A stretch of 64,000 nucleotides of DNA from Candidatus Gastranaerophilales bacterium (GTDB taxonomy: Bacteria > Cyanobacteriota > Vampirovibrionia > Gastranaerophilales > Gastranaerophilaceae), in the NCBI GenBank assembly GCA_944326545.1, contig CALVEH010000001.1:9422-73421 (forward strand), read 5' to 3'. Under the pieces are notes generated by a model. The model saw only the letters and a list, made by a program, of their open reading frames with translations. It did not search any database and had not been told where the DNA came from. The position numbers and the translations under genes were made by a program. Shown here piece by piece: positions 1 to 64,000 of the stretch. Each line of letters opens with the position of its first letter. Position 1 is the stretch's first letter.

Positions 1-559
1 TTCCTGCTTTTTCGTATGCTATTTTTTCTATTGTATCGCCTAGTCTGTCAACATGGTCAAGGCTTATTGATGTTATGATAGAAAGTAAATTTTTACTTAT
101 TGCCGAGGTTGCATCTAATCTTCCGCCAAGCCCTGTTTCTATTACGCAGATATCAGTTTCTTTGTCTGCAAAATATTTGTATGCTGCAGCAGTTAATAAT
201 TCAAATTCTGTTAGATAAATTCCGTTTATTTTTGCAAGAACAGATATTTCTGTTATCAAGTCTGAAAAATCGGTTTTTGAAATATTTCTTTGGTTGATTT
301 TGATTCTTTCTGTATATTCAAGTATGTGAGGGCTCGTGTAAAGACCTGTTTTATAACCTGCACAGGTAAGAATTTTAGACAAAATTGCACAAGTTGAACC
401 TTTGCCGTTAGTGCCGGCAACGTGAATAATGTTAAGTTTTTCCTGCGGGTTGCCGAGCAAAGCCAAAACCTGCAAAATTCTCTCTAAACCAAGGCAAATG
501 TGGAATTTTTCTTGTGATGTAATCAAGTTAATAGCTTTTTGATAGTTTTCATTTTCCAT
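1..559 (-). CDS. folC: Folylpolyglutamate synthase / dihydrofolate synthase, N-terminal part (gene continues past window start)
   Basis: Reverse translation from ATG at 559 reads MENENYQKAINLITSQEKFHICLGLERILQVLALLGNPQEKLNIIHVAGTNGKGSTCA... with the FolC/Mur-ligase P-loop HVAGTNGKGS and later ETGLGGRLDAT. It is open to position 1, so it is absent from the ORF track. Confidence 0.85.
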   Translation of the reverse strand, partial: MENENYQKAINLITSQEKFHICLGLERILQVLALLGNPQEKLNIIHVAGTNGKGSTCAILSKILTCAGYKTGLYTSPHILEYTERIKINQRNISKTDFSDLITEISVLAKINGIYLTEFELLTAAAYKYFADKETDICVIETGLGGRLDATSAISKNLLSIITSISLDHVDRLGDTIEKIAYEKAG

Positions 560-588
560 ACTTTATATTTTACGATATAATCAAATAT

Positions 589-1950
589 ATGGAAATGATG
601 GAAAAGATAAGTTTTTACAGCGCTTTATTTGCTGCAAAAACCGTAAACAGGGGATTACATTTGATGAAAAGTGCTGGGACTTCAATGCCCGGGCTTGTTG
701 CTTTAAAAATATCAAAGAACTTTTTATCTTTTTTGTCTAAATATTGTGAGAAAAACATCATTACCGTAACGGGTACAAATGGGAAAACAACTACAGCAGG
801 TTTATTTGCTCATATTTTAAAGGCTGCAAAAAATTCTGTATTACACAATGAAAAAGGTGCCAATATGTTGTCAGGCATTGCAAGTTCACTTGCTGTGAGT
901 TACAAGCCTTTTTCCAGGTTTGATTATGCGGTGTTGGAGTCTGATGAAGCATACTTAACAAAGCTGTATGACTACATAAATGCTGATTATCTTTTAGTTA
1001 CAAATCTTTTTAGAGACCAACTGGACAGATATGGTGAGCTTGATACAACTGCAAAAAAAATACAAGAAGCTATAAATAAAAATCCTAAATTGAATCTAAT
1101 CGTTAATGCTGATGATCCTATGTTGTACGATTTGGGGTCTGAAAATAACAGAATTTTTTACGGATTTGACGAAATAGTTTATAAAACAGCAGTGGTTGAC
1201 TCTTTGGCACCTGCTGAGGCCGTTACTTGCTCTTGCGGAGCAGATTTGTCATACGAAAAAAGATACTATGCTCATATTGGTAAATACTATTGTGAAAACT
1301 GTGAAAGAAAAAGACATGAGCCTGATTATAAGGGCAAAGTTATAATATATGACGATTTTTCTGAAATATCTGTCTGCACAAGCAAATATGTTCAAGGCAA
1401 AGAACTTTATTTTAGGGTTCCTCTTGTTGGTTTATACAATGCTTATAATGCTCTTGCTGCTATCAGTGCAGCTTTAGAGCTTGGTATTGCTCCTTATTTG
1501 ATTCAGCAAGCTTTGCATTCTTACAAATCTGTTTTTGGAAGAGCTGAAAAATTTAAATATAATGACAGAAATATTCTTGTTCAATTGATAAAAAATCCTA
1601 CAGGTGCATCTGAAGTTTTAAGAACTGTCAATCAAAATACCTGTGCAAAGCTTTTGATTATTATTAATGACAATTATGCTGATGGCAGAGATGTATCTTG
1701 GTTGTGGGATGCTGATTTTGAGCTTTTGAAGGATTATCCCAACAATATTATTATAAGCGGTATAAGAGCCTATGATATGGCTGTTAGAATGAAATATGCC
1801 GGATTTGATGAGTCTAAAATAGAAGTTATTGATGATATTAAAAAAGCTGTATTTTCTGCAATTGATGGCATTGATAAAGGCGAACAGCTTTTGATAATGC
1901 CTACTTATACAGCTTTGTTAGAAATGCAAAAGTTTTTGAAAAAAGATTAA
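589..1950 (+). CDS. murT: Mur-ligase family protein MurT (lipid II isoglutaminyl synthase subunit)
   Basis: P-loop VTGTNGKTTT and NLFRDQLDRYGE motif. Cys4 ribbon CSCG...CENC. C-terminal DGRDVSWLWDADFE (DUF1727-type). Colinear with characterised MurT proteins. Confidence 0.8.
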   Translation: MEMMEKISFYSALFAAKTVNRGLHLMKSAGTSMPGLVALKISKNFLSFLSKYCEKNIITVTGTNGKTTTAGLFAHILKAAKNSVLHNEKGANMLSGIASSLAVSYKPFSRFDYAVLESDEAYLTKLYDYINADYLLVTNLFRDQLDRYGELDTTAKKIQEAINKNPKLNLIVNADDPMLYDLGSENNRIFYGFDEIVYKTAVVDSLAPAEAVTCSCGADLSYEKRYYAHIGKYYCENCERKRHEPDYKGKVIIYDDFSEISVCTSKYVQGKELYFRVPLVGLYNAYNALAAISAALELGIAPYLIQQALHSYKSVFGRAEKFKYNDRNILVQLIKNPTGASEVLRTVNQNTCAKLLIIINDNYADGRDVSWLWDADFELLKDYPNNIIISGIRAYDMAVRMKYAGFDESKIEVIDDIKKAVFSAIDGIDKGEQLLIMPTYTALLEMQKFLKKD

Positions 1951-2142
1951 ATATGTAAATATTAAGTTTTGTTAACTTGTGAAGCCTTGCAATATGTGGG
2001 GTTTGTGGATTTAGTATATATTTTGTAGATAATTTTTAGCAATTATTTATTTCAAAAATACTTTATATAAGAGTAAGGATTAAACATCCAAAACCCAAAC
2101 CACATAAGAGATTACAGAAATTACATATTGGAGGAAATAAAT

Positions 2143-2331
2143 ATGGCAAGAGTTTTAATTTCAATGCCCGAAGAATTTTTAAACAAAATTGATGGAGTTG
2201 CAGAAACAGAAAATCGTACAAGAAGCGAACTTATCCGTGAAGCACTCAGAACATATATTCATAAACAAAAAGTAAGAGAAAATTCACTGGCTACAAAAAA
2301 TGCTAATATCTTAGAAGCTTTGCTTGACTAA
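2143..2331 (+). CDS. Ribbon-helix-helix (CopG/Arc/MetJ-type) DNA-binding protein, 62 aa
   Basis: ATG at 2143 lies 7 nt after GGAGGA. MARVLISMPEEFLNKIDGVAETENRTRSELIREALRTYI fits a beta-strand plus two helices RHH fold. The TTG at 2128 in the ORF track overlaps the SD, so the shorter start is preferred. Confidence 0.75.
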   Translation: MARVLISMPEEFLNKIDGVAETENRTRSELIREALRTYIHKQKVRENSLATKNANILEALLD

Positions 2332-2492
2332 GATAGGGAAAAAGCAAAACAGGCAACTAGATTTGGGGAAATATTAAAACAACGGCAAACGGACTAATTG
2401 GGGAAAAAACAAAAAAACTTAAAGAAGCGAAACTAGACTAATAGCGGAAAAAACAAAGATTAAATTAGGCAATACTAGATTTGGGGAATTTG
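2332..2492 (+). repeat. About five degenerate A-rich units (25-42 nt) each carrying CTA(G/A)(A)TT..GGGGAA / AGGGAA / GCGGAA, between the RHH stop and the terminator
   Basis: CTAGATTTGGGGAA at 2357-2370 and 2475-2488, CTAATTGGGGAA at 2394-2405, CTAGACTAATAGCGGAA from 2433, GATAGGGAA at 2332-2340. The stretch contains no ATG. Confidence 0.6.
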
Positions 2493-2524
2493 AAAAAAAC
2501 TGACGTTTACGCGTCAGTTTTTAG
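2493..2524. terminator. Bidirectional intrinsic terminator shared by the RHH transcript and the convergent oxidoreductase gene
   Basis: AAAAAAACTGACG-TTTACG-CGTCAGTTTTT: a 7-bp stem flanked by an A-run and a T-run. Confidence 0.7.
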
Positions 2525-3885
2525 TTTTTGTATATCTTGTTATTTATGATAAGCGCAGCTGATATTAAAGGGTCAACGGCAGTAGAAAACGGAGGCGCGT
2601 AAGTCATATCAAGATGTAAAAATTCATCTAGGGTTTGCTCCGCTTGTATTGCAGAAGCCACAGTGTTGACTCTCTTGTCTGCGTCACCGCCGCCAAAGGC
2701 TTGAGCCCCAAGAATTTTTTTGAATCTTTTATCTACTACTAGTTTTATTGTGATATTGGCAGCATCAGGCATGTAGCCAGCTTTATCTTTTTTTGTCATT
2801 GTTGCACAGATTACATCAAAACCAAATTTTCTTGCTTCGGTTTCTGTTAAACCTGTAAGAGAGATTGTAAGATTTCCAAATCTGGTTACGGCAGAGCCTA
2901 AAACTCCAGGGAATGCATCGTATTGACCTGCCATGTTAATTGCTGCGCAGCGTCCTTCTTTATTTGCTGTTGAGCCTAGTGGAATCCAAGCATAGTTTTT
3001 TGAAACAAGATGAAAATTTTCTGTGCAATCACCTGCTGCGTAGATATCTTTTGTGCAGGTTTGCATTCTGTTGTTTACCCTAATTGCGTTGCTGATGCCA
3101 AGTTCTATGCCTGCTTCTGCTGCAATTTCTGTATTTGGTCTTATGCCTGCTGCTATGATTACCATGTCAGTTTCTATGACTTTTCCGCTTTTAGTAATAA
3201 CTTTTTCGACTTTATCTGTCCCTTCAAATGCTGTTATTGCGTCAGAAGTAATTATATCTACATTGTCTTTGGCAATAGCCAGGATTTCTTCTTTAACAAG
3301 GTCACTTATTTCAGGATCAAGGAGAGAAAGTATGTGGTCTTCTCTTTCTATCAAGGTGGTAAATATATTGTTGGCATGAAAAGCTTCAAGAAGTTCTATG
3401 CCTATGTAACCGCCCCCTAAGATAACAGCTTTTTTAGATTCAAGCATTTTTTGTCGAATATTTATTCCGTCTTGAAGTGTTCTTATGCTAAAAATATTTT
3501 TTAAGTTAATTCCTTTTATCGATGGGATTATCGGCCTTGCTCCTGTTGTGATGGCAAGTTTGTCGTATTCAACTTCTTGAGTTTCTCCGGTTATTGTATC
3601 TTGGATAATGATTTTGTGTTCTTCAGGCAAAATTTTAGTACATCTTTTGTTAAGATGTATATTTGCTCCTTGTTCTTCGAACTGTTCGGGACGTCTTACG
3701 ATTAGTCTGTTAGAGTCAGGGATGAGTCCTTCTATATAATATGGTAGGCCACAAGATGAATATGATATCAGGTTTTCTTCTGTGTATAAATCTATCTGAC
3801 AATCAAAGTCTTTTGTTCTTAAAAGTTTAGCTGTTATTTTAGGCCCTGCGGCAACTCCGCCTATGATTACAATTTTTTGTTTCAT
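2521..3885 (-). CDS. FAD-dependent pyridine nucleotide-disulfide oxidoreductase (NADH oxidase / CoA-disulfide reductase class)
   Basis: Rossmann IVIIGGVAAGPK, single redox Cys in SYSSCGLPYYI, second Rossmann VILGGGYIGIE, AAGDC motif. 454 aa. Confidence 0.8.
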   Translation of the reverse strand: MKQKIVIIGGVAAGPKITAKLLRTKDFDCQIDLYTEENLISYSSCGLPYYIEGLIPDSNRLIVRRPEQFEEQGANIHLNKRCTKILPEEHKIIIQDTITGETQEVEYDKLAITTGARPIIPSIKGINLKNIFSIRTLQDGINIRQKMLESKKAVILGGGYIGIELLEAFHANNIFTTLIEREDHILSLLDPEISDLVKEEILAIAKDNVDIITSDAITAFEGTDKVEKVITKSGKVIETDMVIIAAGIRPNTEIAAEAGIELGISNAIRVNNRMQTCTKDIYAAGDCTENFHLVSKNYAWIPLGSTANKEGRCAAINMAGQYDAFPGVLGSAVTRFGNLTISLTGLTETEARKFGFDVICATMTKKDKAGYMPDAANITIKLVVDKRFKKILGAQAFGGGDADKRVNTVASAIQAEQTLDEFLHLDMTYAPPFSTAVDPLISAALIINNKIYKN

Positions 3886-4046
3886 AGCCTTATTTTATGT
3901 GGTGTTTTCTCTCATCTCAATCGGACACAGTGGCTAGTGCAGTGATTATTTTTTTTACTACATCATTTGATGGATATTACAACTAAAGTTGTAAAGAAAT
4001 GAGAATAAAGTTCGATAACTTAATTGTAAGAGGATGCAGAGAGAAT

Positions 4047-4439
4047 ATGATTAACAAGACAAATGTACTTATAATACAAGAAGATTTGAATCTGGCTGCT
4101 GAGATTACTGAAAAATGTATTGAAGCAGGAATTTCTGAGAGAAATATTTTTTCTGTAACTGATGCTGATTCTGCAGAGAGATATCTTGAAATAGCAGGAA
4201 TCTCATATGTGATAATTGATGCAGAGATGTACAATTTTGTTGTGGCATCTTTGATAGAAAGATTTAGCGAATATTTCCCCATTAAAATTTTAATAACAGG
4301 ATCTAGTCCTGAACAAAGAACGATAAGAATGATGAGTGACAAATCTTTGATATTTATCGATTCTTATGAAGAATTGGCTGAAGAATTATACAGCCGCACC
4401 GGTGTTTATTCTGATTATCCAAACACAAGTGCACAATAG
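4047..4439 (+). CDS. Hypothetical protein with weak CheY-like receiver resemblance
   Basis: ATG at 4047 follows GAGAG. The pattern VLIIQED...VIIDAEM...ILITG has receiver-like spacing, but the conserved acidic and Lys positions are not all evident. Confidence 0.3.
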   Translation: MINKTNVLIIQEDLNLAAEITEKCIEAGISERNIFSVTDADSAERYLEIAGISYVIIDAEMYNFVVASLIERFSEYFPIKILITGSSPEQRTIRMMSDKSLIFIDSYEELAEELYSRTGVYSDYPNTSAQ

Positions 4440-4507
4440 TTTTATTTTATCATCCCTGTTTAGACTGTGCTGTTGGACCCTAATTCAACAGCTTTTTTTT
4501 GCAAAAA

Positions 4508-5827
4508 TCATAGTTTTATTTGGTTGCTAAGAGCAATTAATTTATTTAGCGTTTCTTCGTAAGCAGTTTTGTCGTCTACTTTCTGCTGTAAAAATTCGTT
4601 AATTTTAGGCATAAATTTTATGGCTTGGTCAGTAACCGGATCTGCTCCGGATACGTATGCTCCGATATTAATCAAATCTTCGTTTTTCTTATAGCTGGCA
4701 AGCAGGGTTCTGATTTTTCCTGATGCTTCAATATGTTCTTTTGTTGTTACTTCCTTCATTACACGGCTGACACTTTGAAGCACATCTACGGCAGGATAAT
4801 GGTTTTTGTGTGCAAGTTCACGTGAGAGCATGATGTGACCGTCAAGGATACTTCTTGCTGTGTCTGAAATAGGTTCGTTAAAATCATCACCTTCTACAAG
4901 TACGGTGTATAGACCAGTTATTGTTCCGTATTCGTTGCTTCCTGCTCTTTCAAGAAGTTTTGGCATAAGAGCAAATACAGAAGGCGTATATCCTCTTGTT
5001 GCAGGTGGTTCACCTACGGCAAGTCCTACTTCTCTTTGTGCCATTGCAATACGTGTGACACTATCAAGCATAAACAATACATCGTTGCCTTGGTCTCTAA
5101 AATATTCTGCAATAGCTGTTGCAACAAACCCTGCTTTTATCTTAACTAAAGAAGGCTGTTCAGATGTTGCAACGATTACGACAGAACGTTTCATTCCTTC
5201 AGGTCCGAGAGTAGATTCTATAAATTCTCTTACTTCACGGCCACGTTCACCTATCAATGCAATGACGTTTAGGTCTGCATTTGTATTTTTGGCCATCATT
5301 GCAAGAGTTGTACTTTTACCTACACCTGAACCTGCAAATATGCCTAATCTTTGGCCTCTTCCTGCTGTAATAAATCCGTCTATTGATCTTATGCCTAGTG
5401 AAAGAGGTGTTCTTATTAATTGTCTTGCAAGAGGGTTTATAATATCAGTGTGCGTTGAATACAAGGATTGAGAATTAATATCACCGAGGTTGTCAATTGG
5501 TCGGCCAAGGCCATCTAATACTCTACCTAAAAGTTGTGGGCCTACTTTTATTTTCATTGAGTCGCCTGTATTGATTACGACTGCTCCGGGCATGAGCCCG
5601 TCCATAGAACCAAGCGGCATAAGTAATATTTTTTCTGTTTTAAAACCTACAACTTCTGCCCATATTGGTGGAGCATCGAGTTTGTTGTAGATATAACAAA
5701 GGTCGCCAATACTTGCTTTAGGGCCGTCAGCTTCGATAATCAAGCCGATAATTTGTATTACTTTTCCGACTTCTTGCAATGTATTTGTTTGATTAATTAA
5801 ATTTTTATATCTGTTCAGGTTTATCAT
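4508..5827 (-). CDS. fliI: Flagellum-specific ATPase FliI
   Basis: Walker A AGSGVGKSTTLAMMA and Walker B LFMLDSVTR. F1/T3SS ATPase family. Lies downstream of fliH. Confidence 0.93.
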   Translation of the reverse strand: MINLNRYKNLINQTNTLQEVGKVIQIIGLIIEADGPKASIGDLCYIYNKLDAPPIWAEVVGFKTEKILLMPLGSMDGLMPGAVVINTGDSMKIKVGPQLLGRVLDGLGRPIDNLGDINSQSLYSTHTDIINPLARQLIRTPLSLGIRSIDGFITAGRGQRLGIFAGSGVGKSTTLAMMAKNTNADLNVIALIGERGREVREFIESTLGPEGMKRSVVIVATSEQPSLVKIKAGFVATAIAEYFRDQGNDVLFMLDSVTRIAMAQREVGLAVGEPPATRGYTPSVFALMPKLLERAGSNEYGTITGLYTVLVEGDDFNEPISDTARSILDGHIMLSRELAHKNHYPAVDVLQSVSRVMKEVTTKEHIEASGKIRTLLASYKKNEDLINIGAYVSGADPVTDQAIKFMPKINEFLQQKVDDKTAYEETLNKLIALSNQIKL

Positions 5828-6602
5828 TTAAGTTATCGTCGATGTTATCAATTTCTTTTGCGAGTTCTCGCTCGTTTGTTGAATTAAGTTCGTCAAAGAG
5901 TCTACGAGATATTTGTTCTATTTGTGCACTGACTCTTGCGTCAATTCTTGAGCCTACGGATTCTACAATTGTTCCGTCAGGTGATACGGAGTTATCTTCT
6001 ACTATTTTTATAGATTCCAAAGTGTGAATTTTCTCTTTAATGTCGTCAGATATTTCGTATATCTTTGCAGCCATTTGCGGGTTAACGATGATTGTGACAT
6101 TTTCTTTTTCTTTAAGTTGCAGTATTGCGTTTTCTACAACAGACAATAGAGTTTTGTTGTCCAGCAAAAGCTGTTGTTTGCATATTTTTTCAGATATATT
6201 TACGACTAAATCGAGTATATCGGTGTGCAAGGATTTTATTATTCTGTGTTTTGTTTCAAACTCGCATTTTGCAAAGTTATTTACATTTTCAATTATTTCT
6301 TGGAGTTCTGATGTTATTTTTTCTTGGCCTTCTGCATAGCCTTCTTCGTAACCTTGTCGGCGTGCTTCTGCTGTGATTGCGTCTTTAGAATTTTGGGCTT
6401 CTGTTTGAGCTTGCAAAATCATTTCAGAACTTTGTTTGTTTGCTTGAGCCAGTATTTCTTGTGCTTGTTTTTTGGCTTTCATCACAATAGAATCGGCGAT
6501 TAATCCGGCATCGACGATTTCTTTACTCATGACTTTTTTTTCTTCTGCGCCAAGCACATAAGAGTTGCCAAAGTTTACGTTTTCGCTTTTAATTCTACTC
6601 AA
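5805..6602 (-). CDS. fliH: Flagellar assembly protein FliH
   Basis: Sits between fliG and fliI, overlapping fliI by 23 nt and fliG by 8 nt. E/Q/A-rich coiled N-half followed by a FliH-type C-half. Confidence 0.75.
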   Translation of the reverse strand: MSRIKSENVNFGNSYVLGAEEKKVMSKEIVDAGLIADSIVMKAKKQAQEILAQANKQSSEMILQAQTEAQNSKDAITAEARRQGYEEGYAEGQEKITSELQEIIENVNNFAKCEFETKHRIIKSLHTDILDLVVNISEKICKQQLLLDNKTLLSVVENAILQLKEKENVTIIVNPQMAAKIYEISDDIKEKIHTLESIKIVEDNSVSPDGTIVESVGSRIDARVSAQIEQISRRLFDELNSTNERELAKEIDNIDDNLNDKPEQI

Positions 6603-7620
6603 TGTATTCGTCCTCTGCTGTATCTCTTGTGATTATGATTTCACCTGCTGATTCCAGCGTACGGATAATACCAACAATTTTGGTTTGTTTTTCTTGAACT
6701 TCTTTTGCTCTTACAGGGCCCATATACTCGAGTTCTTCTTTTAACATAGCTTGAGCACGTTCTGACATGTTGCTGTAGATTTTTTCTTTCAGTTCTTCAC
6801 GAACACCTTTCAGTGAAATAGCAAGGTCTCTTGTGTCAATTTCTCTGATAATTCTTTGGATAGCATTATCCTTGAGTTGGATAATATCTTCGAATACGAA
6901 CATAAGTTCTCTAACACCTTCTGCAAGTTCAAGGTTTTTAACTTCGAGGTATTCAAGTACATTCTTTTCAGTAGCACGGTCGGAACGGTTCAAGATATTA
7001 GCTAATGCACCTACACCACCTGCTTTAGAGAAGTCCTGAGCAACAACTGAAGAGAATTTGCTTTCTACAATTTTTTCTATTTCTGAAATAATTTCAGGAT
7101 TTGTAGAACTCATATCAGCGATTTTAAACGCTACTTGTGCTTGTACATCAGGAGGCAAGCTGTTTAAAACTTTTGCAGAGCTTTCAGGTTTTAAATATGC
7201 CAAAATCAGTGCAATAAGTTGCGGGTTTTCGTTTTGAAATGATGTTGCTAGTTGAGACGGATCTGCATCATTAAAAAACTGAAAAGGGTTTGTTGTCAAA
7301 AGGTTAACCAATCTGCCAAGCATGTTTTGTGCTTGGTCGGCACCGTAGGCCTTTTCTAAGATTGTTCTTGCGTACTGTGTACCGCCTGAAGAAAGATAGT
7401 CACTTGCTAAAAAAAGTGAGTGAAACTCCTCAAGTACTTGGTTTAAAATTTCAGTTGGTACTTTATTTAAGCTTGCGATATCAAAAGTTATCTGTTCAAG
7501 TACATCGTCATCTTTTATATGTTTTAAGACCTCTGAAGCCGTGTTAGGACCAAGCGCAATCAATAATGCTGCGACTTTTTGTCTTTGGGTCATTGTTTCA
7601 TATGTTAATTCGCTTACCAT
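6595..7620 (-). CDS. fliG: Flagellar motor switch protein FliG
   Basis: 341 aa with the MFVFEDI motif and a charged C-terminal helix region. Canonical position after fliF. Confidence 0.92.
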   Translation of the reverse strand: MVSELTYETMTQRQKVAALLIALGPNTASEVLKHIKDDDVLEQITFDIASLNKVPTEILNQVLEEFHSLFLASDYLSSGGTQYARTILEKAYGADQAQNMLGRLVNLLTTNPFQFFNDADPSQLATSFQNENPQLIALILAYLKPESSAKVLNSLPPDVQAQVAFKIADMSSTNPEIISEIEKIVESKFSSVVAQDFSKAGGVGALANILNRSDRATEKNVLEYLEVKNLELAEGVRELMFVFEDIIQLKDNAIQRIIREIDTRDLAISLKGVREELKEKIYSNMSERAQAMLKEELEYMGPVRAKEVQEKQTKIVGIIRTLESAGEIIITRDTAEDEYIE

Positions 7621-7627
7621 TTTTTAA

Positions 7628-9214
7628 TTAGTCCTTAATGTATGAAATAAGTAATTTTGCTGCCTCAGAAGGGTCTGACATAATTGTGTCAGTGAGATCT
7701 GTTTTAAGTTTATCCAATTCAGGATTCAATCTCGCTTCTATTTGAGGTAATGCTTCTACTTCAAATTTATCGATTAAATTATCAGTAATAGCTTGTTGTT
7801 GCTCTTGATAGCTGTTATCAAAGTCATCAACAGCTTCGTCTGATTTGCCAAATAATGAGCGGAATACAAACAGAGCAACCAAGCCGAGAATGAGTATAAC
7901 AAACATTGGTACAAGTTTGTTGATAACAATTTCTTGTGTTTTTTCTTTTTGAATTGTTTTTGCCTCTTCAGTAGCAGCAGCTTTGTTAGCATCGTTTGCG
8001 GAGAATTCTAAACTTGTTACGTTAATTACATCACCTCTGTTTACATCTGCACCGCTTGCTGATGCAATAAGTTTTTCAAGTTCTGTTTTTTCTTCACTTG
8101 TCAAAATCTTGTTAACCGCAACAGCTATTGTCATTCTTTTTACTGAACCAGGGGCATAAACTATTTGTTTTATTTCTTTAGAAACGCTATATGTTGAAGC
8201 TGTTTTTTGCTTTTGATAGTTCAAGTTTTTAGGTTGAGCATTGTTTTGAGGATTTGTTGCAGGCGGATTGTTAGAGCCTGTCATTGCTCCTGTTGTATTA
8301 GGGAATGGATTGTCGTAGTTTTCTGTTTCTGTTTGAGTTGAAGTAAGTACACCTTGTTGAGTGTCGCCAACAGGCATATAGCTTTCAATAGTTGAGCGAG
8401 TAGAGTTAAAATCTATATCTGCGCTAACTTGTACTGAAGCGTTATCAGGGCCTACGATTTTGTCCAAAACACTTTGAATTTTTTTAGCTGTTTGATTTTC
8501 AAAGTTGGTTTTGTAGCTTTCTATATCGTTCGAATTTTTTTCTATGTCGTCAGAAAGATTGTTGCCTGATTGGTCTGTTAAAAAGACTTTTTCCGGGGTC
8601 AATCTTGGAATAGCGTATGCAACAAGATTTTTAATAGCTTTTATTTGTGAGGTTTTGAGTTTGTAACCAGGTTCAAGTATCAACATGACAGAAGCAGTTG
8701 GTACTTCGTCTTTTTCTTGGAATACTGAACGTTCAGGGTCGGCAATTTGCACTCTTGCTTTTCTTACTCCACTCATTCTTTCAATAGAACGAGTCAATTC
8801 ACCTTGGTATATTCTTTGTTTTGTTAATTTGTTTTTAAAGTCAGTTGATCCGAGTTGCATATCATCGAGAAGTTCAAATCCAGGTGATGAATCTTGTATA
8901 AGGTCGTTTTCTGCAACAAATATTCTAAGTTCGTCTTGCAATTCATGAGGTACAAGAACCGATTTTTTATCTTGTGATAATTTATAGGCATAGCCGCTTT
9001 TTTTAAGACTTTCAGATACTGCTGCTGCGTCTTGTGGTGATAAATCAGAGTAAAGTACTGCCCAATTAGGTTCCATTGATTTCATTATAAAGAACCCTGA
9101 AATTACAAGTGTTATTGCGCTTAGTATAACTATTCCAAACTTTTGCCCTACATCTAAGCCGTTCCATAATTTTGTTAAGTCGTCTATAAACAGCTTAAAA
9201 TAATTGTTTTCCAA
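7628..9214 (-). CDS. fliF: Flagellar MS-ring protein FliF
   Basis: TTG start preceded by AAGGGGA. N-terminal TM, LYSDLSPQDAAAVSESLKKSGYAYKL, and a second TM near the C-terminus. 528 aa. Confidence 0.92.
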   Translation of the reverse strand: MENNYFKLFIDDLTKLWNGLDVGQKFGIVILSAITLVISGFFIMKSMEPNWAVLYSDLSPQDAAAVSESLKKSGYAYKLSQDKKSVLVPHELQDELRIFVAENDLIQDSSPGFELLDDMQLGSTDFKNKLTKQRIYQGELTRSIERMSGVRKARVQIADPERSVFQEKDEVPTASVMLILEPGYKLKTSQIKAIKNLVAYAIPRLTPEKVFLTDQSGNNLSDDIEKNSNDIESYKTNFENQTAKKIQSVLDKIVGPDNASVQVSADIDFNSTRSTIESYMPVGDTQQGVLTSTQTETENYDNPFPNTTGAMTGSNNPPATNPQNNAQPKNLNYQKQKTASTYSVSKEIKQIVYAPGSVKRMTIAVAVNKILTSEEKTELEKLIASASGADVNRGDVINVTSLEFSANDANKAAATEEAKTIQKEKTQEIVINKLVPMFVILILGLVALFVFRSLFGKSDEAVDDFDNSYQEQQQAITDNLIDKFEVEALPQIEARLNPELDKLKTDLTDTIMSDPSEAAKLLISYIKD

Positions 9215-9677
9215 TTTATCCCCTTTGTCTTTTTATAAATTTTTTTATTACAAAAAAATACTTACTATTCACCTATATTAAAAATATAGACTATTTTTTG
9301 ACCTGATTCAAATATGTTAAATTACGTTAATCTGGGAAATTTGATGGCAAAGATTTACAATTCTTAATAAGTGTTAGTTTGCATGGAAACATGGGCGCAG
9401 ACATGGTTTGCATGCTATAAAAACTCTGAAACCATGTTGCAGATTGTCAAAGAGTCCTTAAAAGGTCTATAAAGTCAAGAGTTTCAATAAATACGAGCGT
9501 TGCAATAAAACGTAACAATTCGGCATGATTGGCTTGTAAAAAGGGTTTTTGTCTTTATAATAAATAAAAGATACTCGATTTGCTTGCTAATAGTTGAGTT
9601 TGGCAGGTGAACAATTTTAAGATATGGGGAATGGTCCTGTTTGGGAATTTACAGGGACAAATCGGGAGGAACTTTAA

Positions 9678-9896
9678 GTGTTAAGAAGTAGAGATATGGG
9701 AAGATCTATAGCTGTAAGAAGATGGACTAATACGGCTTTAGAATGTTATAAAAGAGGGTGTGTTTGCGAAGGATGTTTTTACACAGACTTTTTCAACGGA
9801 ACATCTCAAAAGTGCCAAATGAAAGCGTCAGTTTTGGAACTCGTTAGAGTTTTGGGTAAACCTGATGTTGATATCCCTCAAGTTTTGTCAGAATAA
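9678..9896 (+). CDS. Hypothetical Cys-rich small protein (72 aa; ATG at 9696 is an alternative start)
   Basis: GTG start 8 nt after GGGAGGA. Cys cluster ECYKRGCVCEGC...KC. No family recognised. Confidence 0.45.
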   Translation: MLRSRDMGRSIAVRRWTNTALECYKRGCVCEGCFYTDFFNGTSQKCQMKASVLELVRVLGKPDVDIPQVLSE

Positions 9897-9935
9897 GTGA
9901 TATGATATTATCGTAAATTTTACGGGTGTAATTTT

Positions 9936-10121
9936 ATGTACGATAATCCTTCTACGAAAAATTTTGTGGGTGTAATGTTCACTTGCTGCAATGTATATGG
10001 CAGGGTGTATAAAAATAAAGAAGGTACTGCTTATGTCGGCAGATGTCCTAAGTGTCTTAAGCCCGTCAGACTTAAGATAGGTGAGGGCGGAGTCGATTCA
10101 AGATTCTTTTATGCAGGATAG
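9936..10121 (+). CDS. Hypothetical zinc-ribbon-like small protein (61 aa)
   Basis: FTCCNVYGRVY...GRCPKCLKPV gives a CC...CxxC arrangement. Followed by an intrinsic terminator. Confidence 0.45.
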   Translation: MYDNPSTKNFVGVMFTCCNVYGRVYKNKEGTAYVGRCPKCLKPVRLKIGEGGVDSRFFYAG

Positions 10122-10150
10122 TAAAATCTTTATAAAATATTAATTTCAAT

Positions 10151-10173
10151 GCCCTTTTCAAAAAGGGTTTTTT
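10151..10173 (+). terminator. Intrinsic terminator after the two small Cys-rich ORFs
   Basis: GCCCTTTT-CA-AAAAGGG followed by TTTTTT. Confidence 0.65.
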
Positions 10174-10225
10174 GAAATAGAATTTTAAAATAATTTAGAT
10201 GAGATAATTGAGGACTTTATAGATT

Positions 10226-12073
10226 ATGTGCGGAATTGTTGGATATGTTGGACCAAAGTCTATTATTGATATTTTAACAAACGGATTAAGCAAGCTTGAG
10301 TATAGAGGTTATGACTCTGCAGGTGTGGCTATAAATACTAACGGCAAGATTCTTGTATATAAAGCAGAAGGTAAGTTGCAAAACCTTAAAGATTTGCTTG
10401 AAGAACACAGAAAAGAAATTATCAATACAACTGCAGGTATCGGACATATCAGATGGGCAACTCATGGTTTGCCGAATACCGTTAATGCTCACCCTCATAC
10501 TTGCAATTGTGGAAAGCTTGCTATCGTACATAACGGTATTGTTGAAAACTATAAAGAACTTAAAGCAGAATTAATTGAAAAAGGCTGTGAGTTTAAATCA
10601 GAAACAGATACAGAAACCGTTGCTCATTTGATTGCACAAGAATACGGAAAACTTAACGATTTGCCAAAAGCTGTAAGAGCTGCTGCAAAAAGATTAAAAG
10701 GCGCTTATGCTTTGTGTGTTATGCACCAAGATGACCCTAACATGATTGTAGGTACAAGAAAAAATGCTCCATTGATAGTTGCTATGGGACAAGGTGAAAA
10801 TTACCTTGCATCCGATTCTCCGGCGATTATTGAATACACAAAACGTGTAATTTACCTTGATGATGATCAATTTGCTGTTTTGACACCTACAAGTGTTTTA
10901 ATTACTGATATTGAAGGCAAGCAGGTTGCAAAAAAAGAAGAAATTTTACCTTGGGAACCTGTTGCAATGAGCAAAATGGGTTACAAGCACTTTATGCTTA
11001 AAGAAATCCATGAACAGCCTGATGTAATCAGAAATGTTTTATCAGGTAAGTTGCCTGACATCACAAAACATATTGTTTTGGACGAGGTTAAACTCACTAA
11101 GGAAGAAATTAAAAATTTAAAAAGAATAGAAATTATAGCTTGTGGTACTTCTTTGCACGCTGCAATGGTTGCTAAGTATATTTTAGAAGCATTTACTAAT
11201 ATCCCTGTTGATGTTGAGGCTTCAAGTGAATATATTTACAGAAAAACTGTTACTGATGCTAACACGCTTGTTATTGGTATTTCTCAATCAGGTGAAACTT
11301 CTGATACCATCACAGCAATCAGACAGGCAAAAGCTGTTGGATCACATGTTTTGATTATCACAAACAGACCTGACTCTATCATGGCAAGAGAAGCACACAG
11401 CTTGATTCCTGTTAGCGCTGGTATAGAAGTTAGTGTTGCCGCTACAAAATCATTTAATGCTCAGTTGATTGCATTGTACTTGTTTGCACTTTACGTTGCT
11501 GAGATTAAAGAGTCTTTTGATTCTGAAAAAATTCAACAACTCAAACATGAAATGATGATGTTGCCTCAAAAAATTGAGACTGTTCTTTCTCACGAAGAAA
11601 GCATTATCAAATGTGCAAGAGCTTTTGCTTCATACAAAAACTTTATTTATATCGCAAGAGGCATTAATTATCCTACAGCGTTAGAAGGCGCATTAAAACT
11701 TAAAGAGATAAGCTACATTAATGCTACAGGTTATCCGGCAGGCGAATTAAAACACGGACCTATTGCAATGTTAGATGAAACTATGCCGGTGTTGGCAATA
11801 CTTATGCCTGGTAGTGTAGTATATGAAAAAGTTCTTTCTAATGCGGAAGAAGCCAAAGCAAGAAATGCGAGAATGATTGCTCTTACATCTGCAGAAGATC
11901 CTCATCTTGATGATGTGTTTGAATATATTTTAAAAGTTCCTGCAGTTGATGAGTATTTATCACCTGTTATAACATCTGTACCTTTACAGTTGTTGGCATA
12001 TTATATTGCAGAGTTCTTGGGTAAGGATGTTGACCAACCAAGAAACCTTGCAAAATCTGTAACTGTTGAGTAG
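10226..12073 (+). CDS. glmS: Glutamine--fructose-6-phosphate aminotransferase
   Basis: MCGIVGYVG N-terminal nucleophile, two SIS domains, C-terminal LAKSVTVE. 615 aa. Confidence 0.96.
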   Translation: MCGIVGYVGPKSIIDILTNGLSKLEYRGYDSAGVAINTNGKILVYKAEGKLQNLKDLLEEHRKEIINTTAGIGHIRWATHGLPNTVNAHPHTCNCGKLAIVHNGIVENYKELKAELIEKGCEFKSETDTETVAHLIAQEYGKLNDLPKAVRAAAKRLKGAYALCVMHQDDPNMIVGTRKNAPLIVAMGQGENYLASDSPAIIEYTKRVIYLDDDQFAVLTPTSVLITDIEGKQVAKKEEILPWEPVAMSKMGYKHFMLKEIHEQPDVIRNVLSGKLPDITKHIVLDEVKLTKEEIKNLKRIEIIACGTSLHAAMVAKYILEAFTNIPVDVEASSEYIYRKTVTDANTLVIGISQSGETSDTITAIRQAKAVGSHVLIITNRPDSIMAREAHSLIPVSAGIEVSVAATKSFNAQLIALYLFALYVAEIKESFDSEKIQQLKHEMMMLPQKIETVLSHEESIIKCARAFASYKNFIYIARGINYPTALEGALKLKEISYINATGYPAGELKHGPIAMLDETMPVLAILMPGSVVYEKVLSNAEEAKARNARMIALTSAEDPHLDDVFEYILKVPAVDEYLSPVITSVPLQLLAYYIAEFLGKDVDQPRNLAKSVTVE

Positions 12074-12075
12074 TT

Positions 12076-12237
12076 ATGATATTAACCGATCAGTTTGAAA
12101 TAAATAAAATAGAAAACTTAACAAGCTCATACATAGAAGATGAGCTTGTTAAGTTAAATGTAGTACCCCTAAGATGGGCAATTGTTGAGGTTACGGCAGA
12201 AAAATATATTTTGTCAGTTTCTTATGAACAAAATTAG
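12076..12237 (+). CDS. Possible 53-aa ORF abutting the glmS stop (uncertain)
   Basis: ATG lies 2 nt after the glmS TAG. Translation MILTDQFEINKIENLTSSYIEDELVKLNVVPLRWAIVEVTAEKYILSVSYEQN. It contains an 11-bp perfect hairpin at 12121-12151. Below the ORF-track size cut-off. Confidence 0.25.
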   Translation: MILTDQFEINKIENLTSSYIEDELVKLNVVPLRWAIVEVTAEKYILSVSYEQN

Positions 12238-12296
12238 CTAGCAAAAAAAAATTTGTTCAAGTTTTATTTTTTTTACGAAAGTGAAAGGTTGCCATT

Positions 12297-12599
12297 ATGA
12301 CATTAATTAATTCAATAACTCGTGCAGACGGTTCTGTTTTAAGAACTTATAAAAGTGCAAGAAACGGCAATATTACACATGTTTTGCGTTTCGATATTGC
12401 GGGTAAAGGTATTTCTTCAAAAGCTGTTAAATGTGATCCGCAAGGAAATCCATACAAAGTTGTTGATGCGGCAAAAAACAGACTTGATGTTTACACAAAA
12501 GCTGAAGATGGTTCAACAGTTTTAACTAGCAAAGGAAAGAAAGTAAGTTTTCCTAACCTTGTATTTAATACTGTTTGTGAAAAAATCTTTGGCAAATAA
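12297..12599 (+). CDS. Hypothetical protein (100 aa)
   Basis: ORF with AAAGG upstream. No recognisable motif. Confidence 0.4.
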   Translation: MTLINSITRADGSVLRTYKSARNGNITHVLRFDIAGKGISSKAVKCDPQGNPYKVVDAAKNRLDVYTKAEDGSTVLTSKGKKVSFPNLVFNTVCEKIFGK

Positions 12600-12666
12600 A
12601 AAGCCCCTGCAGTCTCAACCGGCAAAGGCGTTAATAAATTAGGATTTTTGTGTATTAATACAGCTG

Positions 12667-13503
12667 TTATGAACTAATCAACTGCAAAACTTCTTGAAGC
12701 AATGATTTGTTTGTAGAAATAAGTTTGTTGGCTACATCCAGCTGCATTTTAGCCTGTTGGTAGTATGTGATATTGGCTTTAAAGTCGCAGTTTGACATTT
12801 CTAACAAGCCGCCTCTGACTTCGCCTCTACCTATAACCGGGCGTCCTGATTCTGTTGTTTCGATAAATTCGCCTTGTTTCACTTCGTATAAGCCTTCAGG
12901 GTTGTGGAAGTTCATAATTGCAAGTTTATAAAGAGGTACTACGTTTTTACCTCCGTCAGATTTACCGTATAAGATACCGTCGCCTTTGAACTCAAATTCA
13001 TCGTATTTTCCGAGGTATTTTCCGTTATTAGGGTCAATCCACAATTTGATGTTTGTTGTAGGCAAGTTTACTGCACCGCCTTTGATGCCTGTTTCTGCGT
13101 AGATATCAGCATCAATAGGTTTTGTACCTTGCATGATTTCGCCTTTGTCGTTTAAGATATAGCCTTGTACAGTATATCCGCTTGGGTTTTTATATACACC
13201 TTCCTTATCAAAGGTGAACTCACCGAGTCTTGAATATACAATTTGTCCGTCTGAACGACGTAATGTAAAGTATCCTTCACCTTCAAGGAAAACGTTTTCG
13301 TTAGATGTACCCGGAGTTGATTTACCTTGTCCAACATTTTTGTTAAATCCGTCAATAATGGCTGAGTTTAAAAATGTTTTAAAGGTTGCTTGGGTTTCTC
13401 TATAACCTGGGGTATAGATGTTTGTTAAGTTTTCGGAAATCGCATCCATCCAGTCGGTTGTAGATCTTTGTGTGTTTAGAGCGTTTACGAATGAATCATT
13501 CAT
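12667..13503 (-). CDS. flgE: Flagellar hook protein FlgE-like (short form)
   Basis: N-terminal ISENLTNIYTPGYR and C-terminal LLEMSNCDF...QQAKMQLDVANKLIST match FlgE/F/G family ends. Directly downstream of the fliK-like gene. 278 aa, similar in length to short Bacillus-type hook proteins. Confidence 0.6.
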   Translation of the reverse strand: MNDSFVNALNTQRSTTDWMDAISENLTNIYTPGYRETQATFKTFLNSAIIDGFNKNVGQGKSTPGTSNENVFLEGEGYFTLRRSDGQIVYSRLGEFTFDKEGVYKNPSGYTVQGYILNDKGEIMQGTKPIDADIYAETGIKGGAVNLPTTNIKLWIDPNNGKYLGKYDEFEFKGDGILYGKSDGGKNVVPLYKLAIMNFHNPEGLYEVKQGEFIETTESGRPVIGRGEVRGGLLEMSNCDFKANITYYQQAKMQLDVANKLISTNKSLLQEVLQLISS

Positions 13504-13506
13504 TTA

Positions 13507-14283
13507 TTACTCTCCTTTATCTTGTTGTTGATTTTGTCTGTCTTTATTTTTTTGTCCGTTATTTGATTGTCTGTAGAACAAGTCATTATAAGGAAGGTTT
13601 TGCTCATCAAATCTTTGTTTTAAATAGTCGATATTATTTCTTAGATACATTTCTACTGCTTTATCTCCAGGGATAAATTCTGCAGAAACTTTTCCTTTTG
13701 TATCGATTTTTAATATGACTGAAACATTGTTGTCAAAACTTATTCTGACGGGTTTTTGTTCGTTGTAGGCTTTGTTTATTAAATCTGTTAAAACTTTTGA
13801 GGTTTCTTGTGTTTTGTATGTTGGGCCTATTTCATCGGCAAATTTTATGACATTGGTTTTGTCGCCGTTTTGTTGGATAGCAAATTGTTTATTTTCTACA
13901 AGGTCTGCAAAAAACTTTGCATCGTCTTTAGAAATTTTCAGTGTATCGTAGTTATACATTGATTTCATATTTTTGAGGTCTGATACTGTATCAAATCCAA
14001 ACTTGTTTACATATTGTTCATTTATCATGTTCAAGTTTTGATTGTTTTGTTGCTGCATTTGGTCTGCAGGGATTTTGTCTGTATTTTTTTGTTCTTCTAA
14101 AACAGTTTTGAAATCGTTTTTCTTTTCATCTGTTTTTTCGTCTTTTTTTTCTTCTGTTTTTGATGAAGAAGAAACTTTTTCATCCTTTGATGAAGATGAT
14201 GATTTTATCTCGTTATCATTATCTTTGGTTTGGATGGTTTCTGTTTTTGTTGCTGTTGCTGTATTACTTGTTGTAACGTTCAT
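13507..14283 (-). CDS. fliK: Flagellar hook-length control protein FliK-like
   Basis: S/K/E/D/T-rich N-half. C-terminal KPVRISFDNNVSVILKIDTKGKVSAEFIPGDKAVEMYLRNNIDYLKQRFDEQNL resembles the FliK C-terminal domain. Lies between fliJ and flgE. Confidence 0.5.
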   Translation of the reverse strand: MNVTTSNTATATKTETIQTKDNDNEIKSSSSSKDEKVSSSSKTEEKKDEKTDEKKNDFKTVLEEQKNTDKIPADQMQQQNNQNLNMINEQYVNKFGFDTVSDLKNMKSMYNYDTLKISKDDAKFFADLVENKQFAIQQNGDKTNVIKFADEIGPTYKTQETSKVLTDLINKAYNEQKPVRISFDNNVSVILKIDTKGKVSAEFIPGDKAVEMYLRNNIDYLKQRFDEQNLPYNDLFYRQSNNGQKNKDRQNQQQDKGE

Positions 14284-14288
14284 TTTTA

Positions 14289-14792
14289 TTATGTTCCTTC
14301 TTCATTGTATAGAGGGTTTTTCATTAATTCTTTAAGAAGTTCTTCTTGTTCTTCTTCTTGTCTTTCTTTTGTTTTTGCAAAGTATTTTTGGATTGCGACT
14401 TCTGAAAGTTGTTTTAGTTCTGCTTTTTTTTCTTCTTCGATGTAGGCTTCTTTGCAGTGTTCTTTGTGCTTTTCAAGTACTTTTACCGCTTTTTCGAGTT
14501 CTCTCAGTTTATCTTTTTCTACATCGAGAGCTTCTTGTGCTTTTTGTCTGTCTGCTTCAAGACTTTCTCCTTTTACATAAAGGTGCTTTAAGTATGTATC
14601 GTATGATTCGTACATCATAAAGTCTGCTTGTCGCATGTTCTGTCTTGTTGAAGCTATTTCCTTGTTATTCCTTTCAATAAGTCCTTCGATTTTTAGCACT
14701 ATTGCCTGAGCGTTGCGGACATTTTGGAGTTGTTCTTCTTTTTTTCTTATTCTGAAATCCAGAATTTTTTGGAGTCTGTAACGAAAAGGCAT
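14289..14792 (-). CDS. fliJ: Flagellar export chaperone FliJ
   Basis: 167-aa all-helical charged protein starting MPFRYRLQKILDFRIRKKEEQLQ, typical of FliJ. Confidence 0.65.
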   Translation of the reverse strand: MPFRYRLQKILDFRIRKKEEQLQNVRNAQAIVLKIEGLIERNNKEIASTRQNMRQADFMMYESYDTYLKHLYVKGESLEADRQKAQEALDVEKDKLRELEKAVKVLEKHKEHCKEAYIEEEKKAELKQLSEVAIQKYFAKTKERQEEEQEELLKELMKNPLYNEEGT

Positions 14793-15069
14793 GGGGATCG
14801 CTAATTTACTATTGTACTAATTAATTATTAAGTATTGCCCTAATGATTACTACATCTGTTTGTATGATTATGTTTTAATTAATTTGTGTAAAAAGTCAAA
14901 CACTGCATCAGATATCAAATATTACAAAATGTAAAAAGAATTTTTTTCTTTGAAATACCGTGATAGACTAGATTGTAGGAATTGGGGAAAAAATCCTTTA
15001 AACTGACTAGCAAAAAATATTTTTAGGAGTCTTGTATAAACAGGACTTACATGCGATTCAAGGGAAATT

Positions 15070-16215
15070 ATGGTTACTGTATCAACTGCTCAAAATAATT
15101 TGGTTAATAGCACCGTGCCTTCAGCTCTAAGCTCTCAGAATAAAAATTCTGCACAAAATCCTAATCAGCTGAGCGTAATACCTAAAAAAGAAGTAAATCA
15201 CAGCCTCAGCTATTATAAAAACGATATACATGAGGATGAATTAGTAAAGAAAAATACGTTAGGTAAACGTATTAAAATCAATATTGAAAAGACCCTTGAT
15301 ATTCCTTTGGTACATTTTCCAAGAGGTTTGGGTGGCGCTCCTGATTATACATTTTTTGAATTTTTGCAAACTGCAAAATTCCCTTATTACATAGGTGGTC
15401 CTATACTTGCAGCGTTATTTTATGCAGGTGTAAAAAAAGACAATTTCAGATCTGCCGGTGCAGCTCAAAAAGTTGCAAAACATATGGCATTAGGCGTTGG
15501 TCTGTATTACGTGGGTGCAGCATTGGCTAAGTCGATAATTAACAATACAGTTAGACTTACAAGAGGGGTTGATTTAAAACAACCTTATGCTCACTTTGTT
15601 CCTTCTCAATCAAGAAAATCAGGATTGTTTAAAAAGAACGTAGAGTTCCATACCGCATTTGAAAGTGCCGACTTTACAAGAACTGACTTGTTATACAATA
15701 AAAAAGGCAAAACACCTGAACAAATCAACGAAAATTACATTGAATACGGTAAAAAATATGGTATTAAAGATGATGCAAACAACATTGATTCTACAATTAA
15801 ACCGTTGATTAAAAAGACAATAGTTATGGCTCGTGCTTGGCAATATGCGTTGACTGCGTTTTTTGTAACGCTCGGTGTTGGCATGGCTAATCAACCTGCT
15901 TGGGATGCTACTTCTGCAGAAGGTTTCAAAAAGACTATTTCTCAAGGAATATTTGGCAAAAACGTTGATTTTAAAGAAAGGTTGCATAGTGCCAAAGTTG
16001 CAGCTTATGACTACATATTAAAACCTTTTGGCAAAAGTTTTATGGAGTTTTGGAAAGGTCACAGCAAAGGTTCTTCTATAGCAGGTAAGTCCGTAATCCT
16101 TGCTACTGCTGCTGCTACTTTAACAGCTATTTCTTTGTTGATGACAAAAACATCTGCTAAAGACCATAAATTGGAAACTACAGGAAACAACAAAATTAAA
16201 GAGGTGCAAAAATAG
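15070..16215 (+). CDS. Hypothetical multi-pass membrane protein (381 aa), paralogous to the N-terminal module of the next gene
   Basis: Q/N/S-rich N-terminus without a signal peptide. Hydrophobic segments FPYYIGGPILAALFYAGV, HMALGVGLYYVGAALAKSII, AWQYALTAFFVTLGVGMA, VILATAAATLTAISLLMT. Its stop abuts the next ATG. Confidence 0.6.
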   Translation: MVTVSTAQNNLVNSTVPSALSSQNKNSAQNPNQLSVIPKKEVNHSLSYYKNDIHEDELVKKNTLGKRIKINIEKTLDIPLVHFPRGLGGAPDYTFFEFLQTAKFPYYIGGPILAALFYAGVKKDNFRSAGAAQKVAKHMALGVGLYYVGAALAKSIINNTVRLTRGVDLKQPYAHFVPSQSRKSGLFKKNVEFHTAFESADFTRTDLLYNKKGKTPEQINENYIEYGKKYGIKDDANNIDSTIKPLIKKTIVMARAWQYALTAFFVTLGVGMANQPAWDATSAEGFKKTISQGIFGKNVDFKERLHSAKVAAYDYILKPFGKSFMEFWKGHSKGSSIAGKSVILATAAATLTAISLLMTKTSAKDHKLETTGNNKIKEVQK

Positions 16216-19200
16216 ATGGGCGATTTACTGACTTCAATACCTGTTTATAAACCACAGATTAAACAGCAAAATACTTCTGCTGCTGTGAATACTCCTGCAC
16301 CTGTAAAAAGAGAAGTTATTGATATAACAAATCCGTTTCCGCAGACACAAAAATATTCTTATATTCCGGCAAAACCGTTAAGCGACCCTCACACTACACC
16401 AAAAGGGGTTACAGCTCACGCTTCTAAGGCAAGACTTATACACGAAAACTTTTTCCAATCTATCGGTAATACTGTAAAATCTTATGCTGACTATGCAAAA
16501 TATTTTTATAAAGCTGCTTTTAAAGGTGAAGGTAAAGATTACAGCGTAGGTAAAATTAACGATTTATCTATTAGAGCAGGTTCTTTAGGTATTGCTGCTG
16601 TTTTGGCTACATCAAAAATGTTTCCGTTTGCCAAAGGAATGGAATTTGTCGGCTTAGGTACTTGGTTTGCTTCTATGGCAATATGGCCGCACATTTTAGG
16701 CGCTCCAATTAAAGCTTTGTATGGTGTTGATATAAACCAAAAATATATCGATTCAGAAGGCAGAAAAAAATATGTTTTCGAAGACAATGGCTATCGTCCG
16801 ATGGATATTTACAGACATGTAGATGTTAAAGGCAGACCTTTGTCAGAAGAAGAATATTACAAAAAATATTCAAATGATTATGCTTATCTTGATAAAGTAG
16901 GCGATGATTTAGGTGTTCCAAGAAACATTAAGAACAGAAATGAAGCAACAATGAACAAAATGGGTCAAGTTGCAGTACAAGGTAAAACTCTTTGTATGAT
17001 GACTGCCGGTGTTATGACTCCTGTTGTTTCTTCAATCGCTGCTGATGCATTGCAAACACCATTGCAAAATTACTTGGAAAAAACAAGATATGAAAAAGCC
17101 GCTGCTAAACTTCAAAAATTAGATGCTAAAGTTGATGAATTATTGAAGTACGACAGAAAAGATTTGAATACTGTTATGGATGCTTTGAATATCAAAGTTG
17201 ATCCCGCTGCTTCTCAAAAATTGGAAGCTTTGATGACAGAAAACGAAGCTTTGTCACCTAAAGAGTTCAAAAAATTACAAAGATTTATTGATTCTACTTT
17301 CTTTGGAACCGGTTATCATGATTCTTTAAGAACTGCAATGACAAGAGGTATGGATATGACAGAACCTCGTGTATTGGTTAGCAAAGAGCTTAAAGATACT
17401 ATTAAACAAATTACAACAGATGCTTATAGAGAAGTTCTTGATAGAATACCTGAAAAAGCTAAAAACTTACTTCCTGAAAATCTCTTAAATCATACAGGCC
17501 TTAATGATGCACAACTTAATGAAATGTTGAGCGGTGTGTTGTATTCAGACGGTTTAAAAGAACATCAGGTTAATGATATTCTACACCATAATTCAACTTA
17601 TCAGCTTGGCTTTAACGCTCAAAATGGTCTTGAACAAGCTATTTCTAAAAAAGCTGTAGAAAACTTTGCAACTACAAACGGTGCTTATCAAGAACTTAGT
17701 GCACCTCAAAGAAATGCTATGAGACAAGTAACCAATGAGGTTAAAGAAGTTATTAACAAAAAGGTAAAAGCTTATTTTGATACAAAAAGATATTTTGTCA
17801 TACCAAAAGACAGAATGCGTCAAATATTTAATTTTGCTTATACTAACAACGAACTTCAAACAAGACTAAAAGAATTTGAAAAAACTTCTATACAAAATAT
17901 TTCAGAATCAATAACTGCTATTAATTGGCAAAGAGTTCCTAAAAAATATTTGCAAACTTTAGGCTTTAATAAAGGTGAAATTGCTCTTATTGCAACACAA
18001 GATGCAACAACTGCAAGCAAAGTTTTAAGCAATAGATTAACAGAACTTGTTCAAGATTCTGAAAAATATAAAGCAGCATTAAAAGAAATGGCTAAGTATG
18101 CTGAAACTGCTATCTCAAAAGAAGAAAAAGCTGTTATCCAACTCATAGGTACACCTAATAAAAAAGGTACTTTACTTAAAGTTAAAGAGCTTATGGAAGC
18201 AGTTGCAGTTGATAACTTTGGTTATGATGTAAAAAATGTTTTAAGCAGACATTTTAATCTTAGAATTGCAGAAGTAAGACGTAAGATAATAAATACTCAA
18301 GATTCATATATAAGACCGGTTAAAGTTCTTGATTTATTTAAAGATATTAAAAATGAAGTAAAAGAAATACTTGGTGCTAATGAGGCTGCATATAATGCCT
18401 TGATTGCATCTGAAAAGAATAAACCGGTTAATGAACAAGTACATTATCCGTTCCACAAAATGAGCTATTCTCAAGCTAAAGAATCTTTGGAAACATTCTT
18501 GAAAGACGCAATTTTGCAAAAGAATGATATTAATAACTGGACAACCAAGTTTGAAACAGAATTGCCAGGTTCTAAACAAGGTATGAAACATTCATTTGCT
18601 CTTGTTAAACAAATTGCAGATAGAATATTTGGTAACTTGAGTGCGGATACAGTGTCTGCCTTGGATAACCCAAGTTTTGCAAACAGATGTGACAAGATTA
18701 ATTCTACAATGAAAGCAAGATTCTTACGTATAGAAAACCAGTTGTTTAAAGGTTATACGACAGAACATAACGCTTTTTATTCTAAGATAAAAGAATTTGC
18801 AAACAGTGGTTCAGAAGCTCAACATAAATTTTTGATGGATGTTCTTGAAGAAAGAAGATTCTACTTAAGCCCTGAAGATTTTGACAGTTGTAAAAAGACT
18901 TTGGGCGAATTTCTTAATAAGCAATACGAAAAAATCCCAGGTTATAAGTTGGATCCTGCTATTGAATCGCTTGCTCAGCATTTAGATTTTAAAGAATCAA
19001 ATAGAGCAATTTCTCAAATGTCAGGAAAGAATGTTACAGACTTCTTTACAAGTGCCGCACAAGAAATAAGAGCAAGAAACAAATGGTCAAAACTTGTTTA
19101 CGGATTATTAGGCGGAACTCTTGCTGTTAGTGCCTTAACAATTGCGCTTATGGGCAAGAAAAATTATTTCAACAAAGATAATTATGAGTATATCAATACG

Positions 19201-19221
19201 CCACAAGGAGCAGATAAATAA
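16216..19221 (+). CDS. Hypothetical large membrane-anchored protein (1001 aa)
   Basis: N-terminal module with TM segments and YGVDINQKY (compare RGVDLKQPY in the upstream protein). Long helical K/E-rich middle. C-terminal TM LVYGLLGGTLAVSALTIALMG. Confidence 0.6.
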   Translation: MGDLLTSIPVYKPQIKQQNTSAAVNTPAPVKREVIDITNPFPQTQKYSYIPAKPLSDPHTTPKGVTAHASKARLIHENFFQSIGNTVKSYADYAKYFYKAAFKGEGKDYSVGKINDLSIRAGSLGIAAVLATSKMFPFAKGMEFVGLGTWFASMAIWPHILGAPIKALYGVDINQKYIDSEGRKKYVFEDNGYRPMDIYRHVDVKGRPLSEEEYYKKYSNDYAYLDKVGDDLGVPRNIKNRNEATMNKMGQVAVQGKTLCMMTAGVMTPVVSSIAADALQTPLQNYLEKTRYEKAAAKLQKLDAKVDELLKYDRKDLNTVMDALNIKVDPAASQKLEALMTENEALSPKEFKKLQRFIDSTFFGTGYHDSLRTAMTRGMDMTEPRVLVSKELKDTIKQITTDAYREVLDRIPEKAKNLLPENLLNHTGLNDAQLNEMLSGVLYSDGLKEHQVNDILHHNSTYQLGFNAQNGLEQAISKKAVENFATTNGAYQELSAPQRNAMRQVTNEVKEVINKKVKAYFDTKRYFVIPKDRMRQIFNFAYTNNELQTRLKEFEKTSIQNISESITAINWQRVPKKYLQTLGFNKGEIALIATQDATTASKVLSNRLTELVQDSEKYKAALKEMAKYAETAISKEEKAVIQLIGTPNKKGTLLKVKELMEAVAVDNFGYDVKNVLSRHFNLRIAEVRRKIINTQDSYIRPVKVLDLFKDIKNEVKEILGANEAAYNALIASEKNKPVNEQVHYPFHKMSYSQAKESLETFLKDAILQKNDINNWTTKFETELPGSKQGMKHSFALVKQIADRIFGNLSADTVSALDNPSFANRCDKINSTMKARFLRIENQLFKGYTTEHNAFYSKIKEFANSGSEAQHKFLMDVLEERRFYLSPEDFDSCKKTLGEFLNKQYEKIPGYKLDPAIESLAQHLDFKESNRAISQMSGKNVTDFFTSAAQEIRARNKWSKLVYGLLGGTLAVSALTIALMGKKNYFNKDNYEYINTPQGADK

Positions 19222-19223
19222 TC

Positions 19224-21494
19224 ATGAACATTAGCTTGAACACAATTAACACTCATAAAACAAATTTTAAAGCTTCATTATTAACACAGATGATGCAGCA
19301 ACATTCTGCAATGCCTGCGACACAAGCTCTTAACACGTCACAGACTCCTGCTCAAGTTCCTGCTTATGTTCCAGTTACAACACCGATAGCAGATAAATAC
19401 AATACAAAATATGCAGCAGGCAGTTTGTTGAATGTTTTGATGAACAAACCTAAATATGCTAACGCTGCTCAATCTGTTGTGGCTTCAGCTCCTGTTGCTG
19501 CAGTTGCTCAGACAGAAGCTCCTTTGAATTATAAGAACAATCTCCGTTCAATGTTTCAAAACAATCAGGCTGTTATTTTTGCGTTGATTCCAAGAACATT
19601 TACAGCAAAAGATACAGACGGAAACGGTCTTATTCAAGGCAATGAAAGACCAGGATATTTTTCTACTATGGTAGAAAGACTTGATGAGTTAAAAACTTAT
19701 GGTATCAATACATTACACCTTTTGCCGATTAACCCTCCCGGATTAAAGGCAGCTAAAGGCAGTGCCGGTTCTGTATATGCTCCGTTGGATTATCTTGCAA
19801 TAGACCCTAAACTTGACGATCCTACAAATCCAAAGAATGTTTATGAAGAAGCAAAAGATGCCATAAAAGAATGCCACAAACGTGATATTAAAGTTATGGT
19901 TGACTTGCCAAGCTGTATGTCTGTTGATTTGTATGAAGCAAGACCTGATTTAAGAGCAACAGATGCTGCAGGAAATCCAAAAACTCCTGAAGGTTGGGAA
20001 GATATTAGAATGTTCAGCCCATGGCAAGATGAAGATAACAAAGTATTGAACAAAGCTTTATATGATTATCACAAAAAATTTGTTGATATGTGCATAGACC
20101 TTGGTATAGATGGTATAAGAGCCGATGTAGGAAGAGCTAAACCACCTGAATTTTGGGATCATTTGACATCTTATGCAAGAAGCAAAGACCCAGAATTTGC
20201 ATTCTTAGCAGAATGTTATACAAACGAAGATGCTTCTCCTATGAAAAATATGCCTGCAGACCGTCCTTTTGACGCATTAAAAGCAGGATTTGACTCTTAT
20301 TACGGTCAGTATCACATTTTCCATATGTGGAAGGCTAAAGATTTCCAAGACTTTATGAAAGAAAGTCTTAACATTTCAAAAGATCCACAAACTGGTGAAC
20401 GAATCTTACCAAAAGGTAAATCATTAATCGGTTCATTTGCTACTCACGATGATGACAGCCCTATGTCACATGGTGGCCCAGATTATTGTATGATGACAAA
20501 CGTTGTTCAAACAACGGTACCTATGACTAACCCGTATATTATTTCAGGTTATGAATCAGGTGACAGATATCTTTATGACTATGATAAAAAATACATAGAT
20601 AAAACTTTTGCTCAGATGTTAAGCAATCCTCTTTATAAAGAGTCTGTTGACTATATGATGAAGTCTTTGGATTATGCTCCCGTTATTTCTAATTTAGAAA
20701 AAACAGCTGACAAAAACAGATCTCTTGCTGAGTTAGAAAATGATTCAAGATATTCTGCAACAATCAAATTTTTGTTAGAAGCATATAACAAAAACCATGA
20801 ACCTATAGATAAAAATATTTCTTTCAACTCTGCTGTAAAAAATAATAGCTTTAACACTATACTAACAAATGTTTTAGACACAGCCAGAGACTATAAAAAC
20901 ATAAAAGAATTAATGAATTCTGACGCTAAAAACCAAAAAATAGAAGCACTCGCTGATAAGAATTCAGGTTTTAAAAATATTATAGAATATTTTGAAAACA
21001 ATATGCTGACAAAAGATAACATTAAATACTATGTTCACACTCAGCGTATTGATATCTTCAACGAATCAAGACAACCTAAAGGAAATCACCCTGAAATAGG
21101 TCACCATTTTGGTTATCTTATGAACTGTGTAAGACCAAAATATGGTGAGTTGATAACAAAAGGTTCTTACATTCCTTTAAAAGTGGATAATAACAAAATT
21201 GATGAAGTTATTGCATATGCAAGATGCAAAGATGGTAAAACTCTCATCACTATTGCAAACCATGATGTTAACTCAAGACAACATGTTAAAGTAGAAATTC
21301 CGGGATTGTCTGCTTCTCAACAGCTTGATGATCTTTCACCAAAATATGGTTCTGGCAGCGAATGGAAAGCAGAAAACAATGCTATAGATATTGATCTTGG
21401 CCCTGCTCAAGCTCATATATTTGAAGTTAATACACCTAACCTTGAACAAGATATAAAAGCTCAAGGCGGAGAAGTTTTACAACAGTATTTATAA
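19224..21494 (+). CDS. Glycoside hydrolase family 13 (alpha-amylase superfamily) protein with an N-terminal extension
   Basis: GINTLHLLPINP, GIDGIRADVG (nucleophile Asp region), FLAECY (acid/base Glu), FATHDDD (His-Asp). About 110 aa of Q/A/P/T-rich N-terminus with no signal peptide. Starts 2 nt after the previous stop. Confidence 0.75.
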   Translation: MNISLNTINTHKTNFKASLLTQMMQQHSAMPATQALNTSQTPAQVPAYVPVTTPIADKYNTKYAAGSLLNVLMNKPKYANAAQSVVASAPVAAVAQTEAPLNYKNNLRSMFQNNQAVIFALIPRTFTAKDTDGNGLIQGNERPGYFSTMVERLDELKTYGINTLHLLPINPPGLKAAKGSAGSVYAPLDYLAIDPKLDDPTNPKNVYEEAKDAIKECHKRDIKVMVDLPSCMSVDLYEARPDLRATDAAGNPKTPEGWEDIRMFSPWQDEDNKVLNKALYDYHKKFVDMCIDLGIDGIRADVGRAKPPEFWDHLTSYARSKDPEFAFLAECYTNEDASPMKNMPADRPFDALKAGFDSYYGQYHIFHMWKAKDFQDFMKESLNISKDPQTGERILPKGKSLIGSFATHDDDSPMSHGGPDYCMMTNVVQTTVPMTNPYIISGYESGDRYLYDYDKKYIDKTFAQMLSNPLYKESVDYMMKSLDYAPVISNLEKTADKNRSLAELENDSRYSATIKFLLEAYNKNHEPIDKNISFNSAVKNNSFNTILTNVLDTARDYKNIKELMNSDAKNQKIEALADKNSGFKNIIEYFENNMLTKDNIKYYVHTQRIDIFNESRQPKGNHPEIGHHFGYLMNCVRPKYGELITKGSYIPLKVDNNKIDEVIAYARCKDGKTLITIANHDVNSRQHVKVEIPGLSASQQLDDLSPKYGSGSEWKAENNAIDIDLGPAQAHIFEVNTPNLEQDIKAQGGEVLQQYL

Positions 21495-21515
21495 TTGGTA
21501 GATATTTTTAATAAT

Positions 21516-21546
21516 AAAAAAGCTTCGAAATTTCGAAGCTTTTTAT
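21516..21546. terminator. Bidirectional intrinsic terminator
   Basis: AAAAAGCTTCGAAATTTCGAAGCTTTTT: a perfect 10-bp palindrome flanked by an A-run and a T-run, between convergent genes. Confidence 0.75.
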
Positions 21547-21572
21547 TTTTCTTATATAAATAGATTTTTAAA

Positions 21573-22910
21573 TTAATGAGTTGCAGGTAATAAGAATCTG
21601 AAATAGATATAAATAGAACTCATTACTAGTGAAATGAATGTTATACCAGCACCATATTTAAGATATTTCATAAATGAAATAGGTTTGCCGTGAGCTGCAG
21701 CTGTTTCTGAAACTATTACGTTTGCTGCTGCACCAATAATAGTCATGTTTCCGCCTAAGCAAGCACCTAATGACAAGCACCACCATAATGGGTGTGCATA
21801 GGCTGCACCTTCAACAAGTTGGATTTGATAAATCATAGGTGCCATAGTTGCTGTGTATGGTATGTTATCAACAATACCTGATAAAATTCCTGATGCCCAT
21901 AAAATTAGCATTGCTGCTGCAGATTCATTACCGTTTGTGACGTCGAGAATCCATTTTGCCATTATAGAGATTCCGCCTGCTGCCTCAAAACCGCCTATTA
22001 TAATAAATAATCCGATGAAGAAAAATATTGTGTTCCATTCAATACCGTTGAGTACTCTTTTGGGGCTTTCAAAAATCATCAAAAAGCTTGCACCTGCAAG
22101 AGCTATAACGTAAGACTCCATGTGGATTATATCGTGAAGAATGAAACCGAGTATAACTAAACACAACGTTATTGAAGAACGAATAGCCAAAGCCTTGTCT
22201 GTAATAGTTTGAGAGTTATCAAGTTCAGCAACTGCTTCCATTTTTTCTTTTGTTGCTACCAAATCTTTTCTAAAACACAACCATAATACAAAGAGTGTTA
22301 CGGCGAGTATTAGACAAACAATGTCTGTTAATTCCAAAAGGAATGTCATAAACGTAAAACCTGCTTTGCTTCCGATGATAATGTTTGGAGGGTCACCGAT
22401 GAGTGTAGCCGTACCGCCTATGTTAGAGGCAAGGATTTCTGTAATTAAATAAGGAATAGGGTTTATATCCAGTTTTTTAGCAATCAAAAACGTGATAGGT
22501 ACAACAAGGATAACTGTTGTAACGTTATCTAAAAAAGCTGATGCAAAAGCTGTGAAAATACCGAGTGTTAAAAGAATTTTAGTTGGGTGTCCTTTGGTCT
22601 TTTTCAAAAGAGCATTTGCTACCCAAGTGAATATTCCGCTTTTGCTTGCGATGCTAACGATAATCATCATGCTGATGAGCAAAAATATAACGTTAAAATC
22701 TACAAAATTTATAAAGTAATGCGGGTCGATAGTTGCATCGTGTCCTTTTGATTGAGATAAAAGCCCGAGCAATAGTGTTATTGCTGCACCAATCATTGCA
22801 ACTGTTACTTTTGATATTTTTTCCCACGCTATAAATATGTAAGCAACTATGAGAATAGCACTCGATATAATTAACGAGTTATTGTGTACAAAATTTGCAA
22901 TAGCTTCCAT
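21573..22910 (-). CDS. ArsB/NhaD (CitMHS-like) family ion transporter
   Basis: 445-aa polytopic protein with GDPPNIIIGS and LGACLGGNMTIIGAAAN motifs typical of this permease superfamily. Confidence 0.65.
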   Translation of the reverse strand: MEAIANFVHNNSLIISSAILIVAYIFIAWEKISKVTVAMIGAAITLLLGLLSQSKGHDATIDPHYFINFVDFNVIFLLISMMIIVSIASKSGIFTWVANALLKKTKGHPTKILLTLGIFTAFASAFLDNVTTVILVVPITFLIAKKLDINPIPYLITEILASNIGGTATLIGDPPNIIIGSKAGFTFMTFLLELTDIVCLILAVTLFVLWLCFRKDLVATKEKMEAVAELDNSQTITDKALAIRSSITLCLVILGFILHDIIHMESYVIALAGASFLMIFESPKRVLNGIEWNTIFFFIGLFIIIGGFEAAGGISIMAKWILDVTNGNESAAAMLILWASGILSGIVDNIPYTATMAPMIYQIQLVEGAAYAHPLWWCLSLGACLGGNMTIIGAAANVIVSETAAAHGKPISFMKYLKYGAGITFISLVMSSIYIYFRFLLPATH

Positions 22911-23028
22911 GTTTCACTCCATAATAAACTTAACTTTGTTCTATTGTATCATAATAATTTGTAACATATTTAATTGTAATAATACCGTGTTTTTGGGATA
23001 ATTGTACTTAATCACAAGAAAATAGAGA

Positions 23029-24495
23029 GTGGTAAGTATGGGATTATTAGAATTTTTTAAAGAGCCGGCTAATGCCGAGCCTATTACGGACAAAGAAAAG
23101 ATTGATAAAACATATTCTCATTTTAGATGGAGAATGTTTTATTCTTGCTTTATAGGTTATGCAATGTTTTATCTTTGTAAAAAGAATATCGCAGCTGCAT
23201 TGCCTTCAATGAGTAAAGAACTCGGATACTCAAACCTTGAATTGGGTGTTATCGGAAGTTCTTTGTATTTAACTTATGCAATAGGAAAATTTGTTAACGG
23301 TATGATTGCAGACCGTTCCGATGTTAGAAAATTCTTGCCGACTGGTTTAATACTTGCAGGTTTGGCAAATATTTGTTTTGCTTTAAGCTTTTTTGTATTT
23401 ACCCCGGGTAAGTTTACTTTCTTTGGATTACCTAGTGCAACTATTTTGCTATGGGTTTTAGCATTTTTCTGGGGATGTAACGGATGGTTCCAATCTATGG
23501 GGTTCCCTCCAGTTGCAAAGAGTTTGACTTATTGGTTCTCTAACTCTGAAAGAGCTACAAAATGGGCTATGTGGTCAACTTCTCACCAAACAGGTACATT
23601 CCTTGCAGTTATTCTTTCAGGTTTTGTAATTGCAAAATTCGGCTGGCAAGCAGCTTTTTATATTCCAGGTACTTTGGCTATTTTAATAGCTTTGTGGATG
23701 TTTAATCGTTTGAGAGATAAACCTCAGTCTATGGGCTTGCCTGATGTTGAAGAATACAGAGAGCCTGAAAAAGTTAAAGAAGCTGCTAAGGTTGATGCTG
23801 AAGACGATGGAATGACTTATATTCAAATCCTTGTTAAAAACGTTTTGACTAACAAAGCTGTATGGGCTTTGGCTATGGCTTATGTATTTGTTTATGTTAT
23901 CAGATTCGGTACAGAAGACTGGATTATTAAATACCTTGTAGAAGCAAAAGACAATTCACTTGAATTAGCTTCTATGAAGCTTGCTTGTTTACCGTTGTTT
24001 GGTTTCTTCGGTACAATTTCTGCAGGTTTGATTTCCGATAAAATTTTTAAAGGCGCAAGAGCTCCGATTAACGTGATTTTCTTGGTTGGCGTAATCGTTT
24101 GTATGACTGGTTTGTATTTTAACGGAACAGGCCCTAACTTTATTGATAGTGCATTTTTGGCATTGACAGGAAAATCTATGGTTGATGTCTTTAAAATCAA
24201 CGGTTCTGGTTTAATCGATATCTTGTTAATCGGTTTTTCTGGATTCTTTACATACGGACCTCAAATGTTAATCGGTGGTGTTTGTGCTATCGAATCAAGC
24301 TCAAAGAAAGTAGCTTCTGCGGTAACTGGTTTTACTGGTACATTTGGTTATGTAGGTGCAATGCTTTCAGGTCTTGGTACTGGTATGGTTGTTGACAAAT
24401 TCGGTTGGAACGGTGCTTTACTGTTCTGGGGATTGTCGGCATTTATTTGTGCAATGATATGTTTGCCAATGTGCTTTAAAAAGAAAGCAGCATAA
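23029..24495 (+). CDS. MFS organophosphate:phosphate antiporter (GlpT/UhpC family); ATG at 23038 is an alternative start
   Basis: FRWRMFYSCFIGYAMFYLCKKNIAAALP is the characteristic GlpT/UhpC N-terminus. 12-TM MFS layout. Confidence 0.75.
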   Translation: MVSMGLLEFFKEPANAEPITDKEKIDKTYSHFRWRMFYSCFIGYAMFYLCKKNIAAALPSMSKELGYSNLELGVIGSSLYLTYAIGKFVNGMIADRSDVRKFLPTGLILAGLANICFALSFFVFTPGKFTFFGLPSATILLWVLAFFWGCNGWFQSMGFPPVAKSLTYWFSNSERATKWAMWSTSHQTGTFLAVILSGFVIAKFGWQAAFYIPGTLAILIALWMFNRLRDKPQSMGLPDVEEYREPEKVKEAAKVDAEDDGMTYIQILVKNVLTNKAVWALAMAYVFVYVIRFGTEDWIIKYLVEAKDNSLELASMKLACLPLFGFFGTISAGLISDKIFKGARAPINVIFLVGVIVCMTGLYFNGTGPNFIDSAFLALTGKSMVDVFKINGSGLIDILLIGFSGFFTYGPQMLIGGVCAIESSSKKVASAVTGFTGTFGYVGAMLSGLGTGMVVDKFGWNGALLFWGLSAFICAMICLPMCFKKKAA

Positions 24496-24506
24496 GATTT
24501 TAAGAT

Positions 24507-24540
24507 AAAGCGGTAAAGATTATTTACCGCTTTATTTTTT
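24507..24540 (+). terminator. Intrinsic terminator
   Basis: AAGCGGTAAA-GATTA-TTTACCGCTT followed by a T-run. Confidence 0.75.
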
Positions 24541-24602
24541 AATTCTGTATTATATGCTATAATTACTTGAACAAATGACTTGATTTTGATAGGAGAGTTG
24601 AT

Positions 24603-25781
24603 ATGAGAACATCACAAAGGTTAGATAAGATTCCTCCGTACTTATTTGCGGAAATTGATAGAAAAATTGCAGAAGCAAAAGCTAAAGGTCACGATATTAT
24701 TTCATTAGGTATTGGTGATCCTGATACTCCTACAATTCCTTCTGTTGTAGAAGCTATGCATAAAGCTATAGATAATCCTAAAAACCATGATTATCCTCCA
24801 TACAACGGTACTGCAGAATTCAGAAAAGCTTCTTGCGACTGGATGAAAAAACGTTTTGGTGTTGAGTTAAATCCTGATACAGAAATGCTTGCAAATATCG
24901 GTTCTAAAGAAGCTATCGCTCACGTGTTTTTTGCTTTTGTTGATGAAGGTGATTATACGTTAGTTCCTGATCCTGGGTATCCTGTTTATAAAAACTGTAC
25001 TATCTTTGCTGGTGGTACTCCTTATGCAATGCCATTAAAGGCAGAAAATAACTTTTTACCTGACTTTGATGCTATACCTGAGGAAGTTGCTAAAAAGTCA
25101 AAATTGATGTTCTTAAATTATCCGAATAACCCTACAGCAGCAGTTGCTGATAAAGAATTTTACAAAAAAGCTGTAGATTTCTGTAAAAAATATGACATCT
25201 TGTTGTGTTCAGATATGGCATATTCAGAAATGACTTATGATGGATATAAAGCTCCTTCTGTTCTTGAAGTTGAAGGTGCTATGGATTGTGCAATCGAGTT
25301 TTATTCTCATTCAAAATCTTATAACATGACAGGCTGGAGGGTTGGTTTTGTATGCGGTAATGCTCAGGCTATTAAAGCATTAGGCACAATCAAAAACAAT
25401 ATAGATTCAGGTACATTTAAAGCGATTCAAGAAGCTGCTATAGAAGCATACAATGCTCCTGAAGAACAGATTGAAAAACTTAACCAAATGTATAAAGAAC
25501 GTAAAGAAGCAATGGAAGAAGGCTTGAGAGATTTAGGTTGGAGAGTTGAACCATCAAAAGCTACTTTCTATCTTTGGTTGCCTGTTCCTGAGGGCTTTAC
25601 TTCTGAAGAGTTTGTTACTGTAATGCTTGAAAAAGCTCACGTTGTTGTTCCACCAGGAAACGGATACGGCAAATGCGGTGAAGGTTTCTTCCGTATTGCG
25701 TTGACGAAACCTGTTGATCAAATTCAAGAAGCTTTAAGACGTATGAAACGCGCAGGCATCAGCTATAAAATGACAAAATAG
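24603..25781 (+). CDS. dapL: Class I/II aminotransferase, LL-diaminopimelate aminotransferase-like
   Basis: LDKIPPYLFAEIDRKIAEAKAKGHDIISLGIGDPD N-terminus and SHSKSYNMTGWRVG PLP-Lys motif. The DapL assignment is by resemblance only. Confidence 0.6.
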   Translation: MRTSQRLDKIPPYLFAEIDRKIAEAKAKGHDIISLGIGDPDTPTIPSVVEAMHKAIDNPKNHDYPPYNGTAEFRKASCDWMKKRFGVELNPDTEMLANIGSKEAIAHVFFAFVDEGDYTLVPDPGYPVYKNCTIFAGGTPYAMPLKAENNFLPDFDAIPEEVAKKSKLMFLNYPNNPTAAVADKEFYKKAVDFCKKYDILLCSDMAYSEMTYDGYKAPSVLEVEGAMDCAIEFYSHSKSYNMTGWRVGFVCGNAQAIKALGTIKNNIDSGTFKAIQEAAIEAYNAPEEQIEKLNQMYKERKEAMEEGLRDLGWRVEPSKATFYLWLPVPEGFTSEEFVTVMLEKAHVVVPPGNGYGKCGEGFFRIALTKPVDQIQEALRRMKRAGISYKMTK

Positions 25782-25791
25782 TTACAATAAG

Positions 25792-25821
25792 GAAGCAGGT
25801 CTTAGTGCCTGCTTCTTTTTT
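25792..25821 (+). terminator. Intrinsic terminator
   Basis: GAAGCAGG-TCTTAGTG-CCTGCTTC followed by TTTTTT. Confidence 0.8.
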
Positions 25822-25835
25822 ACAAATTAGGAGAT

Positions 25836-26261
25836 ATGTGTATGAAATTAGAAAAACAACCCGTTTCTTTTAAAGCGAATTTGAAAATTATTAACTACAA
25901 CAATCAACTTACTAAATTAGAAGTTGAAAATTTTGAAAAATTTGCACAAAAACTTGGCTCTAAAAAAGACAAGATAGAAATAGTTCTTTCAGACTTTTTT
26001 CAGCATAGTAATATTGCAAAATCTTCTCAAAATGTTACTTATACAGCCACAAAAGGGGCTGAAAAAATAACCGGTGAAAAAAGTAAATATGGCTTATCTC
26101 TTTTGCCGGAACGAATGACAGCTGCTTATATTCCTATTCTTATGCATACCAAAGAAGCAGGAAAAAGTTTTTATACAACAGTAATGCGAGTAGGTGATAC
26201 AACAAAAGAGCTCGTTACTGAAGTTTTAGACGATCTTGCAAAAACTTTTTATAACAAGTAG
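25836..26261 (+). CDS. Hypothetical protein (141 aa; ATG at 25842 is an alternative start)
   Basis: ORF preceded by AGGAGA. No recognised motif. Confidence 0.45.
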   Translation: MCMKLEKQPVSFKANLKIINYNNQLTKLEVENFEKFAQKLGSKKDKIEIVLSDFFQHSNIAKSSQNVTYTATKGAEKITGEKSKYGLSLLPERMTAAYIPILMHTKEAGKSFYTTVMRVGDTTKELVTEVLDDLAKTFYNK

Positions 26262-26606
26262 AAATTAATCTTTCAATGCAGTTATTATCTTGCAAGCTTT
26301 TTTATTTTTTTAAGAAAGTCTGCAAGACTGCATTGATTCGTAAAATTAAAGCGTTGGTTTTTATATTATCTGGTATTCCGTTAACAGGCTGATAGTGCTT
26401 GATAACTAAGTGCTTTGCTTATTTTATCTGTGTTTTTTGCGGTATTAAGCGGGGAATTTTATTGTTTTTATTTGTTTTGTATAATTCATAAAACAAATAC
26501 CCTACGGGGTAGCGTAACATAAAAACGGTTACCAAAAGTTATCGTATTTTCCGTTTATCTGTATCATGAATTATAATAGTGCTTCAATGTATTAAAAATA
26601 GTTATA

Positions 26607-26638
26607 CAAAAAAACCTCGCATTATTGCGAGGTTTTTT
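26607..26638 (-). terminator. Intrinsic terminator downstream of the pilin-like gene (bidirectional shape)
   Basis: AAAAAAACCTCGC-ATTATT-GCGAGGTTTTTT. Confidence 0.75.
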
Positions 26639-26659
26639 AAACTATGTTAGCCTAACAGA

Positions 26660-27199
26660 CTACTTCATGTACATTACTTCACCCATTGTTACGTTAGCTG
26701 GTAATGCTTTTTGTGGGTAAACTGCGATAGTGAAGATATCGAAGATACGAGTTGAAGAAGTAGTTGGTCTGTTTGGACCTTTCATACCGTTAACGTCAAC
26801 TTGTACAACAGAACAAATGTTGTCTGGAGTAGCAGAGTCGTTAGCGTTACAATTTGTGTTAGGAGCTTTGATTGCACCAATAGCACCACTTGTTGGGTAG
26901 AACCACATACCATCAGCTGTGTACATAGCTGTTGTTCCGTCCATTGACATTACGTTCAATCTTTGAGTCATCAAGTGAAGGAAGTTAGTTGTAGAGTAGT
27001 CAGTAGCATCTCTACCATCTAACGCATAGTTCAAAGTAACTGCTTGGTTAATCATAGAAACTGCTTTTTTAAATGCAGCTCTGAATTCTTGTTGAGCAGT
27101 TGATTGCATCAATGAAGGGATTGTCATAGCAGCGATTACACCAATGATCATTAATGTAACCAAAACTTCTGCTAAAGTAAAACCTGATTTTTTGTTCAT
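26660..27199 (-). CDS. Prepilin-type N-terminal cleavage/methylation domain protein (type IV pilin / pseudopilin-like)
   Basis: MNKKSGFTLAEVLVTLMIIGVIAAMTIPSL matches the G/FTLxE prepilin signature followed by a hydrophobic helix. Confidence 0.85.
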   Translation of the reverse strand: MNKKSGFTLAEVLVTLMIIGVIAAMTIPSLMQSTAQQEFRAAFKKAVSMINQAVTLNYALDGRDATDYSTTNFLHLMTQRLNVMSMDGTTAMYTADGMWFYPTSGAIGAIKAPNTNCNANDSATPDNICSVVQVDVNGMKGPNRPTTSSTRIFDIFTIAVYPQKALPANVTMGEVMYMK

Positions 27200-27389
27200 A
27201 AGATCCTCTTTCTTTTCTTATTAATCTTAGATTTTTTACTTACTTTACACTAATTCGTTACTATGTATTAAGTATTTAATACCTAATAACTATATATCAT
27301 CAAGTAAAAAAAATCAACACTTAATTTATTAATACCCATTTTTATAATTTTCAAACATTTTTTGTAAATTTTTGTTTTATAATGTAAAC

Positions 27390-29243
27390 ATGTTTAATTA
27401 TGATTTAATAGTTGTCGGATCAGGTCATGCCGGTTGTGAGGCAGCACTTTCGGCTGCAAAATTAGGCTTAAAAACTCTATTAATGACGCTAAACCTAGAA
27501 CACATTGCTCTTATGCCTTGCAATCCAGCCATAGGAGGCCCTGCAAAATCTTCTTTAGTGCGTGAAATCGATGCTTTGGGCGGCGTAATGGGGATTGTTA
27601 CAGACGCGACATATATTCAAATGAAAATTTTGAATTCCTCAAAAGGCCCTGCTGTTAGAGCTTTACGTGCTCAATCAGATAAAAAAGAATACATGACGTT
27701 TATGAGAAATTTAATTGAACAAAATTGTTACATTTCTCTTAAACAAGGCATGGCGGTTGAGCTCATAGTTGAAAACAATGAGGTTAAAGGTGTTATTGAC
27801 GAGTTCGGTTTAGAATACCATGCCCCGGCTGTTATTTTGACCACAGGAACATCACTTGAAGGCAAATGTTATGTAGGTTTGCAATCAGTAAGTGCAGGCA
27901 GAATGGGAGAAAGAGCAGCAACAGGTTTGTCGGCTTCTCTTTTAAAAAATGGTTTACAACTTAAAAGACTTAAAACAGGAACTCCAGCAAGAGTAGATTC
28001 AAGAACTATCGATTACTCGAAAATGACAATTCAACCGGGAGATGATGAGTTACACTTCTTCTCTTTTGAACCCAACAGACCTGTAAGAAAGCAATATCCT
28101 TGTTATCTTACAAGAACAACTGAAAAAACCCATGAAATTATAAGAAGCAATTTGGACAAATCACCTTTATACGCAGGCTTAATCCATGGTGTAGGGCCAA
28201 GATATTGTCCTTCTATTGAAGATAAAGTTGTAAGATTTGCTCATAATCCTTCTCATCATATATTTATCGAGCCCGAAGGAAAAGATACGTATGAAATCTA
28301 CGTACAAGGCTTTTCAACAAGTTTGCCTGCTGATGTTCAAATCCAAATGTTAAAATCGCTACCGGGCTTAGAAAACGTTCATATCATAAAACCCGCCTAT
28401 GCGGTTGAGTATGATGCAGTCCCAGCATTACAACTTAATCACTCTTTAATGACTAAAAAAATTAAAGGGCTGTTTTGCGCAGGTCAAATTAACGGTACGA
28501 GCGGTTATGAAGAAGCTGCTGCCCAAGGTCTTGTTGCGGGTATAAATGCATATAATTACCTAAATCAAAAAGATATGCTAGAGCTTTCAAGAAGTAATTC
28601 TTATATTGGTACTTTAATCGATGATTTGGTAACTAAAGATATTCAAGAGCCATATAGAATGCTCACATCTCGTTCTGAATACAGACTACTTTTAAGACAA
28701 GACAATGCTGATGAAAGACTTACTCCGATAGGTCATAAAATTGGTCTTATTTCTGATGAAAGATACCAAAGATTTTTGGATAAACAAAAACAAATTGAAG
28801 ACGAAATGGAACGTTTAAAAACAACAAAAGTTCCACCAAGCGAGCAAGTAAACGAAAAACTTGCCCAATACAATGAAAACATTGAAAGAGGAATGAAGCT
28901 TGCAGAGTTGTTAAAACGTCCTAATATCGACTATAAAGTTTTAAAAGAAATTGATGAATCAACAAAAGAACTTGATTTGCCTGCTGAAATTTATGAAGAA
29001 GCAGAAATTAAAATAAAATATGACGGCTATATCAAACGTCAAAATCAGCAAGTAGAAACAATGGATAAATTAGAAAAAATTAAAATTCCTGCTGATATAA
29101 ATTACGATGAGCTTCAACATATTTCCACAGAAACCAGAGAAAAGTTAGCTAAAGTGCGCCCTGCAACTTTAGGACAAGCATCAAGAATTGGCGGTGTTAA
29201 GCCCGCTGATATCTCTGTGTTGATGGTTATGCTTAGCAGATAA
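27390..29243 (+). CDS. mnmG: tRNA uridine 5-carboxymethylaminomethyl modification enzyme MnmG (GidA)
   Basis: MFNYDLIVVGSGHAGCEAA start, GPRYCPSIEDK motif and a conserved C-terminal helical domain. The TTG at 27372 in the ORF track is probably upstream read-through. Confidence 0.95.
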   Translation: MFNYDLIVVGSGHAGCEAALSAAKLGLKTLLMTLNLEHIALMPCNPAIGGPAKSSLVREIDALGGVMGIVTDATYIQMKILNSSKGPAVRALRAQSDKKEYMTFMRNLIEQNCYISLKQGMAVELIVENNEVKGVIDEFGLEYHAPAVILTTGTSLEGKCYVGLQSVSAGRMGERAATGLSASLLKNGLQLKRLKTGTPARVDSRTIDYSKMTIQPGDDELHFFSFEPNRPVRKQYPCYLTRTTEKTHEIIRSNLDKSPLYAGLIHGVGPRYCPSIEDKVVRFAHNPSHHIFIEPEGKDTYEIYVQGFSTSLPADVQIQMLKSLPGLENVHIIKPAYAVEYDAVPALQLNHSLMTKKIKGLFCAGQINGTSGYEEAAAQGLVAGINAYNYLNQKDMLELSRSNSYIGTLIDDLVTKDIQEPYRMLTSRSEYRLLLRQDNADERLTPIGHKIGLISDERYQRFLDKQKQIEDEMERLKTTKVPPSEQVNEKLAQYNENIERGMKLAELLKRPNIDYKVLKEIDESTKELDLPAEIYEEAEIKIKYDGYIKRQNQQVETMDKLEKIKIPADINYDELQHISTETREKLAKVRPATLGQASRIGGVKPADISVLMVMLSR

Positions 29244-29468
29244 TGATTATTAACGATATTTTCATTCAAAAGTCTTTTGTATGGCTTTTTCTTGCTTGTC
29301 ATTTTTATAGTAAAATTTAACTATGAAATAATTATAAATTGTGCGAGAAAAATTTGCGATAAGGAACGTGAGCAAATTTTTTGAGTAACACATTGAAAAG
29401 GTGAGTCTTTGAGCTTCGAAGCCTCGAAGCGAAAAAGACGACACTAGATTAGAAAAGGAAGTTTAATT

Positions 29469-32141
29469 ATGTCAGAAACAACAAATAAACCTCTTACAGG
29501 TACACAGATAAGAGAAGCTTTTTTGAAGTTTTTTGCTGAAAAACATCAATCTACAATCGTAAAAAGTTCATCACTCGTACCTGATAACCCAACAGTACTC
29601 TTAACTACAGCAGGTATGTTGCAGTTTGTACCTTATTTTTTGGGATACGAAGAATGTCCTTACGAACCTAAAAGAATTACAACTTGTCAAAAATGTGCTC
29701 GTGCAGGCGGTAAAGATTCTGATATCGAAAATGTAGGCAGAACTCCACGCCACCATACTTTCTTTGAAATGTTAGGAAACTTCTCATTTGGTGACTACTA
29801 CAAAGATGAAGTTATTCCTTGGGCTTGGGATTTTGTAACAAACTACCTTCACCTTGACCCTAACAGACTTTATATCACTATTTACAAAGATGATGATGAA
29901 GCATTCGATATCTGGCATAACAAAGTAGGTATCCCTGCTGAAAAAATCTTTAGAAAAGGTAAAAAAGACAACTTCTGGGGTCCTGTGTCAGATGTAGGTT
30001 CTTGCGGTCCTTGTTCAGAAATCCACTACGACCTTGGCGAAGAACTCAAATGCTGCGATGATTGTTCTGTTGCAACTTGCGAGTGCGACAGATGGGTTGA
30101 AATCTGGAACCTTGTATTTACAGAATTGTTTAAAGATAAAGAAGGCAATTACACTCCGCTTGAAAAGAAAAACGTTGATACAGGTATGGGGCTTGAAAGA
30201 ATTGCCATGGTTGTTCAAGGTAAAACTTCTACTTTTGAAACAGACCTTTTGACTCCTATATTAAACAAAGTCTGTGAAATGACAGGCAAAGAATACAAAA
30301 AAGATAAAAAAACAGATATCTCATTAAGAATCATAACTGATCACGCAAGATGTGTAACATTTATGATTTCTGATGGTATTGTACCGGGTAACGAAGGCCG
30401 TAACTACGTGTTGCGTATGATTATGCGTCGTGCTTTAAGACATGGAAAAATGTTAGGGCTTGAACTTCCGTTCTTGTACAACATTGTTGATACAGTAGTT
30501 GATAACTACAAATCAGCTTATCCTGAGCTTGATGAAAACAGGGAAAAAATTAAAACCGTTATCAAAAAAGAAGAAGAAAAGTTCAAACAAACACTCGATA
30601 GAGGTCAAAAACTTCTCGATGATCTTCTTGCTGACGGCTCTGACAAAATTAGCGGAGAAAACGCCTTCAAATTGTATGATACATACGGTTTTCCTCTTGA
30701 ATTGACTGTAGAAATTGCTCAAGAAAAAGGCATAGCTGTTGACGAAGAAGGCTTTAAAGCTTGCATGAAAGAACAAAAAGAACGTGCAAAAGCTGCCGCT
30801 CAAAAAATTATTTTGACAGACGATTTGATTTATATCGATATCGAAAAAGAAAAAGGTGAAACTAACTTTGTCGGTTATGACAAAACTTGTGCAGAAGCTA
30901 AGGTTGTTGCACTTGTTAAAGATGCTCAAAAAATCGAATCTGCTGACGAAGGTGAAACAGTTGATATTATTCTTGATACAACACCATTCTATGCGGAATG
31001 CGGTGGTCAAGTTGGTGACAGCGGTGTGATTGAAGGTCAAAACTTTAAAGCAAAAGTTTTGAATACATTCAAAGTTGATAACCTCTATGCTCACAGAGTA
31101 GAAATTACAGAAGGTATGGTAAAACCTGAAGACTCTGTATGTGCAGCTATTGATGTTTACAGAAGAAAACAAATCACAGCACACCATACAACTGCTCACT
31201 TGTTGCAAGCAGCATTGCAGAAAGTTCTTGGTGATGGTGTAAAACAAGCGGGTTCTCAAGTTGAACCTGATAAAACTCGTTTTGACTTTTCATTTGACAG
31301 AGCAATGACAGCTTCTGAAATCGAGCAAGTAGAAGAATTGATGAATGAGTGGATTTCTCAAGGACTTGAGCAGCATACAGATATTATGGATGCTGAAGAA
31401 GCTAAAAAATGCGGTGCAATGGCCTTGTTTGGCGAAAAATACGGCGATAAAGTAAGAGTTGTAGGCATAAAAAATGACAAAGGCGAGTTTGTTTCTCGTG
31501 AGCTTTGTGGTGGTACACACGTTTCTAACACTGCACAAATCAGACTTGCAAAAGTCGTTCAAGAGTCTGCAATTTCTGCAGGTTCAAGACGTATTGAAGT
31601 CGTTGTTGCCGATGCAGCATTCAAATTCTTGAACGATAAAGCAAAAGAAGCTGACAAGTTAGCACACTTGTTCAAAGCTCAAACAAATGAAATTTGTGAA
31701 CGTGTTGATAAGTTGATTGAAACAAACAAATCATTAACTAAAAAGACAGTTGAGCTTCAAAACGAAATTGCTAATGCTAAATTCTCAACATTCTTGAGCA
31801 AAGCTCAAGATATTGAAGGCGGAAAGTTATTTATTTCTAAAATAGAAGATTTTGAACCTAATATGGTTAAAACTTTTGTAGAAAAACTTTCTGATAAACT
31901 TGGCAACAGCGTTATTGTAGTTACTTCTTTGAAAAAAGAAGGCGGAATCTTTATTATGGTAAAAGTTTCTGATTCTTTTGTTCAAAAAGGCATTAATGCA
32001 GGCAAAATAGTTGGACAGATTGCAGCTGCAACAGAAGGTAAAGGCGGTGGAAGACCAAACTTTGCCCAAGGTGCGGGAAACAATGCAGCTAACTTAGACA
32101 ACGTATTAGCTCAAATAGAAAAAGATATCAAAGCTTTTTAG
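29469..32141 (+). CDS. alaS: Alanine--tRNA ligase
   Basis: 890 aa. FFEMLGNFSFGDYYK class II motif, editing-domain HHTTAHLL, C-terminal DHHA1-like region. Confidence 0.96.
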   Translation: MSETTNKPLTGTQIREAFLKFFAEKHQSTIVKSSSLVPDNPTVLLTTAGMLQFVPYFLGYEECPYEPKRITTCQKCARAGGKDSDIENVGRTPRHHTFFEMLGNFSFGDYYKDEVIPWAWDFVTNYLHLDPNRLYITIYKDDDEAFDIWHNKVGIPAEKIFRKGKKDNFWGPVSDVGSCGPCSEIHYDLGEELKCCDDCSVATCECDRWVEIWNLVFTELFKDKEGNYTPLEKKNVDTGMGLERIAMVVQGKTSTFETDLLTPILNKVCEMTGKEYKKDKKTDISLRIITDHARCVTFMISDGIVPGNEGRNYVLRMIMRRALRHGKMLGLELPFLYNIVDTVVDNYKSAYPELDENREKIKTVIKKEEEKFKQTLDRGQKLLDDLLADGSDKISGENAFKLYDTYGFPLELTVEIAQEKGIAVDEEGFKACMKEQKERAKAAAQKIILTDDLIYIDIEKEKGETNFVGYDKTCAEAKVVALVKDAQKIESADEGETVDIILDTTPFYAECGGQVGDSGVIEGQNFKAKVLNTFKVDNLYAHRVEITEGMVKPEDSVCAAIDVYRRKQITAHHTTAHLLQAALQKVLGDGVKQAGSQVEPDKTRFDFSFDRAMTASEIEQVEELMNEWISQGLEQHTDIMDAEEAKKCGAMALFGEKYGDKVRVVGIKNDKGEFVSRELCGGTHVSNTAQIRLAKVVQESAISAGSRRIEVVVADAAFKFLNDKAKEADKLAHLFKAQTNEICERVDKLIETNKSLTKKTVELQNEIANAKFSTFLSKAQDIEGGKLFISKIEDFEPNMVKTFVEKLSDKLGNSVIVVTSLKKEGGIFIMVKVSDSFVQKGINAGKIVGQIAAATEGKGGGRPNFAQGAGNNAANLDNVLAQIEKDIKAF

Positions 32142-32164
32142 TTGTACTAATCAAAAGATTTATA

Positions 32165-32204
32165 ACAGACAAAGGCGCTTGTTGATTTAAGCGCCTTTGT
32201 CTGT
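32165..32204 (+). terminator. 16-bp hairpin downstream of alaS (no T-run, so terminator status is uncertain)
   Basis: ACAGACAAAGGCGCTT-GTTGATTT-AAGCGCCTTTGTCTGT. Confidence 0.45.
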
Positions 32205-32215
32205 TAGTAATAAAC

Positions 32216-32249
32216 TAAAAAGACCTTCCTCAAAAGGAAGGTCTTTTTC
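32216..32249. terminator. Bidirectional intrinsic terminator
   Basis: AAAAAGACCTTCC-TCAAAA-GGAAGGTCTTTTT. Confidence 0.75.
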
Positions 32250-32265
32250 TATAGTTTTTTTATTT

Positions 32266-33888
32266 TTATAATGAAGCTTTTTCTCTTGCTTGTTTGTTTT
32301 GCAATCTCTTTTCTTCGATTTTTTCGATACGTCTGTTTCTCTTATATCCGTATCCTGCGTAGATAGAAATACCTATCAACAACCAAAGAGGGAACAATAT
32401 AGCGTTCTTTCCCATGCTGACAATTGCAACACACATCAGGCTTCCGCATAACACAATACCCAAAGAAGGGAACAATGGTGAGAAAGGAACCTTGAAAGGT
32501 CTTGGTCTGTCAGGGTCAGTTTTTCTCAAGATTAGAACGCTTACGCAAACCATGATGAACGCTGTGAATACGCTGAATATACAAAGCTGAGCAGCAAGGT
32601 TCAAATCTAGGAATAAACAACCTATCATCATCGCACCACCAACAAGCCAAGTTATAACGTGTGGTGTTTTATAAACAGGGTGAACTTTTTTAAGTATTGT
32701 AGGGAAGAAGTTGTCTCTTGCCATTGCAAAAAGGATTCTTGTTGCAGCCAACTGCATTACCAACAATACTGAAGTCAAACCAGTCAAAGCACCTACAGAG
32801 ATAAACCCTGCAATCCAGTTTTGACCTGTTTTTTGTATAGCGTGAGCAATAGGTGCGTTAATATTGATTTGGTTCCAAGGCACAACCCCTGTTAATACCA
32901 AAGCTACAAAAATGTAAACTACAGTACAAGCAAGCAATGTACCAATAATACCTATAGGAACATCTCTTTGCGGATTTTTAGTTTCTTCTGCTGCTGTAGA
33001 AATAGCATCAAAACCTGTATAAGCAAAGAAAATTGTAAACGCACTAATTAAAACACTGCCAACACCGTTTGGCATAAATGGTGTCCAGTTAGCAGGTTTT
33101 ACATAGAAAGCACCAACTCCAATAAACAGAGCGATTACCAAAAGTTTTATAACAACCATTACGCTTGCCATATTTTTAGATTCAGAAATACCTTTTACCA
33201 AAATATATGTAACAAGTGCAATGATACATATTGCAGGAATATTAATCGAAATAGGAATCAAACCAAACAAATGCGGAATATGATCAGCAGGGTTCATACC
33301 CATTTTTAAATAAGCAGCTTTAGCAGAACCATAATCACTAATCAACCACAAAGGCGGATACATAATATGGTGAACAACCCCTTGCAACATAGCAGGCAAA
33401 TGAGTTGTATAAGCTTCAAAACCTCTTAAAAATTGGAACAAATAACCTGTCCAACTGCAAGCAACCGCAATGTTACCGATGGTATATTGAAGCATCAATA
33501 CCCAACCTACCATCCAAGCAGCCAACTCACCCATTGTTGCAAAAGTGTAAGTATAAACACCGCCTGATACAGGTATCATTGCCGCAAATTCCGCATAACA
33601 TAATGCGGAGAATATACAAGCGATAGCTGCAATTATCATAGAAATGACAAGTGCAGGACCTGCACCCGGATGTGAAGCTGTACCTACAACGGCTGTACCT
33701 ACCATTGAAAATATACCAGCCCCGATTACAGCACCAATACCTAGAATAATTAAATCAATCCACGTCAACGTCTTATTCAAGCCTGTTTCTTTTGTTTCGG
33801 CTATCATATCGTCGGGATTTTTGGTTTTCAACAACTTAGAGATAAAGTGTTCAACCAATTTTGGTTCAGTAACATCTTGTTGGCTCAT
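32266..33888 (-). CDS. APC-superfamily amino acid permease (cationic amino acid transporter-like)
   Basis: 540-aa polytopic protein with GIGAVIGAGIFSMVGTA and a charged C-terminal tail. Confidence 0.75.
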   Translation of the reverse strand: MSQQDVTEPKLVEHFISKLLKTKNPDDMIAETKETGLNKTLTWIDLIILGIGAVIGAGIFSMVGTAVVGTASHPGAGPALVISMIIAAIACIFSALCYAEFAAMIPVSGGVYTYTFATMGELAAWMVGWVLMLQYTIGNIAVACSWTGYLFQFLRGFEAYTTHLPAMLQGVVHHIMYPPLWLISDYGSAKAAYLKMGMNPADHIPHLFGLIPISINIPAICIIALVTYILVKGISESKNMASVMVVIKLLVIALFIGVGAFYVKPANWTPFMPNGVGSVLISAFTIFFAYTGFDAISTAAEETKNPQRDVPIGIIGTLLACTVVYIFVALVLTGVVPWNQININAPIAHAIQKTGQNWIAGFISVGALTGLTSVLLVMQLAATRILFAMARDNFFPTILKKVHPVYKTPHVITWLVGGAMMIGCLFLDLNLAAQLCIFSVFTAFIMVCVSVLILRKTDPDRPRPFKVPFSPLFPSLGIVLCGSLMCVAIVSMGKNAILFPLWLLIGISIYAGYGYKRNRRIEKIEEKRLQNKQAREKASL

Positions 33889-33903
33889 GTAATTTTCCTT
33901 ATA

Positions 33904-34794
33904 TTAATTATTAATTGTTGATTTTTTAAGTAAGGGGAAACCCAATTTTTCTCTTTGTTCAACGTACAATTTAGCTACCATTGCAGCCATTCTTCTAACA
34001 CGATTGATAAAGTTAATTCTTTCATCCTTGCTTATAACACCTCTTGCATCCAAAAGGTTGAATGTGTGAGAACATTTCAATACATAATCATAAGCAGGTA
34101 AAACAAGTTCGTTTTCAACACAGTTTTCAACTTCTTCCTGATACAAATCAAAAAGTTTGAAAAGCTTGTCTGCAGAAGAAACTTCAAAATTGTATTTTGA
34201 CTGTTCAATTTCGTTTTGAAGATAAATTTCGCCGTATTTTAATTCCTTGTTCCACATAACATCGTAAACAGAATTTACGTTTTGCAAGTACATAGCAATA
34301 CGTTCAAGCCCGTAAGTCAACTCAAGCGCAACTGGCTTAATCTCCAAACCGCCAACTTGTTGGAAATAAGTAAACTGCGTAATTTCCATACCGTCTAACC
34401 ATACTTCCCAACCTACACCGGCAGCACCTAATGTAGGAGATTCCCAGTTATCTTCAACAAATCTTACATCGTGTTGTGAAAGGTCAATACCCATAGCTTC
34501 CAAACTTTTTAAGTAAAGTTCTTGAGCGTTGTCCGGAGACGGTTTCAAAATAACCTGATATTGAAAATAATGACCGAGTCTGTTAGGGTTTTCACCATAA
34601 CGAGCATCAGTAGGTCTTCTGCAAGGTTCAACCATTGCTGTATTCCAAGGCTCAGGCCCCAACGAACGTAAAAACGTTGCAGGGTTCATTGTAGAAGCAC
34701 CTTTTTCTATATCATAAGGTTGTTGAATTATACATCCGTAGTCTGACCAAAATTTTGATAAGTTTAAAATTAATTCTTGAAAAGTTAAAGCCAT
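33904..34794 (-). CDS. glyQ: Glycine--tRNA ligase alpha subunit
   Basis: [28 protein letters not shown] and the rest are highly typical of GlyQ. 296 aa. No glyS is adjacent. Confidence 0.95.
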
Positions 34795-34919
34795 TCTCTC
34801 TTGATTCCAGTACCCTTTAACTATGCACTGTGCTCTATAGCATTTGTGAAATTTAGACCCAGTGCCAAAATCTCTTGTTATAAACCGATTTCACATACGG
34901 CCGTGCTTTTAGCTCTAAT

Positions 34920-34948
34920 ATTATAATATAATGTTACACATTTTACAA
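34920..34948 (-). promoter_or_regulatory. Sigma-70-like promoter for glyQ
   Basis: The minus strand reads TTGTAA-N17-TATAAT, about 125 nt upstream of the glyQ ATG. Confidence 0.5.
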
Positions 34949-35056
34949 ACTATTGTAATGCTTACACTTAAAAATTGTTACATGTGTAATCGCATGAGCC
35001 ACGTACTTTTCCCGAAAATTTAAGTTATTATTACGATAGCAGAATGTAAAGTATTT

Positions 35057-35236
35057 TTCATAAGGCTTCAATATCTTGATGGACTTTGACAATTAGACAG
35101 CTTAATCACAGAAATCCAAGTCCATTAGTAATTGTTTTATAAGGTTTCTATATCTTGGCTGACTATGAAAATTAGAGACCTTAATTAATAAACGACAAGT
35201 CCATTAGTAATTGTTTCATAAGGCTTCAATATCTCC
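35057..35236 (+). repeat. Tandem direct copies (2.25 units of ~80 nt) of the terminal repeat unit
   Basis: Unit 1 at 35057-35136, unit 2 at 35137-35215, and a partial unit from 35216. Units share TTCATAAGG(C/T)TTC(A/T)ATATCTTG...AAGTCCATTAGTAATTGTT and are roughly three-quarters identical by eye. Confidence 0.75.
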
Positions 35237-35900
35237 GCGAGTTGTGTCATAGTCAACCAAGGTATAAAAAATCCGACCGTTGTGAAATGAATTACAGAAA
35301 GTTATTTAAACAACATCAAACGAGGTACTGTTTGAGGCACGGGGAATTATTTGTAACATATCCGTTTTGGTACTTTAGTTATTTTTACGTGCCGAGTTGC
35401 CGAGTCGGGTTTAAATTACTTTCTGTATGAATGTAACATCAGGTCGAGAGCTTTTGGTACTTTTGTCGGTACAAAAGTACATAAAAATAAAAAAATAATC
35501 TCTTTTCTCAGATACTTTTCTTTCTTTTTTGCGACGAAAAGAAAGAAAAGTACCACAAAAGAAAGAAACTCGCTTTGTCAAAACAGACTCTAAAGTATTT
35601 ATCTTCAAAATTTTCTAACCGCTACGCTTAACAAAAATTTTGTACGTAAATACAAAGAGTCTGTAGTCAAGGTTACAATGGCAAAGCCATTATACTGCTA
35701 ACGCAGTGTAAATTATGGTCAGATTACTAATCCGACATTTCAGTCTGTCGTCATGTTGAGGCGAAGCCGAAACATCTAACCAGTTTGTTGAGTAATGCAA
35801 AAGACTTGGAGATTCTTCGGTCGTTGTACTCCCTCAGAATGACGAGAGTTTGCCAAGATATGGAAGTTTTACCAAAAATTAGTGCGTAGGCCTGTGGCCC

Positions 35901-35980
35901 TAAACAAATACCAATGCACTTGTCGTCTACAGATTAGGTGTCTAATTTTCATAGTCTGCCAAGATATTGAAGCCTTATGA
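35901..35980 (-). repeat. Inverted full-length copy of the same ~80-nt unit
   Basis: The reverse complement reads TCATAAGGCTTCAATATCTTGGCAGACTATGAAAATTAGACACCTAAT..ACGACAAGTGCATTGGTATTTGTTTA, colinear with unit 2. Confidence 0.75.
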
Positions 35981-36016
35981 AAAAAAAACATATTGACCAC
36001 ATGGTCTATACGCTAA

Positions 36017-36043
36017 AAAAAATTTCCACCATCAGGTCGATGA
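36017..36043 (+). promoter_or_regulatory. Possible sigma-28 (FliA)-like promoter upstream of the flgF-L cluster
   Basis: AAAA-N15-GTCGATGA compared with the consensus TAAA-N15-GCCGATAA. This is a weak match. Confidence 0.2.
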
Positions 36044-36131
36044 GAAAATACTGCATATAGAGTAATTTGTTAATGAGGGATAATTATATTCCCTCATAAT
36101 GGTAAGAAAACTTGGGTAGGAAAAAAGAATA

Positions 36132-36749
36132 GTGGAACTTTCAGGATTAGATATTACTCTAAGACGCATGCAGGCTATTGAATCAACTTTCAACAGCTTA
36201 GCCACTTTTGGCAACAATGCCGTAAGTTCCAATCAAGATTTTCAAAAAATTCTTGATGCAAACATGTCTCAAAAACCACCCAAAATCCAAGACACCCCAT
36301 TTGCAGAAAAAATATTTGCCAGCAATTTAGCCCCAAAATCAGACGGCAATGCTGATATTGATGCGCTTATCGAACAATATTCTGCCAAAAACGGACTGGA
36401 TAGTGCATTTGTTAAAGCCGTTATAAAACAAGAATCAGGATTCCAACCCAATGTTACATCACACTGCGGAGCCATGGGCTTAATGCAGTTAATGCCTGCA
36501 ACAGCAAACTCTTTAGGGGTAAAAGACGCTTATGACCCCGAACAGAATATCGCAGGCGGTACAAAGTACCTTAAAGGTCTTTTAGACAGATTCGGGGGTG
36601 ACAAATCATTAGCTCTTGCAGCTTACAACGCAGGGCCAAACGCTGTTGCCAAATACAACGGTATTCCACCGTATAAAGAAACTCAAAATTACGTTAAAAA
36701 CATCATGAGCATGTATCAAAAATACAACGCTCAAGGAGGTCAATCTTGA
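36132..36749 (+). CDS. SLT-domain lytic transglycosylase, first gene of the flagellar rod/ring operon
   Basis: KQESGFQPNVTSHCGAMGLMQLMPATA...AYNAGPNAV are the SLT catalytic-Glu and AYNAG motifs. GTG start. Overlaps flgF by 4 nt. Confidence 0.8.
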   Translation: MELSGLDITLRRMQAIESTFNSLATFGNNAVSSNQDFQKILDANMSQKPPKIQDTPFAEKIFASNLAPKSDGNADIDALIEQYSAKNGLDSAFVKAVIKQESGFQPNVTSHCGAMGLMQLMPATANSLGVKDAYDPEQNIAGGTKYLKGLLDRFGGDKSLALAAYNAGPNAVAKYNGIPPYKETQNYVKNIMSMYQKYNAQGGQS

Positions 36750-37561
36750 TTTCAAGAGGTATCGACATAGCAGCAAAAGGTATGATGAGCCTGATTGATT
36801 TTCAGGATTCTATTGCAAACAATATCGCAAACGTTAACACAGCAGGTTATAAAAAAGAAGGCTTGTCTTTCAGAAACGTTTACAACGCACTGATTGAAGA
36901 ACCTGTTGAACGTAATAACCCTAAAAACCAAGACGGCAGACTTGTCGGAGAAATCAGTATGGGTTCTGTAACAAACAAACTCGTACACGAATTTTCTCAA
37001 GGTACATTATCAAGAACAGACAACCCTCTTGATTTAGGTATCGAAGGTGACGGCTTTTTCAAACTCAGAGCACCTGACGGAACAATCACTTACACAAGAA
37101 ACGGTGCTTTTTGCATCAACTCTCAAAACCTTTTGACAGATATGCAAGGCAACCTTGTTTTAGACGAACAAAACCAACCTATAAGATTAAACTTTGTTGA
37201 GCTTAACATAAGCTCAGAAAAACAACTTTCAATAAACGAAGACGGTACAATCGTTGCAACAAGAAACGAAAATACACAGGCTCTTCAAAAAATCGGTATC
37301 TTCGATTTTGCAGACAAAGACAACATGATGGCTGTAGGTACATCAATGTATGTTCCAAAAGACATCACAACAAACCCTGAGTTAAGAGCACAAAAGTTTT
37401 CGGTACAACAAGGTGCGATTGAACTTTCTAACGCAAACGTAATCAATGAAATGATTAACTCAATAAATGTTTCACGAAACTACGAAACACTGAGCACACT
37501 GGTGAGAGAAAAATCAAACCAACTTTCACAAACAATCAACTTAGGCAGACTGAACGCATAA
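36746..37561 (+). CDS. flgF: Flagellar basal-body rod protein FlgF
   Basis: N-terminal SIANNIANVNTAGYKK and C-terminal LSNANVINEMINSINVSRNYE. Lies upstream of flgG. Confidence 0.8.
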   Translation: MISRGIDIAAKGMMSLIDFQDSIANNIANVNTAGYKKEGLSFRNVYNALIEEPVERNNPKNQDGRLVGEISMGSVTNKLVHEFSQGTLSRTDNPLDLGIEGDGFFKLRAPDGTITYTRNGAFCINSQNLLTDMQGNLVLDEQNQPIRLNFVELNISSEKQLSINEDGTIVATRNENTQALQKIGIFDFADKDNMMAVGTSMYVPKDITTNPELRAQKFSVQQGAIELSNANVINEMINSINVSRNYETLSTLVREKSNQLSQTINLGRLNA

Positions 37562-37587
37562 AACTAATCCACAGGAGATAAAATAAA

Positions 37588-38376
37588 ATGTTAAGATCGC
37601 TAACGACAGCAGCAACAGGGATGATAGCACAGCAAAACAACTTAGACGTTGTTGCTAACAACGTTGCTAACGTTAACACATCAGGTTTTAAAAAATCCAG
37701 AGCAGAATTTCAAGACCTTTTATCAACAGCAGTAAGAACCCCCGGTGCAATGATTACACAAGGTACATATCAGCCGGTAGGTGTTGAAATCGGTCTTGGT
37801 GTAAAAACTTCTGCAACAAGAAAGGTTATGACTGGCGGTGTAATGCAAAGCACAGGCAACAAATACGATATGGCTATCGAAGGCGAAGGCTTCTTCCAAA
37901 TCGTAAGACCTGACGGAACTTTGGCTTATACAAGAGACGGTTCGTTTGCACCTGACGCAGTCGGTCAACTTTGTACTTCTGACGGATACCTTTTGCAACC
38001 GCAAATCACAATCCCTCAAAACACTACAGAGGTAAACATCACTCCTGACGGTAACGTATCAGTTAAAGTAGGTAACGATACAACACAAACTATCGTAGGA
38101 CAAATCCAGCTTGTAAGATTCCAAAACCCGGCAGGTTTGCTATCAATAGGTCACAACTTGTATGTAGAAACTCCTGCATCAGGTACACCTATTCCTGGTA
38201 CTCCTGACCAAGACGGTTTAGGCTCTATTCAACAAGCTTTCTTAGAAGGTTCTAACGTACAAATTGTTGATGAAATGATTAACCTTATCAAAGCAGAAAG
38301 AGCTTTTGAAACAAACTCAAAAATCATCACAGCAGCATCAGACATCTTGAGAACAACAAACCAAATCACTAACTAA
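37588..38376 (+). CDS. flgG: Flagellar distal rod protein FlgG
   Basis: MLRSLTTAATGMIAQQNNLDVVANNVANVNTSGFKKSRAEFQDLL and C-terminal LEGSNVQIVDEMINLIKAERAFETNSK are near-canonical for FlgG. Confidence 0.92.
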   Translation: MLRSLTTAATGMIAQQNNLDVVANNVANVNTSGFKKSRAEFQDLLSTAVRTPGAMITQGTYQPVGVEIGLGVKTSATRKVMTGGVMQSTGNKYDMAIEGEGFFQIVRPDGTLAYTRDGSFAPDAVGQLCTSDGYLLQPQITIPQNTTEVNITPDGNVSVKVGNDTTQTIVGQIQLVRFQNPAGLLSIGHNLYVETPASGTPIPGTPDQDGLGSIQQAFLEGSNVQIVDEMINLIKAERAFETNSKIITAASDILRTTNQITN

Positions 38377-38398
38377 CAGATAAACTAGAGCAGAAAGA

Positions 38399-39130
38399 AT
38401 GAAAAAACTAACTAAAATATTATTAATAAATTTAATAATGACAGCAGCAATCTCTGTTGGCATAGCCCAAAAGTGTGCTGCACAAACTCTTTCTGCAGAA
38501 AAATTTAAAGCACTCGTTGCTGCTCAAGCTAAAAAAGATTTAGAAAAATATGACCTTGATGAGTGCGAAGTAACTGTCGGTCACTTGCCGATACAAAGCT
38601 TTAACCTTCCTGACGGAAAAATAACTGTAGAGCTTGTTTCTAACGGATACAATAGCTTAACGGCGAAAGAATTTAAAAAGGTAAACATCAGAGTAAACAA
38701 CGCTTATGCAAGAACGTATTATGTTCCTTTAGAAACTAAAGCTTACAAATACGTTGCAGTAGCAAAAGAAGTTATTCAAAGAGATAAAATTATTCCGCTT
38801 CAAGCAGTAGAGTTCAAAAAAGTAGATATCATGGGCAACCTTGATAACACTGTCAGCGCAAGCGATATAGCAAAAGAACTCGTTGCAACAAGAATGTTTT
38901 ATCCGGGAAATTTGATAACAAAAAGATACACAATGTCAAAACCTGATGTTGTTAAAAACGCGATGGTTACAGTCAATTTCAGAACAGGAGCAGACCTGAA
39001 TGTTTCTATAGAAGGAGTCGCTCTAATGCAAGGCAACATCGGAGATACAATTCAGGTAAAAAACAAAAGGTTTAACAAAATCTACACGGGAGAAGTAACA
39101 GGCGTAAATCAGGTGCTTGTACAAATATAA
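38399..39130 (+). CDS. flgA: Flagellar P-ring assembly chaperone FlgA
   Basis: Signal peptide and a C-terminal SAF/FlgA-like region (GDTIQVKNKRFNKIYTGEV). Positioned before flgH-flgI. Confidence 0.7.
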   Translation: MKKLTKILLINLIMTAAISVGIAQKCAAQTLSAEKFKALVAAQAKKDLEKYDLDECEVTVGHLPIQSFNLPDGKITVELVSNGYNSLTAKEFKKVNIRVNNAYARTYYVPLETKAYKYVAVAKEVIQRDKIIPLQAVEFKKVDIMGNLDNTVSASDIAKELVATRMFYPGNLITKRYTMSKPDVVKNAMVTVNFRTGADLNVSIEGVALMQGNIGDTIQVKNKRFNKIYTGEVTGVNQVLVQI

Positions 39131-39162
39131 AAAAGATTTTTCAGGGGAGAGATAAAATAAAA

Positions 39163-39804
39163 ATGGGTAAGATTAAAAACATAAAAAAATTAATACTGAT
39201 ACTTGCAGCATTTTTAATGGTAGCGCAAGTTGTTCAAGAGGCAAAAGCAGAGTCTTTGTATTCACTTGGTGCTTCACAATCTTTTTATGCAGAGCCAAAA
39301 TCTCTCTTTGGAAGTGTAAGAGCACGTTCTGTAGGTGACTTAGTTACAATTCTTTTGAACGAAACAATCACTGTTAACGATTCATTAAACTACTCTGCAG
39401 ACCGTTCATCAAATACTGTTGATAACTTTACAAACTTTATCAACAAAGTATTACCCGGCACTCCTCTTAATAACAAGTTTAATAACTTTGGTGGTGAAAA
39501 CACAGTACAAAGTACAACTTCTAACCAACGTTCAATGGGTGTAACAGATTCCGTAACCGTTCAAGTAGTACAACTTTTGCCAAACGGAAACCTAATGGTA
39601 CAAGGTAAAAAGACTATTGTTAACGGAACAGAAAGAGTTGATTTTCTCGTAAGCGGTGTTGTTGACCCGAGATGGATAGACCAAAAAGGTCAAGTTAACT
39701 CAAAAAACGTTGCTAACTTACAATTCGCTCTCGCAGGTAAAGGTTCTGTAACAAGAGCAGGCAACGAAGGCTTCATCAACAGAGCTGTAAGATACTTATT
39801 CTAA
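39163..39804 (+). CDS. flgH: Flagellar L-ring protein FlgH
   Basis: Signal peptide, ARSVGDLVTILLNE, VVQLLPNGNLMVQGKK. Confidence 0.88.
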   Translation: MGKIKNIKKLILILAAFLMVAQVVQEAKAESLYSLGASQSFYAEPKSLFGSVRARSVGDLVTILLNETITVNDSLNYSADRSSNTVDNFTNFINKVLPGTPLNNKFNNFGGENTVQSTTSNQRSMGVTDSVTVQVVQLLPNGNLMVQGKKTIVNGTERVDFLVSGVVDPRWIDQKGQVNSKNVANLQFALAGKGSVTRAGNEGFINRAVRYLF

Positions 39805-39827
39805 TAACTTATAAACAGGATGATAAA

Positions 39828-40931
39828 ATGAAAAAATTATTCAAAATATTACTAATAACATTAATGATTACAGGCATGATTTCGGCAGACGCCATGTCAG
39901 CAATGGTCAGAATCAAAGACATCGCTCACGTCAAAGGCGTAAGAAACAACCAACTTGTCGGTTATGGTGTTGTTGTTGGTTTGCCAGGTACAGGTGACAA
40001 CTCTCGTTCAACACAAATCACAAACCAAATGTTATTACAAAACTTGGGTACGGTAATTGAACAATCAAACTACATTCAAAAAGGTTCATCAGCTGCAGTT
40101 TTGGTTACTGCCACAGTTCCACCGTTTGCAAAAAACGGAGACCAAATCGACTTAACCGTATCAACAATGGCTGACGCAAAAAGCCTTGAGGGCGGTGTTT
40201 TGGTTCAAACACAATTGAGAGCACCTAACGGAGAAATCGTTGCAATAGGTCAAGGTCCTGTATCAGTTGGCGGTATCTCTAAAGATTCTAACGGCTCAAG
40301 CACAAGAACAGCAATCACTACTACAGGCAGAATCCCAAGAGGCGGTATTGTTGAAAGAGATATCAACACAACTATCGGAGATGAAAACTCTTTAACATTA
40401 CTCTTAGACCGTTCAGACTACACAATGGCTACAAGAGTTGCAAACACAATCAGCAAAAATGTTACAGCTGCAAAAGCAATGGACGGCTCAAGCATTAAGG
40501 TTTCAATACCTGCAAAATTCAATAACGACAGAATCGCTTTTCTTTCAATATTGGAAAATATGATGGTTGACGCAACAAAAGATAAAGCCAGAGTTGTCAT
40601 CAACGAAAGAACAGGAACAATCGTTATCGGCAGCGAAGTTAAATTGCTCCCTGCTGCTGTTGCACACGGAAATATCACAGTTACTGTTCAAACTACAAAT
40701 CAGGTTTCTCAACCTGAACCATTCTCTGGCGGTTCAACAACAGCTTTTGGCAACAGCGCAATCTCTGTAAACAAAGGTTCAGGCAGCCTTGTTACAGTAC
40801 CTGCCAACAGCACTTTAAACGACTTAGTCAGAGCACTTAACGCAATCGGAGTTGCACCTATAGATTTAATATCTATCATGCAAGCTCTTAGAGAAGCAGG
40901 AAGCCTTCAAGCAGAAATCGAAGTTATCTAA
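39828..40931 (+). CDS. flgI: Flagellar P-ring protein FlgI
   Basis: Signal peptide, VRIKDIAHVKGVRNNQLVGYGVVVGLPGTGD, C-terminal LISIMQALREAGSLQAEIEVI. Confidence 0.93.
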   Translation: MKKLFKILLITLMITGMISADAMSAMVRIKDIAHVKGVRNNQLVGYGVVVGLPGTGDNSRSTQITNQMLLQNLGTVIEQSNYIQKGSSAAVLVTATVPPFAKNGDQIDLTVSTMADAKSLEGGVLVQTQLRAPNGEIVAIGQGPVSVGGISKDSNGSSTRTAITTTGRIPRGGIVERDINTTIGDENSLTLLLDRSDYTMATRVANTISKNVTAAKAMDGSSIKVSIPAKFNNDRIAFLSILENMMVDATKDKARVVINERTGTIVIGSEVKLLPAAVAHGNITVTVQTTNQVSQPEPFSGGSTTAFGNSAISVNKGSGSLVTVPANSTLNDLVRALNAIGVAPIDLISIMQALREAGSLQAEIEVI

Positions 40932-40941
40932 AAGGAAGATT

Positions 40942-41352
40942 ATGTCATACACATCAATACAATCACAATCATTACCCGCAGATATCATAAACACAGATGT
41001 GCAAACTTTGGACAATATTAAAAGAATAAAGTCACAAAAAGCACAGTTAAAAAAGGTTTCTACAGAATTTGAAGCAATCTTCGTAACAAAAATGATTTCG
41101 GCATTAGACAAAACTGTAGATAGAGAAGGCGGAATCTTTGGCGAAGATAACAAATACATGGATAAATTTAAATCATTTATCTATAACGAAGTAGGTCGTC
41201 AAATCGCTTCAAATCCACACTCAACAGTAGGTTTTGCAAAACAAATCTATTCGCAAATGGAAAAATCTTTGCCTAAAGAAACAGATGAAATTACTCAAGC
41301 AGCACAAACTGCAAAAGCAGAAGCATATAAAAAAGTCGATAAGGAGATATAA
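40942..41352 (+). CDS. flgJ: Rod-binding protein (FlgJ N-terminal domain only)
   Basis: KKVSTEFEAIFVTKMISALDKT is the FlgJ rod-binding motif. At 136 aa it has no muramidase domain. Confidence 0.7.
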   Translation: MSYTSIQSQSLPADIINTDVQTLDNIKRIKSQKAQLKKVSTEFEAIFVTKMISALDKTVDREGGIFGEDNKYMDKFKSFIYNEVGRQIASNPHSTVGFAKQIYSQMEKSLPKETDEITQAAQTAKAEAYKKVDKEI

Positions 41353-41358
41353 ATCTAA

Positions 41359-41643
41359 ATGTTAGGGTCAGTTAATTCGTCAAATGTTAGTGCAATCCAA
41401 CTCTTGAACGCAGCAAACGCGTTTAAGAACACAAGAGTGTCAAACCCGATTGAACAACAACAAAACTCAATACCTCAAATTTCTGACGGAATTGATATAA
41501 ACGATGATTCAATTTTAAAATCACAAAACATAGACGAAATAAAAAAATACGCAGAAATGGCTGGAGAAAATGACCTCTCTGAAGAAGATATAAAATACGG
41601 CCTAAGCTATGGCAGAAGTGTAATTGTTGAATACTTGGCCTAA
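41359..41643 (+). CDS. Hypothetical 94-aa protein in the position usually held by flgM
   Basis: Small acidic protein between flgJ and an flgN-like gene. The sequence is not clearly FlgM-like. Confidence 0.25.
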   Translation: MLGSVNSSNVSAIQLLNAANAFKNTRVSNPIEQQQNSIPQISDGIDINDDSILKSQNIDEIKKYAEMAGENDLSEEDIKYGLSYGRSVIVEYLA

Positions 41644-41670
41644 AAAAGTTAAAACACAGGAGATAAAATA

Positions 41671-42171
41671 ATGATTAACGAACAAATAAAAGAACTCGAA
41701 ACACTTATCGATAAAGAAATTGACGGTTACAAAAATATAGAAAAACTCTACACCGATAAAAAAGAAATCTTAATACAAGGCAAAGCAACCGACCTGTACG
41801 ACATTGATTCAAAAATCGTAAACACTTACAAAGAAATTAATGATCTTTCCGAATCAAGAAAAAATGTAACAAAAACTCTTGATATACCTACATTTTCAAT
41901 GACAGATATCATAAATAAAATCAGAACGACTGATGAAAATGCAGCTAAAAAGTTTGCTCAAAAAAAGGAAGAAGTAAACGAGCTTGCAAAACGTATCTAT
42001 AAACTTGAAAAAATCAATCTTGAATTAACAAAACACGGAATATACCTCACAAACAAAACAATCGAGTCAATGCTAAAAGGAGCAAATTCCGTAAACAAAG
42101 AATACAACAGCAAAGGTCAAAATATTACTAACGACCAGCTAAAAATGTCATCAATAGTAGAAGAAGCATAA
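41671..42171 (+). CDS. flgN: FlgN-like flagellar chaperone
   Basis: 166-aa helical protein immediately upstream of flgK. The N-terminal ELETLIDKEIDGYKNIEKLYTDKKEILIQG pattern resembles FlgN. Confidence 0.45.
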   Translation: MINEQIKELETLIDKEIDGYKNIEKLYTDKKEILIQGKATDLYDIDSKIVNTYKEINDLSESRKNVTKTLDIPTFSMTDIINKIRTTDENAAKKFAQKKEEVNELAKRIYKLEKINLELTKHGIYLTNKTIESMLKGANSVNKEYNSKGQNITNDQLKMSSIVEEA

Positions 42172-42195
42172 TTAAAAACTAAACAGGATAAAAAA

Positions 42196-43749
42196 ATGAC
42201 AACATCATTATTTGGAATACTAAATATGTCACAACGTTCAATAGCAAACAACCAAGCTGCATTGAACATTGTAAGTAACAACATCTCCAATATGAACAAC
42301 TCAACATATTCAAAACAAAGCGTTGTTCTGAGTTCATTACCATGTTACAACTCATTCAGATATTGTTCATCTAATGGAAGTCTGCAAATAGGTTCTGGTG
42401 CAGAAATCACAGCTATTACAAGAAACCGTGCTCAATGGCTTGATAATTATTATAGAGAACAAAACACCTCATTTGGTTACTACAACCAAATCGGCGGTAT
42501 GACAAACAATATAGAAAATATGTTGAATAATGAATTGAGTTCAACAGGTTTGCAACAAAAATTATCCGATTTCTTCTCTGCTTCTCAATCTTTAACAGCA
42601 GATCCAACAAATAACGCATACCGCATAGCTTTTGTAGAAGCAGCACAAAACGTTGCAAATATGTTAAACGGAATGTCTTCAAGCTTAAAAAATATGAGAG
42701 AACAAGCAGTTGGTACAGTGGGCGACCCTGACAGCTTTGCTCAATCTCAAATAAAAATGCACACAGATGATCTCAACAAAAAGCTTGCTCAACTTGCAGA
42801 ACTAAACGGAAAACTTGCACAATCTCAAGCAGGTGGCAGCTGCAACAATGATTTGCTTGACCAAAGAGATGCACTTCTTGATGAAATTTCTCAAGCAATA
42901 CCGCTTACAACAACTACAAACACAAATGGCACAGTCAATGTCTACATCGGCAACCAAGCAGTTGTTAAAGGCGGAGAAGTTAAACTCACACTCAACGCTG
43001 TACAAACAGATGATGAAGACAATCCTGTCGAAATCCAATTGGTTGATGAAGAAGGAAAAGTCAAAGTTGATGATATTACAAAAGACCTATCTTCAGGTTC
43101 TTTAAAAGCTATTCTTGATTCTGGTGGAGTTGACGGATTAACCTACAAATCAGTATTAAATGAAATAGATAAAATTGCTAAAGCTTTTGCCGAAGAAATG
43201 AATAAAATCCAAACAGGAACGGAAGATGGCACAATTCCTTACTGTATAGACGAAAACGGCCAGCTTGTCCAAGCAACAGAACCTATTTTCATAGCAGAAG
43301 GCGGAGGCGATTTTACAGCAGGTAATATCAAAATAAATCCTAATATTTTGCAAAACCCAAGGCTTATCGCCACAGCAAGAGGTCCGGCTGATATGGATCC
43401 TAATGCTGTCGGTAACACTTCAAACCTTGACAGATTTAATGCACTTGAAAAGCAAAAACTTCCAGGTCTTGCTGTTGTGGAAGGTGTCGGTAACGGACAA
43501 ACTCTCAGTGAATTTATCACAGGTCTTGTTGCAGATGTCGGTTCTGATATTCAAACAATAAACGACTCATACACTGCACAAAAAACTATTACTCAACAAG
43601 CAGAATCTCAACGAGGTGCATACACAGGCGTTGATTTGAACGAAGAACTCTCTGATTTAATCAAGTTCCAACGTTCTTACGAGGCTTCTGCCAGAGTATT
43701 TAACGTTGCAAGCCAATTAATGGAAATACTTACCCAACTCGGACAATAA
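42196..43749 (+). CDS. flgK: Flagellar hook-associated protein 1, FlgK
   Basis: N-terminal FGILNMSQRSIANNQAALNIVSNNISNMNN and C-terminal EELSDLIKFQRSYEASARVF. Confidence 0.9.
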   Translation: MTTSLFGILNMSQRSIANNQAALNIVSNNISNMNNSTYSKQSVVLSSLPCYNSFRYCSSNGSLQIGSGAEITAITRNRAQWLDNYYREQNTSFGYYNQIGGMTNNIENMLNNELSSTGLQQKLSDFFSASQSLTADPTNNAYRIAFVEAAQNVANMLNGMSSSLKNMREQAVGTVGDPDSFAQSQIKMHTDDLNKKLAQLAELNGKLAQSQAGGSCNNDLLDQRDALLDEISQAIPLTTTTNTNGTVNVYIGNQAVVKGGEVKLTLNAVQTDDEDNPVEIQLVDEEGKVKVDDITKDLSSGSLKAILDSGGVDGLTYKSVLNEIDKIAKAFAEEMNKIQTGTEDGTIPYCIDENGQLVQATEPIFIAEGGGDFTAGNIKINPNILQNPRLIATARGPADMDPNAVGNTSNLDRFNALEKQKLPGLAVVEGVGNGQTLSEFITGLVADVGSDIQTINDSYTAQKTITQQAESQRGAYTGVDLNEELSDLIKFQRSYEASARVFNVASQLMEILTQLGQ

Positions 43750-43762
43750 ATAAGAGGTTATT

Positions 43763-44698
43763 ATGATAATAAGACAAACAAATTATAACAATATGAATAA
43801 TTTCAATGCCTTGATGGAGCAGCAAAACAAGCTCTATGACATATATAACAAGCTTAATTCAACTCACAAATTTTCAAATATCTCAGAAAATCCGATTGAT
43901 GCAACAGGCGTTATCAACGTAAACACAGAACTTCAAAAACTTGAAACTTATCAAAAAAACGTTAATAATGCTACAACTCAACTAGATTATCTCGATGATA
44001 CTTTTTCAACAATCATCGATAAAATGCAAAGAATAAACGAACTTGCTGTTCAAGCTGCAAACGGCGCAGGCGGGACAACGACAATTGAAGCTTGTAGAAC
44101 AGAAATCAAAGAGCTTAAAGAAAACATTGTTGCTCTTGCAAATACTCAACATAACGGAGTCTATATTTTTGGTGGAGCAAACACTACAACACCGCCATAC
44201 ACTCTTGAAGATGACGGTTCTATCGTTTACAGCGGCACTCCATCTACAGACCCTGGACACGCAAGAAAACTGGAAATCTCTGACGGTGTGTATGTTACTC
44301 TAAATGCTGCAGGTGATCAAGTGTTTGGAAACTTTGACAATACTGTTGACCCACCAACAGGCGAAGGATTGTTTAAAGTTCTAGGTGATTTAGAAGCTGC
44401 ACTAAACCTTGACCCGTCTGATACTAAACAAATCTCTGCACAATTAGATAATATTCAAAATTCAATTGCTCATGTTTCAGAGGTTCAATCAATTTTTGGG
44501 GCTAGTGCTGCAAAGCTTGAAATGACTCAAAATACATTGGACGAAACAAAAATTATTCTGCAATCTCAAAGAGCTAATTTGCAAGAAATTGATCAAGCAG
44601 AAGTTATTTCGGAATTTATAAAACAAAACTATGCATATCAAGCATCTATGCAGGTTTACACTTCTATGCAAAATAATTCGTTATTGAATTATATGTAA
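43763..44698 (+). CDS. flgL: Flagellar hook-associated protein 3, FlgL
   Basis: Flagellin-like N- and C-terminal helices (RINELAVQAANG...; EVISEFIKQNYAYQASMQV). Follows flgK. Confidence 0.85.
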   Translation: MIIRQTNYNNMNNFNALMEQQNKLYDIYNKLNSTHKFSNISENPIDATGVINVNTELQKLETYQKNVNNATTQLDYLDDTFSTIIDKMQRINELAVQAANGAGGTTTIEACRTEIKELKENIVALANTQHNGVYIFGGANTTTPPYTLEDDGSIVYSGTPSTDPGHARKLEISDGVYVTLNAAGDQVFGNFDNTVDPPTGEGLFKVLGDLEAALNLDPSDTKQISAQLDNIQNSIAHVSEVQSIFGASAAKLEMTQNTLDETKIILQSQRANLQEIDQAEVISEFIKQNYAYQASMQVYTSMQNNSLLNYM

Positions 44699-44893
44699 AA
44701 ACAAGTTTAATCTTACCATTATTTAATTTACGGGCGTGACTAGGGATATCAAAAATAGTTTTGCCCTTTTTTTTGCTTTTTTTTCCTTGCAAGTTAAAAC
44801 CAGCAAAATAGTATCGCAAAACTTTTATCAATGGTTCTTGCAGTGTAGCAAATGACTTTTTTATAAAACTATTACATTTAGCCAAAATAAATA

Positions 44894-45808
44894 CTATGGT
44901 TTTTGAACTACAATTCCAACCCATTGTTCCTGATGCATAATTTCAACAACCTTTAAGCCGTGTTCTTCCACTGCATCAAGCACCATTTGTTTTTTCTCAT
45001 CCAAAATACCGCTCATAACCATCAACGCTTGCGGCTTCATAATATTTTTTAAGTCGCCCATAATCTCTGCAAGGATATTATGCAAAATATTTGCACAAAC
45101 AAAATCATACTGTTCGTTAAGCATATCCGCAGTTGCATGAGAAAAATCAATTTTATTAAAAACGCAATTCATTTGAGCATTGTCTTTTGCCACATCAATA
45201 ACCAACGGGTCGTTATCAATACCTATAGCGTGACTTGCACCAAACTTAATTGCAGCGATAGCCAAAATCCCAGAGCCGGTACCTATATCAGCAACCTCAT
45301 CACCTTTTTTGAGATACTTTTCAATTGCCTGAATACACAATTGAGTTGTAGCGTGAGTACCTGTACCAAAAGCAGAACCAGGGTCTAATGTAATTAATAT
45401 ATCACCGTCTTTTCTTGTGCATTCTTCCCAAGACGGACAAATCACAACGTGTTCTGATGCTTTTGTAGGTTTCCAGTGTTCTTTCCACTTTCGTGACCAA
45501 TCTTGATTAATGATTTTTTTAGCAGAAACGCTCCACTCACCGAGTTCTTCGTCAGTAAAGCCTTCTTCTTTTAACTCTTCTTTTGCATGGTCAAAGACTT
45601 TTTGAATTTCTTCAACAGAAAAATCTTCTTCCTCATATTTGATATAACCTTTAGCAATGTTATTTGTTGTTTCTATAAGCTCAAGGTCTTTATATTTTTC
45701 TTCAGCCTGAACAACGCCTTCACACTCAAAACGTTCAAAGAAAATTTCCGTAACAAGCTCTATCGCACAAGGATTGATTTTTACGGCAACTTCAAAATAG
45801 TCTTTCAT
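44894..45808 (-). CDS. prmA: Ribosomal protein L11 methyltransferase
   Basis: DPGSAFGTGTHATTQLC and the SAM motif DIGTGSGILAIAA. Confidence 0.9.
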   Translation of the reverse strand: MKDYFEVAVKINPCAIELVTEIFFERFECEGVVQAEEKYKDLELIETTNNIAKGYIKYEEEDFSVEEIQKVFDHAKEELKEEGFTDEELGEWSVSAKKIINQDWSRKWKEHWKPTKASEHVVICPSWEECTRKDGDILITLDPGSAFGTGTHATTQLCIQAIEKYLKKGDEVADIGTGSGILAIAAIKFGASHAIGIDNDPLVIDVAKDNAQMNCVFNKIDFSHATADMLNEQYDFVCANILHNILAEIMGDLKNIMKPQALMVMSGILDEKKQMVLDAVEEHGLKVVEIMHQEQWVGIVVQKP

Positions 45809-45839
45809 TAAATAGTTATCTCCTTAGAGTAGTTGAAAA

Positions 45840-46787
45840 TTAAGAGTTAAATACACCCATTCTTCTGAATTTAGAATATCTGTCATCTTTAAGTTGTTGT
45901 GCTGACATATCCTTGTATTCATCTAAAGCGTTAAGAATTTCTTTTTTCAATTCTTCACCCATTGCTTCATAATCGTAGTGAGCACCACCCAAAGGCTCTT
46001 TAACGATTCCGTCAATGATGTTGTATTTAAGCAAATCAGGGCCAGTAATCTTAAGTGCTTCAGCAGCTTCAGAGGCTTTAGCAGCATCTCTCCACAAGAT
46101 AGAAGCACAACCTTCAGGAGAAATTACTGTGTAATATGCATGTTCTAAAACAAGAACCTTGTTAGCTACAGCCAAACCTAAAGCACCGCCTGAGCAGCCT
46201 TCGCCAGTAATAATAGCAATAATTGGAACATCAAGTTTTGCCATTTCTTTAAGGTTAACAGCAATAGCTATGCCTTGGCCGTGTTCTTCTGCTTTAATAC
46301 CTGGGTAAGCACCGGGGGTATCAATTAAAGTTACAATAGGCAGACCAAATCTATTAGCATGTTCAAAAAGTCTTAAAGCTTTTCTGTAGCCTTCCGGCTG
46401 TGGCATACCAAAGTTATAAACAAGGTTTTCTTTAGTAGATTTGCCTTTAACTGTACCAACAATCATAACAGGCTTGTCGCCAATTTTAGCAATACCGCCG
46501 ATTATAGCTCTGTCGTCAGTACCTTCTCTGTCACCGTGCATTTCTACAAAGTCTGTTGTAATCAAGTTGATATAATCCAAAAAGTTTGGACGATTAGGAT
46601 GTCTCGCAATTTGCAGTTTTTGCGACGGTTTTAGATTTTCGTACAATTCTTTTTTGTATTCGTGAGACTGATGTTCAAATATTTCAATCTCTTTGGACAA
46701 GTCCATACCCGATTCTTCACTCATTTTTCTTAGTTCTTCTATTTTTTCTTCTATTTTTATTATAGGTTTTTCAAAATCTAATTTCAT
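45840..46787 (-). CDS. accA: Acetyl-CoA carboxylase carboxyltransferase alpha subunit
   Basis: IARHPNRPNFLDYI...TLIDTPGAYPG...GEGCSGGALG. Confidence 0.95.
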   Translation of the reverse strand: MKLDFEKPIIKIEEKIEELRKMSEESGMDLSKEIEIFEHQSHEYKKELYENLKPSQKLQIARHPNRPNFLDYINLITTDFVEMHGDREGTDDRAIIGGIAKIGDKPVMIVGTVKGKSTKENLVYNFGMPQPEGYRKALRLFEHANRFGLPIVTLIDTPGAYPGIKAEEHGQGIAIAVNLKEMAKLDVPIIAIITGEGCSGGALGLAVANKVLVLEHAYYTVISPEGCASILWRDAAKASEAAEALKITGPDLLKYNIIDGIVKEPLGGAHYDYEAMGEELKKEILNALDEYKDMSAQQLKDDRYSKFRRMGVFNS

Positions 46788-46826
46788 AATCCCAATCCCT
46801 AAAAAATCCGTTTATATTTTAGCAAA

Positions 46827-47690
46827 TTAATGTTTGTGCAGTCTTAATATTTTAGCAAGAGTTGATTTTAATTCACTTCTCTTAGTAATCATATCAAGCT
46901 GACCATGTTTCATTAAATATTCTGCAGTTTGGAAATCAGCAGGTAATTTTTGTCTTATTGTTTGTTCAATAACACGACGACCTGCAAATCCTATTCTTGC
47001 GCCTTGTTCAGCAATAATAATATCGCCTATTGTACCAAAGCTTGCAGTAACACCACCGTAAGTAGGGTCTGTAAGAATATTTATATACAATAATTTTGCT
47101 TCATTAAGCTTTGCAACGGCACAGCTTGTTTTTGCCATTTGCATTAAAGAAAGTGCGCTTTCTTGCATTCTTGCACCGCCTGAAGCTGTTATTGTAACAA
47201 CTGGTAATTTTTTGGCCAATGCTTCTTCTATGATTCTTGTAACTTTTTCACCAACAACACTACCCATTGAACCGCCCATGTACTCAAAATCCATTATAGC
47301 ACAAGCGACTTCTTCACCTTCTACCTTACCGATACCTGTGATAACAGCATCGTTAAGATTTGTTTTTTCTTTAGCTTTTTGTTGTCTTTCTGTATAAGAT
47401 TCTGTATCAAAAAATTCAAGAGGGTCAGCAGGTGAAATATTTGAAAAATACTCTTCAAAAGTACCTTCATCAAAAAGCTGAGCTATTCTTGTTCTTGCAT
47501 TTATTCTGAAATGGTATCCGCACTCAGGGCACACCATCATATGATGTTCAAGTTCTTTCTTTGGCAACTGAGCATTACAGTTAAAACATTTTACCCAAAG
47601 CTTGCCTATATTGTCGTCGATTTTAGGGTCAATCGGACGAGCTGCGATTTGTTCTTCTTTTCTGGTTTCAAACCAATCTTTTAGAGTCAT
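46827..47690 (-). CDS. accD: Acetyl-CoA carboxylase carboxyltransferase beta subunit
   Basis: Zn ribbon CFNCNAQL...CPECGYH, then GGSMGSVVGEK and SGGARMQE. Confidence 0.95.
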   Translation of the reverse strand: MTLKDWFETRKEEQIAARPIDPKIDDNIGKLWVKCFNCNAQLPKKELEHHMMVCPECGYHFRINARTRIAQLFDEGTFEEYFSNISPADPLEFFDTESYTERQQKAKEKTNLNDAVITGIGKVEGEEVACAIMDFEYMGGSMGSVVGEKVTRIIEEALAKKLPVVTITASGGARMQESALSLMQMAKTSCAVAKLNEAKLLYINILTDPTYGGVTASFGTIGDIIIAEQGARIGFAGRRVIEQTIRQKLPADFQTAEYLMKHGQLDMITKRSELKSTLAKILRLHKH

Positions 47691-47787
47691 TTTATATATC
47701 TTCCCCTTGTCAATTTTAGTTTTGTTAGTCTTTATTATACTACAAATTGTTTTTTGTTCATCCGTATATCAGACAAACCTGTTAATA

Positions 47788-49947
47788 TTACATTCCGGGC
47801 GGTCTGATTAAAGAAGGTTGAAGTATTGCACCACCAGGCATCATATTGAATTGAGGATTGTAATCCTGATAATCTTTAACAGAACGATTCATTACATCAG
47901 CTTCCTTGGCTTTCTTTTCTTCTTCTTCTTTTTTCTTTTTAGCGTCACGTTTTTGTTTATCTTTTCTGTCGCTCTGACCTATTGCAGAAGGGTCATTCAA
48001 CACAAGACGTCTAAATTCAACTTCAGCATTTTCAGCACCAACGTTCATCATAAGCCCCATTGTAGCATTTTGTCTGTATGCGTCATAACCGATTAAAAAT
48101 TTCATATCGTCAGGACCTATAGCAAACCAAAATCTGTTTTCTTGGAGCAATTTATCATTAGGTGTATCAGCAAGAGCAATTGTTGCTGTATACATCAAGG
48201 TCAAGAAACGGCAAATTCTTAAAGATTCACCTAATACAATGTTCGATTTACCGTAGAAGTTTTTATCGAAATAGAATGGAGAATCTCCTGCTTGTCCGCC
48301 TTGGAAGTATGCAATGTATTGTTGCCAAGAACGGTATTGAGTTCTAAAATACGGACCTGCCCTAAGAACGCCCATTGTATCACCGGTACCATAAGCTGCT
48401 ACGTGAGATTGAACATTCAAACCAAAATCCATAGCAAATTTATAATCTGGGTTCTGGTATTTAAAGAAAGATTTAGAAGATTGAGTTTGCCAAGCAAATT
48501 TTGTTGTTGAAAAATCTCTTTTTCCCCAGTCTTCCATCAAACCGGCCATAAATCTGTTTGTAAAACTAACACCCAAATCTTCAATTTGGTATCTTTTCAT
48601 ATAATCAAATTGAAAACCGTAATCAGGCATTCTTCCGCCCATAAAACCGTTGTTCATATATGAATTTATGCCGTATTGCAAACTTAAATTATCAGTAAAT
48701 CTATGACGACCTCTTACAACAAACTCATCATTGGCAGTTGACCAACCAAAATCTGTTCTGTTGCTTCCGTTCAAAAATCTAGCCAGAGCACCTACACCAA
48801 AATCGCCATCATCGTATGTAACAGCCGGCCCTACTTTTAATGTAGAACCGAATGGTGCTTTAAATACCCAACCTGGAGAAACAAACGCACCAAGGTTTCT
48901 TAAAGAACCCATCTCGAGCATATTTGTTTCAATATATTCTTGTTCTTTGTTAGTAAACAGTCTTAAATTGCCTGCTGTACCAAGTTTGGTATTTTTGATA
49001 TAAATGTCAGCATTTTTTAATGTAGCAACATCGTGATCTTTATAGCTGTCTATAACAATAGTCTTAGCTTTTAAACGCCACTTGTTATCATATTTTTCTT
49101 TAAAATAAAAATTCTTAGGTATAGCTTCGTCCATCATAGGGTTGTCAAAGCCCATAATAGGACGAGATATAAACTTAAACTGAGTTTTATCATTGAATGT
49201 AACTATACCGTCAAGAGCTTCAGTTTGAGCATCATTAACAATACCTGTTTTTGCACGAATTTTTATTGCCATGTGGTTAAGCACAGGGTGCGTCATCATA
49301 GCGTTATCTTCGTTCAAATCAACTTGGATATAATCACCGTTAATTTTTTGTCCTTCTTTTACAAGAACAACATTGCCATAACCCTTAATATAATTTGTAT
49401 CGTGGTTAAAAATTATCTTATCCGCGTAAAGAACAGATTTTTCGCTAGGGAAAGAAACCTTTGCATTTCCTTCTGCTTCAAATTCGTGTCTTTCAGGGAA
49501 ATACTCAATAGTCTCACTATCAACTAAAACATCTGTAGTCGGGCCGTTATTTTGAGCTTGTTCTTGTTCATCATCTTTTGGGGCTTTTTCTGCTTTAGAG
49601 AAAAATTTTCTTGTTTTGTGTTCTTTTTCTTGTTGAGCTTCTTCCTGAGTTTCTCCATTCAAAAGTGAATCAGCTTCTTCATGTTTTAAAGATGGAACTT
49701 CCTCTGTCATAGTTTCATCTTCAATTTTGCTATCTGTATTATCAGATTCTTTATTTAAGAATTTGAACCATCTTTTTTCTTTTTTTACATCTTCTTTGTC
49801 AACAGAACTTTCGTTTTGTGATTCAAAAACAGAATCATTTTTGATATTTTGTTGTGTTGCATCAACAGCCTCTGTCCCAAAGGCACAACCTGTACCAACA
49901 AGAGTTAATGCTAACAATAATAGAAGAGTATTTGTTCTTTTATTCAC
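47788..49947 (-). CDS. lptD: OstA/LptD-like outer-membrane protein
   Basis: Signal peptide, acidic/K-rich linker, then an OstA-like segment (FEAEGNAKVSFPSEKSVLYADKIIFNHDTNYIKGYGNVVLVKEGQKINGDYIQVDL). Long aromatic-rich beta-barrel-like region. K/E-rich C-terminal tail. Confidence 0.5.
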   Translation of the reverse strand: MNKRTNTLLLLLALTLVGTGCAFGTEAVDATQQNIKNDSVFESQNESSVDKEDVKKEKRWFKFLNKESDNTDSKIEDETMTEEVPSLKHEEADSLLNGETQEEAQQEKEHKTRKFFSKAEKAPKDDEQEQAQNNGPTTDVLVDSETIEYFPERHEFEAEGNAKVSFPSEKSVLYADKIIFNHDTNYIKGYGNVVLVKEGQKINGDYIQVDLNEDNAMMTHPVLNHMAIKIRAKTGIVNDAQTEALDGIVTFNDKTQFKFISRPIMGFDNPMMDEAIPKNFYFKEKYDNKWRLKAKTIVIDSYKDHDVATLKNADIYIKNTKLGTAGNLRLFTNKEQEYIETNMLEMGSLRNLGAFVSPGWVFKAPFGSTLKVGPAVTYDDGDFGVGALARFLNGSNRTDFGWSTANDEFVVRGRHRFTDNLSLQYGINSYMNNGFMGGRMPDYGFQFDYMKRYQIEDLGVSFTNRFMAGLMEDWGKRDFSTTKFAWQTQSSKSFFKYQNPDYKFAMDFGLNVQSHVAAYGTGDTMGVLRAGPYFRTQYRSWQQYIAYFQGGQAGDSPFYFDKNFYGKSNIVLGESLRICRFLTLMYTATIALADTPNDKLLQENRFWFAIGPDDMKFLIGYDAYRQNATMGLMMNVGAENAEVEFRRLVLNDPSAIGQSDRKDKQKRDAKKKKEEEEKKAKEADVMNRSVKDYQDYNPQFNMMPGGAILQPSLIRPPGM

Positions 49948-49963
49948 TAAATCACCTTTATAT

Positions 49964-51106
49964 TTATATGTAATTCAACGGATTTTGAGGGCGTCCGTTA
50001 ACCCTGACTTCAAAGTGACAGTGAGGACCGGTACTATAACCTGTAGAACCTTCATACCCTATCACTTGACCTTTTAAAACAGTTTGACCCGGGCTTACAA
50101 CATATCCTGACATGTGAGCGTAAAGAGTTGTTGTAGGTTGACCATTTACCAATCCATGGTCTAAGATAACAACTTTTCCGTACCCGCCGTACCATCCGGA
50201 ATAAAGTACCTTACCAGCGTTGGCTGCTCTGATTTTGCCACCATTGATACCACCGATATCGATACCTGAATGGTATATTGTTCTTTTGAATATTGGGTGA
50301 ACTCTATATCCGAATGGAGAAGTAATCGGCCCTGCAATCGGTTTCATAAAGCCTGAAACAACTTTAACTGTAGAACCTTTGGTATTTTTATTAATCATTC
50401 TGCCCAAAGCTTCTGATTGTTTTGCAAGTTCTCTTTCTGCTCTTTCATAATAAACTCTATCTGTTCTGTACTTTTGTATAGAGCTTTCATTTTGGCTTAT
50501 GGCGCCTTGGATATATTGTTGTTGAGCATTAATATTTTTTATTGAATAAGCAATAATTGTTTTTTGTTGCTCTATTTGACTTCTTAAAAGAGCAATTCTT
50601 CTTGATTTTTCTTTAAGATAAGCAAGTTTTTTCTTATCTTTTTTGGTAATCACATTTTGATAATAAATTCTATCCAAAAAAGTATTTATATCAGTAGTTG
50701 CCAAAAGAAGTTGGAACATACCTTTTCTTTGTTTTTTAAAGATTTGTCTGATACGTTTTTTTGATTGACTTTCTGTTGCAGAAAAATCACTGAGAGTTTG
50801 GTTTAGATTTCTTTCTGCTTCAGAAAGTTGTATTTCTGCGTCTTTGTACTCTTGTTTTGTAGTTTGCAGTTTTTTTGTTGCATTCTCAAGACGTTGTTGG
50901 TTTTTGTATAGTTTATTGGTTTCTATACTTTCCAAACGCTTTAATTTAACAACTTTTGCATGAGTTTCTTTTCTCTTTTTTTCTATATGATTTTGATTAC
51001 AAAATGCACTTTGTGAAAAAGAGAATATTATTGTAAATATAAACAAAGCTTTAAGTAAACAGCTTACAAAGCTTTTGGTTTTTATAGAATGTGCCTCATG
51101 CGACAT
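49964..51106 (-). CDS. M23-family peptidase with an N-terminal coiled coil (EnvC-like)
   Basis: HSGIDIGG...YAHMS...GSTGYSTGPHCHFEVRVNG are the M23 metal ligands. About 200 aa of coiled coil precede them. Confidence 0.85.
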   Translation of the reverse strand: MSHEAHSIKTKSFVSCLLKALFIFTIIFSFSQSAFCNQNHIEKKRKETHAKVVKLKRLESIETNKLYKNQQRLENATKKLQTTKQEYKDAEIQLSEAERNLNQTLSDFSATESQSKKRIRQIFKKQRKGMFQLLLATTDINTFLDRIYYQNVITKKDKKKLAYLKEKSRRIALLRSQIEQQKTIIAYSIKNINAQQQYIQGAISQNESSIQKYRTDRVYYERAERELAKQSEALGRMINKNTKGSTVKVVSGFMKPIAGPITSPFGYRVHPIFKRTIYHSGIDIGGINGGKIRAANAGKVLYSGWYGGYGKVVILDHGLVNGQPTTTLYAHMSGYVVSPGQTVLKGQVIGYEGSTGYSTGPHCHFEVRVNGRPQNPLNYI

Positions 51107-51157
51107 TTTTTTATCCTAACCCTTCACAAGCCAGTAAAGGAGCCAACTATTCAACGT

Positions 51158-51262
51158 TTATTTTGAAACGAATGCAATCAATATAGGCGCAAGCGCAAAC
51201 AAAATAAATGAAACAAATATAATTCCTATTATAACTTTTTGGTTTTGTCTAAAAAATTCCAT
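51158..51262 (-). CDS. Possible 34-aa single-TM peptide (uncertain)
   Basis: MEFFRQNQKVIIGIIFVSFILFALAPILIAFVSK. Below the ORF-track cut-off and without a clear SD. Confidence 0.25.
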   Translation of the reverse strand: MEFFRQNQKVIIGIIFVSFILFALAPILIAFVSK

Positions 51263-51338
51263 TTGTATTATCCGTACATATTTAACACTAACATTTTACA
51301 TGCAAAAATTATCTTTTACAAGAAATTAACACGGTTGT

Positions 51339-51791
51339 TTAGGATAACTTAACCTTTACAACAGCCTTTTTGACATATTGTTGAGTGTCAATACTAATGC
51401 AAGGCATATGGGCATCTTGAGGCATAAATATCAAAAAAGTTCCTTCAACTGCTTTTATAAAATCGCCCTTGCCATCTAAAAAGACAATATCGTTTTTATC
51501 ATCATAAAAAGTTGTAGGCTTACAGTTTTTTATATTTGTGTAGCCAAGTTTTTCTTCGCCTTTGATAATAAATTGAATGTCAGCATATTGTTTATGAGCT
51601 TCAAATTTTCCTTCTGATTCCAATTTTGTATTGTAATCCTGAACAGATACAAAAATATCCTTTCCGTCAATTTCGTATTTGCCGTTTTCTAAATTTAACA
51701 AATCTGTATTTTTCAAAAATTCAAAACCTTTTTGAAATTTTTCGCCCAGACAATAATAAGATTGCGCATTTTCAATATTATCTACAATCAT
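51339..51791 (-). CDS. YhcH/YjgK/YiaL (EbgC-like, DUF386) family protein
   Basis: 150 aa. GKYEIDGKDIFVSVQDYNTK...FEAHKQYADIQFIIKGEE is typical of this family. Confidence 0.75.
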   Translation of the reverse strand: MIVDNIENAQSYYCLGEKFQKGFEFLKNTDLLNLENGKYEIDGKDIFVSVQDYNTKLESEGKFEAHKQYADIQFIIKGEEKLGYTNIKNCKPTTFYDDKNDIVFLDGKGDFIKAVEGTFLIFMPQDAHMPCISIDTQQYVKKAVVKVKLS

Positions 51792-51892
51792 TTTAGAACC
51801 CCCTTTGTTATTATTTATTAAGATTATAGCAAATTTTTAAGTTTAGAGTTTTTATGTGTTATGATTAGTCGTACGAAGTTGCATAGAAAATC

Positions 51893-52597
51893 ATGATATC
51901 ATCAATAAATAATAAACCGAAACATAACGTATTTAGTGCATTTCAAGAAGTATCGCACACAAAAAATGTGTACTCTACCTTGAAATACAAAAGAAACCAC
52001 AGAATAGAAGAACCTGACACAAAAAAACAAGTAGTTGTTGCCGCCGGTTCAACACTTGCAACACTTTTGCCGATGATTTATTTTGCAAAAAAACAAACAG
52101 GTTTAAAAAAGATTACAGACTTAATAAAAGTTAAATACGAATTACCACAGATTCTAACCCTCAGTACTGCAAGTATCTTAGGCGGTGTTGTATCAGGTAT
52201 TGCCGCTGATAAAAAAGCAAATAAGAAAAGAAAAGTTCAAGAAGGCGTTTTTCAATTTATGAACGCAACTATCCCTACACTGCTTGTTGGTGGGGCAATG
52301 AAACTTATTGAAGATAATGTGAAATACAAAGAATCAAAACCTGTAAAAGTTGCATCGATAGCAACAGGTCTGATTGCAGGTATGCCATTGGCTGCGTTTA
52401 TTTCCAACATTATAAACGACCCAAAAGATAAAGAGCCTGACAGAAAATTGACTCTGAAAGACTCTATTATCAATATGGATGATGCGCTTGGCGCACTCAT
52501 AGTTGCGAAAGTTCCTATCGTTGAACACTTGCACTTAGATAAAGCAATGCCCGCAATATTTGCATGGTGCGGTTATAGAGCAGGTCAAAGTAACTAG
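51893..52597 (+). CDS. Hypothetical membrane protein (234 aa)
   Basis: Several hydrophobic segments (VVVAAGSTLATLLPMIYF, ILTLSTASILGGVVSGIAA, ATIPTLLVGGAM, IATGLIAGMPLAAFI). No family recognised. Confidence 0.5.
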   Translation: MISSINNKPKHNVFSAFQEVSHTKNVYSTLKYKRNHRIEEPDTKKQVVVAAGSTLATLLPMIYFAKKQTGLKKITDLIKVKYELPQILTLSTASILGGVVSGIAADKKANKKRKVQEGVFQFMNATIPTLLVGGAMKLIEDNVKYKESKPVKVASIATGLIAGMPLAAFISNIINDPKDKEPDRKLTLKDSIINMDDALGALIVAKVPIVEHLHLDKAMPAIFAWCGYRAGQSN

Positions 52598-52600
52598 CAA

Positions 52601-52798
52601 TTATAGCTGGTCAAGCATTTTTTGATTATCTTTGGCAGTGTTTTCTCTTGAGTTAATAACTCTGTCGATACTTTTTTCTGTTTTAATTGAAGCAGTACCG
52701 CTTTTTACTGCATTATTAACATTGAGAGGTTTACCCCAGTTTGTATAACCAATCCAAAGTGCAGCTGCAGCAATAATTAATACAATAAATTTCATCAT
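52601..52798 (-). CDS. Small membrane-anchored protein (65 aa)
   Basis: GAAGGAG lies 9 nt upstream of the ATG. N-terminal TM MMKFIVLIIAAAALWIGY. Confidence 0.55.
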   Translation of the reverse strand: MMKFIVLIIAAAALWIGYTNWGKPLNVNNAVKSGTASIKTEKSIDRVINSRENTAKDNQKMLDQL

Positions 52799-52901
52799 GA
52801 TAAAATTCTCCTTCTAGTTAAATATTATCTATTTTTAAATATTTGTAATCAACCAAAAATAGCAGATTTTGTAATTGATTTTATAGTTTTTTTTATATAA
52901 A

Positions 52902-53804
52902 TTGGGCACAGGAACAAAGATGAAAAGACGCACAATAGGTTTACTAAACGGAACAATAGCCGCAGCAAGTTACGGGACAAACCCTCTTTTTGCCTTGCCA
53001 TTATATGCAGGAGGAATAGGGGTAAATTCTGTGCTTTTTTACAGATACGCTTTTGCGGTTTTAATCTACGGCTTATGGTTAAAGTTTGTAAAAAGAACAG
53101 CTCTCAAAATCACTTTTAAAGAAGGCATTGCCCTTTTTATACTCGGTTTGTTTTTTTCTTTGTCTTCGTTAACTCTTTTTGAAGCGTTCAAGTATATTGA
53201 AGCAGGAATAGCCTGTACAATACTTTTTATTTACCCTGTTTTGGTCGCAATAATAATGATGATATTTTTTAAAGAAAAAATCACTAAAACTGTTGTGTTT
53301 TCAATTTTGCTTACATCTGTCGGTATAGGGCTTTTATACAACGGAAAAAGCGGAATAACATTGAATCTGCACGGAGTAGCACTCGTTTTGTCATCTGCTT
53401 TGTTATATGCTCTATACATAGTCGCCGTAAAAAACGTAAAAATTATAAGACACATAAAAACTGATAAACTAAGCTTTTACGTAATGCTTTTTGGCTTGGC
53501 TGTTTATATCTATAATCTAAAATTCTGTACACAACTGCAAATATTAGACAGGCCGTTTTTGTGGCTCTGCACGATTGGATTGTCACTATTCCCTACAATA
53601 ATATCTTTAGAAACAATAGCCATTTCAATAAAACTCGTGGGGTCAACAACAACTGCTATACTTGGGGCTTTAGAACCTTTAACTGCAATATTTTTTGGTG
53701 TTGTATTCTTCCATGAACAATTAACCTTCAGGATTTGTATAGGTGTTGCTTTGATTTTGTTTGGCGTTCTTTTGATAATTACAAGAAAACAGAAAAAAGC
53801 ATAA
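52902..53804 (+). CDS. EamA/DMT-family transporter
   Basis: 10-TM layout with duplicated EamA-like halves. 300 aa. The start is uncertain (MKRRTIG at 52920 is possible). Confidence 0.75.
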   Translation: MGTGTKMKRRTIGLLNGTIAAASYGTNPLFALPLYAGGIGVNSVLFYRYAFAVLIYGLWLKFVKRTALKITFKEGIALFILGLFFSLSSLTLFEAFKYIEAGIACTILFIYPVLVAIIMMIFFKEKITKTVVFSILLTSVGIGLLYNGKSGITLNLHGVALVLSSALLYALYIVAVKNVKIIRHIKTDKLSFYVMLFGLAVYIYNLKFCTQLQILDRPFLWLCTIGLSLFPTIISLETIAISIKLVGSTTTAILGALEPLTAIFFGVVFFHEQLTFRICIGVALILFGVLLIITRKQKKA

Positions 53805-53831
53805 TAGCTACAATTTTAAAACAGCTAAAAA

Positions 53832-54320
53832 CTAAAGCTCTTTAACATCTGCAACATAGTTTTTTAAAAGCAAAGCTCGTTGTTTTATCAATTCTCTTTT
53901 CTGATCTGCCGCAATTGTATAATAAATTGTGGCCGCTTTGTTATAAATGACATTTTCATTGACATCAAATTCAGATTTTATATAACTTTCCCATTTTTTC
54001 TGAGAATCAGCTATTTTTTCATATTTGTCAGCAGGTAGTATTTGTTTTAGCGTTATCAAAGCTTTATCTATTTCTTTAAACCAAGCCTCTGTCGCTTTAA
54101 GTGTACAATTACCCATTTTGATATCAGAAGTATCAGCAATTTTTATACATTTTTCTTCTTCAATATCAATAGGATGTTTGTTTAGTTCAGCTATATCAGA
54201 GGTTTTAACCTCTAATTTTTCTTTACAATATTCTTCGCAAGATGGACATTGTTGCTCTTGTGGTTTTACACAACCTGAAGAAAGCAGTATTAATGGTATT
54301 AAAACAAGAAATTTTTTCAT
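53832..54320 (-). CDS. Lipoprotein, DUF1311/LprI-like
   Basis: From ATG at 54320: MKKFLVLIPLILLSSGC lipobox. C-terminal helical region with CTLKATEAWFKEIDKAL...QKKWESYIKSE resembles DUF1311. The ORF-track start at 54368 is probably too long. Confidence 0.5.
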   Translation of the reverse strand: MKKFLVLIPLILLSSGCVKPQEQQCPSCEEYCKEKLEVKTSDIAELNKHPIDIEEEKCIKIADTSDIKMGNCTLKATEAWFKEIDKALITLKQILPADKYEKIADSQKKWESYIKSEFDVNENVIYNKAATIYYTIAADQKRELIKQRALLLKNYVADVKEL

Positions 54321-54408
54321 ATGTTTATTATACCCTATTTTTAAAGTATATATCGCATTTTTATACAATTTAATCTAGTATTGTAGTTATCACATCTGTC
54401 TCTATATA

Positions 54409-54433
54409 CTAAAAAACACCCTATCGGGTGTTA
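54409..54433 (-). terminator. Intrinsic terminator following the first tRNA-end remnant
   Basis: The minus strand reads AACACCC-GATA-GGGTGTT followed by TTTTTT. Confidence 0.6.
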
Positions 54434-54442
54434 TCTTAAAAA

Positions 54443-54453
54443 TGGAGCGAGAG
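54443..54453 (-). other. 11-nt copy of the tRNA-Gly 3' acceptor end (older att remnant?)
   Basis: The minus strand reads CTCTCGCTCCA, identical to the last 11 nt of the fragment at 54612-54635. The flanking sequence does not fold as a tRNA. Confidence 0.4.
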
Positions 54454-54577
54454 CCAAGTAGGTACTATGCCCCTAATGCTCATTTCATTCGCAAAGGGTC
54501 ATAGCATCGAGGCTTTAGTGTGAATGTTTTTTCCAAAAAATCTTTCCTACTTTTTAGCCTCTTTGTCTTTCTTCCAT

Positions 54578-54609
54578 AAAAAAAGAGTCCTCATTGGGAC
54601 TCTTTTTTT
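54578..54609. terminator. Hairpin terminator immediately 3' of the tRNA-Gly fragment (minus strand)
   Basis: AAAAAAAGAGTCC-TCATT-GGGACTCTTTTTTT. Confidence 0.65.
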
Positions 54610-54611
54610 AA

Positions 54612-54635
54612 TGGAGCGAGAGACGAGGCTCGAAC
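54612..54635 (-). other. tRNA-Gly 3' fragment (T-loop to CCA), probable attachment-site copy bounding the integrative element
   Basis: The minus strand reads GTTCGAGCCTCGTCTCTCGCTCCA: T-loop TTCGAGC, T-stem CTCGT, acceptor CTCTCGC, discriminator U, CCA. Compare the E. coli tRNA-Gly end ...GTTCGAGTCTCGTTTCCCGCTCCA. The upstream 5' part of the tRNA is absent. Confidence 0.7.
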
Positions 54636-54862
54636 ACATCTTTTTTGTTTTAGTAATTTAAAATTTTGTTTTGTAATCTATTGTATTATTCAATCTTCAC
54701 AATTTCTATTTTTGCTAATGTTTAGTAATTTTTAGGGACTATTTGTAAAATTAGTCCCTTTTAGGGCCCTTTTTTAATTAAATTTATAATAATTTTCTTT
54801 AGATGCTATTGCAGATTAAAGTATTCCACGTTATAACATTTGTTAACAAATAAGGAGTTAAT

Positions 54863-57800
54863 GTGAACGAAGAAAATATAAAACAAATAGTATTAAACAT
54901 ATTACAAAATTGGGGATTTGATAAAGATGAGATACAACTTGAAACAAGTTTTACTATCAAATTCGGTAAAAGTGTTGCAAGGGTTGATAATTTAAAGCCT
55001 ATTACAACCGCATCGCCAAGAGCAGATATTTTAGTAACAAAAAACAATAAGAACCTGTTTGTATTTGAATTAAAAGCGGATAGTGTACAAATAGATGATG
55101 AAGATATAAAGCAGGGAATATCTTACGCAAGGTTGACAGAATCAATTACTCCTTATGTTGTAATTACCAATTGTAAAGAAACAAGAATATTTAATGCATT
55201 TAATAATAAAGAATTAAAACAAGATGATGAAAATTTTACGATTAAAATTAAAAATTTTGACTATACATTATCTACTGATATAGAAAACCTTTATTATCAA
55301 GCAACAAAATATTTAATAGGGATGTCTTCACAAAATCTCTCTATTTTTTGTAAACAACAAATAGAATCCCGAATGGAAACATTAAAAGGTACAAATATAA
55401 ATGACGATGAAAAATATATACCCGAGTTATTTATTGAACGAGAGGCTATTGTTGAATGTTTTGAAGATTTCTTAAAATCAGACTCAACATGTTTTTCTAT
55501 AATAGGTGAGTCAGGTACAGGGAAAACTAATGTTATTTGTGATTTAGCTTTAAAATATGCTTCTGATAATTATCCAAATTATCTTTCATATTTTTATACA
55601 TGTCATGAATTATATAATAGTATTGGTGATAATTTAAAAGAAGATTTCAATCTTCACTTCACTCAACAGAATACAGAAGAGCAAATTGTTAAAAAATTAG
55701 CAGATTTTTCTGATAAGCAAACAATTATATTTTTTGATGCAATAGATGAAAGAAACAATAACAATTTTCCTGTGGAATTTAACAATTTTGTTAGAATAGC
55801 CAAGGATAAAGGTATTAAAATTTGTTTTACCTGTAAAGATATTGAATACGAAAGATTTTTAAAAAATAATGGCAACCCAACTTTTATTACTAAATCTATT
55901 TATTCTATTGATAACAGTAATATTAGTTTTTCTTTAAATAATTTTTCAGATAATGAATATAAAAAAGTAGAGTCATGTTACAAAGAGAAATATGATCTTT
56001 TAGATATCCCAAGCGATATTAGCTATGAATTGAAAAATGGGTTTATGCTAAGAATATATTCTGAAATACATAAAAATAAAAGAAAATTTCGGGCACAAAA
56101 TATTGTTGAAATGATGCAAGAATATTTAGAACAAAAATTAGCAAAAATGTATAACTCACAATATGACAAAGACATTGCAAATAATATTCTTATTGAAACA
56201 GCTAGACATATTTGGGAACAATCTATAGGTAAAGATGTAAATGCATTTCCAACAATATATCGTATGTCTGATAAAATATTAGAAAAAGATTTAAAGACTG
56301 CTTTAAACTTGCGGATTAATGAAAAAATCCCCAATGAATTATTTGAACATAAAATATTACAAAAAAATCTTTATGAAGATATCTTTATAAGTTTTTATTA
56401 TACAAGATTTAGGGACTATATAATAGGATTTATGTCTCTTAAGTTAGATACTTTATCAAGCTTAGAATTTAGTAATTTATTACCAACTTTATATTCAAGC
56501 AATATTGGTATTAGTATTGTTCAATGGTATTATCAATTTGCGAATAGTAACCATAAAGAATTAATTGAGCAGTTCTTTATAGGCAAGATTTTAAGTTTTA
56601 TTAGTGCATATAATTACTTAATAGATATGTATTTTAAAGAGCTAAAAGATATTATTTGTCCTAATGTAAAAGAAAAAATTGCTATTGGTATTATAAAAGA
56701 GCCCATTAATCCCTTTTATTTTTTCTACCCTGCAAAGACCAATAATGATATTATAACATTTTTTGATGATTATGATAGTTATAAAAATGCATACGAAAGC
56801 ATAGGCGGAATTTCAACAGCTTTAAATATAGATGATGAATGTAATATGAAAGCAATTGCTTTCAAAAGATTAATTGAAGATGTTTTAAGAGCATTGAAAA
56901 ATCCTTATAGCAGAGTGTTTGGCGGATATCCTAAGTATTACCCAAAATCTTTTTTTAATCCTAAAAATAATAAAATTATTTTAAACGAAAGAGTCTATTC
57001 TTTATTTGATAATTATTCACATTTATTGGGTTATAAATATCAGGTAAATCTACAAGAAAGTGATTTTTCATACTCAAGATATAAGCAAAATATATTTCCT
57101 ATTAAAATAAATGATGTTTTAAATAAAATTAAGAGATTAAAAATTAAAATTTTTCTTGATAATGCAGAAAATACAGATTTTGATAAAACTATATTTTCAT
57201 TTGATGGCAATGACAATGTTTTAGAATACGATGATTGTAAAATTAATAGTTTTATTAAATCTAATAGAATTTTACCTGATATTAAAGTTGAGGGAATTGA
57301 TGAGTTAGAAAATCACTTACGTTTATATAAACACTTTAGTGATACTCTTGACTTTCCACTGCCTAAACCAGATATAGAAACAAAAATACCTCTGAAAATT
57401 TATGAAACAATAAATGGAACAACAGTAAGTAGATTAGGAGATGACATTATTCGCGACATATATAGTAAGAAACAGAGGAATAAGTATTATCGTCAATGGT
57501 TTTATAAAATGTATAATGTCTATATTTCATATGTCGAAGAATTTTTTCCTCGTATTAAAAATTATTTATACACATATTCAAACCTTCCTATAGCTATAAA
57601 TTATAAGATAAATGATTGTGATGACGATATTAATAACTCTCTACATTGTCAGTTTTGTTATGAAATATTGTATAATCAAGACCAAGATGAATTAGTAAAA
57701 TTGACAGAAGTAAATTCTTTTTCAAGCAAATATAACGGTTGGAGAATGATGCCAGCTTATCCTGAAACAATAGAAGAAAATGTTATACTAATGATTTCAG

Positions 57801-57883
57801 ATGAAATAAAAAATATTTATAAAAGAATAGCTATGGAAGAAAATATTGAGCTTTTTGAAAATCATTATATTTCACATTTTTAG
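54863..57883 (+). CDS. 1006-aa protein: N-terminal HsdR-N/Mrr-like PD-(D/E)xK domain, NACHT/STAND-like P-loop NTPase, ~650-aa unassigned C-terminal region (candidate NLR-like defence protein)
   Basis: GTG start 5 nt after AAGGAG. RADILVTKNNKNLFVFELKAD (D..ExK), QGISYARL, VVITNCKETRIF. Walker A IIGESGTGKTNV. Walker B TIIFFDAIDERNN. The rest is N/K/I/Y/F-rich with no recognised motif. Confidence 0.6.
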   Translation: MNEENIKQIVLNILQNWGFDKDEIQLETSFTIKFGKSVARVDNLKPITTASPRADILVTKNNKNLFVFELKADSVQIDDEDIKQGISYARLTESITPYVVITNCKETRIFNAFNNKELKQDDENFTIKIKNFDYTLSTDIENLYYQATKYLIGMSSQNLSIFCKQQIESRMETLKGTNINDDEKYIPELFIEREAIVECFEDFLKSDSTCFSIIGESGTGKTNVICDLALKYASDNYPNYLSYFYTCHELYNSIGDNLKEDFNLHFTQQNTEEQIVKKLADFSDKQTIIFFDAIDERNNNNFPVEFNNFVRIAKDKGIKICFTCKDIEYERFLKNNGNPTFITKSIYSIDNSNISFSLNNFSDNEYKKVESCYKEKYDLLDIPSDISYELKNGFMLRIYSEIHKNKRKFRAQNIVEMMQEYLEQKLAKMYNSQYDKDIANNILIETARHIWEQSIGKDVNAFPTIYRMSDKILEKDLKTALNLRINEKIPNELFEHKILQKNLYEDIFISFYYTRFRDYIIGFMSLKLDTLSSLEFSNLLPTLYSSNIGISIVQWYYQFANSNHKELIEQFFIGKILSFISAYNYLIDMYFKELKDIICPNVKEKIAIGIIKEPINPFYFFYPAKTNNDIITFFDDYDSYKNAYESIGGISTALNIDDECNMKAIAFKRLIEDVLRALKNPYSRVFGGYPKYYPKSFFNPKNNKIILNERVYSLFDNYSHLLGYKYQVNLQESDFSYSRYKQNIFPIKINDVLNKIKRLKIKIFLDNAENTDFDKTIFSFDGNDNVLEYDDCKINSFIKSNRILPDIKVEGIDELENHLRLYKHFSDTLDFPLPKPDIETKIPLKIYETINGTTVSRLGDDIIRDIYSKKQRNKYYRQWFYKMYNVYISYVEEFFPRIKNYLYTYSNLPIAINYKINDCDDDINNSLHCQFCYEILYNQDQDELVKLTEVNSFSSKYNGWRMMPAYPETIEENVILMISDEIKNIYKRIAMEENIELFENHYISHF

Positions 57884-59259
57884 GAAATACCCATTAATTT
57901 ACTATAAAACTCATCCATCATACTGGCAACTTGTGCTTCTTTACTTTTAATTATGTGTGAATATGTGTTTAGTGTGATGTTTTTGTCTGCATGCCCGAGA
58001 CGACCGCTTACTGTTACAACATCTTCACCTGAAGCAATCATTATACTTGCGTTTGTATGTCGAAGTTGATGAAAGGTTATCTTTGGGAGGTTGTGTCTTT
58101 CTAAGAATTTTATAAACCACTTATATGGCAAGTTTGGATTCATTGCTGTTCCATCTTCAAGCACAAAAACATATGGTTCGTTTTTCCAGGCAGTACCAAG
58201 CTTGAGTTTCTGTTGTATTTGTTGGTGTTTATATTGTTTTAACAAGCTCATTACTGTTTGAGATACAGTTACAATTCTGACTCCTGCTTCTGTTTTGGGT
58301 TTATCCTTTATTGTTCCGTAACCTACAATATAATGTCTTTGCTTATTTATGCTTATTTGTGAAGCATCAAAATTAATATCATCCCAAGTTAAACCTGTTA
58401 ATTCACTTCTTCTTAATCCTGTATCAATAGCTAAAGAAATCATTGCTGCCAAGATTAAAGGTTCTGTACTCAAAGCTTTTAACATTTCTGCAACTTGTTT
58501 ATCATCATAATACTTAGCTTTTGACTTTTGTACTTTCTTCATATCAATCCTTTGCATAGGATTTTCTTTGATTATATTCCACTTAACTGCAGTTGAAAGA
58601 ATTGATCTAATTATGCCCATATGATTACGTATTGTTTTTTCTGAAAGCGGTTTGCTCTTTGAACAAGTAAACATTTGTTTTATATTCAGGTTATAAGCAT
58701 CACAAATTTTTTTAGCTATTTCGTAATCGGTAATATAGCCTTTTTTAAGTCTTCTACAAGATTTTACAGATAGCCCTGATAATTCTTGCATTTGTAGAAT
58801 AGGCAATGGCAGCAATCTTTCAATAAGCTTCGTTGTAGGAATATATTTACTATCTAATCTCATATCGGATTCATGCAAGTTTTGATAAAACTGTAGCAAG
58901 TGTGTTGGCTGTATATTACTTATTTTTATATGTCCCATTGCAGGAAGAATTCTATCATTTAACTTTTGTTTGTAAGCAACAAGGGTTGTGGGTGTGAGAT
59001 TTATTTCTGCATAATCTTTAAACCATCGTTGAGTAAATTCTTCAAATGTTATTTTTTCTCCATCAAGATATGTACCATTTTGCACTTCTTGTTCAAATAA
59101 TACAAGCTGCCTATTTAATTCCTTTTCTACTTGCTTTGGGGTTAATGTTTTATCTAGTTTTATTGTTTTTCTTTTGCGTAACTTTTTACCATTTGAGTTA
59201 TAGCCTTGACAGACCGTTAATCTGTATGTGTATTCTGAAACTTGTTCATAAAATGCCAT
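57880..59259 (-). CDS. int: Tyrosine recombinase / phage-type integrase
   Basis: C-terminal catalytic region: GLRRSELTGLTWDDI (Arg), HQLRHTNASIM (His-x-x-Arg), GRLGHADKNITLNTYSH (His...Tyr). N-terminal arm-binding and SAM-like core-binding regions. 459 aa. Confidence 0.9.
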   Translation of the reverse strand: MAFYEQVSEYTYRLTVCQGYNSNGKKLRKRKTIKLDKTLTPKQVEKELNRQLVLFEQEVQNGTYLDGEKITFEEFTQRWFKDYAEINLTPTTLVAYKQKLNDRILPAMGHIKISNIQPTHLLQFYQNLHESDMRLDSKYIPTTKLIERLLPLPILQMQELSGLSVKSCRRLKKGYITDYEIAKKICDAYNLNIKQMFTCSKSKPLSEKTIRNHMGIIRSILSTAVKWNIIKENPMQRIDMKKVQKSKAKYYDDKQVAEMLKALSTEPLILAAMISLAIDTGLRRSELTGLTWDDINFDASQISINKQRHYIVGYGTIKDKPKTEAGVRIVTVSQTVMSLLKQYKHQQIQQKLKLGTAWKNEPYVFVLEDGTAMNPNLPYKWFIKFLERHNLPKITFHQLRHTNASIMIASGEDVVTVSGRLGHADKNITLNTYSHIIKSKEAQVASMMDEFYSKLMGIS

Positions 59260-59348
59260 TATTAATGTCTTCTCCTTTTATTTTTATTATGACAATCTTT
59301 TGTAAATTACGCTGCTATTTTCCTGTATTCCATTGCAGTATAAGGGCT

Positions 59349-60242
59349 TTAACTATGTGATTTTATGCACTTCAGATAATGTTCATTGAAATCTTTACAC
59401 CCACAAGTCATTTTAACTCGTTTGAATACAGGGTATTTTTCAATAATTTTTGAAGCAACTTTGTTGCCTTCTTCATCATTATCAAGGTATAGGAAAAACT
59501 TTTTGTACTTTGTAAAATCCGCTTGCGAAATGTATTTAAGTAAAGATTGAACACCGTTCGAAGGAGTTACAATGTGATAGTATTCTAACTGTCTTTTTTC
59601 TTGCAGATACTGATATAATGCGTATCCGTCAAAGTAGCCTTCTACTACAGCCAATGCTTCCGTTGTCGGCTTGTAGGAATTAATCATTGCAAGACCAGTA
59701 GGGGCACCTTTTTCACGTCTTAATCCATCTTTGCCTAAGTTTAGCGGTCTATACTCAAAACCTAAAATTATATTGCTCTTTTCTGTAGAATACTGGAATG
59801 TAGGTATTACCCATCGTTTTTTATACTCATCAATTCCAATTTTAACAGCAGTCACTGTTTCCATCGTTAAACCTCTTTTTTTATTTAAAAAGCGAAGTCG
59901 TGTAATTGATTTTTGCAATGCATCATTACAATCTTGTAGATATGTTCTAAATTCAACCTGTTTTTGTACTGTAAAAAATCTTTTATACCTGTCTGTATTT
60001 TCAAGATTGTAAAAAGACTTTAAACTGATTTTATTTTTGTTGCTTTTAAATATTTCTTTCAGTAATTTTGGTGCGTGACTTTCATCTGCAAAGCACCATA
60101 AAACACCTTTTGCTGCATTGAATTTCAAGTTATCTCTACCAGTATCTTTACAAAGTGGACATTGCCAAATATATTCATCTCCAGACTGAGATTCTGGTTC
60201 TCCAAAATAATTTTTCAATACATTTAAATTAAGTCCATTCAT
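59349..60242 (-). CDS. Toprim-domain primase-like protein with an N-terminal zinc finger
   Basis: CPLCKDTGRDNLKFNAAKGVLWCFADESH zinc-finger-like segment. AVVEGYFDGYAL (Toprim Glu) and YLDNDEEGNK (DxD). Confidence 0.6.
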   Translation of the reverse strand: MNGLNLNVLKNYFGEPESQSGDEYIWQCPLCKDTGRDNLKFNAAKGVLWCFADESHAPKLLKEIFKSNKNKISLKSFYNLENTDRYKRFFTVQKQVEFRTYLQDCNDALQKSITRLRFLNKKRGLTMETVTAVKIGIDEYKKRWVIPTFQYSTEKSNIILGFEYRPLNLGKDGLRREKGAPTGLAMINSYKPTTEALAVVEGYFDGYALYQYLQEKRQLEYYHIVTPSNGVQSLLKYISQADFTKYKKFFLYLDNDEEGNKVASKIIEKYPVFKRVKMTCGCKDFNEHYLKCIKSHS

Positions 60243-60379
60243 TTTTTTATTTACTCCTCTCCAAATTTGCGGTTTTTCCAGTAAATCCCAAGCAACTCAT
60301 AGGACTTCGGATTTACGGTTATGGTAATTGCCGCAATACCACTATTAAATAGCAATTACGACAATTACTATTTTGCGGA

Positions 60380-61981
60380 TTAAATTAAATCGCCAAGTTC
60401 TTTTACACCTGGGCTTAATTCTTTTGTCTCTAAATGAACTAGTCTATATTCAGTACCAGAGTTATTGTTTATCAGGCGTTTTTCTAATGTATAGTTTTCT
60501 GATTTTGCCATATCTGCAACTATTGCTATATCATTTTCAAAATTTTTTATAAACTTATCTCTTGAGTATCCAAATTTTTGACGATGATTTGTCATCAATT
60601 CTGTTTTACTGAAATATTTGCCTTCATTTTCTAAAAAGAACTGCAGCATACGGTCGTATTTATCCTCAAATGAAGGACGATAGCGAATGAACGAATAAAA
60701 ATCTTTACTAAGCCGTTCTGTTGTTTCTATGGCCATTTCCATATCTTTTGTATTGATGTAGCATTCTTGAGGATGATTAATACAAGCATACATACAGGCT
60801 ATCTTAAGAGCCTTTAGCTCTCTAGATTTAATTTCTTTTTGAAGAAGTGTATTCACCGTTTGATTTTCTAATTCATCAAGCTTTACTTTATATGGATAAA
60901 ACACATTGATATTGGTATCTTCTAAAAGTTCATAACAATTTTTAAATTGGACTGATTCAAAAATTTCATACAATTTTTCGCCTAAGGCTTTTAAATCTTG
61001 ATAATATTGTTTTTCTTGTTTTAAAGCCTCTTTAGCATTTTTTTCTATCTTGTATGGTTCCTTTTTATCCATAAATGTTATAATGCAACGTCTTCCCAAA
61101 CCTGCTTCCATTAGCAAATTAAATATTTTTTCTAGACTACTGCCTTTAAACAACGTTGGATCTGAGTACATAAGTGTATTAACGGGTATGTCTTCTATAT
61201 TTTCCTGACGTTGCTCGGTTTTAATAGACTTTGATATAATTTTGCCGTCATATGCTTCAAACAAAATATTAAAAAACAATGTCTGTTCTGAAGTCATTTT
61301 ATTGAGATATTGTCCAAGTTCAGCAAATTTAATCATCAGACTTCCAAATCCAGCTTCTTTAAATACCTTTGCATCATAATATATTCCTTCTCTAGTCCCA
61401 TCAGAAACTTCTATTGTCATATTTCTAAATTCTTTAATTTTTTCTTTTATATATAACTCTTTCGCCTTTGTTTGCTTTTCATCAGGAAATTTTATGTTTG
61501 CTTGCTGCTCTATCTCCAACTTTCTATTTTGTTTCAGTTCTAAGACTGCATTCTTAAACCAATTTTTAAATGGGAAGAATACATACTCATCTAGTTCATT
61601 AGAAATTCTATCTTTACCCATACCAGAAGGCATAAATAGAGTTGAATAATAATTTGGATAACCAGCTTTGCCTATTTCAAGGTATTTTATACGTTTGGCA
61701 GTAAACATCTGCGCTATCTTAGCATGTACAATGTTTATTATTGAATTGATTGCTATTGCTGGATAACGATTTTTAATGACTTGCACGATTTGTGCTACTG
61801 GTACAGGCATGTTCAAATTACTGATGTCACAAATAATCTCTTCAGAAGAATTTATTCTACAGTATGGGCTCATCTCTTCTAAGCCTGACTTATTCTTACA
61901 AGTTGCCTCAGGCAAGTAGTTGTTAAATGTAACTTTTTCTTGAACGTCACTAAATGGCGTTCTAATTGATATTTCTTTCAT
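60380..61981 (-). CDS. Replication-associated protein, DUF3987-like (putative helicase/loader)
   Basis: ATG at 61981 lies 1 nt after the upstream stop (TAA-A-ATG). LFMPSGMGKDR (degenerate P-loop) and AGLGRRCIITFMD resemble DUF3987 proteins found next to primases in islands. Assignment is by resemblance only. Confidence 0.4.
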   Translation of the reverse strand: MKEISIRTPFSDVQEKVTFNNYLPEATCKNKSGLEEMSPYCRINSSEEIICDISNLNMPVPVAQIVQVIKNRYPAIAINSIINIVHAKIAQMFTAKRIKYLEIGKAGYPNYYSTLFMPSGMGKDRISNELDEYVFFPFKNWFKNAVLELKQNRKLEIEQQANIKFPDEKQTKAKELYIKEKIKEFRNMTIEVSDGTREGIYYDAKVFKEAGFGSLMIKFAELGQYLNKMTSEQTLFFNILFEAYDGKIISKSIKTEQRQENIEDIPVNTLMYSDPTLFKGSSLEKIFNLLMEAGLGRRCIITFMDKKEPYKIEKNAKEALKQEKQYYQDLKALGEKLYEIFESVQFKNCYELLEDTNINVFYPYKVKLDELENQTVNTLLQKEIKSRELKALKIACMYACINHPQECYINTKDMEMAIETTERLSKDFYSFIRYRPSFEDKYDRMLQFFLENEGKYFSKTELMTNHRQKFGYSRDKFIKNFENDIAIVADMAKSENYTLEKRLINNNSGTEYRLVHLETKELSPGVKELGDLI

Positions 61982-61982
61982 T

Positions 61983-62213
61983 TTATAACCCAACCTTTCT
62001 TATCTCATTTTTAGTAGAAGCTGTATTACTGTTAATCATTTCTCCGTTATTTAAATAGTCAATAAGGCTTTCGATATTAATGAGGTACTTCTTTCCAGCT
62101 CTGACATATTTCACCTTATTTTGCAAGACCATTTGTCTTATACGATATTTGGCCAGTCCGGAAATTTTTGAGGCTTTGTTGATTGTTTCCATTTGTGGAA
62201 AATTTTTGTTCAT
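61983..62213 (-). CDS. AlpA/excisionase-family helix-turn-helix protein
   Basis: 76 aa. INKASKISGLAKYRIRQMVLQNKVKYVRAGKKYLINIESL is the excisionase/MerR-type winged HTH pattern. First gene of the alpA-rep-pri-int operon. Confidence 0.65.
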   Translation of the reverse strand: MNKNFPQMETINKASKISGLAKYRIRQMVLQNKVKYVRAGKKYLINIESLIDYLNNGEMINSNTASTKNEIRKVGL

Positions 62214-62373
62214 TATTTTCTCCTTTCCTTAAATGTTAAGAGTGTCTATCTTTGTTTTATCCCAAGCTAGCATGTCTGAAGTCGAAATTTTCAAAAAAAG
62301 AAATTAATGAATATTTATGCTACAAAATAAATTATTGTTGTATTTATGCAACTTTATGTGCTAATATTGAGCA

Positions 62374-63042
62374 ATGAAAAAAAGACAAGAGAATTCCCTA
62401 TACAAAGAGCTAAAAAAGACATTTGGAAAAAGGTGCAGCGATTTAAGATGTGATGATGAAAAAGAAATTCAAGAGAATGGAAAAACAACATATATCAATA
62501 CATCAATGCAAAAATTAGCAGATAAATTTTCTTCGATAATAAAAGCTAGCTACGATAAATCCAAAATATCTAGAATTGAAAAAGGAACAGCCGAAATAAC
62601 TATTTTGGATTTATTTCTTTACAGTGAATATTACAAAGTCTCTTACAATTTTTTACTTGGGCAATCACGTAACAAAAAAGATAAGTATTTTAGTGCATTT
62701 GAAAAATACGGTTTATCAGACCAAACACTTGATATTTTAAGTAATATAGTAAAAAATAAGGGAAATAAAGAAATAAAAGCTCTAAATGCTATTTTTGCAA
62801 GTGGTTTAGCTCAACCCTTTTTAGAATATTTGTATGATTTTTTTTACAATGATTATGAAAAACGCTTACCCCAAAACTATAAAGTGACTGGTGGTGAAAT
62901 TATTAAAGTTGAATTAAGGGCAAAAGCGGGTAAGCTTGATCTAGGAGAAGATTATGTACCTCTTGAAAAAATGAATATCATAAATAGACAAATAGTCTAC
63001 GATAAGCTCAATGAAATAAAACAAGCCTTACAGGATAAATAA
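62374..63042 (+). CDS. HTH (Xre/cI-like) protein with a C-terminal extension, divergent from the replication operon
   Basis: SMQKLADKFSSIIKASYDKSKISRIEKGTAEITILDLFLYSEYYKVSYNFLLGQS resembles an Xre-type HTH. 222 aa. Confidence 0.45.
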   Translation: MKKRQENSLYKELKKTFGKRCSDLRCDDEKEIQENGKTTYINTSMQKLADKFSSIIKASYDKSKISRIEKGTAEITILDLFLYSEYYKVSYNFLLGQSRNKKDKYFSAFEKYGLSDQTLDILSNIVKNKGNKEIKALNAIFASGLAQPFLEYLYDFFYNDYEKRLPQNYKVTGGEIIKVELRAKAGKLDLGEDYVPLEKMNIINRQIVYDKLNEIKQALQDK

Positions 63043-63062
63043 GAAGAAGCTAAAATATAATC

Positions 63063-63386
63063 TTATATTATAGACCTATAAAACCTGTAAAGCAAGGTTA
63101 CATCAACAGATTCATTTTTAATAGCGTTAATCAATTCTTCTTTCAATTCGTCAGTATTTTCTAAATGTTGAAAATTAAAAAGCTCTGACGGTTCTACATC
63201 AAGTGCAAAAAGTATGTTAGATAAAGTTTCTGCTGTAATAAAATTGTTACCGCACTCAATTTTGCTGAGGTTTCTTTCACCAATGCCAACAAGTTCAGCC
63301 AGCTTTTCCTGAGTCAAACCTTTTCTTGTGCGGATTTCTTTGATTCTTCTGCCTAAAAGTTTTTTTATGTCTCTATTATGTCCCAT
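63063..63386 (-). CDS. Xre-family transcriptional regulator
   Basis: LLGRRIKEIRTRKGLTQEKLAELVGIGERNLSKIECGNNFITAETLSNILFAL is a canonical HTH_XRE. Confidence 0.85.
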   Translation of the reverse strand: MGHNRDIKKLLGRRIKEIRTRKGLTQEKLAELVGIGERNLSKIECGNNFITAETLSNILFALDVEPSELFNFQHLENTDELKEELINAIKNESVDVTLLYRFYRSII

Positions 63387-63548
63387 TGCATCCTCTTTTA
63401 TGTATGATAATTTATGCTATTCCCAAAAATAACGACTTTAAAAACTCTTTAATCATTGACAGAGAGTTTTTAATTATGGATAATAGAGTTTAAAAGTTCC
63501 TGTTTTGGTTAATTTTATGTTTTTAATGCTGACAACAAGGAGATTGTT

Positions 63549-64000
63549 ATGCAAAATGTAGTACATAAGGAAACTAGGCTTAACGAAATTTCCCTCAAAG
63601 TAAAAAATTGTGAGGATTGTTCATTACACAAAAACCGTAAATGCTCTGTTTTTTCAAAAGGAAATACTAATGCTCAAATAATGCTTATAGGTGAAGCTCC
63701 AGGAAAACTCGAAAATGAAAAGGGCTTGCCTTTTGTTGGTAAATCAGGTGAGTTGTTAGACAGCTTATTGAAACAAGCGGGCTTTGAAAATCCAGAATCA
63801 GATATTTATTTTTGCAATGTAGTAAAATGCCGTCCTGTTAAAAATAACAAAGACAGAAAACCATCTAAGGAAGAAATTTTAAGTTGTAAGAAATTTTTGT
63901 TTGAACAAATTGACATCATTAAACCTAAAATCATTATACTTTGCGGTAATACAGCTAAAAATGTATTTGGCATCAATGAAACCATGAAAACTAGTCACGG
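63549..64000 (+). CDS. Uracil-DNA glycosylase family 4, N-terminal part (continues past window end)
   Basis: AAGGAG lies 6 nt upstream of the ATG. CEDCSLHKNRKCSVFSKGNTNAQIMLIGEAPGKLENEKGLPFVGKSGELL...CNVVKCRP are family-4 UDG motifs. Confidence 0.8.
   Translation, partial: MQNVVHKETRLNEISLKVKNCEDCSLHKNRKCSVFSKGNTNAQIMLIGEAPGKLENEKGLPFVGKSGELLDSLLKQAGFENPESDIYFCNVVKCRPVKNNKDRKPSKEEILSCKKFLFEQIDIIKPKIIILCGNTAKNVFGINETMKTSH

Follow-up and report, generated by a model that had tools for sequence, protein, structure and literature searches.

The locus raises the question of what the product of a 1006-codon gene, which lies beside an integrase gene in a 64,000-nt stretch of Candidatus Gastranaerophilales DNA (the window), does for the cell that carries it. 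The original prediction, which was made from the sequence alone, was a single-gene abortive-infection or defence module that consisted of a nuclease, a NACHT-like NTPase and a long C-terminal sensor of a possibly undescribed family. We conclude that the 1006-aa protein is most likely a member of a class that is already well known, the single-protein anti-phage sensors of bacteria, and we consider it probable that the gene encodes an NLR-like (STAND/NACHT-type) immune sensor-effector in a single protein, carried as integrase-proximal cargo of a 12.26-kb element that integrates into a tRNA-Gly gene.

The cargo gene and its integrative element

The gene is located between a 36-nt duplicate of a tRNA-Gly 3' end and a convergent integrase gene, in an integrative element of about 12.26 kb. 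The following features were assigned in the island part of the window:

54600..54635, - strand: att direct repeat that duplicates the final 24 nt of tRNA-Gly(GCC) and the next 12 nt; element boundary on the left
54753..54769, + strand: AGTCCCTTTTAGGGCCC motif, with a second copy in direct orientation towards the far end of the island; candidate arm-type site for integrase/Xis
54852..54857, + strand: Shine-Dalgarno sequence AAGGAG, 5 nt 5' of the GTG start (read from the sequence)
54863..57883, + strand: 1006-aa gene; PD-(D/E)xK nuclease, NACHT-like STAND NTPase and alpha/beta C-terminal domain
57880..59259, - strand: tyrosine integrase, convergent with the 1006-aa gene (Phage_integrase at 92 bits plus SAM-like domains)
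59349..60242, - strand: Toprim primase-like protein (Pfam Toprim_2; phrog_239 DNA primase/helicase)
60380..61993, - strand: DUF3987-like primase/helicase-associated protein (DUF3987 at 25 bits, cutoff 27; phrog_2135 DNA primase, E=2e-27)
61983..62213, - strand: HTH_17 (AlpA/Xis-like) small DNA-binding protein, a weak match (23 bits, cutoff 27)
63063..63386, - strand: HTH_3/cI-type repressor of the element

The open reading frame (54863-57883, + strand) runs uninterrupted from its GTG start, as had been claimed earlier, and both the sequence and full-length homologues bear this out. Given the base composition of the gene, a stop is expected with a probability of 0.096 at each codon, and hence 1006 stop-free codons would arise with a probability of about 10^-44. 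Moreover, the identical protein was found on 11-12 independent metagenome contigs, and the alignments with homologues begin at residue 1, with E3 and E4 almost invariant. The G+C content of the gene is 24.9%, compared with 31.0% in the remaining island sequence of the window and 35.2% in the chromosomal part, whose minimum over 3-kb windows is 31.4%; the gene thus has the lowest G+C in the window. The spot counts given in the original prediction were rough, but their direction was right. A promoter scan revealed no sigma-70-like site on the + strand upstream of the gene and no enrichment.

The att-like tRNA-Gly fragment described earlier proved to be real: over 36 nt it repeats exactly, in direct orientation, the 3' terminus of a complete tRNA-Gly(GCC) gene and the 12 nt that follow it. 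The complete gene is located at the opposite end of the island, beyond the window. The repeat exactly matches the far junction in L087, the site of the intact tRNA-Gly, with 0 such matches expected by chance, and in L002 identical 24-nt ends lie 12,260 nt apart. Rfam and ARAGORN, when run on the window, detected no RNA gene near the locus because the tRNA fragment is too short. The AGTCCCTTTTAGGGCCC motif corresponds to direct repeat family D12 in L002 (143-164 and 12172-12193), and its copies may act as arm-type sites. L086 carries a decayed form of the element that lacks the 1006-aa gene. An exchange of cargo at a hotspot was considered for it and rejected: the integrase is truncated ahead of its catalytic Tyr, no att remains and the tRNA has an internal deletion, so it supports presence/absence polymorphism only.

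The expectation of defence-like cargo beside an integrase agrees with the convergent integrase, the stop overlap and the att/tRNA-Gly boundaries. The stops of the two genes overlap by 4 nt, and together the genes form a 4.3-kb block that recurs, with 80% identity at the DNA level, in L082, an element that otherwise differs and has another replication module, the convergent overlap being found in both elements. Such joint travel of gene and integrase as a module, along with a satellite-like gene set (integrase, primase, Xis-like protein and cI-like repressor), is what would be expected if the gene served the mobile element itself, whether as an addiction or stabilisation factor or by attacking competing elements or a helper phage. 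We regard this as quite unlikely, since Phage_integrase was found in only 2 of the 108 immediate neighbours at 58 loci, most homologues not being beside an integrase, and no antitoxin-like partner is conserved. This explanation is also compatible with defence and is largely a special case of it.

Nuclease and STAND/NACHT-type modules

The protein has a three-part architecture, which is divided as follows:

54863..55207, + strand: HsdR-N/Mrr-type PD-(D/E)xK nuclease, residues 1-115 (D55, E69-x-K71, Q84xxxY88)
55208..55429, + strand: helical linker or pre-NTPase region, residues 116-189 (A147, F162 and K184 invariant)
55430..55852, + strand: P-loop nucleotide-binding domain, residues 190-330 (Walker A, Walker B and Foldseek matches)
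55853..56656, + strand: STAND helical domain, winged helix (beta-hairpin 499-511) and second helical domain, residues 331-598
56657..57880, + strand: alpha/beta C-terminal domain, putative sensor, residues 599-1006 (about 410 aa)

Profile, motif and fold all agree with the order nuclease effector, NACHT-like STAND NTPase and long non-repeat C-terminal region that had been proposed, and every peptide string on which that proposal was based occurs in the translation. The nuclease is the best supported part. Pfam HSDR_N_2 (PF13588) matches residues 2-114 with 37 bits, above the gathering cutoff of 25, and the same match was obtained in all 45 family members analysed. In the alignment of these 45 sequences D55, E69, K71, Q84 and Y88 are invariant; on the basis of the fold, we take D55/E69/K71 and Q84xxxY88 to be the catalytic triad and the QxxxY motif of the HsdR/RecB-like nucleases. 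The match and the invariant catalytic-type residues confirm the earlier assignment of residues ~1-115 to the HsdR-N/Mrr type.

The P-loop and the NACHT-style Walker B are likewise present and conserved. Walker A reads GESGTGKT and Walker B IIFFDAIDE, with a strand ICFTCK at the sensor-1 position; G220, K221, D292 and E296 are invariant, while A293 and D295 are kept in at least 90% of the family. The DAIDE stretch (D292-A293-I294-D295-E296) fits D[GAS]hDE, the Walker B signature of NACHT proteins according to Kibby et al. (10.1101/2022.07.19.500537) and Koonin & Aravind 2000. Pfam NACHT (PF05729), with its cutoff at 26.7 bits, scores only 15 and covers the P-loop region alone, and NPHP3_N reaches 19.7 bits against 24.8. 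As every NTPase match of the protein is below the curated cutoff, by Pfam's rule it is not a member of NPHP3_N or nSTAND. Across the family, sub-threshold matches over the P-loop/Walker B region were found for NPHP3_N (37/45), NACHT (9/45 at E<=0.01), nSTAND5 (8/45) and nSTAND3 (7/45). The UniProt/UniRef label of the Solitalea homologue (WP_014679572.1) is 'Putative NTPase (NACHT family)'.

The AF2 model of the full protein (pLDDT 81.6), with helices at 363-470 and a beta-hairpin winged-helix domain (WHD) at 499-511, has the NBD-HD1-WHD layout of the STAND NTPases. A Foldseek search with this model matched NLRC4, Avs4, CED-4 and Dark over 400-800 aligned columns (prob 1.00); Orc/Cdc6 proteins, which share the layout, matched as well. 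The best structural match was NLRC4 (PDB 4KXF; E=1.7e-7, 400-480 columns), with which the protein has in common the NBD-HD1-WHD-HD2 arrangement and a D[GAS]hDE-type Walker B. Unlike NLRC4, it has neither an LRR sensor nor a CARD, and the identity is 13-14%. According to Kibby et al. (10.1101/2022.07.19.500537), a WHD histidine, H443 in NLRC4, is a defining NACHT residue. Among the invariant and at least 90% conserved columns of residues 474-530 there is no His; L493, L499, F511, Y513, R517 and D518 are conserved, as judged from alignment columns and not from a superposition on NLRC4. Against BFVD the full model matched generic AAA+/RFC-like ATPases alone, and the whole-family profile gave nothing useful among PDB sequences (RFC5 at E=0.75).

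These matches bear on the view of the protein as an NTP-dependent nuclease of the restriction type. It would sense nucleic acid directly, such as modified or other foreign DNA, through winged-helix and C-terminal domains that bind DNA and not a phage protein, and would thus be functionally nearer to the type IV/Mrr-like enzymes or the DNA-bound Orc/Cdc6-like ATPases than to a pattern-recognition receptor. Orc1/Cdc6-DNA complexes score almost like NLRs in Foldseek, the nuclease is of the HsdR-N/Mrr type, restriction-modification components and type IV enzymes are frequent among the neighbours, and distant plasmid relatives carry the annotation 'type I restriction endonuclease'. The D[GAS]hDE motif and the NLRC4, Avs4, CED-4 and Dark matches, however, point to a STAND switch rather than to a DNA-loading ATPase; the fast C-terminal divergence would be unusual in a DNA-binding module that reads a chemical mark, and no methyltransferase or specificity partner is conserved. 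We therefore consider direct DNA sensing unlikely.

The C-terminal domain and known single-protein systems

Of the region of ~650 residues that had been left unassigned, residues 331-598 (~270 aa) proved to be the STAND helical and winged-helix part, while the remaining ~410 aa (599-1006) are still without assignment. The statement that there is no TPR, WD40, LRR or other repeat was upheld, as Pfam detected no repeat family and no other domain in the C-terminal part of any of the 45 members. AF2 predicted an alpha/beta domain (pLDDT 78, pTM 0.76). A Foldseek search of the predicted domain against the PDB, which had been proposed as a check, found no structural relative (best E=0.31), and its profile matched 0 PDB sequences. 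No other part of the protein diverges as much: mean pairwise identity falls from 52% in the nuclease to 25% in the C-terminal domain, which suggests sensor-like behaviour.

The STAND sensors that have been published so far are mostly TPR-like, WD40, LRR or FGE-sulfatase domains. A compact alpha/beta putative sensor without a structural relative would consequently be a new recognition module to study, and it raises the questions of what its ligand is and how a non-repeat domain gates the STAND switch. We tentatively suggest, as a possibility and not as our expectation, that it represents a new class of non-repeat STAND sensor, with a trigger outside those of Avs1-24 and the tested bNACHTs, and that it defines a Bacteroidota-centred anti-phage family missed by defence finders.

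Single-gene REase-STAND/NACHT systems such as Avs4 and bNACHT25 are well known, and the novelty of the present gene was overrated in the original prediction. bNACHT25 and bNACHT32 (clade 6) likewise combine in one polypeptide an Mrr-like PD-(D/E)xK DNase, a NACHT module with D[GAS]hDE and a non-repeat C-terminal domain. The D48A substitution in the nuclease active site of bNACHT25 abolishes defence (Kibby et al., 10.1101/2022.07.19.500537; PMC12169576), and D48 has a role equal to that of D55 in the 1006-aa protein. The two differ in the C-terminal part, which is a helical NCH1 in bNACHT25 and an alpha/beta domain of ~410 aa here, although this comparison is by description and not by sequence. 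They also differ in their hosts: bNACHT25 is from E. coli, whereas the present family is found mainly in Bacteroidota and gut Gastranaerophilales-like MAGs. A match in E. coli STEC411 (H15) was considered as bNACHT25 and rejected, as it proved to be related only distantly to the nuclease-NTPase half, and is fragmented and unannotated.

Avs4 (PDB 8DGF, portal-bound) similarly joins an Mrr-like REase, a STAND NTPase and a C-terminal sensor in one protein, with a chain of ~1540 aa in its Foldseek entry. The model matched it with E=2.3e-7 over 812 columns, with a global TM of only 0.21. In the Avs4-portal structure the sensor is reportedly a large array of TPR-like helical repeats, in contrast to the compact, repeat-free alpha/beta putative sensor of the 1006-aa protein, for which there was no PADLOC Avs/AVAST match and no sequence-level PDB match. 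Relatives of the N-terminal two-thirds are also carried by phage or prophage genomes, as indicated by phrog_26510 (a phage family whose function is not known), which matches the nuclease and NTPase at residues 24-436 (E=1.2e-11), with the C-terminal domain outside the match.

By analogy with Avs4 and bNACHT25, the resting protein would be held by its NTPase module in an autoinhibited, monomeric state. The fast-evolving C-terminal domain may then bind a trigger, either a molecule encoded by the phage or a host factor altered by it, and nucleotide-dependent oligomerisation via the NBD-HD1-WHD module would gather the N-terminal PD-(D/E)xK domains. Their gathering would switch on DNA cleavage and thereby the destruction of phage and/or host DNA, i.e., abortive infection. 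The general picture would be unchanged, because both REase-STAND single-gene immunity and integrase-proximal defence cargo are already established.

Distribution and gene neighbourhoods of the family

The family is large, with 829 clusters of full-length proteins at E<=1e-30, and has a patchy distribution over about 10 phyla, most members being from Bacteroidota together with the gut Gastranaerophilales-like MAGs. A literature search found no experimental characterisation of any member. The whole protein falls in no named defence or housekeeping family in Pfam or PADLOC; such a placement would have counted against the original prediction. PADLOC 2023 (2.0), including Avs families 1-5 and AVAST, has no model for it, and the single match was to PDC-M16A (E=7.5e-4) over the P-loop stretch of about 45 residues (190-233). 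Lee et al. 2026 (PMC13581612) distinguished 589 STAND clades, and in their text no named Avs7-24 is described with this architecture. The clade is very probably already within the censuses of Kibby et al. 2022 and Lee et al. 2026. If the protein is active, the family would add a defence protein of the nuclease-NACHT type that escapes PADLOC 2023. It is common in the Bacteroidota and in gut Gastranaerophilales-like bacteria, both of which are poorly represented in phage-defence experiments.

The homologues stand alone, in line with a single-gene system: at 58 loci no partner gene is conserved, and a two-gene system was rejected because the largest neighbour cluster covers 4 of them. The survey of the neighbourhoods that had been called for revealed variable, non-core contexts, often with known defence genes nearby. 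By a plain count, five of the ten tightly linked neighbours are of defence type (type IIG RM, PifA/KAP, Mrr, type III REase-like and PLD/DrmC-like). Other observations concern single points that count against the immune reading: no PADLOC 2023 match outside the P-loop stretch, sub-cutoff NTPase Pfam scores, no His among the conserved WHD columns, the lack of a promoter match, housekeeping genes (tRNA synthetase and GAPDH) beside some homologues, and a tblastn search of GenBank phage records that returned no match.

The housekeeping neighbours would also fit a STAND protein that has no immune role and is on the island by chance, for instance a regulator or a factor of DNA repair or recombination; Lee et al. 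2026 (PMC13581612) classified 391 of the 589 STAND clades as not confidently defence-associated. A nuclease effector with intact catalytic residues, mobile carriage, patchy spread, variable defence-rich neighbourhoods and a rapidly diverging C-terminus make such a role highly improbable. The immune sensor-effector that we prefer agrees with the company that the homologues keep, as their immediate neighbours include GajA, Drt4/6 and RT_UG30. Moreover, an orthologue with 81% identity adjoins AbiJ-like and DUF4238-Pers genes, and another with 57% identity, which is on a TniB/Mu-transposase element, has a full-length SIR2-pAgo on one side and a GmrSD-like gene on the other.

Architecture of the 1006-aa protein and its proposed function

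The open reading frame lies where the original prediction had placed it, with a GTG start after AAGGAG, and all of the peptide strings that were cited there were found in its product.

54852-54857, plus strand: Shine-Dalgarno sequence AAGGAG, 5 bases ahead of the GTG
54863..57883, plus strand: 1006-aa gene, 1006 codons, GTG start

At the base composition of this gene (41% A, 34% T), about one codon in 10 should be a stop, and therefore the probability of a 1006-codon open frame is ~10^-44. An identical protein was found on 11-12 independent metagenome contigs, and the GTG start is supported because the homologues in the family alignment align from residue 1. The proposed HsdR-N/Mrr-type PD-(D/E)xK module was recovered by the Pfam profile HSDR_N_2, a member of the PD-(D/E)xK superfamily (PMC3424549), at residues 2-114 (37 bits versus a gathering cutoff of 25). 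D55, E69, K71, Q84 and Y88, i.e., the D...ExK triad and the QxxxY motif, are invariant in the 45-sequence family alignment. The same alignment showed that the P-loop and the NACHT-style Walker B, both of which had been anticipated, are conserved across the family in residues 190-330: G220 and K221 of Walker A (GESGTGKT) and D292 and E296 of Walker B (IIFFDAIDE) are invariant, and A293 and D295 are conserved at >=90%. The DAIDE is consistent with the D[GAS]hDE signature, which separates NACHT from other STAND NTPases (Kibby et al., 10.1101/2022.07.19.500537). Single-protein profile support for the NTPase was weak, as the Pfam matches of NPHP3_N (19.7 bits), nSTAND3 (16.6 bits) and NACHT (15 bits) were all below their cutoffs. 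Among the 45 family members, NPHP3_N matched 37, NACHT 9, nSTAND5 8, nSTAND3 7 and NB-ARC 3, and UniRef labels a Solitalea homologue 'Putative NTPase (NACHT family)'. An AlphaFold2 model built from the family alignment (mean pLDDT 81.6) had as its top PDB matches NLRC4 (1.7e-7), portal-bound Avs4 (2.3e-7), CED-4, Dark and Orc1/Cdc6, a set that would be expected of a STAND NBD-HD1-WHD module; the Avs4 match covered ~800 aligned columns, yet its TM was 0.21. By its motifs and predicted fold, the protein classifies as a NACHT-like STAND NTPase.

Mean pairwise identity is 52% for the nuclease, 42% for the linker, 40% for the NBD, 34% for HD1-WHD-HD2 and 25% for the C-terminal domain. Modelled alone (pLDDT 78, pTM 0.76), residues 599-1006 were predicted to form a domain of mixed alpha/beta type that contains a long beta-hairpin but lacks repeats. 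In line with the earlier impression of a C-terminal region without recognisable repeats, none of the 45 members matched a Pfam family here, a structure search of the PDB with the model gave no match (best E=0.31, probability 0.04) and neither did a sequence-profile search against PDB chains.

The best-supported reading is that the gene encodes a single-gene NLR-like immune protein; each step of it past the architecture is drawn by analogy with Avs4 and bNACHT25. The C-terminal domain would sense a trigger, the STAND module would then oligomerise and the clustered PD-(D/E)xK domains would cut DNA. In bNACHT25, mutation of the nuclease active site abolishes defence (10.1101/2022.07.19.500537; PMC12169576). 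Although it may be functionally likened to both systems, the protein was filed under neither because PADLOC models gave no match past the P-loop, the Pfam NACHT match was below its cutoff and the C-terminal domain differs. It is not TPR-like, which is the usual type of Avs sensor (Lee et al. 2026, PMC13581612), nor is it the helical NCH1 domain of bNACHT25. No experimental work on this family was found in the literature. The STAND census of Lee et al. 2026 (PMC13581612) comprises 589 clades and 684 sensor clusters, and the family may already be among them; another nuclease-STAND defence candidate is less surprising in 2026 than the original prediction held.

The mobile element and its decayed variant

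The att-like tRNA-Gly fragment proved to be part of a 36-nt direct repeat, and the gene lies between it and the integrase gene, as had been described.

54600-54635: att direct repeat, left boundary, 36-nt exact match to the element's far junction
57880-59259, convergent with the 1006-aa gene: tyrosine integrase, stops overlapping by 4 nt
54753-54769 (and 143-164 and 12172-12193 of the element contig L002), direct orientation: AGTCCCTTTT[A/T]GGGCCC

At the far junction, in a locus (L087) that matches window positions 56276-64000 at 100% identity, an intact tRNA-Gly(GCC) contributes its final 24 nt to the repeat and an island-borne terminator contributes 12 nt. The 12,284-nt contig L002 carries the same 24 nt at both ends, 12,260 nt apart. 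The matching ends and the tRNA-Gly repeat thus place the 1006-aa gene first in a ~12.26-kb element, which is integrated into the tRNA-Gly 3' end and whose right end lies ~2.9 kb past the window. The low G+C content attributed to the gene holds (24.9% versus 35.2% for the chromosomal 54.6 kb, in which the minimum 3-kb window is 31.4%); the remaining in-window island has 31.0%. The host is an uncultured gut bacterium whose GlmS shares 91% identity with that of a MAG labelled Clostridium sp. and 71% with that of Candidatus Gastranaerophilales.

The stop codons of the gene and the integrase share 4 nt (57880-57883) with no terminator in between, and therefore read-through of either gene would be antisense to the other. 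The other in-window element genes encode Toprim primase-like, DUF3987/primase-like and HTH_17 Xis-like proteins, a 222-aa protein and a cI-type repressor. Past the window (L002 8944-11893), a UDG-like protein, a superinfection-immunity protein (phrog_1039) and 281-aa, 144-aa and WG_beta_rep (WG-repeat) proteins without known function may form a second cargo region. The gene set resembles that of phage satellites or of small integrative mobilisable elements, and it includes no recognisable capsid or packaging genes. The AGTCCCTTTT[A/T]GGGCCC copies lie within the island, ~120-150 nt from either end, and are candidate arm-type sites for binding of the integrase or Xis. A second copy of the tRNA-Gly 3'-end core AATGGAGCGAGAG (chance expectation ~0.002) occurs at 54441-54453, 170 nt outside the island boundary and directly after a terminator-like hairpin (54415-54432), again in the hairpin-then-core order; a previous integration at this tRNA site may have left it behind as a scar, or it may represent the 3' end of a different RNA gene.

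A decayed variant of this element, its backbone matching the window at 99.2% identity, occupies the same chromosomal site in another strain (L086, 1-14632, sample ERZ16268218). It has neither att nor the 1006-aa gene, its integrase stops at residue 426 (the final 33 codons, including the catalytic Tyr region, are gone) and only 12 nt of the tRNA-Gly 5' end are left. Three unknown ORFs (359, 147 and 117 aa), which had no Pfam or PADLOC match, occupy the place of the gene. Because this same-site copy lacks it, the gene is dispensable for the host. Intact and decayed variants (L005 and L086) were found together in one metagenome.

Distribution and neighbourhoods of the family

An exhaustive profile search yielded 4098 cluster representatives when cut at E<=1e-3 and 829 when cut at E<=1e-30, mostly full-length (~1000 aa) and annotated at source just as 'HsdR N-terminal domain-containing protein'. 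In species-representative genomes, the family occupies 72 loci, the majority in Bacteroidota, with scattered members in Gastranaerophilales, Bacillota, Nitrospirota, Anaerolineae, several proteobacterial classes, Acidobacteriota, Planctomycetota, Spirochaetota and Cloacimonadota. There is no conserved partner gene, the biggest neighbour cluster being present in 4/58 loci. Adjoining genes include GajA, Drt4, Drt6, RT_UG30, KAP NTPase, Eco57I, EcoEI-R and integrases, and also GAPDH and a tRNA synthetase. Five of the ten tightly linked co-oriented neighbours matched defence models (a type IIG RM, PifA, an Mrr nuclease, a type III REase-like helicase and a PLD/DrmC-like protein), one was housekeeping and four were unknown. 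The RM-rich neighbourhoods, together with the Orc/Cdc6 fold matches, are also what sustains the main rival to an NLR-like immune protein, namely that nucleic acid is sensed directly, as by an NTP-dependent restriction enzyme.

In an 81% orthologue locus (L082), the gene faces an integrase of 60% identity in the same convergent layout, within an element that adjoins tRNA-Ser. Only the gene-integrase block is conserved there (window 54854-59104, 80% DNA identity, the 4-nt stop overlap retained), and AbiJ-like and DUF4238-Pers genes lie directly upstream of it. This co-conservation is compatible with a role selfish to the mobile element, although it is not general across the family. The closest named homologue (57%), from a Gastranaerophilales MAG (L083), lies between two genes that flank a TniB/Mu-type transposase/integrase module:

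2293-5373 and 16469-18880 of L083: full-length SIR2-pAgo fusion (PADLOC 1202 bits) and GmrSD/HEC-06-like gene

This gut-MAG locus is a compact defence island borne on a transposon.

The nuclease-NTPase half has a distant relative, unannotated and apparently fragmented, between IS66 and integrase genes in E. coli STEC411 (CP061244.1; 5079-7228 of locus L094), with HsdR-N-like motifs intact, a P-loop (GDAQSGKS) and a Walker B (LMLAIDDVE). Proteins of conjugative Agrobacterium Ti-type plasmids (H2-H12; e.g., NC_002377.1 130996-131703), annotated as 'type I restriction endonuclease', match residues 24-266 with 27% identity; they are relatives of the nuclease-plus-linker region, and their C-terminal architecture may be different.
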